A stretch of DNA of 64,000 bases from Myxococcales bacterium. GTDB lineage: Bacteria; Myxococcota_A; Polyangia; Palsa-1104; JAEUJZ01. Of the stretch, positions 1 through 64,000 are shown in pieces. Under the pieces are notes generated by a model. It saw nothing but the letters and a program-made list of their open reading frames with translations. It did not search any database and had not been told where the DNA came from. Position 1 is the stretch's first letter. Every line of letters starts with the position of its first letter. Position numbers and translations under genes: made by a program. The stretch is taken from NCBI GenBank assembly GCA_016794365.1, contig JAEUKB010000085.1, positions 19,658 through 83,657 of the forward strand. The letters run 5' to 3'.

Positions 1-717
1 GACCCGTCCGTAGCGCGGCTTGATTCCCGCTTCGTTGAGCCGTCGCGCAATCTCCGCCATTCCGACGCCTTCGCGATACCAGCCGATCGCCGTCTCAAGC
101 CAAGGATGCGTCACCGGATCGGGTACAAGCTTCGTCAGCTTGCCTTCTTTCACGACGGTAAATCCAAACGGCACCTTTCCGTAATATCCGCCTTGATCGA
201 CGATGTGGCGGATCGTTGCCTTGACGCGCTCGCTCGTGTTCTGCCTTTCGATCTGCCCGATGATCGCGAGGAACGGCAGAAGCATCTTCGACACAGGCTC
301 GAACGTGTTGATCCCGTCGCGAATCGCTACCAAATTGCAGCCGCATGGCTCGAGCAAATCTTCGTTGATGTTGCACAGATCGCGCAGCGAGCGAGTGAGC
401 CGATCCAGCTTGGTCACGACGACTGCCGCGATCTCACCGTCGGACTTCTTGATCTCGCGCATCATCCGCTGAAACGCGGGCCGATCGGTATTCTTCGCCG
501 AGAAGCCGCCATCTACGAAGACCTCCGCGATCACCCAACCGCGATCGGCTGCGTACTGCTGGATCGCCGCGCGCTGGTCATCCAGCGAAAGCCCTTGCGC
601 CACCTGCATGTCAGTGGACACGCGACAGTAGCCAAAGACGCGAACAATGTGCGCTGTGTTACGTAGTGTGGCTTGCTGGTTCTGATTGCGATAAGTAGAG
701 CGGCTGTCAGTCTTCAT
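1..717 (-). CDS. Large serine recombinase (resolvase/invertase N-terminal catalytic domain plus recombinase domain). The 5' part is complete; the C-terminus runs off the window's left edge.
   Basis: Reverse-strand translation from the ATG at 715-717 reads without a stop to position 1: MKTDSRSTYRNQNQQATLRNTAHIVRVFGYCRVSTDMQVAQGLSLDDQRAAIQQYAADRGWVIAEVFVDGGFSAKNTDRPAFQRMMREIKKSDGEIAAVVVTKLDRLTRSLRDLCNINEDLLEPCGCNLVAIRDGINTFEPVSKMLLPF... The YCRVSTDMQ block is the catalytic-Ser motif of serine recombinases. The later GGYYGKVPFGF...GIKPRYGR stretch matches the recombinase domain of large serine integrases. A ggaga Shine-Dalgarno sits about 8 nt upstream. It is absent from the ORF track only because no stop codon lies inside the window. 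Confidence 0.85.
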   Translation of the reverse strand, partial: MKTDSRSTYRNQNQQATLRNTAHIVRVFGYCRVSTDMQVAQGLSLDDQRAAIQQYAADRGWVIAEVFVDGGFSAKNTDRPAFQRMMREIKKSDGEIAAVVVTKLDRLTRSLRDLCNINEDLLEPCGCNLVAIRDGINTFEPVSKMLLPFLAIIGQIERQNTSERVKATIRHIVDQGGYYGKVPFGFTVVKEGKLTKLVPDPVTHPWLETAIGWYREGVGMAEIARRLNEAGIKPRYGRV

Positions 718-743
718 GGTCTGTTTCTCCGTCGCTGTGACCT

Positions 744-1199
744 TTAGTGGTCAACCTGGAAACAGACTCTAGAAATTACGTAATCATCGCGGTGGACGAT
801 GCCCTTCGCGTGCGCTGCGGCTAAGGAGTCAGCGAGCTGCCAGGTAAGCGAGACGACATCCCCCACAGGCAATGGTCCACGCGCAGCGCTGATGCGACGA
901 GCCAGGGACTCGCCATTGAGAAGCTCCATCACGAGGTAGGCAGCACCGTCCGGGAGCTGCCCAAAGTCCGAGATTTGAACCAGGCCAGGGTGCTCGACAA
1001 CATTGACCGCCCGAGCTTCATTAAAGAAGCGCGAGGTGAACTGGGCGTCCTTGGCGAAGGATGACAGGAGTACCTTGATCGCTACCCGACGACCAATGGC
1101 CTCGTGCAAGGCTTCATAGACGGCTCCCATGCCGCCTTCCCCCAGCTTGCGAACGACCTTATACGGCCCGATCTTTTCAGGAATCTCAGGACCAGTCAC
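744..1199 (-). pseudogene. Ser/Thr protein kinase gene, N-terminal fragment only, abruptly truncated right after the HRD catalytic-loop motif
   Basis: Glycine loop GEGGMGAVYEA, beta3 Lys in VAIKVL, and an N-lobe through IVHRD. The sequence then reads DYVISRVCFQVDH-stop with no LKPxN, DFG or APE. No kinase-like continuation appears in either of the other two frames past the junction. Confidence 0.65.
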
Positions 1200-1386
1200 T
1201 ATCGACCCATCACCTGAATACTGCCGCTCATGTTACTATGAACGCGGTGTGATGTGCAATGCTGGTCTGTGGGTAGACCTACAACCGCACGCTACGGGTT
1301 CTATCACGGGGGCTGTTATGTGTGGGGCTCGATGAAGGCAGAGCCCGAAGGATGAACAACCAGCGGCATGTCGCTAGCTAGATACG

Positions 1387-2094
1387 CTACTTCCGACGGA
1401 GACAAGCGAAGACACTGATTTCTTTTTCAACCCAATCACTTTCCAGCAGTACCGCATCGGCCCCCTCGAAACAGCGGGCAAGTCCTGTGGGTGAAAAGCG
1501 GAAATAGTCTTCAGGAGAAGGGTGGTACACCCAGGAAAAAACCGTCGCGAGATACAGGAATGCTCCAGGCTTTGCCAATCGCACGAAGTTGCGACAAAAC
1601 GTGAAGGGATCGCTGACGTGCTCCAGTGTATCGAAAGACACCACCACATCGAAACGACCTTCGATGCGAGCAACGTCCGCTTCGACCAGCAGGTCGCCCT
1701 TGATATCCAGTCCGCTGCCGGTTGTCTCCGCCGTGAAGCCCGGATCTAGAAACCGGAGATTCGGAAGGATCGAGAGCAATGGGTTGCGCGTAACGACTAC
1801 GTTCAACTCGGCCTCTGGCAGCGGCGCACCGAGAAATCGAAGGAACCGAAAAGCGGCCTCCTTGTCTTGGGCGACCGGCACGCGCTCATTGGTCTGAAGA
1901 TACACCTTCTCATTGCCGCCAACGTCGATGCACGACTTGTCCTTGGTTTCAACTCCGTGGCGCGTCACCGCATCGAGGAAATGATCTATCGCCTTCTGTC
2001 GCATGGTCGGAGCGGCAAAATCGCACTGCCAGCCTGTTCTGTCCAGGCTGAACTTTCCTGATTGATGCCCCCCATTCGTCGGCAACGTCTCCAT
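1387..2094 (-). CDS. Class I SAM-dependent methyltransferase (Methyltransf_11/12-like)
   Basis: Motif I-like DVGGNEKVYLQ, post-I acidic residue, FDVVVSFDTLEHVSDP (motif II/III) and LAKPGAFLYL (motif IV region). Confidence 0.7.
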   Translation of the reverse strand: METLPTNGGHQSGKFSLDRTGWQCDFAAPTMRQKAIDHFLDAVTRHGVETKDKSCIDVGGNEKVYLQTNERVPVAQDKEAAFRFLRFLGAPLPEAELNVVVTRNPLLSILPNLRFLDPGFTAETTGSGLDIKGDLLVEADVARIEGRFDVVVSFDTLEHVSDPFTFCRNFVRLAKPGAFLYLATVFSWVYHPSPEDYFRFSPTGLARCFEGADAVLLESDWVEKEISVFACLRRK

Positions 2095-2195
2095 GAGCGT
2101 GTCGTTGGCCAGCAGCGCTGGGCTACATCGGAAAGCGTTCAGTCAACAGCCATTCGGGTTGACAACAACCGCAGAGCGGGAGTATCCCGTGCGCC

Positions 2196-3452
2196 ATGCG
2201 ATTGGGATCTATTCAGCCATCTAATATGCTTAAACAAGCGCTCCACGCACCAGTTGGTCGGACCGTTGATTATCTTAAGCGCATACAGACGATATTGGAG
2301 CGATACCAGACCAAATGGGAAGATTCCGTGAAAAACGATGAACCCAGTGCGACAGTGCAGCCCATCGTCGCCAGTGCCGAAAATGAAATCGCTTCGCATC
2401 AATTGACAATCAAGCCCAAAGTCGTTCAGCCGATTTTAAACACCAATCAAAATCGCACCAGTCAAGCCATCTTTCAAGAGAATCCCATTTTGCAGTCGCA
2501 TGATCTTAAACATTCAAACATAACATACGAATCACTCGGCATTGATCCGGTGATATTTTATAGTGGAAAATTTGCTGGCTCTCCATGTCGAGTTAACTTT
2601 CTGGCCGATCCTGCCAACCGTTTTGATATCGAGTACTCGCGCGCACGATTTCTGGTCAAGAATATCCCGTCGGGTGGACTGGTGCTTGACTTGGGCTGTG
2701 GCTCAGGACCGTTCGGGCAGACACTTCGTGACGAATGCCAGGTCAAAGCACTCATCGGAGTTGACATGGACCCAGTCTGCGTCCGTCTGGCTGAGCAGAC
2801 CTACGACCAAGCAGAAGTCTTCCAAATCGGAGAAGCCCTACCATTTCCAGATGCAACGTTTGACGCTGTGTTCTCAGTGGATTTCTTCGGACATGTAGAA
2901 TTCCGGCACAAGAACCGTCTCATCGAGGAAATACATCGCGTTACCAAGCCCGGCGGGATTTCTGTCCACATTATTGAATCGATGAAACTTGATTATCATA
3001 AGATTCAGCCAGGAAATATCGATGACCCCAGAATGAAATATATTCACATGGAAGGACATGTCGGGATTGAGCCTGCTGATATTGTCTCGGTGAGATGGTT
3101 AAGATGCTTTCAATCCGTAGTAGTTGAAAACGCTTTTCTTTTCCCATTTTATCCATCTTCCACCTACGCAGCTCTGACAGATACCTTTGAAGAGCCACTC
3201 CGTCGTCTAATTGAAGGCTTTAGCCCACAGGAAAAGCGTGCAGCAAATATCTGTTTGGGATTTGTCTGTGACTTCCTGATGGAACAGATTCGTCAGCGGG
3301 ATCCGACGCTCTTGTTGCCCGACGACAGCGAGGAATTGCTGTTTCATCACAAAGAACATGAAGCTCGCTCGGTAGAGGAGCAATCGCCTGGCAACGCCCG
3401 AGACATTCTTCGCCACGGAAGTGGGCTGATTCACTTGGTTGCTCGACGCTAG
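2196..3452 (+). CDS. Class I SAM-dependent methyltransferase with an N-terminal extension of about 140 aa; the true start is uncertain
   Basis: VLDLGCGSGPFG (motif I), ALIGVDMD, FDAVFSVDFFGHVE and VTKPGGISVHII. The region is visibly lower in GC than its neighbours, for example AT-rich runs around 2400-2580. Confidence 0.65.
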   Translation: MRLGSIQPSNMLKQALHAPVGRTVDYLKRIQTILERYQTKWEDSVKNDEPSATVQPIVASAENEIASHQLTIKPKVVQPILNTNQNRTSQAIFQENPILQSHDLKHSNITYESLGIDPVIFYSGKFAGSPCRVNFLADPANRFDIEYSRARFLVKNIPSGGLVLDLGCGSGPFGQTLRDECQVKALIGVDMDPVCVRLAEQTYDQAEVFQIGEALPFPDATFDAVFSVDFFGHVEFRHKNRLIEEIHRVTKPGGISVHIIESMKLDYHKIQPGNIDDPRMKYIHMEGHVGIEPADIVSVRWLRCFQSVVVENAFLFPFYPSSTYAALTDTFEEPLRRLIEGFSPQEKRAANICLGFVCDFLMEQIRQRDPTLLLPDDSEELLFHHKEHEARSVEEQSPGNARDILRHGSGLIHLVARR

Positions 3453-3562
3453 CAACTGTGCCGAGTGGCTGCGATGCGGACAAGGATCTGCGCTTGCCGA
3501 CCGCGTTACCTTGCCACGAAGCGGGCAGCGCGCCCTCCCACCTGCGTGATATCATCAGCAAG

Positions 3563-4396
3563 ATGAAGAAGTGCGCGGGCGTTGTGGGAGCGCTCCTGGT
3601 GATCAGCCTGAGCATGGGATGCGGAGATCTATGGTCCCCGTTCCTAGCGTATCGAGAGGGGGAATTCCGACCTGGGCTGGTGCTCATTCCCAAAGGAGGC
3701 TACACGATGGGAAGTCCGACCGGGGAGTCTGCCCGAGGCAGTGACGAAGCGCCGCATAAGGTGACGCTGACGACGGACTTCTGGATGGCGGAAAGTGAAG
3801 TGACTCAGAGGCAGTATCGGAACCTGATGGGAAGCACTCCGTCGAATTTCAAGGGAGACGATCTGCCAGTGGAGCAAGTGAGCTGGCTCGATGCAGTGAC
3901 GTACTGCAACGCGCTGTCAGAGAAAGAGAACCTTCCGCCGTGTTACCAGATAAGTGGAGAGACGGTGGGATGGGCGGACGGAGTGAAATGTAAGGGGTAT
4001 CGGTTGCCGACGGAAGCGGAGTGGGAATACGCAGCGAACCCTGTGACGCCACCGAGAACGGTGTACGCGGGCTCAGACACGGTGGATGGGGTGGCGTGGT
4101 ACTACACAAACTCTGCAAACACGACGCATGCAGTGAAGACGAAGACGGCAAACGGAAGAGGACTGTACGATTTAAGCGGAAACGTGTGGGAGTGGGTGTG
4201 GGACTGGTATCAGGGGAACTATGAAGCGCTGCCGTCCACTGATCCGCTCGGCCCCGCGACCGGCGCGTTCCGGGTGATCCGTGGCGGCGCGTGGCTCATC
4301 ACCGCGCCCGCCGCGCGCATTGCGCAGCGCTCCAACGCCACGCCTACGATTCGCAGCAACGCCCTCGGCTTTCGTATCGTGAGGTCTTACCCTTAG
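3563..4396 (+). CDS. Formylglycine-generating enzyme (FGE-sulfatase/SUMF1) family domain lipoprotein
   Basis: MKKCAGVVGALLVISLSMGC is a lipoprotein signal with a lipobox. FGE-family motifs present: YRLPTEAEWEYAA, GNVWEWVWDWY, RVIRGGAW and LGFRIVRS. The start was chosen at the internal ATG (3563) that begins the signal peptide; the ORF track start at 3458 is less likely. Confidence 0.8.
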   Translation: MKKCAGVVGALLVISLSMGCGDLWSPFLAYREGEFRPGLVLIPKGGYTMGSPTGESARGSDEAPHKVTLTTDFWMAESEVTQRQYRNLMGSTPSNFKGDDLPVEQVSWLDAVTYCNALSEKENLPPCYQISGETVGWADGVKCKGYRLPTEAEWEYAANPVTPPRTVYAGSDTVDGVAWYYTNSANTTHAVKTKTANGRGLYDLSGNVWEWVWDWYQGNYEALPSTDPLGPATGAFRVIRGGAWLITAPAARIAQRSNATPTIRSNALGFRIVRSYP

Positions 4397-4718
4397 CAGT
4401 TTTACCCTCTTACCCTCTGCAAAGGGCGAAGCCCAATCTGGGGCGAAGCCAATCTCGTCCAGTCCCGAATCAAGCCGAGCCAAAGAAGGGACGCCATCGT
4501 GAACACCAGCCAATGCAGAAGGAACGCCGATCGCCAGGATTTCCAGGCGCGCTCGTTATCGGCAGGAAACACGTATCCATCCAGGTTCTCGACCCACTGC
4601 TCTGGCACGTCGCTTCGGCTACGCAACGGACAGGGTTCAAACAAACCGAATCACGCTTCGTCCGTGATCCAGAAATTGTAGCCTAGCTCGCACCGTTCTA
4701 AATCCCTGGTTCCCCCAC

Positions 4719-5504
4719 TCAACTAGCCCAGCGCACTTCCCGACCTCTCTGCGACGGCATCGGGAAGTTTGATGCCCATTTCTCGACGGACGTGATCTTA
4801 GCTGGCTTCAAGTCTCGGTGGAGGACGCCTTGGGTGTGGGCGCTGTGGACGGCTTGGGCGATCTGGGAAACGAGGAGAACTTTCTGTTCCAGGCTCAGGC
4901 GACGCAGGTGCAGCGGCTGACCGTCGATGAACTCCATCGCAATGTAGGGCTGCGACTGGAACTCTCCGACCTCGAAGACCTTGCAGATGTTGTTGTGGTC
5001 CAGTCGGGCTTGCGCGCGCGCTTCTTGCAGCAGACGCTCCGCCGCGTCGGGACTGGGAACGCGCAGGAACTTGAGCGCAACCAGTCTGCCCAGCTTGCGA
5101 TCACGCGCAAGAAACACCGAGCCCATTCCGCCTTGTCCCAGCGGTCGCACGATCTCGTAGCGATCCCACGACTTGAGCGGATCAGGAACCGCGCCTGGTA
5201 GTGAAACCAAGAGCAGTTCAGAGCCTGTCTGCCGGGGTGCAGAGTTTCCATGCAGCGTCGGTGCGCGCGCCGGATCCATGGTCGGAGCCGTGGCTTCATC
5301 GATGGATAACGGAGCGGAATTCGAAGCGGAGTTCGGAGCCGCATCACGTCCAGACGCACGCTCAGACCCAGGACCAGAAGGAGTGGAAGTAGGAGTGGGA
5401 GAAGGAGTGGGAGAGGATCGATCAGACTGCGCGCTTGCCACCAAGACATGTTCACACAGGTCTTGATGCTTCAGCCAGTCGCTACACAGAGATGACGACG
5501 GCAC
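4719..5504 (-). pseudogene. Ser/Thr protein kinase pseudogene, frameshifted and decayed after the catalytic loop
   Basis: LGQGGMGSVFLA, VALKFL, IAMEFIDGQPL and VLHRDLKPA, after which the annotated frame reads KITSVEKWAS...stop. The -1 frame over the same nucleotides reads EMGIKLPDAVAERSG, a kinase subdomain VI/VII-like remnant with DFG degraded to DAV. There is a long low-complexity Pro/Ser/Ala-rich N-terminus. Further decayed remnants may extend down to about 4400. Confidence 0.6.
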
Positions 5505-5539
5505 ACACCGTCATTCCTAAGCGCGCTTGGGAGTCTCTG

Positions 5540-6103
5540 TTAGTGCAGCACCGTACGCAGTCGCGAGATTCCCATTCCCAACGTCAGATCGCTGTCGCTT
5601 TCAAAAGAAGAGAACCGGAGTCCCATTCCCATCAGCGCTCGGATGCCTCCTTTGCCGTCGGAAAAGTTCAAGAAATAGTGATTCTTGACTTCTCCGCGTG
5701 CAGACACGCGCGCATGGGAATCGGGAAGTGAAAAGAACACCTGAACCTGCGTACCGAGCGGCAATGGCTCTCGCACTTCCACCATCATTCCGCCGGTCGA
5801 GACATTGCGCGCGATCGCGGAAATCTCACCAAAGGAATCGCTGCGCAGCGCCACCGCAAAGGCTTTGTCAAAGCGCATGCTGCGTCGCTTCTCGACACGA
5901 GTGGGAGCCCCGGATGGAACGTGCGCGCGCGTCGGACGACCACTCTGCGGACGACCACTCTGCGGACGACCACTTTGCGGACGACCACTTTGCGGACGAC
6001 CACTTTGCGGACGCGCTGGCTGGGTCGAAACAGACTGTGCGGAAGACTGCGGCAGGTTGGGCTTCATGAAGAAGACCCTACTCCGGTGAGACAAGGAAGT
6101 CAA
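5540..6103 (-). CDS. PilZ domain protein (predicted c-di-GMP receptor) with an N-terminal (RPQSG)5 repeat
   Basis: RRSMRFDKA (RxxxR) and NVSTGG (D/NxSxxG) PilZ signature pair, with a beta-barrel-like C-terminal part. The N-terminus contains a perfect tandem pentapeptide. Confidence 0.65.
   Translation of the reverse strand: MTSLSHRSRVFFMKPNLPQSSAQSVSTQPARPQSGRPQSGRPQSGRPQSGRPQSGRPTRAHVPSGAPTRVEKRRSMRFDKAFAVALRSDSFGEISAIARNVSTGGMMVEVREPLPLGTQVQVFFSLPDSHARVSARGEVKNHYFLNFSDGKGGIRALMGMGLRFSSFESDSDLTLGMGISRLRTVLH
5934..6013. repeat. Perfect 15-bp tandem repeat x5 (ggacgaccac[t/c]ttgc), in-frame within the PilZ gene
   Basis: Visible directly: gacgaccactctgcggacgaccactctgcggacgaccactttgcgg... It encodes RPQSGRPQSG... 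on the minus strand. Confidence 0.9.
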
Positions 6104-6166
6104 AAATCTTACGTTGTCCTACATGGTCACACTCTGTACTCCATGTCTGACATTCGCGCGGCTTGT

Positions 6167-7453
6167 TTAGGTTGGATCGCTGTGAACGGGCGCGCGAAAC
6201 AGCTTCCAAGTGACCAGACCAAGCAGCAGCGCCAGCGTCGCGAACACGATCGCCAGCACGAAAAACACCGAGCGAGCGCCATACGCATCCACCAGCAGAC
6301 CGACGCAGACCGCTGATCCGCTGTACATCACCGCCATGATCGCTTGATCGAACGAAAACAGACGACCACGCAGCGCATCGGGCACCGCTTTTTGCAGCGC
6401 AAACGTCGTCGCTTGCCACATCGCTCCGCCGCCCATGTGACCGATCACCACCGGAATCAGACCGACTTCCAGCGTCGGGCTCTTCGCCAAAAGCGCATAA
6501 CTGAGCGAGTAGATCATGATGCACGGTGCGATCAGCTGGGTCCGTCGCACCGGACTTGCGACCAGCCAAAACAGCACGAACGGACCGATCAGCGCACCGA
6601 GCCCGCGCGCGACGAACAGCAGCGAGATGCCCTCAGAGCCGCGCAAAAACACCTTTTCCGCGAACACCGACAGCAGCGTCGTCAGTCCCAGCATCAGCCC
6701 GAGCAGTCCTTTGCCGCACAGCAGCGCCATGACCTGCGGCTTTTGACGAGTGAACTGAAAGGCTTCTCCCAACGAAGCCAGCAGTGGAACGGACGACTCG
6801 CTGCGCGGCGCGTGCTCGGAAAACGGAGTCTTGATCCCGACGAGCAGCAGCGCCGACACCAAAAAGCTGAGCGCATTGACGACAAACGCCGTGTTGCGCC
6901 CAAAGTACGTCGCAACCAAGCCTCCGAGTGCCGATCCAACCATCAGCATCGTGCCCCACGCCGATCCCAGCAGCGCGTTGGCCCGACCGAGATCTTCGGG
7001 AGCAACCAGGTTCGGCGCCGCAGCTTCCGACGCAGGATCAAAAAAGCCAGATCCCGCCGAAAGCGCCGCCACGGACAGATAAGCCAGCGGCAAAAGCGAT
7101 GGAGTCACCACCAAGATCGGCAAGAGCGCCATCGCCGCACGCAGCAGATCCACCGTCACCATCAAGCGACGACGATCGGTGCGATCAATCAGGTTGCCAG
7201 CCCACGGCGTCACAAGCAGCGCAGGAAGTCCCAGGCACAGGTTGATGAGCGAGGTCAGCGTCGCGCTCCCGGTCTGCGACAGCACCAGATCGTACAGCGC
7301 AACCATCATAAACCAGTCGCCTGCGAGGCTAATCAGCGTCGCCAGATACACCCTGCGAAAGTCTCCATTGCGAGCCAACAGGCCCAGATAGCTTCCGCCG
7401 ATCGGTGGCCGAGTCCCGTGCTCGCGCCCCACTTGTCCGTCCGTACTGTCCAT
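6167..7453 (-). CDS. MFS transporter (EntS/DHA3-like efflux family)
   Basis: Twelve TM-like hydrophobic segments, NLIDRTDRRRLM in the loop 2-3 region, and typical MFS composition. Confidence 0.7.
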   Translation of the reverse strand: MDSTDGQVGREHGTRPPIGGSYLGLLARNGDFRRVYLATLISLAGDWFMMVALYDLVLSQTGSATLTSLINLCLGLPALLVTPWAGNLIDRTDRRRLMVTVDLLRAAMALLPILVVTPSLLPLAYLSVAALSAGSGFFDPASEAAAPNLVAPEDLGRANALLGSAWGTMLMVGSALGGLVATYFGRNTAFVVNALSFLVSALLLVGIKTPFSEHAPRSESSVPLLASLGEAFQFTRQKPQVMALLCGKGLLGLMLGLTTLLSVFAEKVFLRGSEGISLLFVARGLGALIGPFVLFWLVASPVRRTQLIAPCIMIYSLSYALLAKSPTLEVGLIPVVIGHMGGGAMWQATTFALQKAVPDALRGRLFSFDQAIMAVMYSGSAVCVGLLVDAYGARSVFFVLAIVFATLALLLGLVTWKLFRAPVHSDPT

Positions 7454-7623
7454 CGCGTCATCTCAAGTCAGCCGATCGCACTTGGCAAAGCACGCCCCGA
7501 GGCCATGCAGCCTCATGTATCGGCAAAACCTGCGCAGGTACCTAAAAAGCCGAAGATCTTTCGCGCTCTTTCGGCGTGCGCTGGTGGTTGAAAAAGGAGT
7601 GTCCTTGACGGTACCCTAAAATC

Positions 7624-8631
7624 ATGCGCAGAAGGCATGGCGTATACCGACTAGCGACTATCAGTGCTCTCGGCTTACTGCTTTCATCGTCTGTTTTTCG
7701 ACTTCCCAGCGATTCAGCCACGGCCCGAGCGGCTCCAAGCCCGGTATCCGCCGCACCGCTAAGCCGTCCGATGTCAGTGCCGCAGCCTCGTCTGACCTTG
7801 TCCGATCAACCGTCGCAGGTGCGGCATGTGGTCATCATCAGCGAAGACGGCATGCGTCCCGACCTGATCTACGGACAGCAAAACATGGTCTGGCACGAGC
7901 AGCTCTATCGCAACGGATCGTTTTCGTGGAAAGCACGGACGATTCGCACGGCATCGACGCTGCCGTCACACGCATCCATGCTCTCGGGCGTCGATGTCGA
8001 TCAGCACGGACTGACGTGGAATACCTGGCTGAAGACTCGCGGCTTCATTCGTGTCCCGACGATCTTTCAAGCGGCTGAAGAAAATGGGCTCAAGACCGCT
8101 GCGTTCGTCGGCAAGCCCAAGCTTCGTCACATCATGCCAGCAGGAACCGTCGGAATATTTGCTCGTCCCGGTTACTACTGCAAGAAGGTCAGCGACGAAG
8201 CGGCTCGTTACATCGAACGAGAAAAGCCGGAGCTACTGTTCGTTCACTTTTCCGATCCAGACGAAGCAGGTCACTCGGATGGCTGGATGACCGCCAGCTA
8301 TCGCAAAGCCGCGCTCGCGTCGGATGCATGCCTTGGTACGATCTATCGTGCGCTTCAGCAGGCCAACATGATCGACGAGACGCTGGTGATTGTCTCGGCG
8401 GATCACGGTGGTCATGCGCGCGGTCACACGGGCGCCATTCCCAGCGATCGCGAGATTCCCTGGATCGCGTCCGGTCCCGGTGTTCGTCGCGGCTATCACA
8501 TTCGCTCGGCTGTCTCGACGATGGATACCGCAGCGACGGCGCTGGCAGCGCTGGGACTGGCCCCGCTCACCCGCATTTCTGGCCGTCCCGTTTCCGAGAT
8601 CTTTCAGTCGTCCACCCGCACCGGCCTGTGA
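7624..8631 (+). CDS. Alkaline-phosphatase-superfamily ectonucleotide pyrophosphatase/phosphodiesterase (type I phosphodiesterase), secreted
   Basis: N-terminal signal peptide. Motifs present: VIISEDGMRPD (metal-binding D), STLPSHASMLSG (TxPxH nucleophile Thr), DQHG, DPDEAGHSDG and VSADHGGH. Confidence 0.75.
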   Translation: MRRRHGVYRLATISALGLLLSSSVFRLPSDSATARAAPSPVSAAPLSRPMSVPQPRLTLSDQPSQVRHVVIISEDGMRPDLIYGQQNMVWHEQLYRNGSFSWKARTIRTASTLPSHASMLSGVDVDQHGLTWNTWLKTRGFIRVPTIFQAAEENGLKTAAFVGKPKLRHIMPAGTVGIFARPGYYCKKVSDEAARYIEREKPELLFVHFSDPDEAGHSDGWMTASYRKAALASDACLGTIYRALQQANMIDETLVIVSADHGGHARGHTGAIPSDREIPWIASGPGVRRGYHIRSAVSTMDTAATALAALGLAPLTRISGRPVSEIFQSSTRTGL

Positions 8632-8722
8632 CGCAGCGCGTTGAGATAACACGCGCTCGTTTTTGTAGCGTTTCCTACCTACCTTTCCGTCGCTGAGTTG
8701 GCAGCCCAACCTGGCCCCGCGC

Positions 8723-9169
8723 TTGCACTTCTGGGCCGTGACAATGCCTTGCGGATCGCCAGCAGAGCGGTCCCACCGAACCCACAATCGGCGCAGGCAG
8801 CGGAACACGGAGCCCAACATGCAATCAGAGCCGCACGGACTGACAGCGCAAACCGGAATACGCAGTAGCCGCGTAACTGATTTCGCAGTGCGTAGTGATA
8901 TACGCACTCTGTCACTGACGTATCGTTCCGGCACACTGCAAAAATATTCAGGGATCTTCATCAGCGCGGTCGCCTGGGTGGTGTTTCTGATGGGCATGGC
9001 GCACTTTCTACTTGCCGCAATGCAGCAACAGGCGGAAGAGCTAGGCGCAGGCATTGACTCGACGGAGAGAGGCATCAGCTACTGCTTGTCTGCGATCATG
9101 TTGCTCGCGGTGGCTGTGCCGCAGTGGGTCATGGGCGAGCGGCGACTTCATCGCTTGCTGGCTACGTAA
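8723..9169 (+). CDS. Hypothetical small membrane protein; the start is uncertain and probably internal
   Basis: ORF only. Two hydrophobic helices (IFISAVAWVVFLMGMAHFLL and CLSAIMLLAVAVPQWV). No recognisable domain. Confidence 0.25.
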   Translation: MHFWAVTMPCGSPAERSHRTHNRRRQRNTEPNMQSEPHGLTAQTGIRSSRVTDFAVRSDIRTLSLTYRSGTLQKYSGIFISAVAWVVFLMGMAHFLLAAMQQQAEELGAGIDSTERGISYCLSAIMLLAVAVPQWVMGERRLHRLLAT

Positions 9170-9190
9170 GCCGTTACGTCCCAGCCGCAG

Positions 9191-9466
9191 CTACAGCGCA
9201 GCCAGATCATCTGGCTGTCGTCTCAGCCAGACATACAGCGCCAGGTACGTCGGCAAAAACCCGAGCAATCCGTAGAGCAGCGCTTGTTTTCCCAGGCGTC
9301 CGAAAAGCGCCATCACCGAACCGAGCATCACGAGTCGCAGCAGGTGCAGAGCCACCGCCCAGCTCGTCTGCGTCGTCGAAGAATACAGCCGCGTGTTCCA
9401 ACGCAGAAGCAGCACATAGCTCGCTGCCAGCATCACTCCGAGGCCAAAGCCGATCGCGGTGGTCAT
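9191..9466 (-). CDS. Hypothetical small membrane protein
   Basis: A 91-aa ORF with three hydrophobic segments. No recognisable motif. Confidence 0.3.
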   Translation of the reverse strand: MTTAIGFGLGVMLAASYVLLLRWNTRLYSSTTQTSWAVALHLLRLVMLGSVMALFGRLGKQALLYGLLGFLPTYLALYVWLRRQPDDLAAL

Positions 9467-9601
9467 GGCTGTCCTTTCTGAATCAAGCGGCAGCGGGCTT
9501 GTCGTCGAAAGCCCGAGTGCTGTGCGGAAAGCCGCTCTGGCTGCGTATTTTATCCGGGCTTTGCGACAAAAGGCGCGCTCATTTCCGACGAACGGACTCG
9601 C

Positions 9602-10498
9602 TTAGAGTCTGCGTCTGACCGGGTGCTCCTCGCTGGCGTCGGCCTGAAGACGACCTCCATCACCGCGACGGAGCTTGCTCATCGCGACCTTGGGATCGTG
9701 CGTATAAAACAGATACGCGCCGCGCTGACACAGATCCGATAGCAGCGCCGTCTTTTCGTCGATGAGTAGCTCGGGAAAGCGATCGTAGCCCATCGTCATT
9801 GGAAGATGCACCCAAGCGGTTCCAGGCACCAAGTCTCCGGCGAAGACCACCGCGCGATCGGGCGAAGGTCCACACACTTCCGTCAGAAGCAGTCCCGGCG
9901 TATGCCCACTGGAGTAATGAAAGCGCAGCCCCGGCAGCGTTAGATCGTGCGTCGTTCCGTCGGGAAGCACATGAAGTCGTCCGCTGGCGCGCAGCAGTCC
10001 GGGCAGCTCGGCAATGAAGCTGGCGCGATCGCGGACATGCGGCTTTTCAGCGCGAGCCAGCGCACCTTGACTGACCACATAGCGCGCGCGTGAAAACAAC
10101 AGCGACGGCGGCTGACCTTCGACATACGGAGCCAGCAGCCCCCCGGCATGATCAAAGTGAAGGTGCGACAAGATCACGTCGGTGATGTCGTTCGGATCAA
10201 GTCCAAGCTGAGCCAGCGAAGCCAGCAAGACGTGCTCTTCTTCGACGACACCAAAGCGACTGCGCAGCTCTTTGGCAAAGAACACACCGATGCCGGTCTC
10301 CAGCAGGATTTTGCGATCCCCGACTTCGACAAGGAGCGCTCGACACGCCAGGCTGATGCGATTTTCCGCATCCGGCGAAAAGTAGCGCGACCACAGCGCT
10401 TTGGGGGCATTGCCAAACATCGCACCGCCATCGAGCCGCTGGGAATTCCCGACGACAGCCGAAAGGAAGATCTCGTCCATAGCGCTCATTATCATCAA
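9602..10498 (-). CDS. MBL-fold metallo-hydrolase
   Basis: [10 protein letters not shown] (HxHxDH zinc motif) and downstream His/Asp ligands (HTPG, FAGD). Confidence 0.75.
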
Positions 10499-10526
10499 AA
10501 CCGGCTATGCTGTCCTGGCCGTGTCT

Positions 10527-11804
10527 ATGCCCGCATCTGGCGTCAGCGCAGGGTCGCAGTTCTTCGGACTGAGCGCGTTTCTGCTGATGGTTGCACTGTG
10601 GGATGGCTACAACTTGGTGTCGTTGTCGCAGACGCTGCCAGAGCTACGCGCGACATTCGCTCTCTCGGTGAGCGAAGGCGGACAGCTCGTCGCGCTGGCC
10701 AACATCGGAACCGTGTTTGGCTACTTCGTGCTGCGTCTGTCCGATGGCGTGGGACGGCGTCCGGTGCTGTTGTGGTCGCTCCTAGGCTATTCGCTGATGT
10801 CGCTGGCTTCGGCGCTGGCTCCGTCGGTGCTTTGGTTCCTTTTGGGACAATTTGGTACGCGCATCTTCATCGTGAGCGCGCTCTCGACGGCGCTGCTCTA
10901 CGTCGCGGAAGACTTCCCGCAGCACCTGCGTCGCCAAGCGATGGCGCTGTTGGTGTCGGCAGCGAGCCTCGGTGGAGTCCTGTGCGCGATCTTGGTTCCC
11001 GTGCTGTTGACGACGGAAATAGGCTGGCGAAGCGTCTATCTGCTCGGAGCCTGCGCAGCGGTTGGGCTTCCCTACGGACTGCTGAAGCTGAAGGAAACGA
11101 CGAGCTTCCAAGCGCTGGGATCGCGAGTCCTTCCGTCGATGACAAGCATTTGGAAGGGCCCGCACCGGCAGCTGCTCTGGGTCTGTTCGCTGCTGTGGAT
11201 CTTGACGTATGCGGTCAATCAAAGTGCCGTGACGTTTTGGAAAGAACATGCGCTTTCCGATTCGCACATCGCGCCGCAGCAGACAGGTCGCTACATCGCG
11301 CTGGCTGCGATCCTGGCGATTCCGATGTCGGCGGCTGTGGGTCCGCTGCTCAATCGGTTGGGACGACTGCGCGGCAGCTTGCTGGTCTATCTGGTGCTGA
11401 CGATTGGGCTGCTGGGGGCGTACCTCCTTCCGGCGGGCTTGGCGCTGGGTCTGTCGCTGACGATGATGGTCGGTGGTGCCAGCGGCGCACTGGTGATTGT
11501 CAGCACGATCACCACCGAGAGCTTCCCAACCGAGCAGCGCGGCGATGCGATGGGCTGGTCCAACAGCTTGCTCGGACGGATTGGCTTTGTGCTGTCGCCG
11601 CTTTTTGTATCGACGCTGTCGCAGACGCACGGCTGGTCATCGGTCATGCCGTATTTGGCGGTCTTTCCGGTCGCGGCACTGCTGATTGTGTGGCGCTTTG
11701 TGCCGCACGCAGACTCGCCCACGCAGCCAAGCGAGGTAGACGCAGCAGCGACGCCGACTGACAGCGCCCGACCCAGGCCGACAGCGCCCACTGCGCGAGC
11801 CTGA
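10527..11804 (+). CDS. MFS transporter
   Basis: Twelve TM segments with an MFS-like GxLSDxxGRRP-type loop (RLSDGVGRRPVLL). The start was chosen at the internal ATG 10527 so it does not overlap the convergent MBL gene. Confidence 0.7.
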   Translation: MPASGVSAGSQFFGLSAFLLMVALWDGYNLVSLSQTLPELRATFALSVSEGGQLVALANIGTVFGYFVLRLSDGVGRRPVLLWSLLGYSLMSLASALAPSVLWFLLGQFGTRIFIVSALSTALLYVAEDFPQHLRRQAMALLVSAASLGGVLCAILVPVLLTTEIGWRSVYLLGACAAVGLPYGLLKLKETTSFQALGSRVLPSMTSIWKGPHRQLLWVCSLLWILTYAVNQSAVTFWKEHALSDSHIAPQQTGRYIALAAILAIPMSAAVGPLLNRLGRLRGSLLVYLVLTIGLLGAYLLPAGLALGLSLTMMVGGASGALVIVSTITTESFPTEQRGDAMGWSNSLLGRIGFVLSPLFVSTLSQTHGWSSVMPYLAVFPVAALLIVWRFVPHADSPTQPSEVDAAATPTDSARPRPTAPTARA

Positions 11805-11912
11805 TGTACCTCGACGCACGAACCAAAGCAGACTGATGCAAAGCCTTTCGTGGTGATGGCGACTTTGATAGCCTCTAGACCTAAGTACATTCAGCGAGAC
11901 TTCGGATAGGCG

Positions 11913-13721
11913 ATGTCCCAAGAGCAGAAGGAAGCCGAAAAGCTCATCGGTCAGGTGTTAAACGGAACCTACCGACTCGAGCAGCTCCTGGTGACGGGCG
12001 GAATGGGCGCAGTGTTTCGTGCCCGACACGTCCGCACCGGCGGCGTCTGCGCCATCAAGGTGCTGCATCAGCGGGCCGCGATGCAGGGCGACCTGAGCGA
12101 GCGCTTTCAAGACGAAGCCCGCATCATCGCAGGACTCCGTCACCCCAACATCGTTCAGGTGAGCGATCTCGACCGAGACAAGTCGGGCATGGCGTTCATC
12201 GTGATGGAGCTGCTCGAAGGCGAAGATCTGCAAGATCGGATCGAGCGCACGGGCAGTGTTCCTCTCGATGAAGCGCTGCAAATCACCAGGCAGGTTTCGT
12301 CGGCACTTCACGCCGCTCACCAGCGCGGGGTCATCCATCGCGATCTGAAGCCGCGCAACATCTTCTTGGCTCGCCACGAAGAAAACGGCGTGCTGACGCA
12401 GACCGCCAAAGTGATCGACTTCGGCGTGTCGAAAGTGCCAAGGCCCGCCGACAAAGCAACGCGCGATCTGCTGGTGCTCGGGACGCCACGCTACATGGCC
12501 CCCGAAGGCGCGATGGGGCAAAACTCGCAGATCGACGGACGATCTGATCAGTGGTCAGTCGGCGTCATCTTGTATCGCATGCTGTCGGGAAAGCTGCCGT
12601 TTGATCACGAAAATGTGATCGATCTGTTCAAGCAGGTCATCAACGAGCAGCCGACGCCGATTGAGCAGCTTGTTCCGACGGTTCCGCCCTATGTGGCAGC
12701 CGCGATCAAGCGCTCGCTGGCCAAAAAGAAGGAAGAGCGCTTTGCGACGATGCTCGACTTCCTTCAGGCGCTGGAACCGCCGCCCGCTGCACCGCCGTTT
12801 TCGTGGAAGCGGAGCCTGACGTTTGGGCTGCTCGGTGCGAGCTTGGCTGGACTTGTCGTGATGCCACTTCTTGTGCGCGAGCTTCAGGGCAAAAAGCGCA
12901 GCGGTCAGGTCGCACAGCTTCTGGTGCAAGCCGATGAAGCGCTGATGGACGAGCGCTGGGACGAAGCGATCAAGCTGTCGAGCCAGGTTCTGACGGTGCC
13001 GGGACAGGCTCCGTACGTGGCAGCAGCGGCGGAAAACATCAAGCGTCGCGTCGAAAAAGGACAGAAGATCTCGGGCGATGCGCAGCAGATCATGCAGGCG
13101 CTGGCCAACAAAGACTACGACGGAGCGCTCAGTCGCAATCGTGATCTACCGCCTCGGACCAGCTTCCGCATCACCGCGCAGCAGCACTACGATCTGCTTC
13201 AGCAGCTTGTGATTGCCTATCACTTGCAGCAAGCCGAAGCGGAGCGCTCACTCGGCAAGTGCGACAAGATCGAACCGCACGTCGCCAAGATCTTGGAGCT
13301 GGTGCCCGATCACGTCGATGCACTGACGGCACGCTGGCGACCTTGTGCGCTCATCACGGGTCAGCCGCCGGGAGCAAAGAAGCTGGCAGGCTATCCGCCG
13401 CTGCGCGATCTGGCCGGAAAGCCGCTCGGCCTGGCGGGAGAGCACGACAAAGCGCACAACAACTTCGCGGAAATCGATCGCTCGCTGCGTGATGCCCAGA
13501 TTGCGCACCAGCACGGCGAGTACATGAAAGCGGTGGCGCTGGCTCATACCGCAACGTCGGTGCCGATTCGCAGCTTGCCCGCGTGGCGCATCGTCGGTGT
13601 GTCAGCGTGTCATCTCAAGAGCCCCGAGATCCTGGAATACGTCGTTCCGCACCTCGATCTGGCGTCGAAAGAGTTCGTCCGCAGTCGCTGCACCGCTGCG
13701 GGCTACAAAGTCTCGTTCTAG
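11913..13721 (+). CDS. Ser/Thr protein kinase (Hanks type) with a TM segment and a C-terminal extracytoplasmic/TPR-like region
   Basis: GGMGAVFRA, AIKVL, HRDLKPRNIFL, DFGVSK, GTPRYMAPE, and TM helix LTFGLLGASLAGLVVMPLLV. Confidence 0.9.
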   Translation: MSQEQKEAEKLIGQVLNGTYRLEQLLVTGGMGAVFRARHVRTGGVCAIKVLHQRAAMQGDLSERFQDEARIIAGLRHPNIVQVSDLDRDKSGMAFIVMELLEGEDLQDRIERTGSVPLDEALQITRQVSSALHAAHQRGVIHRDLKPRNIFLARHEENGVLTQTAKVIDFGVSKVPRPADKATRDLLVLGTPRYMAPEGAMGQNSQIDGRSDQWSVGVILYRMLSGKLPFDHENVIDLFKQVINEQPTPIEQLVPTVPPYVAAAIKRSLAKKKEERFATMLDFLQALEPPPAAPPFSWKRSLTFGLLGASLAGLVVMPLLVRELQGKKRSGQVAQLLVQADEALMDERWDEAIKLSSQVLTVPGQAPYVAAAAENIKRRVEKGQKISGDAQQIMQALANKDYDGALSRNRDLPPRTSFRITAQQHYDLLQQLVIAYHLQQAEAERSLGKCDKIEPHVAKILELVPDHVDALTARWRPCALITGQPPGAKKLAGYPPLRDLAGKPLGLAGEHDKAHNNFAEIDRSLRDAQIAHQHGEYMKAVALAHTATSVPIRSLPAWRIVGVSACHLKSPEILEYVVPHLDLASKEFVRSRCTAAGYKVSF

Positions 13722-14011
13722 GCCCGCGCTCTGTGCCAAATCCTGAGCTGTTCGCCCAATCTGCCTGATTTTCTGCGTTACACGATACGTTTCCACGCCG
13801 AATCTCGCGTTTCCTCGCCAAATCGCACGTTTCCTTGCCAAAGCCTGTGTTTTCTCGCGCTTGCGGAGCACGACTGCTTGAAGCGCTCGCAGCACGGACC
13901 GCACCTACGTTTAGCCACTTTTGCCTACTGGTAAGCGATTGCAGCCGTCTTCCTGCGCGGCTATGGTCCGGCCATCTGTCTGAATCCAAGGCACTTCACG
14001 AGGAAACGATC

Positions 14012-14674
14012 ATGATCAAGAAAATCGCTCTCGCAGGCTTCCTGGCCCTTTCCGCGCTCGCTGCTGTCGTCGCAACCCGTCCCGATGAGTTCCGCGTCGA
14101 GCGCAGCATCACCATCGCAGCCCCACCCGAGGTCGTCTACAGCCTGGTCAGCGACTTCAAAGGCTGGGCCGCGTGGTCGCCGTGGGAAGCGCTCGATCCG
14201 AACATGCAAAAGACCTACGTCGGACAGCCGGGTCAGCCAGGTCAGCGCTACGAGTGGAAAGGCAACAAAGACGTGGGCTCGGGTCGGATGACGGTGGAAA
14301 GCGTGCAGGCTCCGTCGAAAATCGCGATCAAGCTGGAGTTTATCGAGCCGTGGGAGTCCAGCAGCCAGACCTTGTTTTCCTTCGATCCCGTCGGAGAACA
14401 GACCAAGGTGACGTGGACAATGTCGGGTCGCAATCGCTTCGTCGAAAAGGCGATGACGCTGTGGATGGACATGGACAAGATGGTCGGCGGGGACTTTGAA
14501 AAAGGACTCAGCAAGCTGAGCGAAGCGGCACAAAAGGAACACGCGCAGCGCGTCGCCGAAGCGAAGAAGAAGGAAGCCGAAGCCGCACAAGCTGCCGCCG
14601 CGCTCAAAGCTGCCGAAGCGGCTGCAACGGCGCCGACCGCTACACCGATTCCGACCGCTGCAAAGGCTAACTAA
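14012..14674 (+). CDS. SRPBCC (START / polyketide cyclase-dehydrase-like) family protein, secreted, with a C-terminal Ala/Lys/Glu-rich tail
   Basis: Signal peptide MIKKIALAGFLALSALAAVVA and a Polyketide_cyc2-like core (VYSLVSDFKGWAAWSPW...YEWKG). RBS aggaa sits upstream of ATG 14012. The ORF track's longer 5' extension is unlikely. Confidence 0.5.
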   Translation: MIKKIALAGFLALSALAAVVATRPDEFRVERSITIAAPPEVVYSLVSDFKGWAAWSPWEALDPNMQKTYVGQPGQPGQRYEWKGNKDVGSGRMTVESVQAPSKIAIKLEFIEPWESSSQTLFSFDPVGEQTKVTWTMSGRNRFVEKAMTLWMDMDKMVGGDFEKGLSKLSEAAQKEHAQRVAEAKKKEAEAAQAAAALKAAEAAATAPTATPIPTAAKAN

Positions 14675-14684
14675 GCGTCCGTCG

Positions 14685-16712
14685 CTACAGCGTTTCAGCC
14701 AGTCGCCGCGATGCTCGCATCGCCAGCGCCATGATCGTCACCTGTGGGTTCACCGCCGGAGAGCTTGGCATCACGCTGCCGTCGCAGACATACAGACCGG
14801 GCAGATCGTGGGCTTGTAAGTTGGTATCGACGACGCTGCTCTCTCGATCGAGCCCCATTCGCACCGTTCCGAGCGGATGATACGCCGTCAGCTCGAAGTC
14901 GCGGGCAAGCAGCGGAAGCTGCTCTAGCTTGTCAATGTCCGACGAAGAATGGACGATCGGCAGCGGCGCAACCGCCGTCAGCACCTTCTCGGCCCCAGCC
15001 GCGAGAAACATGCGCGACACCAGTGCGGCTCCCCGTCGGATACGCGCGACATCACGATCCGCCAAGGTGTAGTGAATGAGCGGTCTTCCGCCGGGACCGG
15101 GACGCACGCTGCCGCTGCCTTTGTCTTCGACCATGAAGCCAAAGCAGCTGTGACGGTCGTATGCAGCCATGATCTCCATGAGTGGTTTGCCGACGAGCGT
15201 GATGGATCCGGCGGTCAGCTCAGGCGGCAAAAACGCGCTTTCCATCAGCAAGCCTTCGTCGTGAAATTCCTCGACGGCATAGCCTTGCGGAACCCCGAAG
15301 TAGCTGTTCAGTCGGTGCGGCATCACAGCACGCAGACCCAGCGCCGGATGAATCGTCAGGTTGCGACCAAGCGCACCAGAGCGTCCCAGCGCGTTCTTCG
15401 TCGCAGCGTCCTGCTGAAGCAGCACTGGCGTCATCAGCGCGCCGCCTGCGACGACAACGGCCTTGGCTCGGACCGAAAAGCGTGGTGGACGCTGGCCAGG
15501 CTGAGCGCTGCGCGTCGCAATCGCTTCAACACCGACGGCACGACCACGCTCGATGATCAGACGCTGCGCGGTGGCTCCGACGATAAGCTGCGCACCGGCT
15601 TTGAGCGCCATCGGGACAAACGACACATTGGTGGATCGCTTCGCATCCGTCGGACAGCCAAAACAACACAAGCCTTGTCCGTCGCAGTCTGGAGCATTGC
15701 GCGCGAGCGGTCCGTGCTGGGTGATTCCAAGCTTGGCGCATCCGTCGGCAATCGGCTGATTTCCTTGCAGCAGTGACTTCGGCGCACGCGTCACACCAAG
15801 CACTTCTTCCACCGACGAATAAAACGGATCCATGCTCTCGGGCGTAAACTCGCGCAGGCCGTGATCGCGATGCCAATCGCCAAAGACGCGGCTCGGCATT
15901 CGATAGCAAGTTCCCGAGTTTACGGTTGTGCTGCCACCGACGGTACGACCGAGCGGAATCGGGATAAAGCAGTTGCCCATCGCCAGCGTGACGCCCAGCT
16001 CTCGATAGAGCTGCTTTTGCATGTGAAACGAGCTGTGCGCAAAGTCGCTGCGGCCAAAGTACTGACCTTCTTCGAGGAGAACGACCGCGTGACCGGCCTT
16101 GGCTAGCTCATACGCAGCGACGGCACCACCAGCGCCAGAGCCAATCACCACTGCGTCACAGTCGATGACTTCGCCGGGACGAAGCTCCCACGCTTCACTG
16201 GTTCGCTCGACGGCCCAGCGAGGAAGCTCGACAGGAACTTTGCGACGTGGCAGCGGTCCCGTCGGAGCGCCTTTGTACGGCAGCCCAAACTGCTGATAAA
16301 TCGCCGGATTGTCGAAGTACGCACCTTTGAGCGGCGCTGACAGCGTGTAGAGAAAATAGCGACGACCGACATCACCTTCGGCAAAGCGCTGGCAGATTCG
16401 GACAATCTGCTCGGGAAGAAGATCTGCGAGTGGCTTTCCGAGCGTTGCACGCGCGTACAGATTGAAGGCGCGGAGCAGGCTGCGATATCCAGAAGCCACC
16501 GTCGGGACATCGGACAGCCAGTGCTCGGCGCGAAGGATCGTGTCGATCGATACTTCCGGCAGTCCATCGACGGCGGGAAGCAGCGCTCGTGCAAGCTGGA
16601 GTGCAGAAATTCGTTCGTCGCTGCGCAGCACTGATCCCGTCGGAACGGGTGACGCAACGCGCACGGCAACCAAGTCGTCGCTGCTGTGGGGAGAGGTCGA
16701 AAGCGCGCTCAT
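14685..16712 (-). CDS. GMC family FAD-dependent oxidoreductase with an N-terminal extension of about 190 aa
   Basis: DAVVIGSGAGGAVAAYELAKAGHAVVLLEEG (Rossmann FAD-binding GxGxxG) and C-terminal GMC signatures (HPLGTVRMG, the VCDGSVMPSS active-site region). Confidence 0.8.
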   Translation of the reverse strand: MSALSTSPHSSDDLVAVRVASPVPTGSVLRSDERISALQLARALLPAVDGLPEVSIDTILRAEHWLSDVPTVASGYRSLLRAFNLYARATLGKPLADLLPEQIVRICQRFAEGDVGRRYFLYTLSAPLKGAYFDNPAIYQQFGLPYKGAPTGPLPRRKVPVELPRWAVERTSEAWELRPGEVIDCDAVVIGSGAGGAVAAYELAKAGHAVVLLEEGQYFGRSDFAHSSFHMQKQLYRELGVTLAMGNCFIPIPLGRTVGGSTTVNSGTCYRMPSRVFGDWHRDHGLREFTPESMDPFYSSVEEVLGVTRAPKSLLQGNQPIADGCAKLGITQHGPLARNAPDCDGQGLCCFGCPTDAKRSTNVSFVPMALKAGAQLIVGATAQRLIIERGRAVGVEAIATRSAQPGQRPPRFSVRAKAVVVAGGALMTPVLLQQDAATKNALGRSGALGRNLTIHPALGLRAVMPHRLNSYFGVPQGYAVEEFHDEGLLMESAFLPPELTAGSITLVGKPLMEIMAAYDRHSCFGFMVEDKGSGSVRPGPGGRPLIHYTLADRDVARIRRGAALVSRMFLAAGAEKVLTAVAPLPIVHSSSDIDKLEQLPLLARDFELTAYHPLGTVRMGLDRESSVVDTNLQAHDLPGLYVCDGSVMPSSPAVNPQVTIMALAMRASRRLAETL

Positions 16713-17018
16713 GGCATTCTCACTGGATTATTGGTTCGTCCAATTATCAGGCTAGCGCTCGAACAAAAGGCTCGCAAGCTACGGATTTCCTTGGACAGAC
16801 GGGAAATTTTCGCCAAATGAGCGCGGCTTGGCATGCAGCCTGAGCGCGGTGTTATAACCCGCCTGTGCTCAGTGCCAAAACTGTCGAGCCAGCCGTCACA
16901 CATTCGTTGCAAGCGCAGTGGAGCGCAGCAACTTCGCACGGTTGTGCTGTTGCCCAGCGGAAAGTGGCGTAGTGGGTGATACTGGGAACGCTGGACAGCC
17001 TCTGAGCCGATAGAGCGA

Positions 17019-17834
17019 TTGATGGACGACGAAAAACAAAACGGTGGGGACAAGGGACTTCTGTCGAAAGTTCGGCGGCTGGTGACGGATCACCGCAAGG
17101 TGCGACGGCTCGACGGAGAACCGCTCAAGCAAGACCTGATCAGCGGTCAGCATGCGTTTTCGTATCTGCGACACCTGATTCGCGGCAATGAAGAGACGCT
17201 GGCGCGCTTTCCCGAGCAGCTTTCGCCGGCGCATCCACCGGTGCTGCTGATTCACGGTTTTTTGGGCACGCGCGGATCGATGTTTGTGCTGGAGCAGCGA
17301 CTGCTCCGCGACGGGTTTCACGTCTTTTCGTTTAACCTTGGGATGCTCAATGTGCGCGACATTCGTACGTCGGCGCTGCTGATTCATCGCAAGGTCCAGA
17401 CCATCTGCGAACAGACGGGAATTCGACGCATCGACATCGTCGGACACTCGATGGGCGGGCTGATTGGGCTGTATTACATCAAGCGACTCGGTGGAAAAGA
17501 TCAGGTTCGTCGTCTGGTGATGCTGGGAACTCCGGCGCGAGGAACCTGGGTGGCGGCTCTCGGAGTGGCGACGATGGGACTTTTGTCCGCGTCGAGCTGG
17601 CAGCTTCTCCCCGGAAGTGATTTTCTCGACGAGCTACACCAAGGTCCGCTGCCCAATGAAGTCGAGTTTTTTACGATTGCAGCGGAGCGTGACTGGCTGT
17701 GTCCTCCGTCGGCGACTCAGCTGGAAGGCGCGCATGCGGTCACGGTTCCGCTCGGACATTCGTCGCTGGTGATGAGCGAAGAAGTGTATCGCAAGGTGCT
17801 GTGGGCGCTTCGCAAAGACGACTCGCCGCGATAG
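17019..17834 (+). CDS. Alpha/beta hydrolase (lipase/esterase-like)
   Basis: PVLLIHGFLG and the nucleophile elbow VGHSMGG. Confidence 0.7.
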   Translation: MMDDEKQNGGDKGLLSKVRRLVTDHRKVRRLDGEPLKQDLISGQHAFSYLRHLIRGNEETLARFPEQLSPAHPPVLLIHGFLGTRGSMFVLEQRLLRDGFHVFSFNLGMLNVRDIRTSALLIHRKVQTICEQTGIRRIDIVGHSMGGLIGLYYIKRLGGKDQVRRLVMLGTPARGTWVAALGVATMGLLSASSWQLLPGSDFLDELHQGPLPNEVEFFTIAAERDWLCPPSATQLEGAHAVTVPLGHSSLVMSEEVYRKVLWALRKDDSPR

Positions 17835-17880
17835 GCTGACGAAGAGGACGTTTCCGCTTGGCAGAACCCGCGAGGAACCG

Positions 17881-18846
17881 ATGACGATGATGCGAGCGGT
17901 GGTGCTGCCTTCCGTTGGTCCACCCGACGTGCTGCGACAGACGAAGCTTCCGCTGCCGACGCCCGGGCCGGGTCAAGTGCTGGTCGAGATGATGGCCACG
18001 TCGGTGAGCCCGCTCGATTGTCAGCAGCGAGCAGGCCGCGTAAGCCGAGTCATTCCCGGCGGCAGACCGCAGATGCTGGGCTACGATGTCGCGGGTGTGA
18101 TTGCGGCGCTTGGGCCCGGCGTCGATAAGCTCAGCATTGGAACGTCGGTGATTGGTCTGCGTGCGCTGCAACATCCAGGAACCTACGCGGAATTTGTGTC
18201 GCTACCCGCCGACGCTGTCACCAAAAAACCAAGTCGCGTAAGCTTCGTCGAAGCTGCGACGCTGCCGCTTTCGGGAACCGTGGCGCTCCAAGCGATTCGT
18301 GACCGAGGACGACTTCAGAGCGGCCAAGCCCTGCTCGTCAATGGCGCAGCGGGTGGAATCGGCAGCCTGGCGGTTCAGATTGGCAAAGCGCTCGGGGCTG
18401 TTGTGACGGGCGTGTGCTCCGGGGACAGCGCGGAGCTTGTCCGCTCACTCGGCGTCGATCAAGTCCTCGACTTTGAAAAAGAAGACTTATCGACGCTGAC
18501 TGGCACGTTTGATGTGGTGCTCGATACCTCGGGACAGCTCACGATCGAAGGCTGTCGCAAGATGCTGCGACCACAAGGACGCTTCATTCCGATTGTTCCG
18601 TCGCTGAGAACGCTGTGGGATGGCATCACGAGCCGCCTTTTTGGTGGGCCTCAGACGGTACCGCCACCGCTGGCGCAGCCACGACGAGCAGATCTCGAGC
18701 TGATTGCCGAGCTGGCCGAGACGGGCAAGCTGCGTCCCGTGATCGATCGGGTGTTTCCATTGTCGGATGCAGCGTCGGCGCATCGTCACGTTGAAGAGGG
18801 TCGTCCTCGCGGTCGCGTCGTCCTGACCATCGGCAAAGGCACGTAG
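17881..18846 (+). CDS. Zinc-independent MDR-superfamily NADPH:quinone oxidoreductase-like protein
   Basis: GQVLVEMMATSVSPLD, the nucleotide-binding stretch LVNGAAGGIGSLAVQIGKALGAVV, and the C-terminal RGRVVL. Confidence 0.75.
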   Translation: MTMMRAVVLPSVGPPDVLRQTKLPLPTPGPGQVLVEMMATSVSPLDCQQRAGRVSRVIPGGRPQMLGYDVAGVIAALGPGVDKLSIGTSVIGLRALQHPGTYAEFVSLPADAVTKKPSRVSFVEAATLPLSGTVALQAIRDRGRLQSGQALLVNGAAGGIGSLAVQIGKALGAVVTGVCSGDSAELVRSLGVDQVLDFEKEDLSTLTGTFDVVLDTSGQLTIEGCRKMLRPQGRFIPIVPSLRTLWDGITSRLFGGPQTVPPPLAQPRRADLELIAELAETGKLRPVIDRVFPLSDAASAHRHVEEGRPRGRVVLTIGKGT

Positions 18847-18942
18847 CAGACCGCACAGCACCGTTGGCTTGCCCAGGCAGCGACGGTTCCTGGTCCGGTG
18901 TCGTACGCGCGAAGGTTGGGTGTTGTCCGCGAAGTGCTTCTG

Positions 18943-20733
18943 TTAGGTAAGCGGCTCGACGGACAGCCTCGATACGGCAACCGCTGACGAGAGTCCTTTG
19001 CCAACAATCGAAAAGATCGGACCCGCTTTGACACCGGGCAGCGACTCACACAGCGACAGCAGGCTCGACGGCAGCAAGATATCGCCAGCATGCGCCTCGC
19101 TGGTCAGACGGGAACAAATCGCCACCGTCTGTCCAAAATAGTCGAGCCGTCGATCCTGACCGACCAAGCTCGCTGCGCCCGCAAACAGTCCCAGACGCAT
19201 GCCCAGCAGGTGCGCAAACGGATTGTCGGCTCGCAGCGTCATCACCGCACGCTGCGCTGCAATCGCGGCGCGCAAGGCCGACTCAGCGCTCGCAAAGGCC
19301 ACCGACAGACCGGATGTCACGCTGTAGAGCACCGCACCTTGCTCGCTCTCGACGGCACGCTCGACGGCTTGCTGAAGCTCTTGAAGCTGCCGAAAGGCAC
19401 CAGCATCCCCGAGCGCCGAGCACAGCTCACCGAGCGAAGCAAACTCACACTGCCACAGCGCCACCGACGGCACAGCGAGCTGCACCGAAGGCTTGGGAAT
19501 TTCCGACGGGAATAGCTGTCGAAACAGCGGCTGGAGCGTCAGCTTATGTCCGTCGAGTCGCTGCGCATTCCACTCGGTACGCTCTAGCTTGAAGTGCCGC
19601 GCTTGGTTGGTGGTGTGCTCGATCGTCAGCGTCCCGCCCATCGCGACTTCTACCGTCGCTGGCACAATCGAATCCGTCACCGTGATGCTCGCTTGCTGCG
19701 GTCCCAGCGTACTGACCTTGAGCACACCACTTGCACCGCCGCGCGCCCACAGCCGAAACTCACCGGGCTCATTGGGAACGTGAAACTGCACACTGCTCGA
19801 TGCGGGCAGCACGAGCTGAGTCAGCACATGCGATGACGAGCTGGGATTGACGCTGGTGTAAATCGGTCGCGACATGGGTCGAATGCCGAGAGCAGGCCGA
19901 AACGTCACCTCGACATTGCTCGCAAACTCGACGGGAACCCGCAGCTCGCACAGCGAACAGAAAGACTCGTCGGACAGCTCGCTCAAGTGATCATGCTGAC
20001 TCGCTGGACTGCGACAGCTTGGACACAGCACATCGAAGCTGGGCTGAAGCAGACCGTGCGCACAGCCAAGCAGCAGCAGACGCAACACCGACGCTTCACC
20101 CTGCCCTAGCGACTCACACAGCGACGACAAACGGAGCGCATCGATATCCAGATCATCCGTCCGTCTCAGCAGCGCCAGCAGCGAGTCCACGAGCGGCTGA
20201 TCTTCCGTCGGCAGCGCAGCTTTGGTCTTCGTCACCGCCACAGCCAGCGACGGCTCTACAAACGAAGACAGTCGCTGCTGGGTCTTGGCTCCACGCTGAA
20301 GTCCCTCGTCGATCCGCAGCAGCGTCCGCGCCAGGTGCCACAGCGTGCCTTGTCCATACAGTCGAATCAGCCAGCCAACCTGCGGGATACGCGGCTCGAG
20401 CTGCATCTCGATGAGCAGCTTGGTGCCTTGCATCTGCGGCGTCAGCGTAAAGCGCGTTGCGACGCTGGCCACCAGACCTTGATGCAGCACCCGTTTCGAC
20501 ACAAGCAGCGACGGAACATTCCACTGTGGCGGCAGCTCCGTAAACGGAATCGCCTTGGGTCCAGTGCGCGCACGAAGCAGAAATCTCGCCGAGCCTTCCC
20601 CGACGATCGGTTCCCGCAAGACCGCTGGCTGTCCAAGCGTTCGATAGAGCCTGTCGCTATCGGCCAAGACCACAAACAGTGCGCTCGGCGCTGCTGCACA
20701 GGACAATTCCCGACGCAAAACGATGGCTTCCAC
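18943..20733 (-). CDS. Protein with a C-terminal class III adenylate/guanylate cyclase-like domain; key residues are degenerate and it may be inactive
   Basis: C-terminal MRLGLFAGAASLVGQDRRLDYFGQTVAICSRLTSEAHAGDILL matches the RxGxHxGxxxxGxxGxxRxxYxxxGxxVNxAxR pattern of cyclase homology domains. The N-terminal 400 aa has no recognisable domain. Confidence 0.45.
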   Translation of the reverse strand: MEAIVLRRELSCAAAPSALFVVLADSDRLYRTLGQPAVLREPIVGEGSARFLLRARTGPKAIPFTELPPQWNVPSLLVSKRVLHQGLVASVATRFTLTPQMQGTKLLIEMQLEPRIPQVGWLIRLYGQGTLWHLARTLLRIDEGLQRGAKTQQRLSSFVEPSLAVAVTKTKAALPTEDQPLVDSLLALLRRTDDLDIDALRLSSLCESLGQGEASVLRLLLLGCAHGLLQPSFDVLCPSCRSPASQHDHLSELSDESFCSLCELRVPVEFASNVEVTFRPALGIRPMSRPIYTSVNPSSSSHVLTQLVLPASSSVQFHVPNEPGEFRLWARGGASGVLKVSTLGPQQASITVTDSIVPATVEVAMGGTLTIEHTTNQARHFKLERTEWNAQRLDGHKLTLQPLFRQLFPSEIPKPSVQLAVPSVALWQCEFASLGELCSALGDAGAFRQLQELQQAVERAVESEQGAVLYSVTSGLSVAFASAESALRAAIAAQRAVMTLRADNPFAHLLGMRLGLFAGAASLVGQDRRLDYFGQTVAICSRLTSEAHAGDILLPSSLLSLCESLPGVKAGPIFSIVGKGLSSAVAVSRLSVEPLT

Positions 20734-20912
20734 GGCCCCCCCGCGATGACTGTCTCTAAGGCTAAGAAAAAGCGGACTCGTCGTCTAGCCCATCCGCAGG
20801 CAGATCGTCGGCGAACCGCATAGCGCGCGGTCTGTGACGAAGGAAGGTGTCGCCCGCACACGCACTTCATCGTCAGAGAGCGCTTGAAACCGAACCCAGG
20901 AACAAGGTATGA

Positions 20913-21494
20913 GTGATTATGCGCCCCACTGACAATGGGCATTTGTTCCTGTCCAGGGTAAGCGAGTTTGTGCTGTCACTTCCGTTCGATCTGAGGATCC
21001 TACAAGAAGCCATCACCGACGACGAATTACCACGACCACTGAGAGAACAAGCCGCCGGAGTGTTGATCCAAGCCTTTTCGCACCAGGAAGGCAGCGGTCC
21101 CGAGCGATTCTTCGAGGACGTGCTGCTGCTGCGGATCATGCTCGGTCAGCTTGCTGCCGTTGATTCCGACGAAATCAAGAGCTTTTGCGATCGTTTTGAC
21201 GAGGTATTTGGCTCGCTGCCGCAGGATCTCCCGATGCTCGAAGCGGTCCTCGGCCCCGAGCTGTGGTCCAGCCTGACAGCTCGTCTGAGCAGCCTCAGCA
21301 AGTTGATCCACAAAGGCAAGCGTCCTGCGCAGTATGTCAGCGACGATGCAACTTGGGACTCGCTCTACGACGACGGACTAGACTTTCAGACGGCATACAA
21401 CGTCACCGAAGAACAGGTCCGCAATCGCTTGCGCAGAGCCGAAACCGTCCTCGATGCGCTGCACAAGCGAGGAGCACGACCGAAGCCATTGTGA
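20913..21494 (+). CDS. Hypothetical protein
   Basis: ORF with protein-like composition; no motif recognised. Confidence 0.3.
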   Translation: MIMRPTDNGHLFLSRVSEFVLSLPFDLRILQEAITDDELPRPLREQAAGVLIQAFSHQEGSGPERFFEDVLLLRIMLGQLAAVDSDEIKSFCDRFDEVFGSLPQDLPMLEAVLGPELWSSLTARLSSLSKLIHKGKRPAQYVSDDATWDSLYDDGLDFQTAYNVTEEQVRNRLRRAETVLDALHKRGARPKPL

Positions 21495-21507
21495 TACCGT
21501 CTGCTCC

Positions 21508-23859
21508 ATGCGTAGGGCTTCTCTGCTCTTCTACCTGTCTCTGTCCACCGCCGCTGCGGCCTCTCCCGGACCTTCTGAAACCATCGGTCCGGTGCCTGGC
21601 TATTTGGGCTTGCACTCGAAGACTCGCGGTTTCGCGCTCGGAAAACCGCTGCGAGCGACCCCAACGCCCGACGGCAAGCTTGTGCTGTTTCTGCGTGCCA
21701 CGTCATCGTCGCCCGAGCTTCGACTGTACGCACTGGATGTCGCCAGCGCCGAAACGCGCGAGCTTCTGACGCCTGCACAGCTGCTGCAAGGTGCCGAAGA
21801 ACATCTCTCGGTTGAAGAAAGAGCCCGTCGCGAGCGCATGCGTCAAACCATGCGCGGCTTCACGTCGTTCGAGCTGTCCAAAGACGGCAGCTTTTTGCTG
21901 ATTCCCCTGTCGGGAAAGCTCTACACGTATCAGCTTCGCAACGGCTACAGCGTCGAGCTAACGCCCGTCACGGACCCAGCCGATCAGAGCAGCGAGCCCA
22001 TCGTCGATCCGCACCTGTCACCAAACGGCAAGTCCGTCGCCTACGTCCGGGGACGCGATCTGTTTGTGCTCGACATTGCGACGAGACGCGAACGCCGACT
22101 GATGTACAGCCGCAGTCCGGTCATCAGCTATGGCAGCGCCGAGTTCGTCGCCCAAGAAGAGCTCCATCGCTTTTCCGGCTTCTTTTGGTCCCCCGACAGC
22201 AGCCAGCTGGCCTTCACGGAAGTCAACAATCAGCCCGTCGAGACGCTCTATGTTGCCGACGCGCTGCATCCAGAGCTTCCGCCGCATCCGCTTCGCTATC
22301 CGCGCGCGGGAACCGACAACGCAGAAGTGCGTCTGGGTGTGATTTCAGCGACGGGAGGAACGCCGCAATGGATCGACTGGGATCGCTCACGTCTGCACTA
22401 TCTGGTGACGGTGGTGTGGAAAGAAGGCGGACCGCTGCTGCTGACGATGCTCAGTCGTAGCCAGCGAGAGCTGGAGCTTCTTCGCGTCGATCCAAAGACT
22501 GGCAAGACCTCGTCGGTCTACACGGAAAAAAGCGACTGGTGGATCAACATCGATCAAGACGTTCCCAGACCGCTGTCCGACGGATCAGGCTTTTTGTGGA
22601 CCAGCGAAAAGCAAGGACAGCGCGAGCTGGAGCTGCGCGACTATCAAGGCGGACTGAAGAAAATCGTCGTCGATAAGAGCCAAGGCTTTCGCAAGCTGCT
22701 CCACGTCGATGAAAAGAGCGGCTACGTCAGCTACGCAGCCAGCGTCGATCCGGCCCATCAAGCCATTTATCGCGTCTCTTTGTCGTCGGGAAATCCGATC
22801 AAGCTGACATCCAGCGACGGATATCACATGGCCAGCTTCGGTCAGCATCCCAACGTCTATGTCTTGAGCTCGTTTTCGACGACGACGCTCGGCAAGACCG
22901 TGGTGATGCGAGTGCCCGAAACCAGCCAGGCCGCGTCCGCCGATCAGCTCATCGCCGAGCTTCCGTCAGTCGCAACCACACCACCGTTTGTGCCGAACCT
23001 AGAGCTAACCCAAGTCGGTTCGCAGTCGTATCGCTCGATGCTGGTTCGTCCCCGCAACTTCCAGCCGGGCAAAAAGTATCCAGTCTTGGTTCACGTCTAC
23101 GGTGGGCCGCACCACAACCAAGTCATGTCGATCGCGGGCATGTACATGCTCGATCAGTGGCTGGCGGATCACGGCTTCATCGTGTTTATGACCGACGGAC
23201 GCGGCACGCCAGGACGCGGCATCACCTGGGAACAGTCCATCGCAGGCAATTTCGGAGAGCTTCCGCTCGAAGACCAAGTCGCTGCGCTACAAGCCGCTGG
23301 CGAGCGCTATCCCGAGATGGATCTGTCTCGCGTCGGCATCTTCGGCTGGTCATTCGGCGGCTATATGTCTGCACTCGCAGTGCTGCGCAGACCCGATGTC
23401 TTCCACGTCGGAGTAGCTGGTGCTCCCGTCGTCGATTGGCGCGACTATGACACCTGCTACACCGAGCGCTACATCAGCACGCCGAAAGAAAATCCCGATG
23501 GCTACGAGCGCTCGTCGCTGCTGACCTATGCACCACAGCTTCGTCGCCCGCTGCTCCTGATTCATGGAACTGCCGATGACAACGTGCTGTTTTTCCATAG
23601 CTTGAAGCTGTCGCAAGCGCTGTTCCGCGCCGGAAAACCGCACGAGCTGGTGCCGCTGCCAGGGCTGACCCACATGGTTCCCGATCCAGTCATCACCGAG
23701 CGACTGTGGGGACGCATCGTCGGAGCCTTCGCCGCCGTTTTGCATCCTGATCTGGAACATTTGGCGGTCAAGCCCGGTTCAGGAGCACCGCCGCTGCCCG
23801 AGCCTATCCCGGTGGCTCCGACGGGCAGCGTCCAGAAGAAACCACTCCCTCGACGGTAA
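21508..23859 (+). CDS. S9 family serine peptidase (dipeptidyl aminopeptidase / DPP IV-like beta-propeller plus prolyl oligopeptidase catalytic domain), secreted
   Basis: Signal peptide MRRASLLFYLSLSTAAAASP. Catalytic GWSFGGYMS (GxSxGG), HGTADDNV (Asp) and the C-terminal His region, preceded by a long propeller-like segment. Confidence 0.85.
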   Translation: MRRASLLFYLSLSTAAAASPGPSETIGPVPGYLGLHSKTRGFALGKPLRATPTPDGKLVLFLRATSSSPELRLYALDVASAETRELLTPAQLLQGAEEHLSVEERARRERMRQTMRGFTSFELSKDGSFLLIPLSGKLYTYQLRNGYSVELTPVTDPADQSSEPIVDPHLSPNGKSVAYVRGRDLFVLDIATRRERRLMYSRSPVISYGSAEFVAQEELHRFSGFFWSPDSSQLAFTEVNNQPVETLYVADALHPELPPHPLRYPRAGTDNAEVRLGVISATGGTPQWIDWDRSRLHYLVTVVWKEGGPLLLTMLSRSQRELELLRVDPKTGKTSSVYTEKSDWWINIDQDVPRPLSDGSGFLWTSEKQGQRELELRDYQGGLKKIVVDKSQGFRKLLHVDEKSGYVSYAASVDPAHQAIYRVSLSSGNPIKLTSSDGYHMASFGQHPNVYVLSSFSTTTLGKTVVMRVPETSQAASADQLIAELPSVATTPPFVPNLELTQVGSQSYRSMLVRPRNFQPGKKYPVLVHVYGGPHHNQVMSIAGMYMLDQWLADHGFIVFMTDGRGTPGRGITWEQSIAGNFGELPLEDQVAALQAAGERYPEMDLSRVGIFGWSFGGYMSALAVLRRPDVFHVGVAGAPVVDWRDYDTCYTERYISTPKENPDGYERSSLLTYAPQLRRPLLLIHGTADDNVLFFHSLKLSQALFRAGKPHELVPLPGLTHMVPDPVITERLWGRIVGAFAAVLHPDLEHLAVKPGSGAPPLPEPIPVAPTGSVQKKPLPRR

Positions 23860-25186
23860 AATCGACCCGCACACGCTCTTTTCCGACGGTGATCTGACGA
23901 ACCAGCGGAGCCTGTCCCGGTACGCTCACCTGCACCGTGTACTGTCCCGGTCCCGGCAAAAATCGATCATAGTGTCCGTCGCGACAGCGAGTCAGCCAGC
24001 GCTCTTGTTCGTTCAAGGTCTGCTCGACGATCCGCACCTCGGCGGACACTGCATGACCTTTGCCATCGCGCACCACGCCAAACACCGACGGACCATCGAG
24101 ATACCGATCGAACAGTCGCGTCCAGATCGGACGCATCGCCAGCGTCACTTGCCGTCGCGCATCCGCTTGGGTCGGATCTCGTCGAGCCCCCTCGACCAGC
24201 AGCGCCAGCGTGCCAAACTGCCCACGTAGATAGTCTTGATCGGTGCCATCGACGGGATAGATGTTGCGACGGACCGTGATGTCTTTGCCTTGCGGATGCC
24301 TCGGCAGCCCAGCGGTCAGCTCTTCTGCGACCAGCCACGCTTCGTTGGGCGACGGGCTCGTCACGTTATCGATCGTGTAGGGAGCCAGCACCGTCACATT
24401 GCCGGTATGAAACGACAGCGACGCAGCAAAGTGCTCACTGTCAGCCAGCCGCATCATCGCCTGCGTCTCGGGCTCTGATCCCGCCGCTGGTCCTCGGAAA
24501 TACGCACTGTCCGGCAGCGGAGAGCTTCCCTTGTCCGCCAAAAATCCCCAGCGAAACGGATAGTTGCGGTTGAGATCCACACCATCGCCGCGATCCGGCT
24601 TGCCGTTGTCGTTGTTGTCTCGTCCGTTCTTGCGTCCCGAGCGCTGAAACCCGTGCAGCGATGTCCATACTCCGTCGGGATTGACCACCGGAACGCACCA
24701 CACCACCAGTTCCTTGAGCCAGCGTCGCACCTTGCGATCCAGCGTCGGATCCGGTCGCAGCGTCGTCGCAGGCTGTTCCCCAGAGCGCAGCAGCAGCACT
24801 TCCGCCGCGTCCAGCGCCAGGTCGATCGAAAACGTCTCCACGCCGTGATGCGCACCGTTTATCAAGATCGTCGGACGACTGTCTCTGCGACGGATGTTTT
24901 TGCCAATCGCCAGCGCCCACAGCGGCCTTCCTTCGTGCGAGCGCCCAATCGAGACCAGCCTCGTCAGCTTCGGATACCGCGCATGCCAGTCGCTGAGCGT
25001 CTTGTGAACCCACTCTTCGCTGTAGCGAACCGGCTCGACGACTTCCGGCTGACTCACAAGCGGCATCGCCACCGACGGAGAAGTTTCCACAGCCGACGCA
25101 TCACTCGCTGCGCTCCAGCACAGCGCGATCTGCACCAAGCTGCACTGAAAAAGTATTCTACTTCTCAAAAAAAATTCTGCGTTCAC
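23804..25186 (-). CDS. M14 family zinc carboxypeptidase, secreted
   Basis: Signal peptide. Zinc-ligand block INGAHHGVE (HxxE), VPVVNPDG, and the downstream SFH...G region. Confidence 0.7.
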   Translation of the reverse strand: MNAEFFLRSRILFQCSLVQIALCWSAASDASAVETSPSVAMPLVSQPEVVEPVRYSEEWVHKTLSDWHARYPKLTRLVSIGRSHEGRPLWALAIGKNIRRRDSRPTILINGAHHGVETFSIDLALDAAEVLLLRSGEQPATTLRPDPTLDRKVRRWLKELVVWCVPVVNPDGVWTSLHGFQRSGRKNGRDNNDNGKPDRGDGVDLNRNYPFRWGFLADKGSSPLPDSAYFRGPAAGSEPETQAMMRLADSEHFAASLSFHTGNVTVLAPYTIDNVTSPSPNEAWLVAEELTAGLPRHPQGKDITVRRNIYPVDGTDQDYLRGQFGTLALLVEGARRDPTQADARRQVTLAMRPIWTRLFDRYLDGPSVFGVVRDGKGHAVSAEVRIVEQTLNEQERWLTRCRDGHYDRFLPGPGQYTVQVSVPGQAPLVRQITVGKERVRVDFTVEGVVSSGRCPSEPPG

Positions 25187-25258
25187 TCCGTTTCAGTCTC
25201 GGACCGCACGCAGCAGCCCGTCAAGAGCCCGCTTCAATCCAGGTAGCCAAGTCTGATA

Positions 25259-26206
25259 TTGTGTCGATTTATGAGCAAAAGTGCTGGACAAGCTCCGCCC
25301 GCTGCGTTGGGCACCCCGGAGCTGTCGGGTCCGTTTGGCGTAGGTGAGCTTCAGCTTGGAGCCTGGATCGCGGCGTTTGGACGCATGTCGGACGCGCACC
25401 CGGATATGGCTCGCATCCTGCGCGTGATTGAGCGACTGCAAGATCGACCGTTTCGCGCCCACATCGTCATCCACGGCGAGCCCGGAACCGGCAAAGAAGG
25501 CCTGGCGCGGCTGCTCCACCGTCTGATGCATCCACATGGCGCACCGTATGTCCGAGCGAACCTGACCGGCTGCACGTCGGACGAAATGCTCAAGCAGCTC
25601 TTTGGTCGCCAGACCTACAAAGGCAGCGGCGGAGAGGTTCGGAGCGTCGGCGATGATGGTCTGCTCGCTCAAGCCGATTCGGGCGCGCTGCTGCTCGACG
25701 AGCTACTCGTGTTGCCGCAAGACGTTCAGCGCAGCTTGTACGAACACCTCAGTCAGCACCGTTTGGGCACAAGCTCCGGCGTGGCGCTGATTGCCATGAC
25801 CGACGGCGACTTACCGCAAGCCATCAGCGACGGACGGTTCCGCCACGACCTGGCCTATCGACTGCTGCGCATCGTGATTCACGTTCCCCCGCTGCGAGAG
25901 CGACCGCAAGACATTGCGCAGTCCACGCTGTGGATCTGCAATCGCATCCTGCGCAGTCATCACGACGCGCGTCCGGCAGAGCTGCACGACCCGGAGTCAT
26001 CCGAGCCCGCAACCGCTGCATTCTTCGTCGAAGAAGCCGTCATGTCGGTGCTGCGTCAACACAGCTGGCCCGGCAACTTTCGCGAGCTGGAAGCCGTCTT
26101 GGAACGCGCCGTGATGCTCTACAGCGACGGCGAGCATCTGAGGCGTACAGATGTCGAAGCAGCGCTCGGAGACGGCTGGCCCGCCGTGCAGCTTGATAAG
26201 CCGTAG
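25259..26206 (+). CDS. Sigma-54-interaction (AAA+) domain protein, an enhancer-binding-protein-like ATPase with no receiver or HTH domain
   Basis: Walker A HGEPGTGKEGLAR, Walker B LLLDELLVL, second region of homology R-finger and GNFRELEAVLERAV. The GAFTGA loop is degenerate (QTYKGSGGE). The protein ends without a Fis-type HTH. Confidence 0.65.
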   Translation: MCRFMSKSAGQAPPAALGTPELSGPFGVGELQLGAWIAAFGRMSDAHPDMARILRVIERLQDRPFRAHIVIHGEPGTGKEGLARLLHRLMHPHGAPYVRANLTGCTSDEMLKQLFGRQTYKGSGGEVRSVGDDGLLAQADSGALLLDELLVLPQDVQRSLYEHLSQHRLGTSSGVALIAMTDGDLPQAISDGRFRHDLAYRLLRIVIHVPPLRERPQDIAQSTLWICNRILRSHHDARPAELHDPESSEPATAAFFVEEAVMSVLRQHSWPGNFRELEAVLERAVMLYSDGEHLRRTDVEAALGDGWPAVQLDKP

Positions 26207-26352
26207 AAGCTTCGCTCAAAATTTTTTTGCCTCGCACACGCGGTCAGGAATAACGGGCCGCCCTTGAATGTTCCCTGATCAGTAACTAGCTTCTCGAGCG
26301 ATGTCGCCCACGCTCCGCTGGGCCGCTCTCACGTTTGGAGGATCGTAGCGTT

Positions 26353-27960
26353 ATGAATGGCAAGCCCACTACCTTCCGCTTGTTCCGCAGTCTCGCCCTG
26401 TTCACCACCGGGGCACTCATCACCGTCGCCTGCACCAAGGTCAAAGTGAGCTGGGATCAGCAAGCCTCTGCCGCCGCGCCCGGAAGTCAGGCCCCAGCGG
26501 TGGTTTCTCCAGCGGTCCCGCCCGCCGCCCAGCCTAGCCTGCCGCCACCGACGGCCAACCAGATCGCAGACGCGCGCAGCCTGTCGCGCACCTTTTCCCA
26601 GGTCGCCGAGCAGGTCTCTCCGAGCGTCGTCTCGATTCGCGTCGCCAAGAAGCAAAAGCTCAAGGTCATGCGTCGCGGCAATCCCTTTGGCCGCGAGTTC
26701 CCCTTCCACTTCGGTCCATTCGGCAGTCCGTTCGGAGCCCCCGACGAAGAAGACGAAGAGGGCGGCGGCGAAGAGCGTCAGGGTCCCGTGCAGCGCGGCG
26801 CTGGCTCTGGTGTTGTCATCGACACCAAAGGCTACATCCTGACCAACAACCATGTCGTCGGAGACGCCGATGACATCAAGGTCCAGTTCATCGACGGCAA
26901 AGAGCTATCCGCCAAGATCGTCGGAACCGACTCGCGCTCCGACCTCGCGGTCATTCGCGTCGATGCCAAGGACTACGCGCTCAAAGCCTCCAAGCTCGGT
27001 GACTCCGAAAAGCTTCTCGTCGGTGAGTGGGTCATGGCGATCGGCAATCCGTTCGGCCTCGATCACACAGTCACCGTCGGTGTCATCAGCGCCAAGGGTC
27101 GCTCTGGCATCGGTGAAAATCGCGGCAACTATCAAGACTTCTTGCAGACCGACGCGTCGATCAATCCCGGCAACTCTGGCGGACCGCTCGTCAACCTGTC
27201 GGGCGAAGTCATCGGCATCAACACCGCGATCCTTGGCCCCGGCGGCAACATTGGCATCGGCTTTGCGGTTCCGTCTGACATGGCCAAGCCGATCGTGAGC
27301 GAGCTTCTGACGAGCGGCAAAGTCCATCGTCCGTATCTCGGCATCTCGATGCAGCAGTATGAGTCCGAGATGGCCAAAGCCATGGGCGCGCCCGAAAAAG
27401 GTGCGCTCGTTCAGGGTCTGACCGCTGGCGGTCCAGCCGACAAAGCGGGCATCCGTCGCGGCGATGTCATCACCAAAGTCGATGGCAAGCCGATTGGCAA
27501 CAGCCGCGATGTCCAGCGCCAAGTCCTGACCCATCGCGTCGGTGATGCGGTGTCCATGGAAGTCTGGCGCGACGGCAAGATGCTGACCCTGACCGCCAAA
27601 GCGGGAGAGCTTCCCTCTGATGATGCAGGTCCGGCGGCCAGTGCGGGCGCAACCGATGAAGCGTCCGCAGCCAAGGCCAAGCTCGGTCTGTCCATGCAGA
27701 GCCTGACCCCGCAGCTTGCCGAGCGATTGGGCGTCAAGAACGCGCAAGGCGTGGTCATCAGCGGCGTCAAGCCAGGCAGCCCAGCGTCGGAAGCCGGACT
27801 TCAGCGCGGTGATCTCATCCTCGAGGTCGATCGTCATCCGATCAAGACCATCGAAGAAGCCACCAAGCTGCTTGCTGCGCAGCGTCCCGGCGGACACGTC
27901 CTGTTGGTTCAGCGCGGTGACAGCAGCGTCTACATCCTGATCCGTCCGGGTGCGCAGTAA
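26353..27960 (+). CDS. htrA: Periplasmic serine endoprotease DegP/HtrA (Do family) with two PDZ domains
   Basis: Catalytic triad blocks TNNHVV (His), D in DLAVIRV, and GNSGGPLVN (Ser), plus two PDZ-like segments (GALVQGL...GIRRGDVI and GVVISGV...GLQRGDLI). Confidence 0.9.
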   Translation: MNGKPTTFRLFRSLALFTTGALITVACTKVKVSWDQQASAAAPGSQAPAVVSPAVPPAAQPSLPPPTANQIADARSLSRTFSQVAEQVSPSVVSIRVAKKQKLKVMRRGNPFGREFPFHFGPFGSPFGAPDEEDEEGGGEERQGPVQRGAGSGVVIDTKGYILTNNHVVGDADDIKVQFIDGKELSAKIVGTDSRSDLAVIRVDAKDYALKASKLGDSEKLLVGEWVMAIGNPFGLDHTVTVGVISAKGRSGIGENRGNYQDFLQTDASINPGNSGGPLVNLSGEVIGINTAILGPGGNIGIGFAVPSDMAKPIVSELLTSGKVHRPYLGISMQQYESEMAKAMGAPEKGALVQGLTAGGPADKAGIRRGDVITKVDGKPIGNSRDVQRQVLTHRVGDAVSMEVWRDGKMLTLTAKAGELPSDDAGPAASAGATDEASAAKAKLGLSMQSLTPQLAERLGVKNAQGVVISGVKPGSPASEAGLQRGDLILEVDRHPIKTIEEATKLLAAQRPGGHVLLVQRGDSSVYILIRPGAQ

Positions 27961-28110
27961 CAATATGAGTCCTTGGGAATGCTTCTTATTGCATTCCCAA
28001 GGCTCCTTTGTGACTCACACTGCGCCCTCTTTTCCGCCCTCGCCTCTTCAACATCCCTGTACGTAGTCACAATATGAATCCTTGGGAATGCTTCTTATTG
28101 CATTCCTGCT
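27961..28110. repeat. Two copies of a 37-bp AT-rich hairpin repeat (caatatga[g/a]tccttgggaatgcttcttattgcattcc), 109 bp apart, in a convergent intergenic region. They probably act as bidirectional terminators.
   Basis: Copy A 27961-27997 and copy B 28070-28106. Each holds an inverted repeat ttgggaatgc/gcattccc(aa) that can form an 8-10 bp stem. Confidence 0.8.
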
Positions 28111-28154
28111 CCATCCTGCCCTGACGTTGGTATCCGAAACTGAGCGCTTGGGGA

Positions 28155-29336
28155 TTACGCAGAACGAGGCCAGGGCTTTAACACGGACTCTGTCTTTCGC
28201 CACTCCGCGATGGCTGCACGACGACTCGCCCGCTCTTGCGCAAGATGACTCTGTAGTGCAGCCGCAAGCTGAGGATGCGCGAACGCGTGCGCGCTATACG
28301 TCTCTGTCGGTTCAAAGCCGCGTGAGATCTTGTGCTCTCCGCCCGCGCCGCCTTCAAACACAGAGATTCCGCGCTCGATGCACGCGCTGATGCTGTGATA
28401 CAGACAGACATTGAAGTGCAGAAACGGGAATTCCTGAAGACAGCCCCAGTAGCGACCGAACAAGCGACCGCCCCCTGCGACGTTGAACGCACCCGCTACG
28501 ATCTGATCTTGATGCTTCGCGATCACCAGTTCCAGCGGCTGCGGGAGCTGCGAAAAGAGCTGCTGATAGAACGCCAGGTTCAGCCAGCGTCGCCCCCAGC
28601 GCAGCTTATCCACCGTCGAGCGATGCAGCGTAAACGCCAGCTCTGCATAGGAAGCCAGATCGCGCTGTAGCGTGTCATAACGCAGTGTTTGCAGGCTGAT
28701 TCCTTGCTCCCCCGGAGCCGCCATTTCCCGACGGATTGCGTTGCGCCGCTTGGAAGAGAAGCGCGCATAAAACTCATCGGCACTGCGGTAGCCGGGATTC
28801 ACAAAGTGATACTGAAAGTCGATCCGCTCTGTCAGTCCGTGCTGCGTAAACAGCGCGCTCTGCTCTGCCGTAGGAAACAGCGCTTGGATCGTCCCAAGTC
28901 CCAGCGTCTGCATCAGCTTCTGCGCAGCGAACATCAGCTGCGCGGCGATCTCTTGCTGGTCCGCTTCCGCAAGTCCCGGTGCAAACAGAATCCGACGACC
29001 CGTCACGGGCGTAAACGGAATCCCCAGCACCAGCTTTGGATAAAACGGAATCCGCGCCCGCTCTGCCGCAGCGGCCCAGTCCCAGTCGCGGCTGAAGTCT
29101 CCGTCACTTCCTTCCTTGATATACGCCGGAGCCACTGCGAGCCACTGTGAGCCACTGCGCACCACGAAGTGACACGGCGTCCAGCTTGTCTGCGGACAGA
29201 CACAGCCACTTTGTTCCAGCGCGGCCAAAAAGCGCCAGTCCAGAAACGGACTGTCCGTCGGTGCAAGCAGCGCATTCCAGCGCTCCAGCGGAAGCTCGGT
29301 GATTGCACGCGCGAAAGAGACCGACCGCTCGGACAT
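28155..29336 (-). CDS. GNAT-fold acyltransferase-like protein (DUF482 / COG3146 family)
   Basis: Overall resemblance to the roughly 380-aa DUF482 family, including FEGGAGGEHKISRGF and the YSAHAF region. Recalled from memory and not verified. Confidence 0.45.
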   Translation of the reverse strand: MSERSVSFARAITELPLERWNALLAPTDSPFLDWRFLAALEQSGCVCPQTSWTPCHFVVRSGSQWLAVAPAYIKEGSDGDFSRDWDWAAAAERARIPFYPKLVLGIPFTPVTGRRILFAPGLAEADQQEIAAQLMFAAQKLMQTLGLGTIQALFPTAEQSALFTQHGLTERIDFQYHFVNPGYRSADEFYARFSSKRRNAIRREMAAPGEQGISLQTLRYDTLQRDLASYAELAFTLHRSTVDKLRWGRRWLNLAFYQQLFSQLPQPLELVIAKHQDQIVAGAFNVAGGGRLFGRYWGCLQEFPFLHFNVCLYHSISACIERGISVFEGGAGGEHKISRGFEPTETYSAHAFAHPQLAAALQSHLAQERASRRAAIAEWRKTESVLKPWPRSA

Positions 29337-29345
29337 TAGATTCCC

Positions 29346-30482
29346 TTAGCGAAACGGCAGCGCCGGAGGCTGTCGGCGAGGTGCCGTAGCATCACCGCCC
29401 CCGACGCGCGTCGCACTGTTGTTGGTTACACAGCGCAGCAGCGCACGAATGGCTGCCACATCTTTGCGCGCACCAACCAGCTCAGTGGAAACAGAGGGCT
29501 CTGCATACAGCACAAAGTCATCGGATCCATCGACTACGTACGCACCATAGTCTTGCAGTGCTTGCGCCAAACGGAGCCCGCTCGCAGTAAGTCCCAGCGA
29601 CGACAAATCGACATCAACAGGAATCGATACGAGCTGTCCCATTGGGATCGCTCCTTTGTACCTGCTGCGCGCAGAGTCATCTACTTTGCTCGCGGGCCAC
29701 ACCGGATCACAGGAATCACTCGGTGTCGATCCAGAGACGATGCACTTCATCTGGGAATGAGGAATCGCCAGCGCGAGCGCATGACGAATGCCACTGCTCA
29801 GCTCTCCTTTGCGAATCAGTCCAGCGATGGCACTGCCACCGTATGCGCGCTCTCCCCCTTTGCCAATTCCGCTGTCTGTCAGCGAGTTGCGCGTATATCC
29901 AAACACATCAAATCCACCACTTGCGCGAGGCCGCGCGTGCCATGACTCATCGACGTACTGATGCTTGGGATCAATGATGTGAAGGTGCGCATCGGTGTTT
30001 CCGTAGTCGCACGCAGCGCTTCCCAAAAACGCTGGGAGAGCTGCTTTTGCCGTCGCTGGAATCCGAACATTGGGAATCGTCAGAGCCGGAGCGCCAAAGC
30101 AAGTCTGCTGATTCAAGCTGCTCAGCGGATCGGTGGACTTTGCGATGTAGACTGGATGACTCCACTCCTCTGCATTGATCGCGGCGCGCAGCTCTGCACC
30201 TGTGGTGGATAGATAGCGAAGCTGCTGACTGCACGCGCCACCGGCAGCTTCCCACGTCACTACACAAGAAAAAGGAGCCGTCGCCGCACAGGCAATCGGA
30301 GTATTCCACGGCGAGTCAGCGGAAAATGGCCACTTTGCCGGATCTCGCACCGTCGCAGGAAGCGCATCCCAGACCGCATCTTCATCGATCGCAGGTTCCG
30401 GTGAACAGCCCAGCCAGACAGAGACTCCCAAACCAAGTCCCAACGTCCACGGAAAAGACCTTCTACTTCGCAGTGCTGGCAT
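29346..30482 (-). CDS. Hypothetical lipoprotein
   Basis: MPALRSRRSFPWTLGLGLGVSVWLGCS lipobox. No recognisable domain. The start was chosen at the internal ATG that begins the signal peptide. Confidence 0.4.
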   Translation of the reverse strand: MPALRSRRSFPWTLGLGLGVSVWLGCSPEPAIDEDAVWDALPATVRDPAKWPFSADSPWNTPIACAATAPFSCVVTWEAAGGACSQQLRYLSTTGAELRAAINAEEWSHPVYIAKSTDPLSSLNQQTCFGAPALTIPNVRIPATAKAALPAFLGSAACDYGNTDAHLHIIDPKHQYVDESWHARPRASGGFDVFGYTRNSLTDSGIGKGGERAYGGSAIAGLIRKGELSSGIRHALALAIPHSQMKCIVSGSTPSDSCDPVWPASKVDDSARSRYKGAIPMGQLVSIPVDVDLSSLGLTASGLRLAQALQDYGAYVVDGSDDFVLYAEPSVSTELVGARKDVAAIRALLRCVTNNSATRVGGGDATAPRRQPPALPFR

Positions 30483-30665
30483 TCCCACTGTCATGATTTT
30501 TTCTATGGAATCTCTACAAGTCATTGTTTTTTTGGATGCATAGAGTTCATGTGTCAGCGCAGCCATGTTCGCATCCACGCTGATTCTGTCTTTCGCTTCG
30601 ATGTACGCGCGGGCTTTCGTTCCGTCTTCGCTTGTACGTTCGATTCTGGAGCAGCGTCCGTCGCA

Positions 30666-31283
30666 TCACAGCGGCAAGAAGCGATGCGGTCCCCCGATTC
30701 GTCTCTCTTCAAAAAAGCGCGTTGCCATCTGCAAGTGAAGGGAAAACGCAAAGTGAGGCTCCAGCCCTTGGGTTCCGAAGATCACGCCGCGCTCTGATAC
30801 CTCATGATTGGGCACAAAGGCAGGCAGCTCGCTCGCGCGCAGCGTCGGTCCCAGCGTAAACAGGAGCACTCTGTTTGGACGCGGCTCTGTGCTGGCAAAG
30901 TGATACGGAATCAGCTTGCTTGGATCGATGACAATGCCTGCTTCTTCGCGCACTTCACGCGCGGCTCCGTACTGCCACGACTCAAACTCTTCGACGAAGC
31001 CGCCAACCAGTGCGAGCCTGCCAAGCTGTGGCTCAATCGCGCGGCGCACCACCAAGAGCCCGGTCTGTTCTCCCACAGTCACCGGAAGCAGCACCAGCGC
31101 CACCGGGATCGGATTGGCGTACACCTCCGCACCGCAGCTTGGATTTTGACACTTGCGCGGATAGCGCAGCGGCCTCGCAAACTCACGTCCACAGTACGAA
31201 CAAAAGGAGTCTCTGGGATTTCGCATTGGCTGTCTCTCCACCGATTCCAAGAGCGGCCATTTCATCCATCGGTCAATGAACAT
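30666..31283 (-). CDS. NUDIX hydrolase with an N-terminal zinc-ribbon
   Basis: CSYCGREF...CQNPSCGAE (four Cys ribbon), and a Nudix box GGFVEEFESWQYGAAREVREEAGI matching Gx5Ex7REUxEExGU. Confidence 0.7.
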   Translation of the reverse strand: MFIDRWMKWPLLESVERQPMRNPRDSFCSYCGREFARPLRYPRKCQNPSCGAEVYANPIPVALVLLPVTVGEQTGLLVVRRAIEPQLGRLALVGGFVEEFESWQYGAAREVREEAGIVIDPSKLIPYHFASTEPRPNRVLLFTLGPTLRASELPAFVPNHEVSERGVIFGTQGLEPHFAFSLHLQMATRFFEERRIGGPHRFLPL

Positions 31284-31442
31284 CCATCGCCGACTGTTTC
31301 ATCTTCTTCGACTTGGCCAGTGAAAGGCAAAAGGCTTGCGGCACGCGCTCAAGTGATGAGGCAGACGCCCAGCGAAACCAGACCGACTGATTCGCTGGAT
31401 TCATCGCGTGTCGCGAAAATTGCGTGTCGCGAAAAAGGACCG

Positions 31443-34160
31443 CTACTTCTTTTCGGAAGGATTGTCGGTGTCGGGAGAAGGAGTCTGGCCAGAAGAGATG
31501 ATCTCATCGATCTGGTTCCACTCCGAAGTCGCGGCGCGCGCCCAGCCGTCGGACACTTGGCTCGGAGAGATCGTTGACTCTTGCACCGGAACCTGCGCAG
31601 CACCCGCCGGAGACTCAGCCACGCGGCTCTGCACTTCTTTGCGAGACTCTTCTTCGTCGCTCGCTTCGTGCTCTGCCTGAAGCTGAGCCAGCAGCGCACC
31701 GAGCGGCAGCTTGTTTTCAAACTTCGGTCCATCGACCGGCTGCGGCGGCAGTTCCACGTTGCGACCCGCTTGGAACACCTTGTCGCACGCCGCACGGAAC
31801 CGCTTCCACAGCGCTTCCTGCTCTTTGCGCGGAGCCGGGCCAATCCGTCGCCACTCTGCCATCAGCTGCTTCAGCTCTGCCTCGGCGGTGTCTTGCGCAA
31901 TGTCTTCGCGATTCGCCAGCTCTTCGGCCTTTTGACAGACCTCTTCCTTCTTCTTTTGGTTGCCCGCTCGCTCTTGATCGAGCTTGTCGAACATTCCCTT
32001 GCGACGCTCGAAGAAGGCATCACAGCCTTTGCGGAACCGCTGCCACAGTGCGTCGTTGTGCTCCTTGGGTGCCGGACCGACGAGCTTCCACTCTGCTTGG
32101 AACTTCTTAATCAGCTCTGCGGACGACTTAAAGTCGGTGGACATCACCAGGCGCTCGACGCGAATGCACAGCTCTTCTTTTTTGCGCTGGTTGTCTTCGC
32201 GATCGGCATTCACTTCGACCAGATGTGCTTTGCGCTTGTCAAAGAACACATCACACGCCGCACGGAACCGCTTCCACAGCGCGTCTCCCTCGGCCCGCGA
32301 CGCATGAGGCACAGGCCCAAGCTGCTTCCAATCCGCCTGCCAGCCTTTGACCTGATCCGACGCAGCCTTAAAGTCCGAGATCTCGGTCAGTCCTTCGATC
32401 TTTTGGATCAGCTCTTCGCGCGCTTTCAGGTTCTCTGCACGCTCTGCTTCCCCGGCGCTGCGCACCTTTTCGTAGACCAGATCCGCCGTGGACTTGAAGC
32501 GCTGCCACAGCGCCTCCGATTTCTCTTTCGGAGCAGGCCCCACCGCCTTCCACTCCGTCTGAAGCTTCTTCAAATGATCGGCTGCCGCTTGCGGATCGAT
32601 ATCGAGATCGCTCTGCACCACTTGCAGCAGCTCTTCGACCTGCGCACACAGCGACTCCAGCTTCGGGACATTGGCAAAGCGCTCCCAGTCTTTCTGCTCA
32701 CGCAGCGCTTGCACCCGAATCACCAGCTTGCTGCGCGCTTCGTCGTAGCGCTGACGAGCCTGGCGTCGCTTCTCTTGCGGCAGCGAGGTCAGCGTCATCA
32801 CCGCCTCTTGCGCTTCTTTGAGCGCCTGCTCTGCCTGCTTGAGCGCCAGGTCTTCTTGCTCCGAAAGCTTCATCAGCTTGTCCGACAGGGCTTGCAGCTT
32901 TTCAAGGTTCTTTTCCAGTCCCTCGACGCGCTGCTTCTCTCGCTCGTGACGCTGCTCGCTGTCTTTGGCCAGCTCCGCATCTCGCTCTGCCTGACGAGCC
33001 CGCTGGATCGTGTCGCGCTTGCTCTGCTGCTCGGCGCGCTGCTTGTCTTGCTCGGCCCGACGCTCTGCCCAGATCCGCTTCTGCTCTTCGTCGCGCGCTT
33101 CCTGCTCACGACGCTTCTGCTCGGCAACTTCTTTGGCTTCCGCTTCTGCTTTTTCCAGCTGAGCCATCCGCTCAAGCAGCGCCTGCGCCGTCGGATTCAC
33201 CGACTGAGCCACTTGTCCCGCACTGCGCGCTGCCTGTTTTTTGGCAAACACTTCGCGGCGCTCCGTGTAGCGCGAGGCCGCTCGCTCAAAGCGCTTGGAC
33301 ACCGCATGCGACGACGGCAAAGGAGGAAGCTCGGACCAGCGCTTGCGCAGGCCAGCCAAAAATGACTCTGCATCTTCAAAGTCATCCGTCTTCGCCGCAG
33401 CTTCCAACCGACGACAGAGATCTTCACGCTCGGCTGCCGACGGATCCGAAGCGGGACTGGCCGCCGGAGTCTTGTGAACCGCCGCAGCTTTGCTCGTCGC
33501 AGGCTTGGTCACTTTCGGCGCTGCTGTTCCTTGCGGCAGACGCTCTTCCGCAGCAGTCCGCAACACCTTTAGCTTGGCCCGCGTTGCCACCATACGAAGC
33601 TGGGTTTCCGTCGAGACTCGTCCCAGCGCTTCCAGCAGCAGCTCCTTGGGTCCGTCGCTGCTCGCCAGATCTGCCAGCACTTCTTCGCTACGAATCGAGG
33701 CCAGCGCTTGCTTGCGCAGCTTGCTGTCTTTGGCTTTGCGCACCACTTCCGACAGCAGCTTGTCATCGCGCAGACGCTCAAGTGCCGCTTGCTGGACCGC
33801 TTCAAACGACGACCGACAGACCACATCGACCAGCGCTTTTGGCGACGACAAGTGAGCGACCGCGCCCAGGCTCTCCGATTCATCTTCATCGGATAGCGCC
33901 GTCGATAACAGCAGCTCACTGCGCTTGTCCGCCGCATCGCGACGCAGCGACTCATCCGGATCGTGCTCCGCAACTTCTTCGAGCAAGGCCGGATCGCTGA
34001 TCTTTTTGAGCGCCAGCCGTCGCACCCGCGCGTCCTTGTCCCGCCGCACAACCTGTCCCAGCTCTATCACATCCTCGGGAGTCAGGCTCTTGACGGCATC
34101 AATGCGAATGGCCGGGTCGCTGTGCTTCCAGCGAGGACGAAAAAGGTCAAAGAATCCCAT
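31443..34160 (-). CDS. DUF349 domain-containing protein (multiple WK..GP.P......LW.RF...CD.FF repeats) with a HEAT-like N-terminus
   Basis: At least six repeats of the type EWKAVGPAPKEKSEALWQRFKSTAD, DWKQLGPVPHASRAEGDALWKRFRAACDVFFDKR, EWKLVGPAPKEHNDALWQRFRKGCDAFFERR and EWRRIGPAPRKEQEALWKRFRAACDKVF. Confidence 0.7.
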   Translation of the reverse strand: MGFFDLFRPRWKHSDPAIRIDAVKSLTPEDVIELGQVVRRDKDARVRRLALKKISDPALLEEVAEHDPDESLRRDAADKRSELLLSTALSDEDESESLGAVAHLSSPKALVDVVCRSSFEAVQQAALERLRDDKLLSEVVRKAKDSKLRKQALASIRSEEVLADLASSDGPKELLLEALGRVSTETQLRMVATRAKLKVLRTAAEERLPQGTAAPKVTKPATSKAAAVHKTPAASPASDPSAAEREDLCRRLEAAAKTDDFEDAESFLAGLRKRWSELPPLPSSHAVSKRFERAASRYTERREVFAKKQAARSAGQVAQSVNPTAQALLERMAQLEKAEAEAKEVAEQKRREQEARDEEQKRIWAERRAEQDKQRAEQQSKRDTIQRARQAERDAELAKDSEQRHEREKQRVEGLEKNLEKLQALSDKLMKLSEQEDLALKQAEQALKEAQEAVMTLTSLPQEKRRQARQRYDEARSKLVIRVQALREQKDWERFANVPKLESLCAQVEELLQVVQSDLDIDPQAAADHLKKLQTEWKAVGPAPKEKSEALWQRFKSTADLVYEKVRSAGEAERAENLKAREELIQKIEGLTEISDFKAASDQVKGWQADWKQLGPVPHASRAEGDALWKRFRAACDVFFDKRKAHLVEVNADREDNQRKKEELCIRVERLVMSTDFKSSAELIKKFQAEWKLVGPAPKEHNDALWQRFRKGCDAFFERRKGMFDKLDQERAGNQKKKEEVCQKAEELANREDIAQDTAEAELKQLMAEWRRIGPAPRKEQEALWKRFRAACDKVFQAGRNVELPPQPVDGPKFENKLPLGALLAQLQAEHEASDEEESRKEVQSRVAESPAGAAQVPVQESTISPSQVSDGWARAATSEWNQIDEIISSGQTPSPDTDNPSEKK

Positions 34161-34334
34161 CGTTTAGCGCTCCATAAACCAGGACGGAAAATATACACGA
34201 TTCTCGCCCGCGCTCAGGAAGTCGCTGTCGCGACAAATCAAAAACACCTACTTGTGCTGCGGCTAGGGAAACGTCGGCTCGCTTGGTATATGATGAGGCC
34301 ACTTCGCCAAGCCTTCGAAGGACCGATCTGTCCC

Positions 34335-35099
34335 ATGCGTTCACTACTGCTTTCGACGCTGTTCTGTGCCCTGCTGCTGCAAACTGGCTGTAAACCCAGC
34401 TACCCAAACTGCGAGGCAGACAACGACTGCCCTGGTCACGCCGACGGACGTGAGTGGTGCGTCAACGGCAAATGTCAAGCCTGTCGTCCGACGGGAAACG
34501 ACTGCGGCCCCGGCCAAGCCTGCAATAACGGTCGCTGCGAAGCGGTCCCCGGCTGGTGCGGCAAGCACAGCGATTGTCCGTCGGGTTTGTGTGAGCAGAA
34601 TCGCTGCGTGGCCTGCAAAAACGACAGCGGCTGTCCCGCCGGAGGTCGCTGTAACGCCGGTCGCTGCGAGCAAGACAACCGCAAGCCATGTAAGACCAGC
34701 GACGAGTGTGCCGAGACGGAAGACTGCGTCGCGGGTCGCTGCACTCCCGTCGGAGGCAAGCGCTATGCCGCCGATCAGTGTACGCTGCAAACCGTCTACT
34801 TCAGCAGCGATCAATACGATCTATCGCCAGCCAACACGCCGGTTGTCGATACAAACGCTGAGTGCATCAAGAAAGTGGGCAAGCCCGTCAACATCGTCGG
34901 CTACACCGACCCACGCGGCACCATCGAGTACAACCTGTCGCTGTCTGAAAAGCGCGCCCAAGCCGTCAAGCGTCGGCTGCAAAACCTGGGCGTTGCGGAA
35001 AACAACCTGGCGACGGTGCCGCGCGGAGAGCTAGACGCCACCGGAATGGACGAATCGAGCTGGGAAAAAGACCGTCGCGTGGAGGTAATGTTCCGATGA
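34335..35099 (+). CDS. OmpA-family peptidoglycan-associated lipoprotein (Pal-like) with a Cys-rich repeat linker
   Basis: MRSLLLSTLFCALLLQTGC lipobox, and a Cys-rich region with repeated C..G.C.....C motifs. The C-terminal OmpA domain shows NIVGYTDPRGTIEYNLSLSEKRAQAV...RRVEV. Confidence 0.75.
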   Translation: MRSLLLSTLFCALLLQTGCKPSYPNCEADNDCPGHADGREWCVNGKCQACRPTGNDCGPGQACNNGRCEAVPGWCGKHSDCPSGLCEQNRCVACKNDSGCPAGGRCNAGRCEQDNRKPCKTSDECAETEDCVAGRCTPVGGKRYAADQCTLQTVYFSSDQYDLSPANTPVVDTNAECIKKVGKPVNIVGYTDPRGTIEYNLSLSEKRAQAVKRRLQNLGVAENNLATVPRGELDATGMDESSWEKDRRVEVMFR

Positions 35100-35899
35100 C
35101 AAGGAAAGTGGTGCTGCTCGCGCTGGGTCTGCTCGCTTCTTGCGTGACCACCGACGAAGGTCGGCGTATGCAGGAACAGATCCTGGAGCTTCAGCAGCGC
35201 TCGCTCAAAAACGAGCTGGGCGGGGTCGAGCTAAAAAATGAAATGCAAAAGCAGGCCGACGATCTGCGCAAGCTGCTCGATGAAGCAAAGCGTCTGACGG
35301 TCAGCCTGGCCGATGCGTCCCAAAAAGCCGAGCGTGTGCAGCTAGATATTATGCAAGTGCAAGGCAAGTTTGATGACATCCAAAAGCAGCTGGATGGACT
35401 TCAGCGTAGCTTTTCGGATTATCGCAATCAGTCAGACAGCAAGCTGGGTCAAATCAGCAGCACACTGTCTAAAAATCCACCAATTCCCGAAAGTCCAGAC
35501 GCGCTCTTTACAGAGGCACAAAGCCATTATCAAGCAGGCCGTTATGCGGAAGCGAGATATATGCTAGATGCCTTCATTGCGCGATATACCAGCGACGGAC
35601 GAGCAGCGCGGGCACAGGCCATGATCGGTGACTCTCACTACGCGGAAGGAAAGTATCGATACGCGATTTATGCGTATACGAAAATCCTAGACAACTTCCC
35701 GCGCAGTGAAGAAGTTGAGACTGCCATTTTTAAAAATGGTCAGTCGTTCTTGCAGCTCAAATACTGCAAAGAAGCCAAAGCGTATTTCGATCAGTTCCTC
35801 AGTCGCTATCCGAAAAGCAAATTCCGCAGTGAAGTCAACGAGCGGCTGAAGGAAATCTCGCAAAAGTCCAAAGACCGAAACGCGTGTACGACCTCGTAA
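35096..35899 (+). CDS. CpoB/YbgF-like Tol-Pal-associated protein (coiled coil plus TPR); its start overlaps the stop of the Pal-like gene
   Basis: Signal/lipo N-terminus, a long coiled-coil (QEQILELQQRSLKNE...), and a C-terminal TPR-like YQAGRYAEA...YAEGKYRYAIYAY. It shares a 4-nt overlap (ATGA) with the upstream OmpA gene. GC is lower than in the surroundings. Confidence 0.5.
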   Translation: MTRKVVLLALGLLASCVTTDEGRRMQEQILELQQRSLKNELGGVELKNEMQKQADDLRKLLDEAKRLTVSLADASQKAERVQLDIMQVQGKFDDIQKQLDGLQRSFSDYRNQSDSKLGQISSTLSKNPPIPESPDALFTEAQSHYQAGRYAEARYMLDAFIARYTSDGRAARAQAMIGDSHYAEGKYRYAIYAYTKILDNFPRSEEVETAIFKNGQSFLQLKYCKEAKAYFDQFLSRYPKSKFRSEVNERLKEISQKSKDRNACTTS

Positions 35900-36014
35900 C
35901 TGAAACGCGCTCGGTTTTTCTTGTCGGACGAACAACGAAGCCAAACGGTGTCCGCGCTAGGTTTTGTTCGGCGTTCTAACAAACTGGCGATGAATTGCCG
36001 TAGGATGGCCGCCC

Positions 36015-37778
36015 ATGTCGCAAGTCGGTCCAGGTCCTGCTTCTGGCGCTTCCTATCGAGGGGAGTTTCCCGTCGCATTTGGCCGATACTTGCTGCTCAA
36101 GCGACTGTCGCGCGGCGGTATGGGCGAAATCTTTTTGGCCAAGGTCGGTGAGATCCAAGGCTTTGAAAAGTTCGTCATCATCAAAAAAATCCTGCCGCAG
36201 CTCGCAGCCAACGATGACTTCATCACGCGCTTTATCGACGAGGCGCAGGTTGCAATCAAGCTCAACCACGTCAACATTGCGCAGGTCTTTGAAGTCGGTC
36301 GCGTCGATGGCGAATACTTCTTGGCGATCGAGTTCATCGACGGTCGCGATCTGCGCAGGCTGCTCCGTCGCTGTCGAGAAACAGGTACGCGGCTGCCGAT
36401 CGATCTGTGTGTGTTCATTGCACGCGATCTAGCAGCGGGTCTGGCCTATGCGCACCGTCGGACAGTTGCCAAAGGTCAGGCGCTCGCGCTGGTTCACTGT
36501 GACATCTCGCCGCCGAACGTGATGGTGTCGTATGAAGGTGAGGTCAAGATCATCGACTTTGGCATCGCGCGCTCGGCACTTCGCACCGCCGACAGCAACC
36601 CGAACATCGGCTTCGGCAAGTTCGGCTACATGGCCCCCGAGCAGCTCATTCGCGGCGGCGTCATCGACCGACGGACCGACATCTATGCAGCGGGCGTGGT
36701 GCTGTATGAGCTGTTGACCGGCGAGCGGCTGTATCAGTTTCCCGAGGGAACCGACTATCGACAGATGGCGCGCACGGTCTGTCAGGGCAACTACCTGGCT
36801 CCGTCGCTGCGTGACAGTCGGCTGGATGCATCGATGGATGCGATCTTGGCCAAGGCGCTGGCGGTCAAGCAGGAAGATCGATATCAGACGGCGGAAGACT
36901 TTCGCGATGCGCTCCAGCACAAGCTGTCGTCGCTGAATCCGACCATCTCGGCGGACCGACTGGCGCGCGTGATGGATGAGCTGTTTTCGACGGAACGGCA
37001 GACAGAATCGGACGAGCTGGCGCAGATGCGCGCGGTCGATTCGTCGGCTTACAAAGAAGAGCTCGGCGACGCCAAGAGCCACACCGTGACCTTTGCGCGG
37101 GCGCTCGAAGCGGGAATGGCCGCCGCCGATGCGACGACGGTCACGCCACAGCTCGACGAAGAAGCCAAGACGACAATGGTTCCGTCGGGACGGATCGAAA
37201 GCAGCGAAGCGGCTGCGGGCTCGCTCAGCCTGACGCCGAGCTATTCGCAGACCTCGGCGCAGCGCAAGCTGTGGGGACTGCCGCTGCTGCTCGGTGCGCT
37301 GGCGTTTGGCTTGGTGATGCTGCTGGGGCTGATCATGTGGCCGCGTGCGCCCGTCGATGCTCCGCCGAAGCAGACGAACCAGCCAGCGCCAAGTAGGCCT
37401 GTCGTCGAAGCGCTCCCGAACCCGACACCGACGCCAGATCTTGCGCTGCCGCCGAGCCCGCCGATCGAGCCCATGAAGCCACCGACGGAAGTACCCAAGC
37501 CAGCGCCGATTCGCAAGCCGACGACGAAGCCGGTGACAACGCAGCCGAGGCCGATCAAAGAGCCGATCGCGCCGGAAGCGGTGGATCGCAAGTTTCAGCA
37601 GGTCCGCGCCGAGTATCTGGACTTTAAGCGCAACTTCGGTGCGCGCCTGGAAGAGAGCTGGCAGCAGATCCTATCCGACATCGCGCTGGGACGACGCGAT
37701 CAGCGGGTGTGGGATGCACTGGATGCGCTGCGCAAAGAGATGAAGTCGGTCCGCGAGACGAGCGCCAAGCAAAAGTAG
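36015..37778 (+). CDS. Ser/Thr protein kinase-like protein with an atypical catalytic loop (HCDISPPN) and a C-terminal TM plus Pro-rich region
   Basis: RGGMGEIFLAKV, VIIKKI, VHCDISPPNVMV (HRD becomes HCD and LKP becomes ISP), IIDFGIAR and GYMAPEQ. TM helix LWGLPLLLGALAFGLVMLLGLIMW is followed by a Pro-rich segment. Confidence 0.8.
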   Translation: MSQVGPGPASGASYRGEFPVAFGRYLLLKRLSRGGMGEIFLAKVGEIQGFEKFVIIKKILPQLAANDDFITRFIDEAQVAIKLNHVNIAQVFEVGRVDGEYFLAIEFIDGRDLRRLLRRCRETGTRLPIDLCVFIARDLAAGLAYAHRRTVAKGQALALVHCDISPPNVMVSYEGEVKIIDFGIARSALRTADSNPNIGFGKFGYMAPEQLIRGGVIDRRTDIYAAGVVLYELLTGERLYQFPEGTDYRQMARTVCQGNYLAPSLRDSRLDASMDAILAKALAVKQEDRYQTAEDFRDALQHKLSSLNPTISADRLARVMDELFSTERQTESDELAQMRAVDSSAYKEELGDAKSHTVTFARALEAGMAAADATTVTPQLDEEAKTTMVPSGRIESSEAAAGSLSLTPSYSQTSAQRKLWGLPLLLGALAFGLVMLLGLIMWPRAPVDAPPKQTNQPAPSRPVVEALPNPTPTPDLALPPSPPIEPMKPPTEVPKPAPIRKPTTKPVTTQPRPIKEPIAPEAVDRKFQQVRAEYLDFKRNFGARLEESWQQILSDIALGRRDQRVWDALDALRKEMKSVRETSAKQK

Positions 37779-37796
37779 CCGTCGCAAGGCTGCAAG

Positions 37797-37926
37797 CCGA
37801 TAAGAGGCATTTTAGATGACTCTTATCTGAAATATGAAGCAGATTTGATGCCTCTTATTTTCAATATGAAGCATTTCGGATGACTCATATTTTAAATATG
37901 AAGCAGATGGGATGCTTCATATTCAC
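37797..37926. repeat. Three tandem AT-rich hairpin units of about 32 bp each (core aatatgaagcaNNN...tgcttcatatt) between convergent genes
   Basis: Units: tgaaatatgaagcagatttgatgcctcttatt, ttcaatatgaagcatttcggatgactcatatt and ttaaatatgaagcagatgggatgcttcatatt, plus an upstream palindrome gataagag...ctcttatc. They share the caatatga core with the repeat at 27961. Confidence 0.8.
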
Positions 37927-38031
37927 CTGCTTTGACGGAGCGTGTAGTGGGTGCGAACGGTCAAGGAAGGGCTGTGATCAGAGCGTCCGCAGGGTCGATA
38001 AGCGCTGCGCTGCGGACACTCAACAGAGAGA

Positions 38032-40068
38032 CTAGCGCTTGCGTGGTTCGGGCTTACGACGAGTCGGTCGATCGCTCTGATCGGACGACTCAGGAGCCTT
38101 CACTTCCGTTGGTGAAGCCTTCGCAGCCATCTCTTTTGGTTCCAGGATGACAAACTCCACACGACGATTGTCTGCGCGACCTTTGGCCGTGGCATTGCTG
38201 GTCACTGGACGCAGCGGACCAAAGCCCTGGGCTTCGAGTCGGGACGCTTCGACTCCGTACTCGATCAGGAAGCGCATCACGCTCCTCGCGCGACGATCCG
38301 ATAGATCCAGGTTGTACTCGCGCTGGCCGCGATCATCGGTGTGACCTTCGATGCGAATGCGGCGAATCACGCTCTGCGCTTTGAGCGCATCACCGACGGC
38401 GTACAGCACCGGGAAGCTGTTCTTTAGGATGATGTCTTTGTTCGTTGCAAAGAACACGGGCCGGAGGATCTGTAGCTTTCCGTCCTGCACCACCACAAGT
38501 CCTGGGCAGCCGTTCTTCTTCGGATCAGGATGCGGCGCACCGGGCTTGTCTGGACATGCATCTTCGGGATCCACCACAGTGTCGTGATCACGATCCGGAA
38601 GCGGACAGCCGAGCTTGTTTGGATCGGGCTTCGGTCCTTTGTGAACGTCAGGACATTGATCGAGGTAGTCGAATACACCGTCGCCATCGCGATCACTGGC
38701 TGGACATCCTTTGCGCGCAGGATCGGGATTTGGACCGTGATGAAGATCGGGACAGAGATCTTCGGAATCGGGAACTCCATCGCCATCACGATCGAGCAGC
38801 GGACAGCCGCGTCGCTTCGGATCGGGCACAGGTCCATGATGGGTATCAGGACAGAGATCTTCGCCATCAAGCACACCATCGCCATCGCGATCAAAGAGCG
38901 GACAGCCACGGCGGTTCGGATCGGGTCGTGGTCCCTTGTGAACGTCAGGACAAAGATCATCACGATCCATCACGCCATCGCGGTCTCGATCAGACAGCGG
39001 ACAACCAGGGCGATCCGGATCGGGCTCTGGTCCTTGCGGAGTGTCAGGACAGAGATCGCGCGCGTCGGGAACTCCATCCCGATCTCGATCGGAGACAGGA
39101 GTCCCAATCGGAGCGTACGCCAAGCGAAACAGGAGTCGAAAATCGGGCGTTCCTGGCTCACGCAGAATTCCGGTTCCTGCGGCCAAGCTGGCTTGGACCT
39201 GACCCTTGATGTTGTAGTGCGCGCCGAGCAAAAGCTCCAGGCTGGTGTAGTCGGTACCAAACGGCTTTCCGCCAATCACCACCGTGCTAAGGAGTGCTTC
39301 CGGACCCACCGCAAAGCGACGATTCCAGTTGGCGTAGGCCAGTGCGACACCGAGCTGTATTTCCGATCCAATGCGACGACCATCTTCGCCAAAGCTGGGA
39401 TTCCCAAGCAGCGCTTCTGGACGATAGTAAAAGCCCGCAGTCACCGACCACAACAGATGTCCAGCCAGACCAGAGAGCGCGAGCTTCGGAAGGACCCGGA
39501 CTCCGAGATCTCCGCTCTGCACCGGAAGGCTATCGGTCATCAGCCGAAGCGGAACCCACAACGAAGCGCCCACGCTGAGAGAGACTGGCCCCCGATAGGG
39601 CTGACCAAACAGCCGGACCATGAATCCTACGCGCGGATCTCCGACGGCAACACCTGTTTGAGGACTGACTCCTGCTGCGGACGTTCCGCGCTCTAACCAG
39701 ATCACCGGAAGCGATGCCGTGATGAGCACGCGATCCAAAAAAGAGCCAGCCAGATCCACATGCGTCAGCAGCTGATGCTCGATGAGCGAGACGGTCTGCT
39801 GCTCGGCTCCGCTCGCGGTCTGGGCACGTACAATCAGCGGATTGTGCGCGTAGTTTAGCGTCAGTCCGGCTGCAAAGTAGCGCACAGAGGAATACCATGG
39901 ATGATCCACCGCAAACGACCACTCTCCGGCGGCGGTGGGTTCATAGCGATTGAGCTGAAAGCCCTGCTGCTGAGCCTGTACCAAAGACACCTGTCCCAGC
40001 CAGATCAGCACACAGATCAGAACCACTGCTGCGCGTGGCAGCAGAAGACAGAGCAAGCGTGCGTACAT
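38032..40068 (-). CDS. OmpA-family outer membrane protein with an N-terminal beta-barrel-like region, about 7 thrombospondin type 3 (calcium-binding) repeats, and a C-terminal OmpA domain
   Basis: Signal peptide. Repeats of DRDGDGVPDxxDLCPDxxxGPxPDPxxxGCP. OmpA domain IRIEGHTDDRGQREYNLDLSDRRARSV. Confidence 0.8.
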   Translation of the reverse strand: MYARLLCLLLPRAAVVLICVLIWLGQVSLVQAQQQGFQLNRYEPTAAGEWSFAVDHPWYSSVRYFAAGLTLNYAHNPLIVRAQTASGAEQQTVSLIEHQLLTHVDLAGSFLDRVLITASLPVIWLERGTSAAGVSPQTGVAVGDPRVGFMVRLFGQPYRGPVSLSVGASLWVPLRLMTDSLPVQSGDLGVRVLPKLALSGLAGHLLWSVTAGFYYRPEALLGNPSFGEDGRRIGSEIQLGVALAYANWNRRFAVGPEALLSTVVIGGKPFGTDYTSLELLLGAHYNIKGQVQASLAAGTGILREPGTPDFRLLFRLAYAPIGTPVSDRDRDGVPDARDLCPDTPQGPEPDPDRPGCPLSDRDRDGVMDRDDLCPDVHKGPRPDPNRRGCPLFDRDGDGVLDGEDLCPDTHHGPVPDPKRRGCPLLDRDGDGVPDSEDLCPDLHHGPNPDPARKGCPASDRDGDGVFDYLDQCPDVHKGPKPDPNKLGCPLPDRDHDTVVDPEDACPDKPGAPHPDPKKNGCPGLVVVQDGKLQILRPVFFATNKDIILKNSFPVLYAVGDALKAQSVIRRIRIEGHTDDRGQREYNLDLSDRRARSVMRFLIEYGVEASRLEAQGFGPLRPVTSNATAKGRADNRRVEFVILEPKEMAAKASPTEVKAPESSDQSDRPTRRKPEPRKR

Positions 40069-40136
40069 GAAAGTTCTCCTGATTCAATGCGGAGTGCGGG
40101 TTACCCCAGGCTGCGATTCCGTTCCTTGATGTCGGC

Positions 40137-43100
40137 TTAGTGGGAACGGACTACGCGACGACGACGGATGCGCAAAAGAGCCAGCGACCCCAGTCCAAAG
40201 GACAGAAGCGCAAGACCCGATACAGAAACCGACTGCGCTCCAGTTTGGCTGCAACCAAACGCCAGACCACCGCCGGATAGCTTCGAGGACAGAAGCTCTG
40301 TGGTACGAGACACGGTGTTGCTGCTCGGATCGGGATCAGACAGCGGGTTGCCCTGACCATCGGTTCCCCCCACAGAGACATCCACCGGAATGGTCGTCGA
40401 TCCAGCCGGTGGCAGCACCTTGATCACAATCGGTGCAGCATCGGCATTGGCTGCGATCGGAGCCGTGCGCGTGCAGGTCACCGCCTCCGCAGTGGAAGAA
40501 CAAGTCCAGCCATCGCCCGCGCGAACATCTTGCAGCGTCGATCCAGCCGGAATTTGGTAGCGAACCGTCGCACCATCCGCCACGCCGGGACCGTTGTTGT
40601 GAACATCGATCGTGTACGTCACCGCAGGATCGGTCGCGGACTTGGACTCTGTCACCTTCACCACCAGATCGGGCCCGAGCGGAGCCAGCAGCACGCTGTT
40701 GCTCGCGACGTTGTCAGCAGGATTGGTATCCGCAAAGCCCGGCGGTAGCGTCGCCGTCACCGTGTAATCGACCGACAGGCTCATCTGGGCGGCGGGCAGC
40801 GTCGTATCGACGGTGTAGGTCAACTGACCGCCCGATGGAAGCGTGATCAGCGTCGGCAAAGCACCAGTTCCCGATGCAGAAGGACACACCGCGCCCCCAC
40901 TGGCCGTGCAGCTCCAGCGGACCCCGCTCTGCGACGTGGGACGGAAGACATCGCTGAGTGTGCCGCCCGTCACTGCGATGGAACCGTTGTTCTTGACAGA
41001 AACAGTGTATTTCACAGCGCTGCCCGGCGCGAGGCTGGTGTCTCCCGGCTGACGAGAGAGCGAGACGCTGAGATCACCATTGACCGGCGCGCAGGTCTTG
41101 GTGGTGGTGTCGCAGGGACGACCGCCGCAGTCGGCGCTGGTGTTGCAGCCGCAGGTTCCGCCCGGAAGGCAGACTCCACCAACGGTGTCAGGCTTGCAGT
41201 TGCTGGTGTTGGTCGGCGAGCACTGTGTACAAGTCTTCGTCGTCGCATTGCAGATCGTTCCGCTCGGGCAGTCCGCGTCCATCTTGCAGACACACTGCGG
41301 CGGCACTGCGGTCTGATCACAGACGGGAGCCGTCACCGGACAGTCGTTGCTGGTTGCGCAGGTCGAGATCTGAAACACCGTCGGAGCACCCGGTGTGGTT
41401 CCGTCTCCAGTCGGCCAGGTCGTAGGCTCGGTGTTGCCTTGCGCGGTCGCAGTCTGTCCCTGGCTGCTGACGGAAGCTTGGTTGGCAACCTGTCCGAGCG
41501 CTCCCGTGTTGACGGTGACCCGGAAAATCAGCGATGAAGGACCGTCGGCTGTACTGAAGGTTCCACCTTGGGTGGCATTGGCGCCGGTTCCGAGCCGACC
41601 GACCACCGTTCGCGTCGCAGCTACGTATTCGGCTTGATCGTCACCGGCTGCGTCGGTCTTATTGCCACCGTTTATGCCCGTCACGCGCAGTGAGCCCGGA
41701 ACAAACGTCACCTGCGTCGGTAGCGGATCGGTCACCGAGACATTGGCTGCACCGTCAGAGCCTTTGTTCGATACCGTCAGCGTATATTCGATCATGTCGC
41801 CCGGCAGGACGCGTCCGTCGCTGCGAGTGAGGTTGACGAAGGTCTTGCTGCTGCCCGAAAAGACCGGACGCACAGCGGTGATGCTGGTCAGCAGGCCGCC
41901 AAGGAAGACCTCGTCTCCACTCGTCTGAGCTTCGACGGTCATGCTGGTGTCGCCCACCTTGAGGTTTCCCGTGACATCGAAGAGGTCGAGATCGACGCCG
42001 CTCATGCTGGCCGGTCCGCCGGTCATCTGCGGCAGATCGCCAGCCACGGACACGGCGCTGCCCAGACGCGATCGCGTGCTGTTAAAGACGTTATCAACCG
42101 GATTTTGTCCGTCGGAGACTGCGGTTCCGTTTACGCGCAGCGCATCGCCTTTGATGTCGGCGTCACCTTCGTAGGCAATCAGTCCCAGTCGTCCTTCTGC
42201 GCCCGTCGCTGGAATCGTCAGACCCGACAGCGTTGCGCTGACCTTGCTGTTGCTCAGCAGGTCGAAGCCGTCGTACAGGGCGAGGCGACGCACGGGCTCA
42301 CTATCGAGCTTATAGACCACCGACAGGTACCAGCCGCTGTAGGTGATGTCGTTGAGCAGGTTGCCCAGCTCGAAGCTGTTGAAGCCGCCGATGCGATACG
42401 CGCCATTTCCCAGGCTGCGCACGATGGCGGTGACATCAGCAGAGGCCTGGTAATAGTTGGCTCCGTTGTAGCTGACGCTCTTTATGTCCGCTGCCTGCGC
42501 GCTGACCACCCGTGAAAACGCACCAGGACGCTCTAAAAGCGCGCTTTCACTGCCAATTGCCCCTGCACGAAGGGTGGACCAGTAAAGTCGCGCATAGGTC
42601 ACTGTGGCACCAGCGGGAAGGGTAAGGACCGCGCTGCTCCGTGCCACGTTGGATGTGTTCAGGATGCCCGCGAAGGCCTGTCCGTTTCCGGGTGCGTCCG
42701 ATCGCCAGTAGGCATCAATGCCCGAGTCTCCCAGTCCGAGCAGTCCGCAGAGCAGATAATCGACCGATCCGACGACCGGCTGCGGAACCCCCAAGCGACA
42801 GTCCTGACCGACGGTGTTGCCAATGACCACAAAGTTGCCGCGATCGTCGGTCTGAAAGCGTCGCGTGGGCGCGGCTTCTGCGGGCTGAGAGCCCGTGCCA
42901 AATGTCGCCAGCGCCGAAGTCAGCAGCGATAGCGCCAGCGTCGAAACACCACTGCGGAGTCGGTTCACCTTGCTCTTGCGTTCCCAGGTCTTCATCTGTG
43001 ATTCCCCCATCTGTGATTCCCTCATCTGTGATTGCTTCAATGGATGCGTGCCCGTCTGTGTCAAGGTCGGATGGCGCTGCACAGGTAGGACATCGTCGCC

Positions 43101-43220
43101 TCGGCCTCCGTCTCCGATCGGAGACAGCACCCGCCGCCATACAGGTCGAGCGAGCGCGCTGGCCAGCCGTAGCGCAGCCTCATTCACCGTCGATGTCTTG
43201 CTTGTGTTGGCCATCATCAC
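40137..43220 (-). CDS. Large secreted surface protein with DUF11 (conserved repeat domain) modules, a Cys-rich EGF-like linker and a MYXO-CTERM-type C-terminal sorting tail
   Basis: DUF11-like YTLTVSNKGSDGAANVSVTDPLP and YTIDVHNNGPGVADGATVRYQIP. C-terminus GGGLAFGCSQTGAQSVSVSGLALLSFGLGSLALLRIRRRRVV is a Gly/Cys motif followed by a hydrophobic helix and an Arg cluster. The start is probably an internal Met before the signal peptide LRSGVSTLALSLLTSALA. Confidence 0.6.
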   Translation of the reverse strand: MMMANTSKTSTVNEAALRLASALARPVWRRVLSPIGDGGRGDDVLPVQRHPTLTQTGTHPLKQSQMRESQMGESQMKTWERKSKVNRLRSGVSTLALSLLTSALATFGTGSQPAEAAPTRRFQTDDRGNFVVIGNTVGQDCRLGVPQPVVGSVDYLLCGLLGLGDSGIDAYWRSDAPGNGQAFAGILNTSNVARSSAVLTLPAGATVTYARLYWSTLRAGAIGSESALLERPGAFSRVVSAQAADIKSVSYNGANYYQASADVTAIVRSLGNGAYRIGGFNSFELGNLLNDITYSGWYLSVVYKLDSEPVRRLALYDGFDLLSNSKVSATLSGLTIPATGAEGRLGLIAYEGDADIKGDALRVNGTAVSDGQNPVDNVFNSTRSRLGSAVSVAGDLPQMTGGPASMSGVDLDLFDVTGNLKVGDTSMTVEAQTSGDEVFLGGLLTSITAVRPVFSGSSKTFVNLTRSDGRVLPGDMIEYTLTVSNKGSDGAANVSVTDPLPTQVTFVPGSLRVTGINGGNKTDAAGDDQAEYVAATRTVVGRLGTGANATQGGTFSTADGPSSLIFRVTVNTGALGQVANQASVSSQGQTATAQGNTEPTTWPTGDGTTPGAPTVFQISTCATSNDCPVTAPVCDQTAVPPQCVCKMDADCPSGTICNATTKTCTQCSPTNTSNCKPDTVGGVCLPGGTCGCNTSADCGGRPCDTTTKTCAPVNGDLSVSLSRQPGDTSLAPGSAVKYTVSVKNNGSIAVTGGTLSDVFRPTSQSGVRWSCTASGGAVCPSASGTGALPTLITLPSGGQLTYTVDTTLPAAQMSLSVDYTVTATLPPGFADTNPADNVASNSVLLAPLGPDLVVKVTESKSATDPAVTYTIDVHNNGPGVADGATVRYQIPAGSTLQDVRAGDGWTCSSTAEAVTCTRTAPIAANADAAPIVIKVLPPAGSTTIPVDVSVGGTDGQGNPLSDPDPSSNTVSRTTELLSSKLSGGGLAFGCSQTGAQSVSVSGLALLSFGLGSLALLRIRRRRVVRSH

Positions 43221-43365
43221 GAGCAGCTACTAACGCAAGACATGTGCCACTTGCCATGTGCCACTTGCCATGCGCCCCTTGCCGTGCGCCACGTGCCTGA
43301 CAACCGATAGACGCGGTGTGCGCTATCAGGCTCGCTGGGCTTTTGGGTTATGATGGAAACGCCCT

Positions 43366-45108
43366 ATGCCACACCTACGGATCCAAGCCCCGGATACGGA
43401 TACGGTAGTGACGGTCCAGCTCAGCGCTGCGACCGGCTACCTCATCGGGAGGCAGCCGAATCCCACCAAGCTCCCGTATCTGATGCAGCTTCTTTTGCGC
43501 GAGACCAGCGTGACCAAGGTCCAAGTGCCGTCGCAGCGAGTCTCGGGCAATCACCTGCTGGTGCTGCTGCAAGATGGTGAGGTTCAGCTATTCGACCTCG
43601 CGAGTCGCAACGGCACGATGCTCCAGCTTCCGTCCCAGACACGGACCCGATTGGAACCGAGCGCCGATGTGATGGTGCAGCTTGCGCCAGCAGTCAGCGA
43701 TGTCGATCTACAGGAAGCGCCCGAGCGCGCCGTCTGGAAGAATGAGGAAGAGTTTGCGACGGCGGTCCGAGCGGCGCTGCTCGATTGGTTTGCGCGCATC
43801 GACATCCAAGCCGATCTGGGTCTGCGCGCGCAGAGTCAGCGCTCCGACGACACGCCCCTACGCGGACAGACATTTATGCTGGCGGACGGAAGCCAGCTTC
43901 TGATCTCTTCGCATCCCACCGCGACGATGGAAATGAGCTGGAGCGATGTACTCGACGAAGTAAAGCAGTACATCCTGACGGAAAACGGACGGCTGGAGCA
44001 GCTGCAAGGTCACGATGAAGGCTTTGTGCTGGCGTCTCCTTTGATCCGAGATGTTCACAAAGAGATCGCGGAAGCGGCAGCGTGGGGAACCCGACTTGTG
44101 CTGATTGGACCGACGGGATCGGGCAAAGATCAGCTCGCGCGCTGTTATCACATTCACTCTCGACAGACGCGCGGACCGTATGCGTCGCTAAACTGCGGGC
44201 TGCTCAAGGAAGACCTGCTGTTTGCGCAGCTCTTTGGAGCAAAGCGCGGATCGTTTACCGGCTGCGTCGCGGACATCGCAGGTGTGGTGGAAACAGCACA
44301 TGAAGGAACGCTGTTTCTCGACGAGATTGGCGAAATGGATCTGGAAGTCCAAAAGGCGCTGCTGCGGTTTTTGGACAGCAAAGGGGAATATCAGCGCCTG
44401 GGTGATCCGAAGCCACGACGAGCCAACGTCCAGATCGTCTGCGCCACCAACGTCGAGCTGGACAATCCTCAGCGTCGGCAAGGTCGGTTCCGTGAAGATC
44501 TTTGGTATCGCATCGCAGGCAAGGTCGTTCATGTTCCACCGCTGCGGATGCGACCCGATGATCTGACGGCGATGCTGCGACTGCGGACGATCAAAGGAAG
44601 CACGCTGAAGGTCTATGATGCGCTGACTCCGGCGGCGCTGCGTCGCGTGATGGAATACGAGTGGCCGGGCAACTTTCGCGATCTGGAAAGCTTTATGGAA
44701 CGGCTCCCGAGCACCAGTCGCGCGCACAGCATTGATGCAGAGGCCTGTTCGGCGATCTTGCGCGATGGTCGCAGCGAGTCTCGGTTGCTGCCGCGCGAAG
44801 TGGAGCCATCGTCGGAACCCAGCGCTCCCCAGTGGGAAGAGCTGGTCGGAATTGCCTTGGCCGCGTTTGTTCGTGATCAGGGTCAGCAGCCCAAGAGCTG
44901 GGGCCAAATCACGCAGCTTACCGAGCGCTACATCAAGCCAGTGTTCATCGCGCACGCGACGGGACTTGTCCAAATCGACGAGCTACACAAGCACATCAAC
45001 TGCTCCGAGCTGGCGCGCAGGCTCAACATTGCCGATGGAACCACGGTCAAGCAGCACCTTCAGCGCTACATTCTGCGCTTTCGACAGAATCGCTCGGTGG
45101 ATGGATAG
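43366..45108 (+). CDS. Sigma-54-dependent Fis-family transcriptional activator with an N-terminal FHA domain
   Basis: FHA-like YLIGR...VSGNHLLVLLQDGEVQLFDLASRNGTML. AAA+ Walker A GPTGSGKDQLAR, GSFTG (GAFTGA variant), TLFLDEIGEMD and GNFRDLESF. C-terminal HTH SELARRLNIADGTTVKQHLQRY. Confidence 0.85.
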   Translation: MPHLRIQAPDTDTVVTVQLSAATGYLIGRQPNPTKLPYLMQLLLRETSVTKVQVPSQRVSGNHLLVLLQDGEVQLFDLASRNGTMLQLPSQTRTRLEPSADVMVQLAPAVSDVDLQEAPERAVWKNEEEFATAVRAALLDWFARIDIQADLGLRAQSQRSDDTPLRGQTFMLADGSQLLISSHPTATMEMSWSDVLDEVKQYILTENGRLEQLQGHDEGFVLASPLIRDVHKEIAEAAAWGTRLVLIGPTGSGKDQLARCYHIHSRQTRGPYASLNCGLLKEDLLFAQLFGAKRGSFTGCVADIAGVVETAHEGTLFLDEIGEMDLEVQKALLRFLDSKGEYQRLGDPKPRRANVQIVCATNVELDNPQRRQGRFREDLWYRIAGKVVHVPPLRMRPDDLTAMLRLRTIKGSTLKVYDALTPAALRRVMEYEWPGNFRDLESFMERLPSTSRAHSIDAEACSAILRDGRSESRLLPREVEPSSEPSAPQWEELVGIALAAFVRDQGQQPKSWGQITQLTERYIKPVFIAHATGLVQIDELHKHINCSELARRLNIADGTTVKQHLQRYILRFRQNRSVDG

Positions 45109-45184
45109 TCGCGCACGCGCGTGTCATCAAACAGCGGGCTGCGATTGCAGCCTCACGTAAACCGTAGGCCAGAAACGGGAGAGG

Positions 45185-48100
45185 TTGGCAGCCGTGCCAG
45201 ACTTACCGCAGCTGCAAGGGACATTTACGCCGCCGTCGCAGCTCGATGAGTTCCAAGTCGAGCGACCGCTCGGACGCGGAGCCAATGGCCAGGTCTACTT
45301 GGCGCGTGACACCGTGCTGGATCGTCCCGTTGCGCTGAAGTTTCTGAGCGGACGACGGCTGAGTCGTCATGCGCGACGGCGCTTTTTGGTCGAAGCACGA
45401 GCGATTGCGCGGCTGAAGCATCCCAACGTCGTCACGGTTTATCGCTTCGGAGAGTTTCGCGGCCGTCCGTTTCTGGTGTCGGAATACGTCTCGGGTCACA
45501 CGCTGGCGCGACTGATCAAGCCGGTTCCGTGGCAGCGCGCGCTGGAAATCGGCGCGGAGCTGGCCAAAGGACTCGCCGCAGCCCACGAGCAAGGGGTGTT
45601 GCACCGCGACATCAAGCCGGGCAACGTGATGATGTCTGACGCGTCAGAGGTCAAGCTGCTCGACTTTGGACTGGCCAAGCTGTCGGGTCTGCTCGTCGAG
45701 CCAGACTGGGCCGTTCAAGCATCCAGCTCTGGCGAGCAAGCGGTGGCACCGGTACCCAAAGACGATGCGCTACAGCCGACGATGGAGGCTGATCAAGGGC
45801 CCAAAGCAGTGACGCCATCGGATGAGCTACCATCGGTCACGCTGCCAGCGCAGCACGTCGAAAAAAAAGCCAAAGACAAAGCCAAGCCAGACAAAGACAC
45901 GTCAACGACAGCACCACCTTTACAGAATCGATCAAATGAGCCGCTTCTGGAACCGCTCACTCGAGCAGGAACGGTGCTGGGAACGCCCGCGTATATGGCA
46001 CCGGAAGCGTGGCAAGGACTGCCAGCGACTCCGGCGGCGGATGTCTATAGCTTGGGCGCGCTGCTCTATGAGCTGTGTACTGGAAAGCCGCCGCACTACA
46101 GCTCGCAGGTATCGGAGATCGAGCACGGAGCCATTTACGAAGACATTCCGTCGCTGTCGCAAGTGGTTACAGGCATCGACAGCGCGTTTGCGTCCATCGT
46201 CGATCAGTGTCTGCGTCGCAATCCAGCGGACAGACCGCAGTCGGGAACCGAGGTTCGACAAGCGCTCGATGCGCTGATTCATCCGTCGCTGTCATCGCTT
46301 TGGCGCAAGGCGCTTCGTCAGCACTGGATGCTGGTTTTGCTGGCCGGGCTGCTGCTTATCGCGGGCAGTGCCAGCAGCAGCTATTTTTTGGCGCAGCGCG
46401 CGCTTCGTCAGCAAGAAAGTCCGGTCTTGAAGGTGCGCAAGGTGGTCGCGGTGCTCGGGCTGGCTGCCGAACAAGAGTCGCAGAGCAATGCCTGGTATTC
46501 GACGGCGATGGCCGAGCTGCTCAGTCGCGAAATGGCGCTGGGAGAGCGCGTGCGTGTGGTGGCAACCCGCAGCGTGCAGCAGATGATCCAAGAGTCGCAG
46601 CTTCGCGAGGCCATGCTGTTCGATCCGGGCACGCTCCAGGTGGTGCGGAAGCGACTCGATGCCGATGTGGTGATCGGTGGATCGTATCTGTTTCGCACGG
46701 CGGACAAGCGACGGCTTCAGCTCGCGGTCGTCGCGCAAGATGCAGTCAGTGGCTTGGTCTTGGCGCGCAGCGTCATCGACGGATCCGATTCTGAAATGCT
46801 ATCGATGGTGGCGCACGCGGCGCAGCACATTCGCCAGCAGCTCGGTGTGGGCGACGGAATGACGGTGCGACGGACCGGACTGCGGGTGGCCAATGCCGAT
46901 ACGCTCAAGACGTACGGTGAAGCACTGCGCGAGCTGCGAGGCTTTCGTCTGCGTCGCGCCGGAGAGCTTTTGACTCGTGTTGTGACATCCGATCCCGACT
47001 TTTCCCCGGCGTACGAAGCGCTGGCGACGGTGTGGCGCGAGCTGGGCTACGACGTAAAGTCAAGAGAAGTGCTCAAGCACGCGATCGAGCACACCACCGG
47101 ACTACAGCGTGAAGAGAGACTGCTGCTCGAAGCGCGGTATCGAGAAGCGCAAAAAGACTGGGATCAAGCGTTCGCGACCTACCAGACGCTGATGCGGCTG
47201 TTTCCAGACAATCCCGAATATCCGCTGGCACTGGGAGAAGCGCAGCGCTCTGCGGGCAAACAAAAAGAAGCGCTGGCGACGCTGATGCAGCTTCAACGCG
47301 AGCACGCGCATGCTCAGCTTGATCCGCGCATTGATGCTGCGATTGCGCGCGCGCTCGAAGACAACGGCGATTTCCGGGCGGCACACAGTCGCTATCAGGT
47401 TGCCATCGAAAAGAGCCGGGCAAGTGGAGCGCTGCTGCTCGCTGCGCGCTGTCTGGTGTCGCAAGCGTTCGTGAAAAAATATCTGGGAGAAGCGAGCGCT
47501 GTCCTTCCCAACTTGGAACAAGCGCAGGAGCTGTTCCGTCGCTCCGGTGCGCAGCTTGATCTGGCGGATGCGCTGGCCGCCAAAGGCTGGATGTATCGCG
47601 ATCAAGGCGCAGCGCAGCAAGCGTTTGCGATGTTTCAAGATGCGCTCTCGATCTTGATTGAGTCGGGAAGTGGCAACGGAACTGCGGTGCATCTGTCAAA
47701 CTTTGCGCTGCTCCTGTTGCGAACTGGAGACTTGCCACTTGCGACGGCACGCGCGGAAGCCAGCTTGGTGCTCGCGCGCGAGGTCGATTACAAAGAAGCG
47801 GCTGCGTCGGCGTACTTGGTGCTGGGCTGGATTGCGCGAGAGCGAGGACAGCTCGATCTGGTCAAGCAGCGCATCGCGCAAGCAGAGCGCATCGTCCGCG
47901 AGCTGGATGACGACTACTTAAGTGCGTGGCTCAACTGTCTGGTCGCGGAGTCACTGATTTGGGAAGGAGAGCTGTCCGACGCCAAACAGAAACATGAGCT
48001 GGCACTGGCGCTGCGCTCGCAAGTCGGAAGCAGTGGTTTTGTGGCGGAAAGTCACATCGCGCTTGGACACTTGGCGCTGCTCGATCAGCGTCCTAGCGAT

Positions 48101-48562
48101 GCGATTGTGCATGCCGAAAAAGCGGTTCCGCTGCTGCAATCGGACGGACAGCTTGATGGCGAAGTCTGGGCGCTGGCGATCTTGAGTGCGGCGCACGCAG
48201 CGCTGTCTCACAAAGAAGAAGCGCTGGCGCTGGCTACGAAAGTCTCGTCGCTCAGCCATGGGAATCCGTATCTGTCTACGCGATCCCTCGTTCTGTGTAT
48301 GTTGGCGCGGACTTACGCATCACTATCTTCTACGCAAGACATGGAGCGCGTGCTTGCGCAGATTCAACAAGCGCTCGATGATCCTCGGTTTTCAGAGCTA
48401 ACCCTCAGACGCTTCGAGCTGCGTCTGGCCCGTGCGCGACTTTTGCTACAGCTGGGACAAGCCACGGAAGCACACGCAGCACTCCGCATCCTGGCGCAGG
48501 AAGCGAAGCAGGCAGGGTTCTTGCTTACAGTCACGGAAGCACATCAGCTTCTTTCGCTGTAG
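45185..48562 (+). CDS. Ser/Thr protein kinase with a TM segment and a large C-terminal TPR-repeat domain; the first codon is TTG
   Basis: LGRGANGQVYLA, VALKFL, HRDIKPGNVMM, DFGLAK, GTPAYMAPE, and TM HWMLVLLAGLLLIAGSASSSYFL. About 650 aa of TPR-like helical repeats follow. Confidence 0.85.
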   Translation: MAAVPDLPQLQGTFTPPSQLDEFQVERPLGRGANGQVYLARDTVLDRPVALKFLSGRRLSRHARRRFLVEARAIARLKHPNVVTVYRFGEFRGRPFLVSEYVSGHTLARLIKPVPWQRALEIGAELAKGLAAAHEQGVLHRDIKPGNVMMSDASEVKLLDFGLAKLSGLLVEPDWAVQASSSGEQAVAPVPKDDALQPTMEADQGPKAVTPSDELPSVTLPAQHVEKKAKDKAKPDKDTSTTAPPLQNRSNEPLLEPLTRAGTVLGTPAYMAPEAWQGLPATPAADVYSLGALLYELCTGKPPHYSSQVSEIEHGAIYEDIPSLSQVVTGIDSAFASIVDQCLRRNPADRPQSGTEVRQALDALIHPSLSSLWRKALRQHWMLVLLAGLLLIAGSASSSYFLAQRALRQQESPVLKVRKVVAVLGLAAEQESQSNAWYSTAMAELLSREMALGERVRVVATRSVQQMIQESQLREAMLFDPGTLQVVRKRLDADVVIGGSYLFRTADKRRLQLAVVAQDAVSGLVLARSVIDGSDSEMLSMVAHAAQHIRQQLGVGDGMTVRRTGLRVANADTLKTYGEALRELRGFRLRRAGELLTRVVTSDPDFSPAYEALATVWRELGYDVKSREVLKHAIEHTTGLQREERLLLEARYREAQKDWDQAFATYQTLMRLFPDNPEYPLALGEAQRSAGKQKEALATLMQLQREHAHAQLDPRIDAAIARALEDNGDFRAAHSRYQVAIEKSRASGALLLAARCLVSQAFVKKYLGEASAVLPNLEQAQELFRRSGAQLDLADALAAKGWMYRDQGAAQQAFAMFQDALSILIESGSGNGTAVHLSNFALLLLRTGDLPLATARAEASLVLAREVDYKEAAASAYLVLGWIARERGQLDLVKQRIAQAERIVRELDDDYLSAWLNCLVAESLIWEGELSDAKQKHELALALRSQVGSSGFVAESHIALGHLALLDQRPSDAIVHAEKAVPLLQSDGQLDGEVWALAILSAAHAALSHKEEALALATKVSSLSHGNPYLSTRSLVLCMLARTYASLSSTQDMERVLAQIQQALDDPRFSELTLRRFELRLARARLLLQLGQATEAHAALRILAQEAKQAGFLLTVTEAHQLLSL

Positions 48563-48579
48563 CAAAACGGGGGAACACC

Positions 48580-49602
48580 ATGTCTAGGAATCGCTCTGTC
48601 TTTCTATTTTCTGCTGCACTCTCTGCGCTCAGTCTGTTCGGTTGCGGTGACGCAGTCTCGACAACTGCAAACCATCAAACCCAGCTTGTTCCAGAGCAGT
48701 GCGGATCGTCGCTGAGCAGCTTGCGCCGGAGCATGAACGGACGCGCGCTGCAAGGGCTGACGCTGTCCGCAGCAACCGTCACTCGCGTCACCAAAGGCTG
48801 CGTAGAAGTCGGTGATCTTCACCTCGAAGGAAGCACGCTGGTAGGAACATTCCAAGGCCAGACCATCCGTGGTGCAGACTTCATTGGATCGACCGTAACG
48901 CAGGTTGATCCCGACGGAGTCACCGTCTTTACAGTCATCAGTGATGTGCAAGTAGACGCCTCGGATCCAAGCAACGAGACGCTCCTATATTCGCTCCAGA
49001 GTCAGAATCCGATCGACGGAAAAATCACTGAAGCGTGCGCTCCTGATGCACAAGGAAAGCGCTTTGCGATCCCGGTTCCTGGAACCTGGGACAAGACCGG
49101 CGCGCATCAGCGCAGCACATCGCAGTTTACGTTTGGCTGCACGAGCGCAGCGATCGGCAAGTGCGTGCAGCTTGGTTATCGTCCGTGGAAGAGCGTAAAC
49201 GGACAGTCTTTGGAAGGCTACCATCAAGCATGTACGCGCATGATTCGCTTCGACTATTGTGGCGACGGAACCACGCACACGATCGATGGAACAGAGGTCG
49301 ATGTCTATGATCTCCTCAAGATCAACACGCGCGATTCATTTTTGCTGGCTCCGTTTGACGCCGCATGGAGCGAAGACGGTGCCTACTGCATTGAACGTCA
49401 GCGCTGGATTCGTCTGAGCTTGCTAAATGGAATCACGCTGCAAGCGCTGCTCCCCACCGCGTGTTTGAACAAGTTTGAGCTGACGCTGGCAGAGTCAAGT
49501 CCGGTCGATCCGCTGGATCTGTGCTCGGTGCGCAGCAAGACGATCCCGCGCAGCGCAGTCAAGCTGGACAATCGATCAGGCCTAAACATCGCGCTGCAAT
49601 AG
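48580..49602 (+). CDS. Hypothetical lipoprotein, probably co-transcribed with the upstream kinase
   Basis: LSALSLFGCG lipobox, an 18-bp gap after the kinase stop, and several conserved Cys. No domain recognised. Confidence 0.4.
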   Translation: MSRNRSVFLFSAALSALSLFGCGDAVSTTANHQTQLVPEQCGSSLSSLRRSMNGRALQGLTLSAATVTRVTKGCVEVGDLHLEGSTLVGTFQGQTIRGADFIGSTVTQVDPDGVTVFTVISDVQVDASDPSNETLLYSLQSQNPIDGKITEACAPDAQGKRFAIPVPGTWDKTGAHQRSTSQFTFGCTSAAIGKCVQLGYRPWKSVNGQSLEGYHQACTRMIRFDYCGDGTTHTIDGTEVDVYDLLKINTRDSFLLAPFDAAWSEDGAYCIERQRWIRLSLLNGITLQALLPTACLNKFELTLAESSPVDPLDLCSVRSKTIPRSAVKLDNRSGLNIALQ

Positions 49603-49760
49603 CTCTATGTGGCATCGTTTCGGAATCGATTCGGAGTCCGTTTGGAATCGATTCGGAACCAGCGCAGCACCAGTCTGTTGGCTGTCTGTTGGCTGTCTGT
49701 TGGCTGTCTGGCGTCATTCCCAAGCGGATCCAGCTTCCGTCGGAATGTCGCGTTCCTGCG
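49603..49760. repeat. Intergenic short tandem repeats (ggaatcgattcgga x2; tctgttggctg x3.5) with gggaat/cattcc inverted pairs
   Basis: Visible directly at 49620-49660 and 49674-49713. Confidence 0.7.
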
Positions 49761-49778
49761 ATTGGGAATCGAACATCC

Positions 49779-50321
49779 CTACATCCACGACAGCTTCCAG
49801 CAGTATCGATCAGGAGCCAGCGTACTGCGTGATACCAGCACGTCTTTGGCTCCGGCCAGCTCTAGCACCTGCGCGATGTAACCGCACATGCATTCCTGAA
49901 AGTTGTCAGGAAGACCGGGATAGTCCGATACCAGGAAGTGAAGCAGGTTCGTCGCCACGCGCTCGATCCGCGTCTTTCCCATGCGATGATAGGTGTGCCA
50001 CAGACGAGCAGAGCGCTCGATGATGGTGTCGATCGAAATGACGCGCATCACGATCCGATACACTCCGTTTAGGTGATCGTTGGCCATCGCGCGTCCGATC
50101 AAGCGCAGACCGCTTCGATTGCCGGGATGTAGGATCGGTGCAGCGGTCTCAAACAGGCGTGTGATCGATTCGATCGGAACCCAGTGAAACTCCAGCGTGC
50201 GCAGATACACGTCTTTGTCCGTATCAGAGAGCTGCGAAAGAAATCGACGCTGAGCCTCGGGGCCCGCTCGACCCATCAGCTCGCGCATAAAGACCACGCC
50301 GGTTCCCTTGTAGTTGGCCAT
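49779..50321 (-). CDS. Hypothetical protein (possibly the myxobacterial DUF2378/TIGR02265-like family)
   Basis: A 180-aa ORF from the internal ATG (MANYKGTGVVFMREL...). The family assignment is from memory and not verified. Confidence 0.3.
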   Translation of the reverse strand: MANYKGTGVVFMRELMGRAGPEAQRRFLSQLSDTDKDVYLRTLEFHWVPIESITRLFETAAPILHPGNRSGLRLIGRAMANDHLNGVYRIVMRVISIDTIIERSARLWHTYHRMGKTRIERVATNLLHFLVSDYPGLPDNFQECMCGYIAQVLELAGAKDVLVSRSTLAPDRYCWKLSWM

Positions 50322-50424
50322 GATCCCCCTTCGAGCCTCTTCATAGTACCAAAGGAACGACAGCGGGAGCGCGCAGAAAGGGGTCTCAAGCAGTGACGGG
50401 TTTTGCGACGGGTTTTGCGACTGG

Positions 50425-51498
50425 CTAGTTGTTGAGCGCGCCTGCGTTGATCCAACCACTGATGGTGGCCACTTGCGCCGCAGGGAGAGCACCGCCCGGA
50501 GGCATCCGTCCGCCGACAAAGCACGCTCCGCTGCCGTTGATTTTCATCATGACGTAGCTATTGGCTGCGGAACCGGCCATCACCTGCTTGGTCGAAGGAC
50601 AGTCTTTGCTGTTCACTCCCACCATCGCCGCGTAGGCCTTACCTGCGCTGAGATCCAAGCCATTGGCAGCGCCCGCACCTTGATGACATCCCGCGCAGCT
50701 GTTGGTCAGTAGTGGCTGAACATTGGCCGCAAACGTCGGAGTCAGCGCCATCGCGCTCCGTTCCTGCGTGTTCGTGGATGCATTTCCTGACTCGTCCACC
50801 GCGCGCACCACAAAGTAGTACGTCGTGTTCGGAGTCAGATACTGAACCTGAAACGACGTAGCACCCGGACTCGCGGTGTACGTCGGCGATCCAAAGTTCT
50901 GTCCCCCCGCAGTCGTCGCTTGATAGATGCGATAAACAATGTTGGCAGCGGCTGAGTTGTTGTCCGTTGCCGCTGTCCAGGTCAGATTAACAGAGTTCCC
51001 TGCTGCCGTCGCTGCGGTGACTCCGCCAAAGGTCGGTGCCTGCGTATCAGGGGCCGGGGTTGTCGCGCTCACTTCCGTGGTGTTTTTGTCCAGGTTTCCC
51101 GCTGCATCTTTGGCCCGAACGACAAAGAAATACTTGGTGCTCGCCGCAAGTCCCGTCAGCTTGTGACTGGTGGCTCCCGCCGTCGAGGTTGCCGCCGGAT
51201 TGGTGAACGTCTGTCCCATCGACGTAGTCGCTTGATAGATCTGATAGACGATTCCTGATGCAGGCGTTCGATCATCGCTCGCCGCATTCCAGTTGAGTGT
51301 GACCGCACCCAGCGAAGCCGTCGCCGACTGTGCGCCCCCAAACGTCGGTGGCGTGGTGTCTGTCATCACGGTCAAGTCAGGAGCAACGCTCATGTCCGCT
51401 GGCGTGTTGCCTGGACTTGGATCTCCGCAAGCGCCCAGCGTCAGCATGTACGTAGCAACCAAAGGAAGGCCAAGGATTAGGAACAAAGGCTTTGACAT
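50425..51498 (-). CDS. Lipoprotein with two fibronectin type III domains and a C-terminal PSCyt1-like c-type cytochrome (CxxCH) domain
   Basis: LTLGACG lipobox. Two repeats of about 90 aa (...YQIYQATT...YFFVVRAKDAAGN / ...YRIYQATT...YYFVVRAVDESGN). C-terminal NSCAGCHQGAGAANGLDLS...GGRMPPGG...ISGWINAGA. Confidence 0.5.
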   Translation of the reverse strand: MSKPLFLILGLPLVATYMLTLGACGDPSPGNTPADMSVAPDLTVMTDTTPPTFGGAQSATASLGAVTLNWNAASDDRTPASGIVYQIYQATTSMGQTFTNPAATSTAGATSHKLTGLAASTKYFFVVRAKDAAGNLDKNTTEVSATTPAPDTQAPTFGGVTAATAAGNSVNLTWTAATDNNSAAANIVYRIYQATTAGGQNFGSPTYTASPGATSFQVQYLTPNTTYYFVVRAVDESGNASTNTQERSAMALTPTFAANVQPLLTNSCAGCHQGAGAANGLDLSAGKAYAAMVGVNSKDCPSTKQVMAGSAANSYVMMKINGSGACFVGGRMPPGGALPAAQVATISGWINAGALNN

Positions 51499-51614
51499 AG
51501 TGTGATCCTCTACGCAGGTCGGGACTTTCGGTTGGCAAGCCCGGCTTCTCGCAGCCCCCGTCGTGAAGCGAGCCCGGTTCCACCTCCCGATCGGGGTGGA
51601 GCAAATCCTGTCTG

Positions 51615-52544
51615 ATGCCCAGCCGCTCCATTATAATGGTCGCCACTTTGGCGGTACGGATTCCTACTCTTGACGTCGCAGACAACACTCCGCGCCGATC
51701 TGATTCGATCGAGTCCTTGATCGCGCTGCTGACAGGTCGTCGCTTTGCAGTCCTTTCAGGGGCGGGCATCAGCACCGATTCCGGAATTCCCGACTATCGC
51801 GGACCGAGCGGAACCTTGCGCAAGCGCCAGCCCATGCAGCTTCAGGAATTCCTACGAGAGGACTCCGCTCGCCGTCGCTACTGGTCGCGCAGCTTCTTTG
51901 GCTGGCCCAAGGTCCAAAGCGCGCAGCCAAACGATTCCCATCGCTGCGTCACCGCACTCGAACAGCTCGGACGCAGCACCGGAGTCATCACCCAAAACGT
52001 CGATGGCCTACACAGCGCAGCCGGAAGCAACACCGTGGTCGAGCTTCATGGCAGCCTACACTGGGTCCGCTGTCTGTCTTGTCCGCTGCGCATGCTGCGA
52101 TCGGAGCTTCAGCACATGCTTGGGCGGCTCAATCCGCACGTGTCCGACGCGGGGTCTGTACGCATCGCAGCCGGTGACGCAGAGCTAAATCCCGATGGAG
52201 ACGCCGAGCTAGATCCCCAGCTTGCGCAGCACTTTGTGATTCCGTCTTGTCCTTCATGCCACGGAATCCTTAAGCCCGATGTCGTGTTCTTTGGCGAAAA
52301 CGTTCCGCACGCCGTCGTGTCGCAAGCTTGGTCGATTCTGGATGGAGCCACCGCGCTGCTCGTGCTCGGTAGCTCTCTTGCGGTCTATTCGGGATTCCGC
52401 TTCGCCAAAGGAGCCCACGCTCGCGACATTCCCCTCGCGATTGTGAACCAAGGGAGAACCCGCGCAGATGACCTGGCCGCTTTGTGTGTGGACGCACCGC
52501 TTGGTCAGGTGCTGCCTGCGCTTGTGTCCGCACTCCGCTTGTGA
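51615..52544 (+). CDS. SIR2-family NAD-dependent protein deacylase (sirtuin)
   Basis: [26 protein letters not shown], a Zn ribbon CLSCP...CPSCHG, FFGE and LVLGSSLAV. Confidence 0.85.
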
Positions 52545-54077
52545 TCAGCGCCGACGGAACAGCAGCACCGCAGAGATCTCGCGACCCTGCTCATTTTGCA
52601 TCGGTGGAGCCGCGACCAAGTCCCAGCCCAGCTCTGACATCGTGCGCACAAACAGCGCTTTGTCATGACGACGGAAACGGAACATCGAAAAGACGCGCTC
52701 TCCTTGGCTCTGCGAGCGAACGTGCGCCAGCACCGTCAGCGTATAGCTTCCCTGCATCGGTGCCGGATCCAAGCGACACGTCATGTGAATGTCTTTGACA
52801 TCGGGACAGCTCCGTCGAATCGGACCTTCCAGCCAGCGCGCAGTCGCTCTCGGAATCTCTCCGCGTAGCGCCGGATCGTTGGCCATCACCTCTTCCGGCG
52901 TCTTCCCCCAGCCCAGCTGTAGATCGATCACCAAGAAGTCATCGGTCCGCGCCACCGCGTTCAGGTTGTTCATCAAAAACTGCACTTCATCATCCAAGTT
53001 CGCGAGCGTGCAGCCGAGGATCGTATAGACCCGCGTGCGCTGCATCCGCGACGACGGCTGATAGTGCAGCTGCGTGTACGAACCGAGCCGATGGAAGTTC
53101 CCTTGCATCGCCCAGATGTGCATTCCTGAAATGCCGCCCAGCGTATCGACCGCGTGCTTGTACGCGACGCTCAGCAGCGGCTGACTGATATCGAGCAGAC
53201 ACAGATCCGCATCCACCTGGCTCTGCATCGAGATCATGTCCTGCACGAGCTTTGTCTCCAGCACACCATTGCCCGCACCGAGCACAATCACATTCAGTCC
53301 TACTTTGGGCCCGGTCGTGATGATCGCTTTGGCAATCTCATGCAGCGGAATCTTCGAGTGATGCGCCATCGTCACCGCCGATCCCCGCGTCATCGCCAAG
53401 TAATCCAGCGCGCTGTGATGATCCAGATACGCGCTCGTCTGTTCCACCAGTCCGCCCGCACCTTGCAGAAAGCGCGCCAGATCTTCGACCAAACGGACTC
53501 CGTCGTAACCCGGCGTCACATACCAGTTCATCGAGCCCGCACGACTGTCCTTTTGCGCCAGTGCGCCACGCTCAATCGGCAGCGGCATCTCTCGCAAAAT
53601 CGCCAGATCCGCCCAGGTCAGCTGTAGCTCTTCCACCGCCATCAGCCGCAGCAGCGTTCCGCGCGTCGGACGAGTCCGCGCCGTTTCAATGAACTTGATC
53701 GTCGCTTCCGACAGCCCGGTCTTTTTGCCCAGCGCCGCACGACTCAGCCGCGCCGACAGCCGCCTGTCTTTGAGCAGCTTGCCAAACTGAAGCAGCGTCT
53801 CACGCGAAAGCCGAGGCTCTCGTCGTCCCGTCAAGTCGGCCACCAGGTTGCTCTTCAAGTCTACAAAGTGTGAGATGTCATGCAGGATTTGCAGATAAGA
53901 CTTCGCTATATCGGCATCCTCACCAAGCTGAATCAAGCGCTGAAAGTAAGCAATCAGCGCATCTGCATGAATCCTAACATTTGAGGATAAAACATGCTCA
54001 GCCACGGTCAATTGAGGAATCGATTCTACGTCCGCTGTCGCTGTACCGTTGTTCATCTGATGTGTCCGCTTTATCAC
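52545..54077 (-). CDS. Fusion protein: N-terminal XRE-type HTH plus a C-terminal EgtD-like (Methyltransf_33) SAM-dependent methyltransferase fold
   Basis: HTH LSRAALGKKTGLSEATIKFIE. The C-terminal region shows an EgtD-like order of blocks: YLDHHSALDYLAMTR, VIVLGAGNGVLETKL, LLDISQPLL, ILGCTLANL and FLVIDLQLGW. Confidence 0.45.
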   Translation of the reverse strand: MIKRTHQMNNGTATADVESIPQLTVAEHVLSSNVRIHADALIAYFQRLIQLGEDADIAKSYLQILHDISHFVDLKSNLVADLTGRREPRLSRETLLQFGKLLKDRRLSARLSRAALGKKTGLSEATIKFIETARTRPTRGTLLRLMAVEELQLTWADLAILREMPLPIERGALAQKDSRAGSMNWYVTPGYDGVRLVEDLARFLQGAGGLVEQTSAYLDHHSALDYLAMTRGSAVTMAHHSKIPLHEIAKAIITTGPKVGLNVIVLGAGNGVLETKLVQDMISMQSQVDADLCLLDISQPLLSVAYKHAVDTLGGISGMHIWAMQGNFHRLGSYTQLHYQPSSRMQRTRVYTILGCTLANLDDEVQFLMNNLNAVARTDDFLVIDLQLGWGKTPEEVMANDPALRGEIPRATARWLEGPIRRSCPDVKDIHMTCRLDPAPMQGSYTLTVLAHVRSQSQGERVFSMFRFRRHDKALFVRTMSELGWDLVAAPPMQNEQGREISAVLLFRRR

Positions 54078-54271
54078 TTGATTCCGCGAAGCAATGCAAT
54101 GACTGCTTCACTGGACCGCAAACATTACATGCCAAGACGCGGACGTCGAGCGCAAATCGTACAATCAGCAAACGGACTCCAATTGAGCATTATTTGCCCA
54201 TTAGTACCAGGACTGTCATTTTGTGGACTTTGTTGTACTAACTTTGATTCGGATTCAGCGAACCTGATGTC

Positions 54272-54317
54272 TTTGTTTGGACTGAGTCTTATTCACATCA
54301 AACTCAGTCCAAACAAA
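54272..54317 (-). terminator. Perfect 16-bp-stem hairpin (tttgtttggactgagt...actcagtccaaacaaa) downstream of the PEGA-domain gene
   Basis: Exact inverted repeat with a 14-nt loop in an AT-rich intergenic stretch, 38 bp after the stop at 54355. There is no clear U-tract. Confidence 0.5.
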
Positions 54318-54354
54318 TTACTGTTCAAATGAACAGTGCAGAGACCCACGCTGA

Positions 54355-55773
54355 TTACGGCACCCAGTTGATGCTTTGGTGCGTACGTGGAGTCAGTCCC
54401 AAGATCAGCCCAAGCGCCGCGCCACCGAGCACCACACCACCGAGCGCCCACGGCCACCACTTTTTGTAGAGCGGCTTTTTCGACGGCTTCTGCGCGGACG
54501 GATCTTCTTCGATGGTCCCGTCGCCCAGCTGAATGTGCAGTGACACGGTGCGCTCGGGCTCGACCAGCACTTCCCCTTGATACGGCGGCAGCCCCGGCGC
54601 GCGAACCTCCAGCGGCAGCCGACCCGCCCACGCCGGGCGCAGAAGCGGCGTAATCCCCAGCTTGCGATCTCCGATAAAGACCTCGGCCCGCGACGGAACA
54701 CTGCTGATTTTCAGCGTTCCCCGAGGCCGCTGAAACGACTGCTCGAGCATCAGCGCCACCGCCGCACTGACCTTTCCCGCCGCCTTGCTGAGCGTACAGT
54801 TTGCGCAGAGCTGATTGGAGCTAACCGCGCGATCTCCGACGCCGACATCGATCAGCGACAGGTGCAGACGCCAGTCCGACTGCTGTCCGAGCCCGCTGTG
54901 TTCCGAGTGAAGCAGCAGCACATATTCCGCCTGACTGCGACGGCCCAGCTCTTCCTGACACTGGAGCGAGTTGAGACAGTTCTGAAGCTGCGGTGCCGCC
55001 GAGAGCGCACCTTCCTGTCGCTTGACGATGTAGCCCGCCTCGTGGGCCGATAGCTCGACCGCCTGCTCGATCTGCCGGATCGCTTCTCCGTCGAGCCCTC
55101 GATAGTGAGGCAGCCACACCAGGAGCGGCGCTTGTGACATCGCAATCTCGTCCGATTCGACCGAGCTACGCAAAAGCCAACTGGCCCCGGTGTGGATGTC
55201 CAGATCTTGCTGTTTGCGACGAGCCGCAAGCTCAAGCACCACTTGATGCTTGCCGACGGAAAGCAGCAGCGGCGCCGACAGCGGAAGCACTCCGACCACG
55301 CGCTCATCGACCAGCACCAGCGATCCTTTTTCACCCAGAATCAGCACTTCTCCCGACGGAGGAAGCGGCTCTGCCAGGATCTTCGCGACATCGCTGTGCG
55401 ACTCGGGTAATGGACCGTCGTGCTCGGACTGATAGCGACGCAGAAGATCCGCCGCTTCGACGCTGCGACGCTCGATATACGCCAGGTGTCCCAGTCGATA
55501 CAGCGTCTCTAAGTCCGCGCGCAGCCGATACGCTTCTTCTAAGAGCTGGTAGCACAGCGACAGCGAGTTCTGCTGAATCGCCATCTGCGCCGCCGACAGA
55601 AGCTGCGCCACACGCGCCGTCGCCACACTGTCTGCCGCCTGCGGAACCGAGCGCGCATCAGGCTTTGCCTGCGCAGTCAGCGACGACAAAAGCAGCAGTG
55701 GCCCCAGTAGCCACAAAAAAACACAGGCCAGACCCTGGCGCTGTGCTGCCGCATGCCCCCGCATCCCTTTCAA
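54355..55773 (-). CDS. Secreted PEGA-domain protein with a C-terminal TM anchor
   Basis: Signal peptide, PEGA-like LKISSVPSRAEVFIGDRKLGITP, and C-terminal TM WPWALGGVVLGGAALGLILGL. Confidence 0.45.
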   Translation of the reverse strand: MKGMRGHAAAQRQGLACVFLWLLGPLLLLSSLTAQAKPDARSVPQAADSVATARVAQLLSAAQMAIQQNSLSLCYQLLEEAYRLRADLETLYRLGHLAYIERRSVEAADLLRRYQSEHDGPLPESHSDVAKILAEPLPPSGEVLILGEKGSLVLVDERVVGVLPLSAPLLLSVGKHQVVLELAARRKQQDLDIHTGASWLLRSSVESDEIAMSQAPLLVWLPHYRGLDGEAIRQIEQAVELSAHEAGYIVKRQEGALSAAPQLQNCLNSLQCQEELGRRSQAEYVLLLHSEHSGLGQQSDWRLHLSLIDVGVGDRAVSSNQLCANCTLSKAAGKVSAAVALMLEQSFQRPRGTLKISSVPSRAEVFIGDRKLGITPLLRPAWAGRLPLEVRAPGLPPYQGEVLVEPERTVSLHIQLGDGTIEEDPSAQKPSKKPLYKKWWPWALGGVVLGGAALGLILGLTPRTHQSINWVP

Positions 55774-55914
55774 GATCGCACAAACCTTGCCCGTGCTGAA
55801 GGGACTTGCGCAGCATCACTTGGGACTCGCCACACACCGACCGATCCCTACAGCGAACATAGGTTGACGTATCGACCTACTTTTTGGCATCCCATTGACC
55901 AAGCTTTGGCCAAG

Positions 55915-55933
55915 ATTTAGATTCTTTCTAAAT
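55915..55933. promoter_or_regulatory. 7-5-7 palindrome ATTTAGAttcttTCTAAAT 65 bp upstream of ahpC; candidate PerR/Fur-family operator
   Basis: Exact inverted repeat in the ahpC promoter region. A Fur-family (PerR-like) gene sits immediately downstream of ahpCD. Confidence 0.4.
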
Positions 55934-55997
55934 TTAGTCCAGGCCACCGATTCGTAAGGCCACTGACCTCTCAGCAAACCCGTAAGGAGAACAGACC

Positions 55998-56519
55998 ATG
56001 AGCATTCAAGTCGCTTCGCCCGCTCCCGCTTTTAAGACCCAGGCTCTCGTCGGCAAAGAGTTCAAGACGATCTCATCGACGGACTACGCCGGGAAGTGGA
56101 TCCTGCTGTTTTTCTACCCGATGGACTTCACGTTCATCTGTCCGACGGAGCTGGTCGGGCTCAACGACAAGCACGGCGACTTCGCGGATCGCGACTGTGT
56201 CGTCCTCGCAGCCAGCACGGACACGGTCCACTCGCACCTGGGCTGGACCAAGGCTGACGAGCGGCTCTCGAACCTCAAGTACCCGGTGCTGGCCGACGTG
56301 ACCAAGTCGATCTCGCGCAGCTACGGCGTGCTGCTGGAAAACGAAGGCATTGCGCTGCGTGGCAGCTTCCTCATCGACCCGAACGGCGTGCTGCGCTGGT
56401 CGTGCGTGAACGATGGCTCGGCGGGCCGTAGCATCGACGAGATCATCCGCGTTCTCGACGCACTTCAGACCGACAAGCTGTGCCCGTGCAACTGGAAGAA
56501 GGGCGAGCCGACGCTGTAG
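55998..56519 (+). CDS. ahpC: Peroxiredoxin (AhpC/TSA family, typical 2-Cys)
   Basis: FTFICPTE (peroxidatic Cys) and C-terminal resolving Cys in LCPCNWKKGEPTL. RBS aaggag. Confidence 0.9.
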   Translation: MSIQVASPAPAFKTQALVGKEFKTISSTDYAGKWILLFFYPMDFTFICPTELVGLNDKHGDFADRDCVVLAASTDTVHSHLGWTKADERLSNLKYPVLADVTKSISRSYGVLLENEGIALRGSFLIDPNGVLRWSCVNDGSAGRSIDEIIRVLDALQTDKLCPCNWKKGEPTL

Positions 56520-56647
56520 TCGTCGCTTTCGCAGAAACGTACAGCGACGCTCCGGGGCGCAACCAAAGAGCCCCCGGGGCCGATGTACCGCCTAAATCTG
56601 TACCGCCTGAATCTGTAAGCCTGAATTCGTAAGATAGGGGGCTTTCG

Positions 56648-57256
56648 ATGAAAGTTTCTCAAGAAGAACTCGACGGAGCACGCACGCGGGTTGCGGAGCG
56701 CTTCGGAGCCAAGACGGCTCCGGCTGTGCTGTCGGTCATTCCCGGTGAAATCGTACGTGATGTGGCGCTGAACCTGTCCCGAGCGCTCGACGGAGATTCC
56801 GCACTGCTGGCACGCGCGGATCGGCTCCTCATTGGCTATGGCGTGGTGGTGGCGAAGAGCGGCACGCCGAAGCAAGGGCTCGCTCTGTGGCTGGCCGACG
56901 CAGCCAAGCTGGCAGGAAAGACCGATGAGGATCTCGAAGCTGCGCAGGCTGTCGCGATCGCGTGTGCGACGTACAACGGCTATTACAAGTTCCGCTCACT
57001 CGTGGATCAGAGCAAAGACTTTGACAGCTTCGGCGCAGCACTTCGGGCCAGTCCCTTTGTTCGCTCGTCGCTGCCGAAGACGCTGGTCGAGCTAATTTGC
57101 CTGGCCGTTTCGGTCAGCAATGGCTGCGGTCAGTGCGTCAACGGTCACGTCGCGACCATTCGGCAGGCTGGTCTCTCCAATGCCAACGCGACGATCGATG
57201 AAACGGTGCGAATTGGCGCGGTGGTGGCTGCGCTTGCGGCGTGGGACCACGACTGA
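56648..57256 (+). CDS. ahpD: Alkylhydroperoxidase AhpD-family (carboxymuconolactone decarboxylase-like) protein
   Basis: AhpD-core CxxC/His block AVSVSNGCGQCVNGH. Position right after ahpC. Confidence 0.7.
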   Translation: MKVSQEELDGARTRVAERFGAKTAPAVLSVIPGEIVRDVALNLSRALDGDSALLARADRLLIGYGVVVAKSGTPKQGLALWLADAAKLAGKTDEDLEAAQAVAIACATYNGYYKFRSLVDQSKDFDSFGAALRASPFVRSSLPKTLVELICLAVSVSNGCGQCVNGHVATIRQAGLSNANATIDETVRIGAVVAALAAWDHD

Positions 57257-57303
57257 TCTTGTCTCGGAAAGCAGACGCGGCGAAAATAGAGCTTGGTATC
57301 ACC

Positions 57304-57753
57304 ATGCACGACGTCTCGATGGAACGACAGCAGCTACTTCACTACGAGGAGATCTTGCGTAACGCCGGTCAGTTTGTGACGGTGCAGCGTCGAGCGCTTC
57401 TCAAGTATCTGCTCCGGCATCGGGTGCATCCGACCACCGCGCAGATTGCGGCAGCGATCGGACGCAGTGGCAGTGCCAGCTTGGCGACGGTCTATAACAA
57501 CCTCGCGCTGTTTGCGGAGCTACAGATCATTCGCTCGCTGCGCAGTCCCAAAGGCGAAGTTCACTGGGACATTCGCACCGATCGGCACCATCACTTGGTC
57601 TGCTCAGCGTGTTTCCAGGTGAGCGATCTGTCCGAAGACCAAGTGGCCATCAGCGTTCATGAGCCCGCGCTCGCCAGTCGCATTGTGCGCACCGAAGCGT
57701 GGTTGGTCTGGACCTGTTTTGGCTGTCAGCCGCCGCAGCCTTCCAGCCACTAG
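57304..57753 (+). CDS. perR: Fur-family transcriptional regulator, probably peroxide-responsive (PerR-like)
   Basis: Fur fold features: winged HTH TAQIAAAIGRSGSASLATVYNNL, HHHLVCSAC and C-terminal CFGC metal sites. Genomic context is ahpCD. Confidence 0.65.
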   Translation: MHDVSMERQQLLHYEEILRNAGQFVTVQRRALLKYLLRHRVHPTTAQIAAAIGRSGSASLATVYNNLALFAELQIIRSLRSPKGEVHWDIRTDRHHHLVCSACFQVSDLSEDQVAISVHEPALASRIVRTEAWLVWTCFGCQPPQPSSH

Positions 57754-57867
57754 CCACATCATCCCAGCCATTTGTAAAAGCAGCCGCCTGCGCTGTGGTC
57801 TATAACCAAGCCATCGCCCCGCTTACTTTTATCGGGCGCTTAGACCTTTTGCGGAGACAGATACGGG

Positions 57868-58890
57868 ATGCGGACTTCTCTTTCGCTGGTGGCGTTCTTG
57901 TGCCAGGCCGCTTGTGGACTGCCCGACGACGCAGAGTTCCGAGGAGCCCCACCGCAGCCTCAGCAAGTGACGGTTGCGTTTCCGGGTGTTTCGACGATGT
58001 CGATTCGCCCGCCGAAGGAAGAGACGCCGCCCAAAGCCGCAGAGCAGGCTTCCTACTACAAGCTGGCGCAGAACATGGCGACGCTGCTCAACGGAAGCGC
58101 GCTACAGCTTCTGTCGGTGGCTCGCGTGATGGTGCAGCTTCCTGCGACGACTCGAATGGGCCAAAGTCGCACCTTTGGTCCGTACGCCCCCGGAGGCACT
58201 GATCCGCTGACCTATCGACTGGTGATCAGCAAGCTCGGCGACGCGGTGTTTGCGTATACGCTGTCGGCACGCGGTCCCAGCGTCGGCATGACCGAGTCAG
58301 AATACCTGACCGTCTTGGAAGGCGCCGTCACCCAAGGACAGAGCGTCGGCAGCGGCAAAGGTCGCATGACCGTCTACTTCGACAACCGCCGCAAGCTGTC
58401 GCCGCAGAGCTGTGAGCACGGACGCATCGACTTCGACTTTGACAGCCTCGGAAGCCCTGCGCTGCTCGACATCACGCTCAGTCAGTCCGGCAGCCAAAAT
58501 CCGCAAAATCGCAAGTGCAAGCAAGATCCGCCACGCGACGGACGCTTCCACGCAGAGCACAGCGAGGACAATGCGGGCAGCTTCGTCTTCGACGCGCGCA
58601 GCGACGTTCACAGCGGTGATTCCAGTCGTCCGATGCTCGAAACGGTGCTCATCCACAGTCGCTGGGATGCCAATGGCCAAGGACGCGCCGACGGCAAGAT
58701 CGCCGATGGAGAAGTCACCACCGACTTGCGCAACGCCGGACAGACCGAGCGCTACGTGACGTTTTCGCAGTGCTGGAACGAAGCTGGCAAGGTGCTCTAT
58801 CAGGTCAGTGAGCCCGAGTCGCTGCGCCTGATTGCGAAGCTGGGCGACGAAAAGCTCTGCGTTCCCCAGCACGCAGAGCTACCGCACTGA
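57868..58890 (+). CDS. Hypothetical lipoprotein
   Basis: LVAFLCQAACG lipobox. No recognisable domain. Confidence 0.4.
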   Translation: MRTSLSLVAFLCQAACGLPDDAEFRGAPPQPQQVTVAFPGVSTMSIRPPKEETPPKAAEQASYYKLAQNMATLLNGSALQLLSVARVMVQLPATTRMGQSRTFGPYAPGGTDPLTYRLVISKLGDAVFAYTLSARGPSVGMTESEYLTVLEGAVTQGQSVGSGKGRMTVYFDNRRKLSPQSCEHGRIDFDFDSLGSPALLDITLSQSGSQNPQNRKCKQDPPRDGRFHAEHSEDNAGSFVFDARSDVHSGDSSRPMLETVLIHSRWDANGQGRADGKIADGEVTTDLRNAGQTERYVTFSQCWNEAGKVLYQVSEPESLRLIAKLGDEKLCVPQHAELPH

Positions 58891-58930
58891 CCGCGAAGCG
58901 GTGCGGACGCCCGAAACGTCCGACGCTTCA

Positions 58931-60217
58931 CTATTTGCCCGGAGACGCTGGTGGCGACGAAGAAGGCTGCGCCGAGCGCAGAATCGCTCGCTGAGCCGTC
59001 GAGAGCAGATCCACTCCCGTCGAAGCGCGAACTTGTTCGTTGACCGCAACCACCTGCGCACCAAACGGCACACTTCCGCTGCTGCTGCCACCGAGCAGTG
59101 TCAGACGATCGACCTTCAACGCCTTCATCGTGCCGGTCAGCTCACCAAAGACAGGCAACAGTTTCTGAAGCAGCAGCGACTCGCGCGCGTTGCGACCACC
59201 GGCTTGGTAGGCCTGCGACAGGCTGACGAGCGCTGCCGCTGCGGCACGACCTTCTGCGGCCACCGATGCTGCGTTGGCTTTGGCATCCGCTTCCGCCTTC
59301 GCTTTGGTCGCCTGCGCCGACGCAATCACATCGGCTTCGAGCTTTCGTCGCACCTGCTCAGCCCGCGCTTCCCAGGCTCGCAGCTGCGCTTTGGCTTCCG
59401 TCAGCTGCGCTTGCACTTGGCCTCGGACTTCGGCAATCACGGCTTCACGCTTGGTCTGCGCTTCCACCAGCCGTCGCTGATTTTCCTTCTGCGCAATCTG
59501 CATGTCCGTCTCGATCTTCGCGATCTCGGCGTTCATTTGGTTGTGCGCTTTCTGCACCGCCGCTGCGGCCCACGCCTGAAGCTCTGCAATTCGCGCTTCC
59601 TTCTTGATTCGCGCCGAGCGCACCCGACCGACCGACGACAGATAGCTCACATCATCGCTGATGTTTTGGATTTGCAGGTTGTCGAGCACGAGCCCCAGCC
59701 GATGCAGATCCTTGTCGGCTTCCTCGATGAGCTTTTGCTGAAAGATCATCTTCTGCTGGTTGATTTCCTCGGGAGTAAGCTCCGCGATGACACCGCGCAG
59801 GTTGCCTTCGAGCGTGTCTTTGGCGACGCGCATGATCCCTTCCCGGGATGCACCAAGAAAGCGCTCGATCGCGTTGTGAAGCAGCGACTCTTCACTCGGC
59901 AGCTTGACGTTGGCCACCGCGTGAACTTTCAGCGGAATGCCACCGCGCGAAAATGCATTGTTCACCGACAGCTCAATCGCCATGTTGGTAAGCTGCATGC
60001 GATCGATCGTCTCGATGAGCGGAATCCGCATCGCACGACCGCCGCGCACCACCCGATAACCGACCAGTCTTCCGTCTGCCAGCCGTCGCGTACGACCTGA
60101 AAAGATCAACACTTCCGACGGAGGACAGACCGAAATGTTGTTCACGACGGTGAACAGCAGGAACGCGCCTGCCGCCAGCACCATCGCCATGATGATGGTG
60201 ATTGCAAGTGGGCTCAT
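58931..60217 (-). CDS. Flotillin / SPFH (band 7) domain protein
   Basis: N-terminal TM, SPFH core (RIPLIETIDRM...IPLKVHAVANVKL), and a long Ala/Glu/Gln-rich coiled-coil (EA/AEA repeats). Confidence 0.8.
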   Translation of the reverse strand: MSPLAITIIMAMVLAAGAFLLFTVVNNISVCPPSEVLIFSGRTRRLADGRLVGYRVVRGGRAMRIPLIETIDRMQLTNMAIELSVNNAFSRGGIPLKVHAVANVKLPSEESLLHNAIERFLGASREGIMRVAKDTLEGNLRGVIAELTPEEINQQKMIFQQKLIEEADKDLHRLGLVLDNLQIQNISDDVSYLSSVGRVRSARIKKEARIAELQAWAAAAVQKAHNQMNAEIAKIETDMQIAQKENQRRLVEAQTKREAVIAEVRGQVQAQLTEAKAQLRAWEARAEQVRRKLEADVIASAQATKAKAEADAKANAASVAAEGRAAAAALVSLSQAYQAGGRNARESLLLQKLLPVFGELTGTMKALKVDRLTLLGGSSSGSVPFGAQVVAVNEQVRASTGVDLLSTAQRAILRSAQPSSSPPASPGK

Positions 60218-61551
60218 CGCTTGTCTCCTTCCACCGGCGTCAGCAGGTTCTTGATATCGACGCCGGTTAGACCCTTCAGCGTCGATAGAACTTCCGTCAC
60301 AATCGCAGGATAGGCGGCGGCCACTTGCGCGAGCGAGCTACCGTCTCCCGAATCGACAATGTGAATCTCGCGCACCGACAGATCTTTGACCTTATCGGCC
60401 ACCTGAGCGACGAGCGCATCCAGCTGCGACAGCACAAACAGCTCGCGCGCGTTCGGTCCTGCCGCCTGAAGTGCTTCAGTCAGCACGCGCATCGCTTCGG
60501 CTGCGGCCAGACCTTGCTCTCGACGAGGAGCCGCCAAGCCTTCCGCCAGCAGAAGCTGCGCTTTTTGGTCCGCCTCGGCGGGCAAGACCACTTCCGCGTG
60601 CAGCTTCCGCTGGTTGAGATCCTTGCGCACCGTCTGAAGCTCTTGCTCTGCTTCGGCCCGTGCTTGCTCGGTACTGGCTTGCGCTTCCCGCTCGACCGCT
60701 TGCGCTTGACCTTCCAGCTGACCGACGATCTGCCGGAGCTGGTTGCGCTTCTGCGCCACACCGATTTCAGCGTCTTTTTGCGCCACTTCCGCCAGCTGTC
60801 GCGCCGCCGCTTCCTGCTGCGAGATCTCTTGATTCGCTTGATTTTCCGCGTTTTCCGCGTCGCGCACCGCCGCTGCAATCTGCGCGCGTCCCAGGTTCAC
60901 CAGATAGCCAGCTTCGTCCTCGACGCGCTGAATCTTCAGCGTGTCAAGCTGAAGGCCCATCTTGTTAAAGATCTGATTCGAGACTTGCACCAGCTGATTC
61001 GCAAACTCGATGCGGTCTTGGTTGACCTGCTCGGGCGTAAGCTGCGAAATCACGTCGCGCAGCGAGCCTTCCAGCGTCTGTTTCGCCGTCTGCCAAATCA
61101 TCTCCCGAGGGAGGTTCAAAAAGCGCTCCACCGCGTTGTAGACAAAGCGCGGATCACTCGAGATCTTGACGTTGGCAATCGCGTGAATATCGAGCGGAAT
61201 GCCGCCACTCGACAGAGCTTTGGGCATCGACAGCTCGATCGGAATCAGCCGCAGATCCATCCGATCCACGGTCTGCAAAAACGGAATCCGAAAGTGCGTT
61301 CCCGACAGCACAGCCGTAAACGTCGTCTGCTCACCGCTGCTGGTTCGGTGCGATTTGCCCGACACCACCAGCAGCTCATTCGGACGACAGATGTACAGAA
61401 ACTGCCGCAGCATCCACACGAGCACCAGCAGACCGACGACAAACGCCGCCGCCAGCATCACCACGCCCGCCAGTCGCGCATCGTCGCTGACCAGCTGCGG
61501 TGGAGGCTCGTCGAGCCGCACGCTCGCAAGCGCCAAGGGGAAAGACATCAT
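60214..61551 (-). CDS. Flotillin / SPFH (band 7) domain protein, paralog of the downstream gene
   Basis: Same architecture (RIPFLQTVDRMDLR...IPLDIHAIANVKI, coiled-coil). 4-nt start/stop overlap with the 58931 gene. Confidence 0.8.
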   Translation of the reverse strand: MMSFPLALASVRLDEPPPQLVSDDARLAGVVMLAAAFVVGLLVLVWMLRQFLYICRPNELLVVSGKSHRTSSGEQTTFTAVLSGTHFRIPFLQTVDRMDLRLIPIELSMPKALSSGGIPLDIHAIANVKISSDPRFVYNAVERFLNLPREMIWQTAKQTLEGSLRDVISQLTPEQVNQDRIEFANQLVQVSNQIFNKMGLQLDTLKIQRVEDEAGYLVNLGRAQIAAAVRDAENAENQANQEISQQEAAARQLAEVAQKDAEIGVAQKRNQLRQIVGQLEGQAQAVEREAQASTEQARAEAEQELQTVRKDLNQRKLHAEVVLPAEADQKAQLLLAEGLAAPRREQGLAAAEAMRVLTEALQAAGPNARELFVLSQLDALVAQVADKVKDLSVREIHIVDSGDGSSLAQVAAAYPAIVTEVLSTLKGLTGVDIKNLLTPVEGDKR

Positions 61552-62303
61552 GTTCCTCTTCCTCTTTCTTTCGTGGCTTGGGCAAGTGCCTGTGCGCCAC
61601 GAGATGACTCAACCTGCTGTTGGCCGTCGCGCACCACGCTGACATCGGCCTGTCCATCGCGAATATCCGTGATCGTCACCTCGCCACCTTCCGTCAGTGC
61701 GCCGCCGTCGGTTGCTTTGGCGATCAGGTCGATGGTCTGACCTCGAAACTCTAGCCGGATCTTCCCCAGACCGCCCGCAGGTGCCGGAATCAACACCGTC
61801 GCACGCGAGCCGATCATCTGCTCTTCCACCAGCGTTCCTGGCACCGTGGTCACGCTCATCTTGCGCATCACCGCCCGCGCCACGAGCGCCGTCGAAAGTC
61901 CGACGCCGAGCGCAGACAGACCCGCTATCGGCTCTGGCACCTTCGCAACCGTTCGCAAGAGCAGCCCCGTCAGTCCCCCAAACGCCAGCAGATAGGTCCA
62001 CATCTGAATCGAGAGTAGCCAGAGCAGCGCCGTCGGAATCCCAGCATCCATTCCATCGCTGTGATGATGAGCGTGGCCATCGACTGCGTGCCCGTCTGCA
62101 CCGACTGCGTGTCCGACTGCGTGTCCGTCTGCATGCGCATCGCTTACGCCGTGCGCTTCACCGTCTGCGTGCGCATCCGCGTGACCATCTCCGTCACCGT
62201 CTTGCGAGCCTCCGCCAAACAGCGAAACCAGCACGAGCAGACAGCCCGCAACGGCCGCAAACACATACAGGTACAGCACGGCATGAATTGTCAGCCCGCA
62301 CAA
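61548..62303 (-). CDS. NfeD-like membrane protein (OB-fold C-terminus) with a His/Asp-rich segment
   Basis: N-terminal TM helices, His-rich HADAHADGEAHGVSDAHADGHAVGHAVGADGHAVDGHAHHH, and a C-terminal NfeD-like beta domain (GSRATVLIPAPAGGLGKIRLEFRGQTIDL). 4-nt overlap with the flotillin gene. Confidence 0.6.
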   Translation of the reverse strand: MCGLTIHAVLYLYVFAAVAGCLLVLVSLFGGGSQDGDGDGHADAHADGEAHGVSDAHADGHAVGHAVGADGHAVDGHAHHHSDGMDAGIPTALLWLLSIQMWTYLLAFGGLTGLLLRTVAKVPEPIAGLSALGVGLSTALVARAVMRKMSVTTVPGTLVEEQMIGSRATVLIPAPAGGLGKIRLEFRGQTIDLIAKATDGGALTEGGEVTITDIRDGQADVSVVRDGQQQVESSRGAQALAQATKERGRGT

Positions 62304-62404
62304 GACCGGCTGTCAAACCTCTGACGACTGGACGCGAGCGATTGCCCCGAGAGCAGCGCACTTTGCCCACGATGCAGCGAAAGCGCCTACAGCAACTGCA
62401 CGGG

Positions 62405-63067
62405 CTACAGCGGACGCGTAAACGCTTGTAGCAGCGACGTGACCGCGCGAGTCGCATCCTCGATGGCAGCCCGCCGACTGATCGCGCCTTCAATCCAGCC
62501 ATCCAGCGCCGCCCGTCCCGCAGCCACCACCACCCACATCAGGTTGACCGCGCGCCGAGGCGGCAGCCCCGAAAGCTCCGCCAGCTGCTTCTGCCACGGC
62601 TTGAGCATCTGCGCCAAGATCGTCCGCCCGAGCCGTCCCAGCTCTGGATCCGTACCGCGCACATCAAGCAGCAGCCAAGGCCCCGCACCGTGTGCCTCGA
62701 TCGCTTCGCAGCTTGCCTTCACAAACGACTCGGTGATTTGCGGAAGCGAGCCCGGCAGGCTCGACAGCATGGCCCGCGAATAGCGCGCCGAGAGCTGACT
62801 GGCAAAGTCTTCGAGCAGCGCTTTCACCAGCGCTCGTCGCGTCGGAAACAGTCGATACACCAGCGGCCTCGACACGCCCGCGCGCTCGGCCACTTCGGTG
62901 ATCTGCACGTCATCAATGCCTTGCGCAGTCAGAATTTCCGCTGCGACTTGCAAAAGCTGCCGTCGCCGCTCGTCTTTCGGAACTCGACCTGTGCGCCCCG
63001 CTTCCACCTGCTCCGCCTTCACCGTCCGTGCTGAGTTTGCAGCACCGGGAATTTTTCGCACCGCCAT
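62405..63067 (-). CDS. TetR/AcrR family transcriptional regulator
   Basis: N-terminal HTH RRRQLLQVAAEILTAQGIDDVQITEVAERAGVSRPLVYRLFPTRRALV. Confidence 0.8.
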   Translation of the reverse strand: MAVRKIPGAANSARTVKAEQVEAGRTGRVPKDERRRQLLQVAAEILTAQGIDDVQITEVAERAGVSRPLVYRLFPTRRALVKALLEDFASQLSARYSRAMLSSLPGSLPQITESFVKASCEAIEAHGAGPWLLLDVRGTDPELGRLGRTILAQMLKPWQKQLAELSGLPPRRAVNLMWVVVAAGRAALDGWIEGAISRRAAIEDATRAVTSLLQAFTRPL

Positions 63068-63160
63068 GCTCTGGACTCTAACGCAGTCACGACAATTGAC
63101 AGTTTGAAACGAAATCCATTACACCGTGTAACGATTTCAACCCACCACATGGAGCCGCAG

Positions 63161-64000
63161 ATGTCATCGACCGCGCCCGATGTTCCGACGACTCGCAAGC
63201 ACTCACCCGGCAGCCCGCTGTGGGCCAAAGTCATCGATCGATCGCTTCCGTTTGTGCTGGCTGGGGCCGGACTGCTCGCGCCCGATCACATCGGAACATT
63301 TTATCTGGCCCTCTTGGTTGGCTTTTTGGGCATTGCGGGGGCGGTCCTGACGGGCGCTGCGCTGGTGACGCTGCTCAGTGAACGCCAAGCGCGACGCATC
63401 CAAGGTCCGCGCACCAAGCCTGCGCCGATGCTGTCCGAGTCCAAAGACACCGCGCTGGCTGCCTTTATTGCCGCGTGCTTTTTGGCCTGGCCGCTGTGGC
63501 GACTGTGGACCGGACGCCCGATTGGGCTGACGTGGTCCGTGGAAGACGCCGGAGGTTTTCCGCTTGTGCTGATACAAAACACGCTGGCGATCTTTGTGCT
63601 GGATGCCTGGCTGTACTGGAAACATCGACTGCTTCATACCAAGCTACTGTTTCCGTTTCATCGCGCACATCATGCCTATCGAGATCCAACTGCCCTGGCT
63701 GGTTTCGCGGTAGGCCCAGTTGAATCCGTCATGACTTTTTGGCCACTTGTGTTGGTTGCATTACCAGAAGCAAAGCACTATGCACCCATTTACTTTACCT
63801 TGGTTGGCGGTTTTATCATGCTGAACTATTATCTACATTGTGGAGTACGCATTGAGCTGGTCGAGCGCTTGCTTTCTCCGCTATTGCTCAATACTTCGGC
63901 CTTTCACAACATCCACCACTCGCATGCCGACGTAAACTTCGGGGAAGCCATGACGCTGTGGGATCGACTGTGTCGGACGCGGCTCTCGGATTCCCGACGC
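63161..64000 (+). CDS. Fatty acid hydroxylase / sterol desaturase superfamily membrane protein; the 3' end runs off the window
   Basis: Translation from ATG 63161 is open to the window end. His boxes HRLLHTKLLFPFHRAHHAY and HNIHHSH plus multiple TM helices. It is divergent from the TetR gene and absent from the ORF track because it has no in-window stop. Confidence 0.7.
   Translation, partial: MSSTAPDVPTTRKHSPGSPLWAKVIDRSLPFVLAGAGLLAPDHIGTFYLALLVGFLGIAGAVLTGAALVTLLSERQARRIQGPRTKPAPMLSESKDTALAAFIAACFLAWPLWRLWTGRPIGLTWSVEDAGGFPLVLIQNTLAIFVLDAWLYWKHRLLHTKLLFPFHRAHHAYRDPTALAGFAVGPVESVMTFWPLVLVALPEAKHYAPIYFTLVGGFIMLNYYLHCGVRIELVERLLSPLLLNTSAFHNIHHSHADVNFGEAMTLWDRLCRTRLSDSRR

What the first reader, a model, noticed from the sequence alone, without database searches (positions are those of the whole stretch)
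1..800. Right boundary of an integrated element: large serine recombinase 65 bp from an abruptly truncated Ser/Thr kinase gene, with the palindrome attacgtaat at the junction
A large serine recombinase gene (catalytic YCRVSTDMQ motif) occupies 1-717 on the minus strand and continues left out of the window. The minus-strand kinase ORF (744-1199) has an intact N-lobe through HRD. It then loses all kinase similarity in every frame exactly at a 10-bp perfect palindrome attacgtaat (775-784) inside an AT-rich stretch. That pattern looks like a site-specific insertion such as an attR/attL junction, not like mutational decay. It predicts that the missing 3' half of the kinase gene (LKPxN...DFG...APE) lies at the far end of a prophage or integrative element upstream of position 1.
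Basis: partly seen in the sequence, partly recalled or inferred. Interest (0 to 1): 0.6.

Follow-up and report, generated by a model that had tools for sequence, protein, structure and literature searches.

The report
Kinase-motif-homing serine recombinase mobile element
The window starts inside a mobile DNA element that has cut a protein kinase gene in two exactly at the codons for its catalytic HRD motif, and relatives of its unusually small serine recombinase hit that same spot in at least 20 different kinase genes, so the element family appears to home to a conserved protein-motif sequence.

Summary
A serine recombinase gene lies at 1-717(-), a kinase N-lobe ORF at 744-1199(-), and the palindrome ATTACGTAAT at 775-784.

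The insertion reading is supported.
- A metagenome contig (L003) carries the same neighbouring gene next to an intact 516-aa kinase. Homology to the window stops at base 787.
- The missing C-terminal half (MBL8635824.1) lies on the same 349-kb MAG contig, 17 accession numbers from the N-fragment (MBL8635841.1).

- The recombinase is only 372 aa. It has an LSR-type catalytic domain and recombinase domain, but no zinc ribbon or coiled coil.
- The crossover is the GA of the Asp codon of HRD (787-788), not the palindrome. The palindrome is clade-specific element-end sequence.
- The element is not a one-site prophage. Twenty independent insertions of related elements, from 1.3 kb (recombinase only) to at least 9.4 kb with cargo, sit at this same GA in different Polyangia kinase genes. 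Five joined right-end/left-end (attP-type) contigs exist.

More distant clades sit inside FG-GAP repeat genes at a conserved motif. I rate this a new variant of multi-targeting serine-recombinase elements, one that homes to conserved codons of paralogous gene families.

The parts
1..717 (-). 5' part (codons 1-239 of 372) of the element's serine recombinase gene. Catalytic Ser34 lies in YCRVSTDMQ (604-630). The gene continues left of the window.
   Evidence: Translation. Pfam Resolvase E 2.3e-36 plus Recombinase. 100% identical to residues 1-239 of the full-length 372-aa P0127. Catalytic R32, S34, D105, R106 and R109 are invariant in 64 homologues.
718..786 (-). Recombinase-proximal end of the element (69 nt between the crossover and the ATG). 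It is the attP-derived half-site plus the recombinase leader.
   Evidence: 97-100% identical to the same end in L007, L010, L011 and L095, which abut other sequences. It diverges from the empty-site allele L003 from base 786 on.
787..788 (-). Inferred 2-bp crossover, GA: the first two bases of the Asp codon of the kinase HRD motif (TC on the + strand).
   Evidence: GA is the only sequence shared by both junctions and the empty site: attB CGC GAC CTC, window CGC GA|T GAT, far junction TTG ACA GA|C CTC. In 10 of 20 left junctions the base after GA is A or G. That would give Glu, so the base must be element-derived.
775..784 (.). Palindrome ATTACGTAAT. It is element-derived end sequence 2 nt inside the junction, not the crossover.
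   Evidence: CTTACGTAAT is present in the window, L010, L011, L012, L016, L033, L094 and L095. L013/L022 have CTTACGAAAAAAC, L020 has CTTACTAAAAAAA, and more distant clades have unrelated AT-rich sequence.
719..767 (-). Leader hairpin. The 5' arm GTCTGTTTCC (758-767) pairs with GGAGAAACAGAC (719-730), which contains the Shine-Dalgarno GGAG (727-730). An inner hairpin is TGACC/GGTCA (749-753 / 738-742). The conserved box CGACGGAG is at 727-734.
   Evidence: RNAfold minimum-energy structures pair these arms in 11-12 of 13 homologous leaders, with compensatory changes between lineages: CUUGUUUCC/GGAGAACAAG, UUGUCUCCG/CGGAGACAA, CGUCUCUCUCCG/CGGAGAAGAGACG. RNAalifold on a simple alignment did not recover it.
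787..1199 (-). Kinase-derived N-lobe fragment (residues 1-137 plus GA of Asp138) of a 516-aa Ser/Thr kinase, cut in the catalytic loop.
   Evidence: 99.7% nucleotide identity to the intact gene in L003. Pfam Pkinase positions 1-123. The exact ORF product is MBL8635841.1.
744..786 (-). Element-encoded tail of the truncated kinase ORF (third base of Asp138, then DYVISRVCFQVDH and the stop).
   Evidence: The same tail (A/D)YVISRVCFQVDH* follows different kinases in L010 and L011.

Best explanation
Window 1-786 is the recombinase-proximal end of an integrative mobile element. By accession arithmetic the element holds 16 genes, so probably about 12-18 kb.

How it got there. The element inserted by conservative serine-recombinase recombination into a Ser/Thr kinase gene. 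The exchange took place at the GA of the Asp codon in the catalytic-loop motif HRD|LKP. No target duplication results, and the kinase C-terminal half is left at the other end of the element.

The recombinase. It is a compact 372-aa relative of the large serine recombinases. It has the catalytic domain, a long alpha-E helix and a recombinase-domain-like beta-hairpin, followed by three 3-helix modules. It has no zinc ribbon or coiled coil.

The family. It is multicopy in Polyangia (Myxococcota). It behaves like a target-specific transposon. It recognises the DNA that encodes the conserved kinase catalytic loop (consensus ...GGnATCnTnCAyCGnGA|yCTnAAGCC). A genome with dozens to hundreds of kinase paralogues therefore offers many individually dispensable landing sites. 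Elements range from 1.3 kb (recombinase only) to cargo carriers. Cargo seen in relatives includes XRE regulators, methyltransferases, a subtilase, and a retron-Ec67 RT with an OLD-like nuclease.

What is shown: the insertion, the empty site, the common junction in 20 kinases, and the joined-end forms.

What is inferred:
- That the recombinase catalyses the event.
- That GA is the staggered-cut dinucleotide.
- That the joined ends are excised circles, and that excision precisely restores the kinase.
- That the conserved leader hairpin masks the recombinase ribosome-binding site against read-through from the kinase promoter.
For: Empty versus occupied site.
- L003 holds the same methyltransferase gene, an intact 516-aa kinase and a TPR gene. 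Identity to the window is 99.7% and stops at window 787.
- The same junction is seen in an independent sample, L007.

Far end.
- P0122/MBL8635824.1 (381 aa) is the exact remainder of the kinase, on the same 349,365-bp contig as MBL8635841.1.
- Its start MTDLKP equals TTG ACA GAC CTC AAG CCC. That is the right end ...GGTTGACAGA seen in L033, L094 and L095, fused to the target.

Target specificity.
- Near-identical elements (recombinase 99-100% aa identical over the 239 window residues; 96% nt between L010 and L011) sit in different kinases in L010 and L011; the L011 kinase is 68% nt identical to the window's.
- Of 29 loci whose recombinase is at least 45% identical to the window's, 21 abut a kinase broken at HRD, 5 show right-end|left-end joints, and 3 are unresolved.
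- The 20 left flanks are all different kinases...AHxxG(I/V)(I/V)HR(D).

Complete elements with both kinase halves: L033 (9.4 kb), L024 (6.7 kb) and L026 (1.34 kb, recombinase only).

Joined ends: L023, L030, L035 and L094, L095. L095's left end is 96.8% identical to window 597-783.

Protein.
- Pfam gives Resolvase plus Recombinase and nothing else.
- AlphaFold mean pLDDT is 82.8, with no zinc ribbon or coiled coil.
- The best structural matches are Bxb1, TP901-1, PhiC31 and A118-type integrases.
- Catalytic residues are invariant.

Not phage.
- No phage structural genes in L024, L033 or L095.
- No relative above 37% identity in IMG/VR.
Against: - The DNA of the window's own far junction and cargo was not retrievable. 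Element size rests on accession numbering, and the right-end sequence rests on a protein start.
- No experiment links the recombinase to the event.
- The two att halves show no clear dyad symmetry (my inspection). The protein also lacks the domain that LSRs use for att recognition and directionality, so the recognition mechanism is unknown.
- Three close homologues (L018, L019, L021) have no kinase fragment next to them.
- Joined ends could be tandem or nested copies rather than circles. L030 looks nested.
- In sister strains the same kinase is interrupted within 1-2 bp of this position by a different element carrying a tyrosine integrase. The site may therefore be attractive or recombinogenic for reasons beyond this recombinase.
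- The empty-site allele differs by 5 SNPs, so never-occupied cannot be told from excised.
Confidence: 0.85

Rival explanations
1. It is an ordinary temperate prophage or ICE that uses a phage-type large serine integrase with one dedicated attB, which happens to lie in this kinase gene.
For: The integrase-next-to-att layout, the split target gene and the about 16 genes between the halves are what a small prophage or island would show. The window's own cargo was not seen.
Against: - The recombinase is 372 aa without a zinc ribbon or coiled coil.
- The same element (99-100% aa recombinase identity over the window's 239 residues) sits in other kinases.
- Twenty different kinases are hit at the same GA.
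- A 1.34-kb relative has no cargo at all.
- Complete relatives carry no capsid, terminase or conjugation genes.
- No close homologue is found in 2.9 million viral contigs.
Confidence: 0.05
2. It is a host-domesticated, programmed rearrangement, like skin/SpoIVCA in sigK or the XisF fdxN element. The element would be kept in the kinase gene and excised on cue, for example during myxobacterial development, to switch the kinase on.
For: - Conservative recombination at a 2-bp core would restore the reading frame exactly.
- Both kinase halves are intact ORFs, 99-100% identical to the uninterrupted allele.
- Joined-end forms show that excision or circularisation occurs in the family.
- XisF and CcrB are among the nearest named families by sequence.
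Against: - The family is multicopy with variable cargo and many different kinase targets in one genome.
- Occupancy is polymorphic between nearly identical strains: empty, this element, or a different element.
- The NCBIfam XisF score is 82 against a cut-off of 375.
- Nothing ties excision to a host signal.
Confidence: 0.07
3. The recombinase is a passenger. The breaks at HRD would arise from something else, such as homologous or illegitimate recombination between the many kinase paralogues at their most conserved stretch, or the action of another enzyme such as the tyrosine integrase seen at the same site in sister strains.
For: - A second, unrelated element occupies the same site within 1-2 bp in JGI samples.
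- A second truncated kinase in the window (4719-5504) carries a different N-lobe in L001/L002, switching within about 10 nt of its HRD. This looks like paralogue exchange.
Against: - The recombinase gene keeps a fixed distance and orientation to the junction in all clades.
- The minimal element contains nothing but the recombinase.
- Only GA is shared at the junctions, as expected for a serine-recombinase 2-bp crossover and not for homologous exchange.
- No tyrosine integrase is present in L024, L026 or L033.
Confidence: 0.03

Closest known systems
TnpX / TndX serine transposases of Tn4451 and Tn5397 (Clostridia); the 'multi-targeting LSR' clade of Durrant et al. 2022 (PMC10083194)
   Same: - A serine recombinase that moves a cargo-carrying element into many sites without target duplication.
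- A GA crossover dinucleotide (for TnpX/TndX this is from my own knowledge).
- A circular joined-end intermediate.
[quoted passage not shown]
   Different: - Those enzymes are large (about 530-710 aa) with a zinc ribbon, coiled coil and often DUF4368. This protein is 372 aa with three helical modules instead.
- Their targets are short, degenerate or AT-rich motifs. Here the target is a specific protein-coding motif of one gene family.
- 'Kinase' is not mentioned in that paper.
Phage serine integrases (Bxb1, PhiC31, TP901-1, A118/LI)
   Same: - They are the best sequence and structure matches for the catalytic and recombinase domains.
- The integrase gene lies next to the att site.
- Integration into a coding sequence splits it, as A118 does in comK.
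   Different: - No zinc-ribbon/coiled-coil domain, and a much shorter protein.
- Many targets instead of one.
- No phage genes in complete relatives, and the family is absent from IMG/VR.
IS607-family serine transposases
   Same: Compact IS-like elements moved by a serine recombinase, with no inverted repeats and no target duplication. The 1.3-kb L026 element is IS-sized.
   Different: - IS607 TnpA has the DNA-binding domain N-terminal to the catalytic domain and almost no target specificity (PMC4058570, PMC6188088 abstracts).
- Here the catalytic domain is N-terminal and the target is highly specific.
- The NCBIfam IS607 score is 47.8 against a cut-off of 110.
Gene-interrupting excision elements (skin/SpoIVCA in sigK; XisF fdxN element)
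   Same: An LSR-family recombinase, a host gene split in two, and precise restoration possible on excision.
   Different: Those are single-copy, vertically kept and developmentally regulated. This family is multicopy, polymorphic between strains and hits many paralogues.
Homing elements that target conserved coding motifs or repeated genes (inteins/homing endonucleases, group II introns, rDNA-specific R2, REP- or attC-targeting IS)
   Same: The strategy of choosing a sequence that is conserved because of its function and/or present in many copies, which guarantees landing sites.
   Different: - The chemistry differs: here it is conservative serine recombination.
- This element does not splice out at the RNA or protein level, so each insertion inactivates the host gene.

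Membership tests
Large serine recombinase (serine integrase/transposase) family | N-terminal serine-recombinase catalytic domain with the nucleophilic Ser and conserved Arg/Asp residues | tested here: met
   Pfam Resolvase, 124 bits, residues 27-177. R32, S34, D105, R106 and R109 are invariant in 64 homologues. TP901-1 catalytic domain matches at E 1.6e-20.
Large serine recombinase (serine integrase/transposase) family | Recombinase domain (PF07508) following the long alpha-E helix | tested here: met
   PF07508 scores 66.9 bits against a cut-off of 21.1, in two stretches. The model shows alpha-E 141-174 plus a beta-hairpin 186-199 and helices. Foldseek aligns 240-320 columns with Bxb1, A118-type and PhiC31 integrases.
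Large serine recombinase (serine integrase/transposase) family | C-terminal zinc-ribbon domain with embedded coiled coil (PF13408), which reads the outer att motifs and sets directionality; typical length 450-700 aa | tested here: not met
   The protein is 372 aa. There is no Zn_ribbon_recom hit and no conserved Cys in the C-terminal half. The AlphaFold model has three 3-helix modules at 204-253, 270-317 and 327-371, and no ribbon or coiled coil.
Large serine recombinase (serine integrase/transposase) family | Conservative exchange at a 2-bp central dinucleotide with no target-site duplication | tested here: met
   Only GA is common to the empty site, both junctions and the joined ends. This comes from sequence comparison, not biochemistry.
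TnpX/TndX-type multi-targeting serine transposases | Many target sites per genome, a GA crossover, and a circular joined-end form | tested here: met
   Twenty distinct targets. GA at every junction. Five joined-end contigs. Circle versus tandem copy is not resolved.
TnpX/TndX-type multi-targeting serine transposases | Large multidomain protein, commonly with DUF4368 (Durrant 2022) | tested here: not met
   No DUF4368 or other C-terminal Pfam domain. The protein is 372 aa.
IS607 family | N-terminal MerR-like HTH followed by a C-terminal catalytic domain | tested here: not met
   The catalytic domain is N-terminal. The NCBIfam transpos_IS607 score is 47.8 against a cut-off of 110.
Temperate phage / prophage | Capsid, terminase, tail or lysis genes within the element | tested here: not met
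   None in the complete relatives L024 and L033, nor in the 14-kb L095. No close recombinase homologue in IMG/VR. The window's own 16 genes could not be read.
Programmed excision elements (XisF, SpoIVCA) | Equivalog-level similarity to XisF/SpoIVCA, and a single conserved insertion in a developmental gene | tested here: not met
   The recomb_XisF score is 82.4 against a cut-off of 375. Insertions are multicopy and polymorphic.

The most novel reading that the evidence does not exclude
The window's element belongs to an undescribed superfamily of compact (about 350-390 aa) serine-recombinase elements in Polyangia. Each clade of the superfamily would home to the codons of a conserved motif in a large paralogous or repeat protein family.

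Observed targets by clade:
- HRD|LKP of Ser/Thr kinases (this clade).
- (A/G)D|xNGDG and DVNG|DG of FG-GAP repeats.
- GDGGTIL| of another repeat protein.

On this reading the elements use the host's own protein-motif redundancy as a distributed safe harbour. They range from IS-like forms to carriers of defence genes. They reversibly knock out signalling genes and may shuffle them. At least one unrelated element, with a tyrosine integrase, has converged on the same 20 bp of the kinase catalytic loop.
Probability: 0.6. Interest if true: 0.85.

Novelty: new variant of a known kind. Interest (0 to 1): 0.72.

Why it matters
If confirmed, four things follow.
- It shows a serine-recombinase element whose attachment site is defined by a conserved catalytic motif of a protein family rather than by one locus. 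That gives it dozens to hundreds of dispensable landing sites per genome. It is a concrete natural example of the 'evolved multi-targeting' idea raised for LSRs.
- It adds a minimal LSR architecture. The protein has no zinc ribbon or coiled coil yet is apparently site-specific, which bears on how att recognition and directionality can be achieved and on integrase engineering.
- It identifies a force that switches off, and possibly restores or recombines, the very large kinase repertoires of myxobacteria. The same elements ferry defence systems.
- The HRDLKP-coding sequence is conserved in eukaryotic kinases too. The target preference would therefore be relevant, as a risk or as a tool, if such enzymes were used in other genomes.

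Tried and rejected
- Direct retrieval of the far junction failed. P0122 is not on record in the look-up of encoding contigs. The exact-ORF look-up of the N-fragment gave only a 1.5-kb contig.
- I tried to link the 14-kb joined-end contig L095 to the window's MAG through its retron RT. The 100% cluster has one member and none from the MAG. The window's own cargo therefore stays unknown.
- RNAalifold on a quick alignment of 13 leaders found only a trivial 5-bp stem. Per-sequence folding was needed to see the SD-masking stem. I did not build a register-corrected alignment for formal covariation counts.
- I looked for dyad symmetry between the two att halves (the right end CGACGG-N22-GA and the left end GA-N3-TTACGTAA...) and found none convincing. 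The palindrome as crossover centre was rejected because it is not conserved and lies inside the element.
- The idea of a shufflon or invertase swapping kinase halves was rejected. No inverted kinase fragments flank the recombinase, and the empty site is a simple intact gene.
- Mutational decay of the kinase was rejected because of the 99.7%-identical intact allele.
- Plasmid search, viral-contig search and six literature searches found no close relative and no description of kinase-targeted elements.
Full report
OBSERVATION

The minus strand of 1-717 encodes the first 239 residues of a serine recombinase (GYCRVSTDMQ at residues 29-38) and runs off the window. Pfam finds Resolvase (E 2.3e-36) and the start of the Recombinase domain.

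ORF 744-1199(-) is a kinase N-lobe. It matches Pkinase profile positions 1-123 of 263 and ends ...GIVHRD-DYVISRVCFQVDH*. ATTACGTAAT is at 775-784, and its core TTACGTAA is unique in the window. The description is accurate.

IS IT AN INSERTION?

An exact-protein look-up with the neighbouring methyltransferase (1387-2094) returned six metagenome contigs.

- L003 carries the same methyltransferase, then an intact 516-aa kinase, then a TPR gene. It is 99.7% identical to the window over 1.5 kb and diverges after window base 787. The empty site reads CGC GAC CTC AAG CCC, and the window reads CGC GA|T GAT TAC GTA ATT.
- L002, L004 and L006 end exactly at the junction. That is typical of an assembly-graph branch point.
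- L007, from another sample, repeats the window's junction.

Cluster membership shows the C-terminal remainder of this kinase. P0122 = MBL8635824.1 (381 aa, starting MTDLKPDNVML...) lies on the same 349,365-bp 'Myxococcales bacterium' MAG contig as the window's N-fragment, MBL8635841.1. Sixteen protein accessions lie between them.

THE RECOMBINASE

The full-length protein is only 372 aa (P0127, 100% identical over the 239 window residues).

- Pfam finds Resolvase plus Recombinase (PF07508, two stretches) and nothing else.
- NCBIfam gives only sub-threshold hits to CcrB, XisF, IS607 and others.
- An AlphaFold model built from 64 homologues (mean pLDDT 82.8) shows the catalytic domain, a long alpha-E helix (141-174), a beta-hairpin (186-199) and three 3-helix modules. 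It shows no zinc ribbon and no coiled coil. No cysteine is conserved in the C-terminal half.
- Foldseek and phmmer put it closest to the large serine recombinases Bxb1, TP901-1, PhiC31 and A118-type.

It is therefore an LSR-clade enzyme that fails one defining feature of the family.

THE FAMILY HOMES TO THE HRD CODONS OF KINASES

Two contigs carry almost the same element: recombinase 99-100% aa identical over the window's 239 residues, and left end identical apart from the 3 nt next to GA. They sit in different kinase genes (the L011 kinase is 68% nt identical to the window's) and break at the same codon. L011 reads ...GIVHRD CAC CGC GA|C GCT TAC GTA ATT, and L010 reads ...GIIHRD CAC AGA GA|C GCT TAC.

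A scan of GTDB species representatives returned 80 loci. All but one are from Myxococcota-type MAGs, with several copies per genome. Combining tblastn with kinase N- and C-lobes and direct reading of the junctions gives this breakdown for the 29 loci whose recombinase is at least 45% identical to the window's:

| Category | Loci |
|---|---|
| Abut a kinase gene broken at HRD | 21 |
| Show the element's right end joined directly to its left end | 5 |
| Unresolved (L018, L019, L021) | 3 |

The 20 left flanks are all different kinases, reading ...AHxxG(I/V)(I/V)HR(D).

Three elements are complete, with both kinase halves in frame:

- L033, 9.4 kb.
- L024, 6.7 kb.
- L026, 1.34 kb. It contains only the recombinase and is inserted in the opposite orientation.

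THE CROSSOVER

At left junctions the base after GA is A or G in 10 of 20 cases. That would encode Glu, so the base belongs to the element. At right junctions the sequence is ...(T)TGACnGA(C/T)|CTnAAGCC, with a normal Asp codon.

The only bases shared by the empty site, both junctions and the joined ends are GA. This matches the 2-bp staggered cut of serine recombinases. From my own knowledge, it is also the dinucleotide used by TnpX and TndX.

P0122's start (TTG ACA GAC CTC...) matches the right end GGTTGACAGA of L033, L094 and L095.

The palindrome lies 2 nt inside the element. It is conserved only among the closest relatives. L013 and L022 have CTTACGAAAAAAC, and other clades have unrelated AT-rich sequence. 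It is end or half-site sequence, not the core.

ACTIVITY

- L023 joins an L024-type right end (93% identity) to an L024-type left end (91%) at ...ATAGACGGA|CCGCC.
- A metagenome scan for the predicted joint of the window-type element found L094 and L095. L095 reads ...GGCGACGGGGATGTAGGTTTGTGGTTGACAGA|TACTTACGTAATTTCTAGAGTCTG... and continues into a recombinase 97.5% identical to the window's.
- These are either excised circles or tandem copies.

CARGO

- L033 carries two XRE-type regulators.
- L024 carries a SAM methyltransferase and a subtilase.
- L095 carries a retron-Ec67-type RT (720 bits against a cut-off of 450), an OLD-like ATPase/TOPRIM nuclease, and DnaJ-, ParB-like and M23 proteins.
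- None carries phage structural genes, and the family has no close relative in IMG/VR.

LEADER

Between the junction and the ATG, GTCTGTTTCC (758-767) pairs with GGAGAAACAGAC (719-730). The latter includes the Shine-Dalgarno sequence. Minimum-energy folds show this pairing in 11-12 of 13 homologous leaders, with compensatory changes between lineages.

I infer a read-through shield for the recombinase gene, as in several IS elements. The recombinase is transcribed in the same direction as the interrupted kinase. This is an inference. The arms could instead be protein-binding sites.

MECHANISM

Shown:
- The precise insertion.
- The common GA junction in 20 kinases.
- The joined ends.
- The recombinase-only minimal element.

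Inferred:
- The 372-aa protein synapses the joined-end site with the DNA encoding ...G(I/V)(I/V)HRDLKP....
- It cuts both sites at GA, rotates and religates.
- Excision reverses this and restores the kinase.
- The target is chosen because it is conserved and present in very many dispensable copies.

How a protein without the zinc-ribbon/coiled-coil domain recognises its sites and controls direction is unknown.

COMPARISON AND NOVELTY

The element works like TnpX/TndX and the 'multi-targeting' LSRs of Durrant et al. 2022, who do not mention kinases. It differs in protein architecture and in having a protein-motif-coding target.

It is not an IS607 (different domain order). It is not a phage integrase (no ZD, no phage). 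It is not a XisF/SpoIVCA equivalog.

Six literature searches found no description of such elements. I rate it a new variant of a known kind.

BEYOND THE FINDING

1. In JGI samples the same kinase, with flanks 100% identical to the window, is interrupted 1-2 bp away by a different element.
   - The left junction is GTCCACCGCG|GGTGAACG (L001, L005). The right junction is ...TTCTCGACGGAAAGTTAGTCCACCGCG|ACCTCAAG (L008, L009).
   - It has a 10-bp direct repeat, 12-bp inverted repeats and a tyrosine integrase 110 bp inside.
2. The recombinase homologues of 31-35% identity form further compact multicopy families. Their recombinase-proximal ends lie inside TIG/FG-GAP-repeat genes at ...(A/G)D|A* (9 loci) or ...DVNG|(V/D)* (5 loci), or at ...GDGGTIL|* or ...GSDGIIL|* (2 loci). 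This suggests that motif homing is a general habit of the superfamily. Right junctions were not found for these.

VERDICT

| Item | Assessment |
|---|---|
| Observation | Confirmed |
| Best explanation | Confidence 0.85 |
| Interest | 0.72 |

Noticed in passing
window 786-797 equivalent; L001:11298-11651, L005:3008-3051, L008:8901-10124, L009:1-130: In two JGI samples and one Logan run, the same kinase (flanks 100% identical to window 788-3804) is split 1-2 bp from the window's junction by a different element. It has a 10-bp direct repeat GTCCACCGCG at both ends and perfect 12-bp inverted repeats TTCTCGACGGAA/TTCCGTCGAGAA near each end. A tyrosine integrase (Phage_integrase) lies 110 bp inside the C-lobe side. 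The element is more than 10 kb and carries HTH_31 and DUF488 genes. The catalytic-loop codons thus seem to be a hotspot for unrelated elements.
   Followed up: partly
L036-L091, e.g. L052:8203-9879, L064:7574-9883, L059:8580-9878: Homologues only 31-35% identical to the window's recombinase form other compact multicopy families. For example, a 1.26-kb unit is 91-93% identical in L045, L052 and L055 of one genome. Their recombinase-proximal junctions lie inside TIG plus FG-GAP-repeat genes at ...(V/L)(A/G)D|A* (9 loci) or ...DVNG|(V/D)* (5 loci), or in another repeat protein at ...GDGGTIL|* or ...GSDGIIL|* (2 loci). Pfam confirms FG-GAP_3 in 7 of the 10 flanking ORFs tested.
   Followed up: partly
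window 4719-5504 (-); L001:7119-7376, L002:1-200: There is a second truncated kinase, ...GVLHRDLKPAKIT followed by decayed remnants of the DFG region. In L001/L002 a different kinase N-portion (...QGIVHRDIKPAKIT) is fused to the identical downstream sequence. The switch lies between the Asp codon and AAGCC (about window 4806), so it is not at GA. In L001 the upstream side is 90% identical to the integrase-proximal part of the tyrosine-integrase element (L008:8084-8855). The origin could be paralogue exchange or another element end, and is unexplained.
   Followed up: partly
L095:804-5559 (= L097:7036-11761): The 14-kb contig with the window-type joined ends carries a retron Ec67-family RT/endonuclease (NCBIfam 720 bits) next to an 850-aa OLD-like AAA_15/TOPRIM protein, that is, anti-phage defence cargo. 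The RT has no close copy in the window's MAG.
   Followed up: partly
window 783-786 and the same positions in L010, L011, L012, L014, L016, L033, L094, L095: The 3 nt right after the GA crossover differ among element copies whose next 60-70 nt are otherwise identical or nearly so. They read TGA (window), CGC, CAC, AGC, AAA and TAC. This is local hypervariability next to the cut site, and is unexplained.
   Followed up: no
window 12336-12352 (+) and 45602-45618 (+): Two intact kinase genes in the window (11913-13721 and 45185-48562) carry unoccupied copies of the target motif (CATCGCGATCTGAAGCC and CACCGCGACATCAAGCC). Potential landing sites are therefore frequent, with four kinase genes or fragments in 64 kb.
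   Followed up: no
L036:8592-11071, L037:28-2068, L042:306-2867: In three loci a tyrosine integrase (about 30% identical to that of L008) lies divergently just upstream of a 33%-identity member of the serine recombinase superfamily. This may be a recurrent two-recombinase module.
   Followed up: no
L045:11140-11200, L049:11150-11200, L067 and L070 about 100 nt after the recombinase stop: A conserved hairpin, GGCC(A/C)CCGTCGT...ACGACGG(T/A)GGCC followed by AAGTTCCCCGT(A/T)GTGAG, follows the recombinase gene in several FG-GAP-targeting elements. It contains the same CGACGG box found near both ends of the kinase-targeting elements (window 729-734) and of the tyrosine-integrase element.
   Followed up: no
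L030:2440-2530: Two right-end-like units (...AATTGACAGA and CCACCGACGG-N20-TTGACAGA) precede the left end of one element. This suggests insertion into, or tandem arrays at, another element's end.
   Followed up: no
window 1200-4800: The stretch between the two kinase fragments has lower G+C (0.50-0.56 against about 0.60). It encodes two SAM methyltransferases and an FGE-sulfatase-type protein. L003 diverges from the window at 2317, only 30 nt from its contig end, which may be an assembly artefact. The stretch may be island-like.
   Followed up: no
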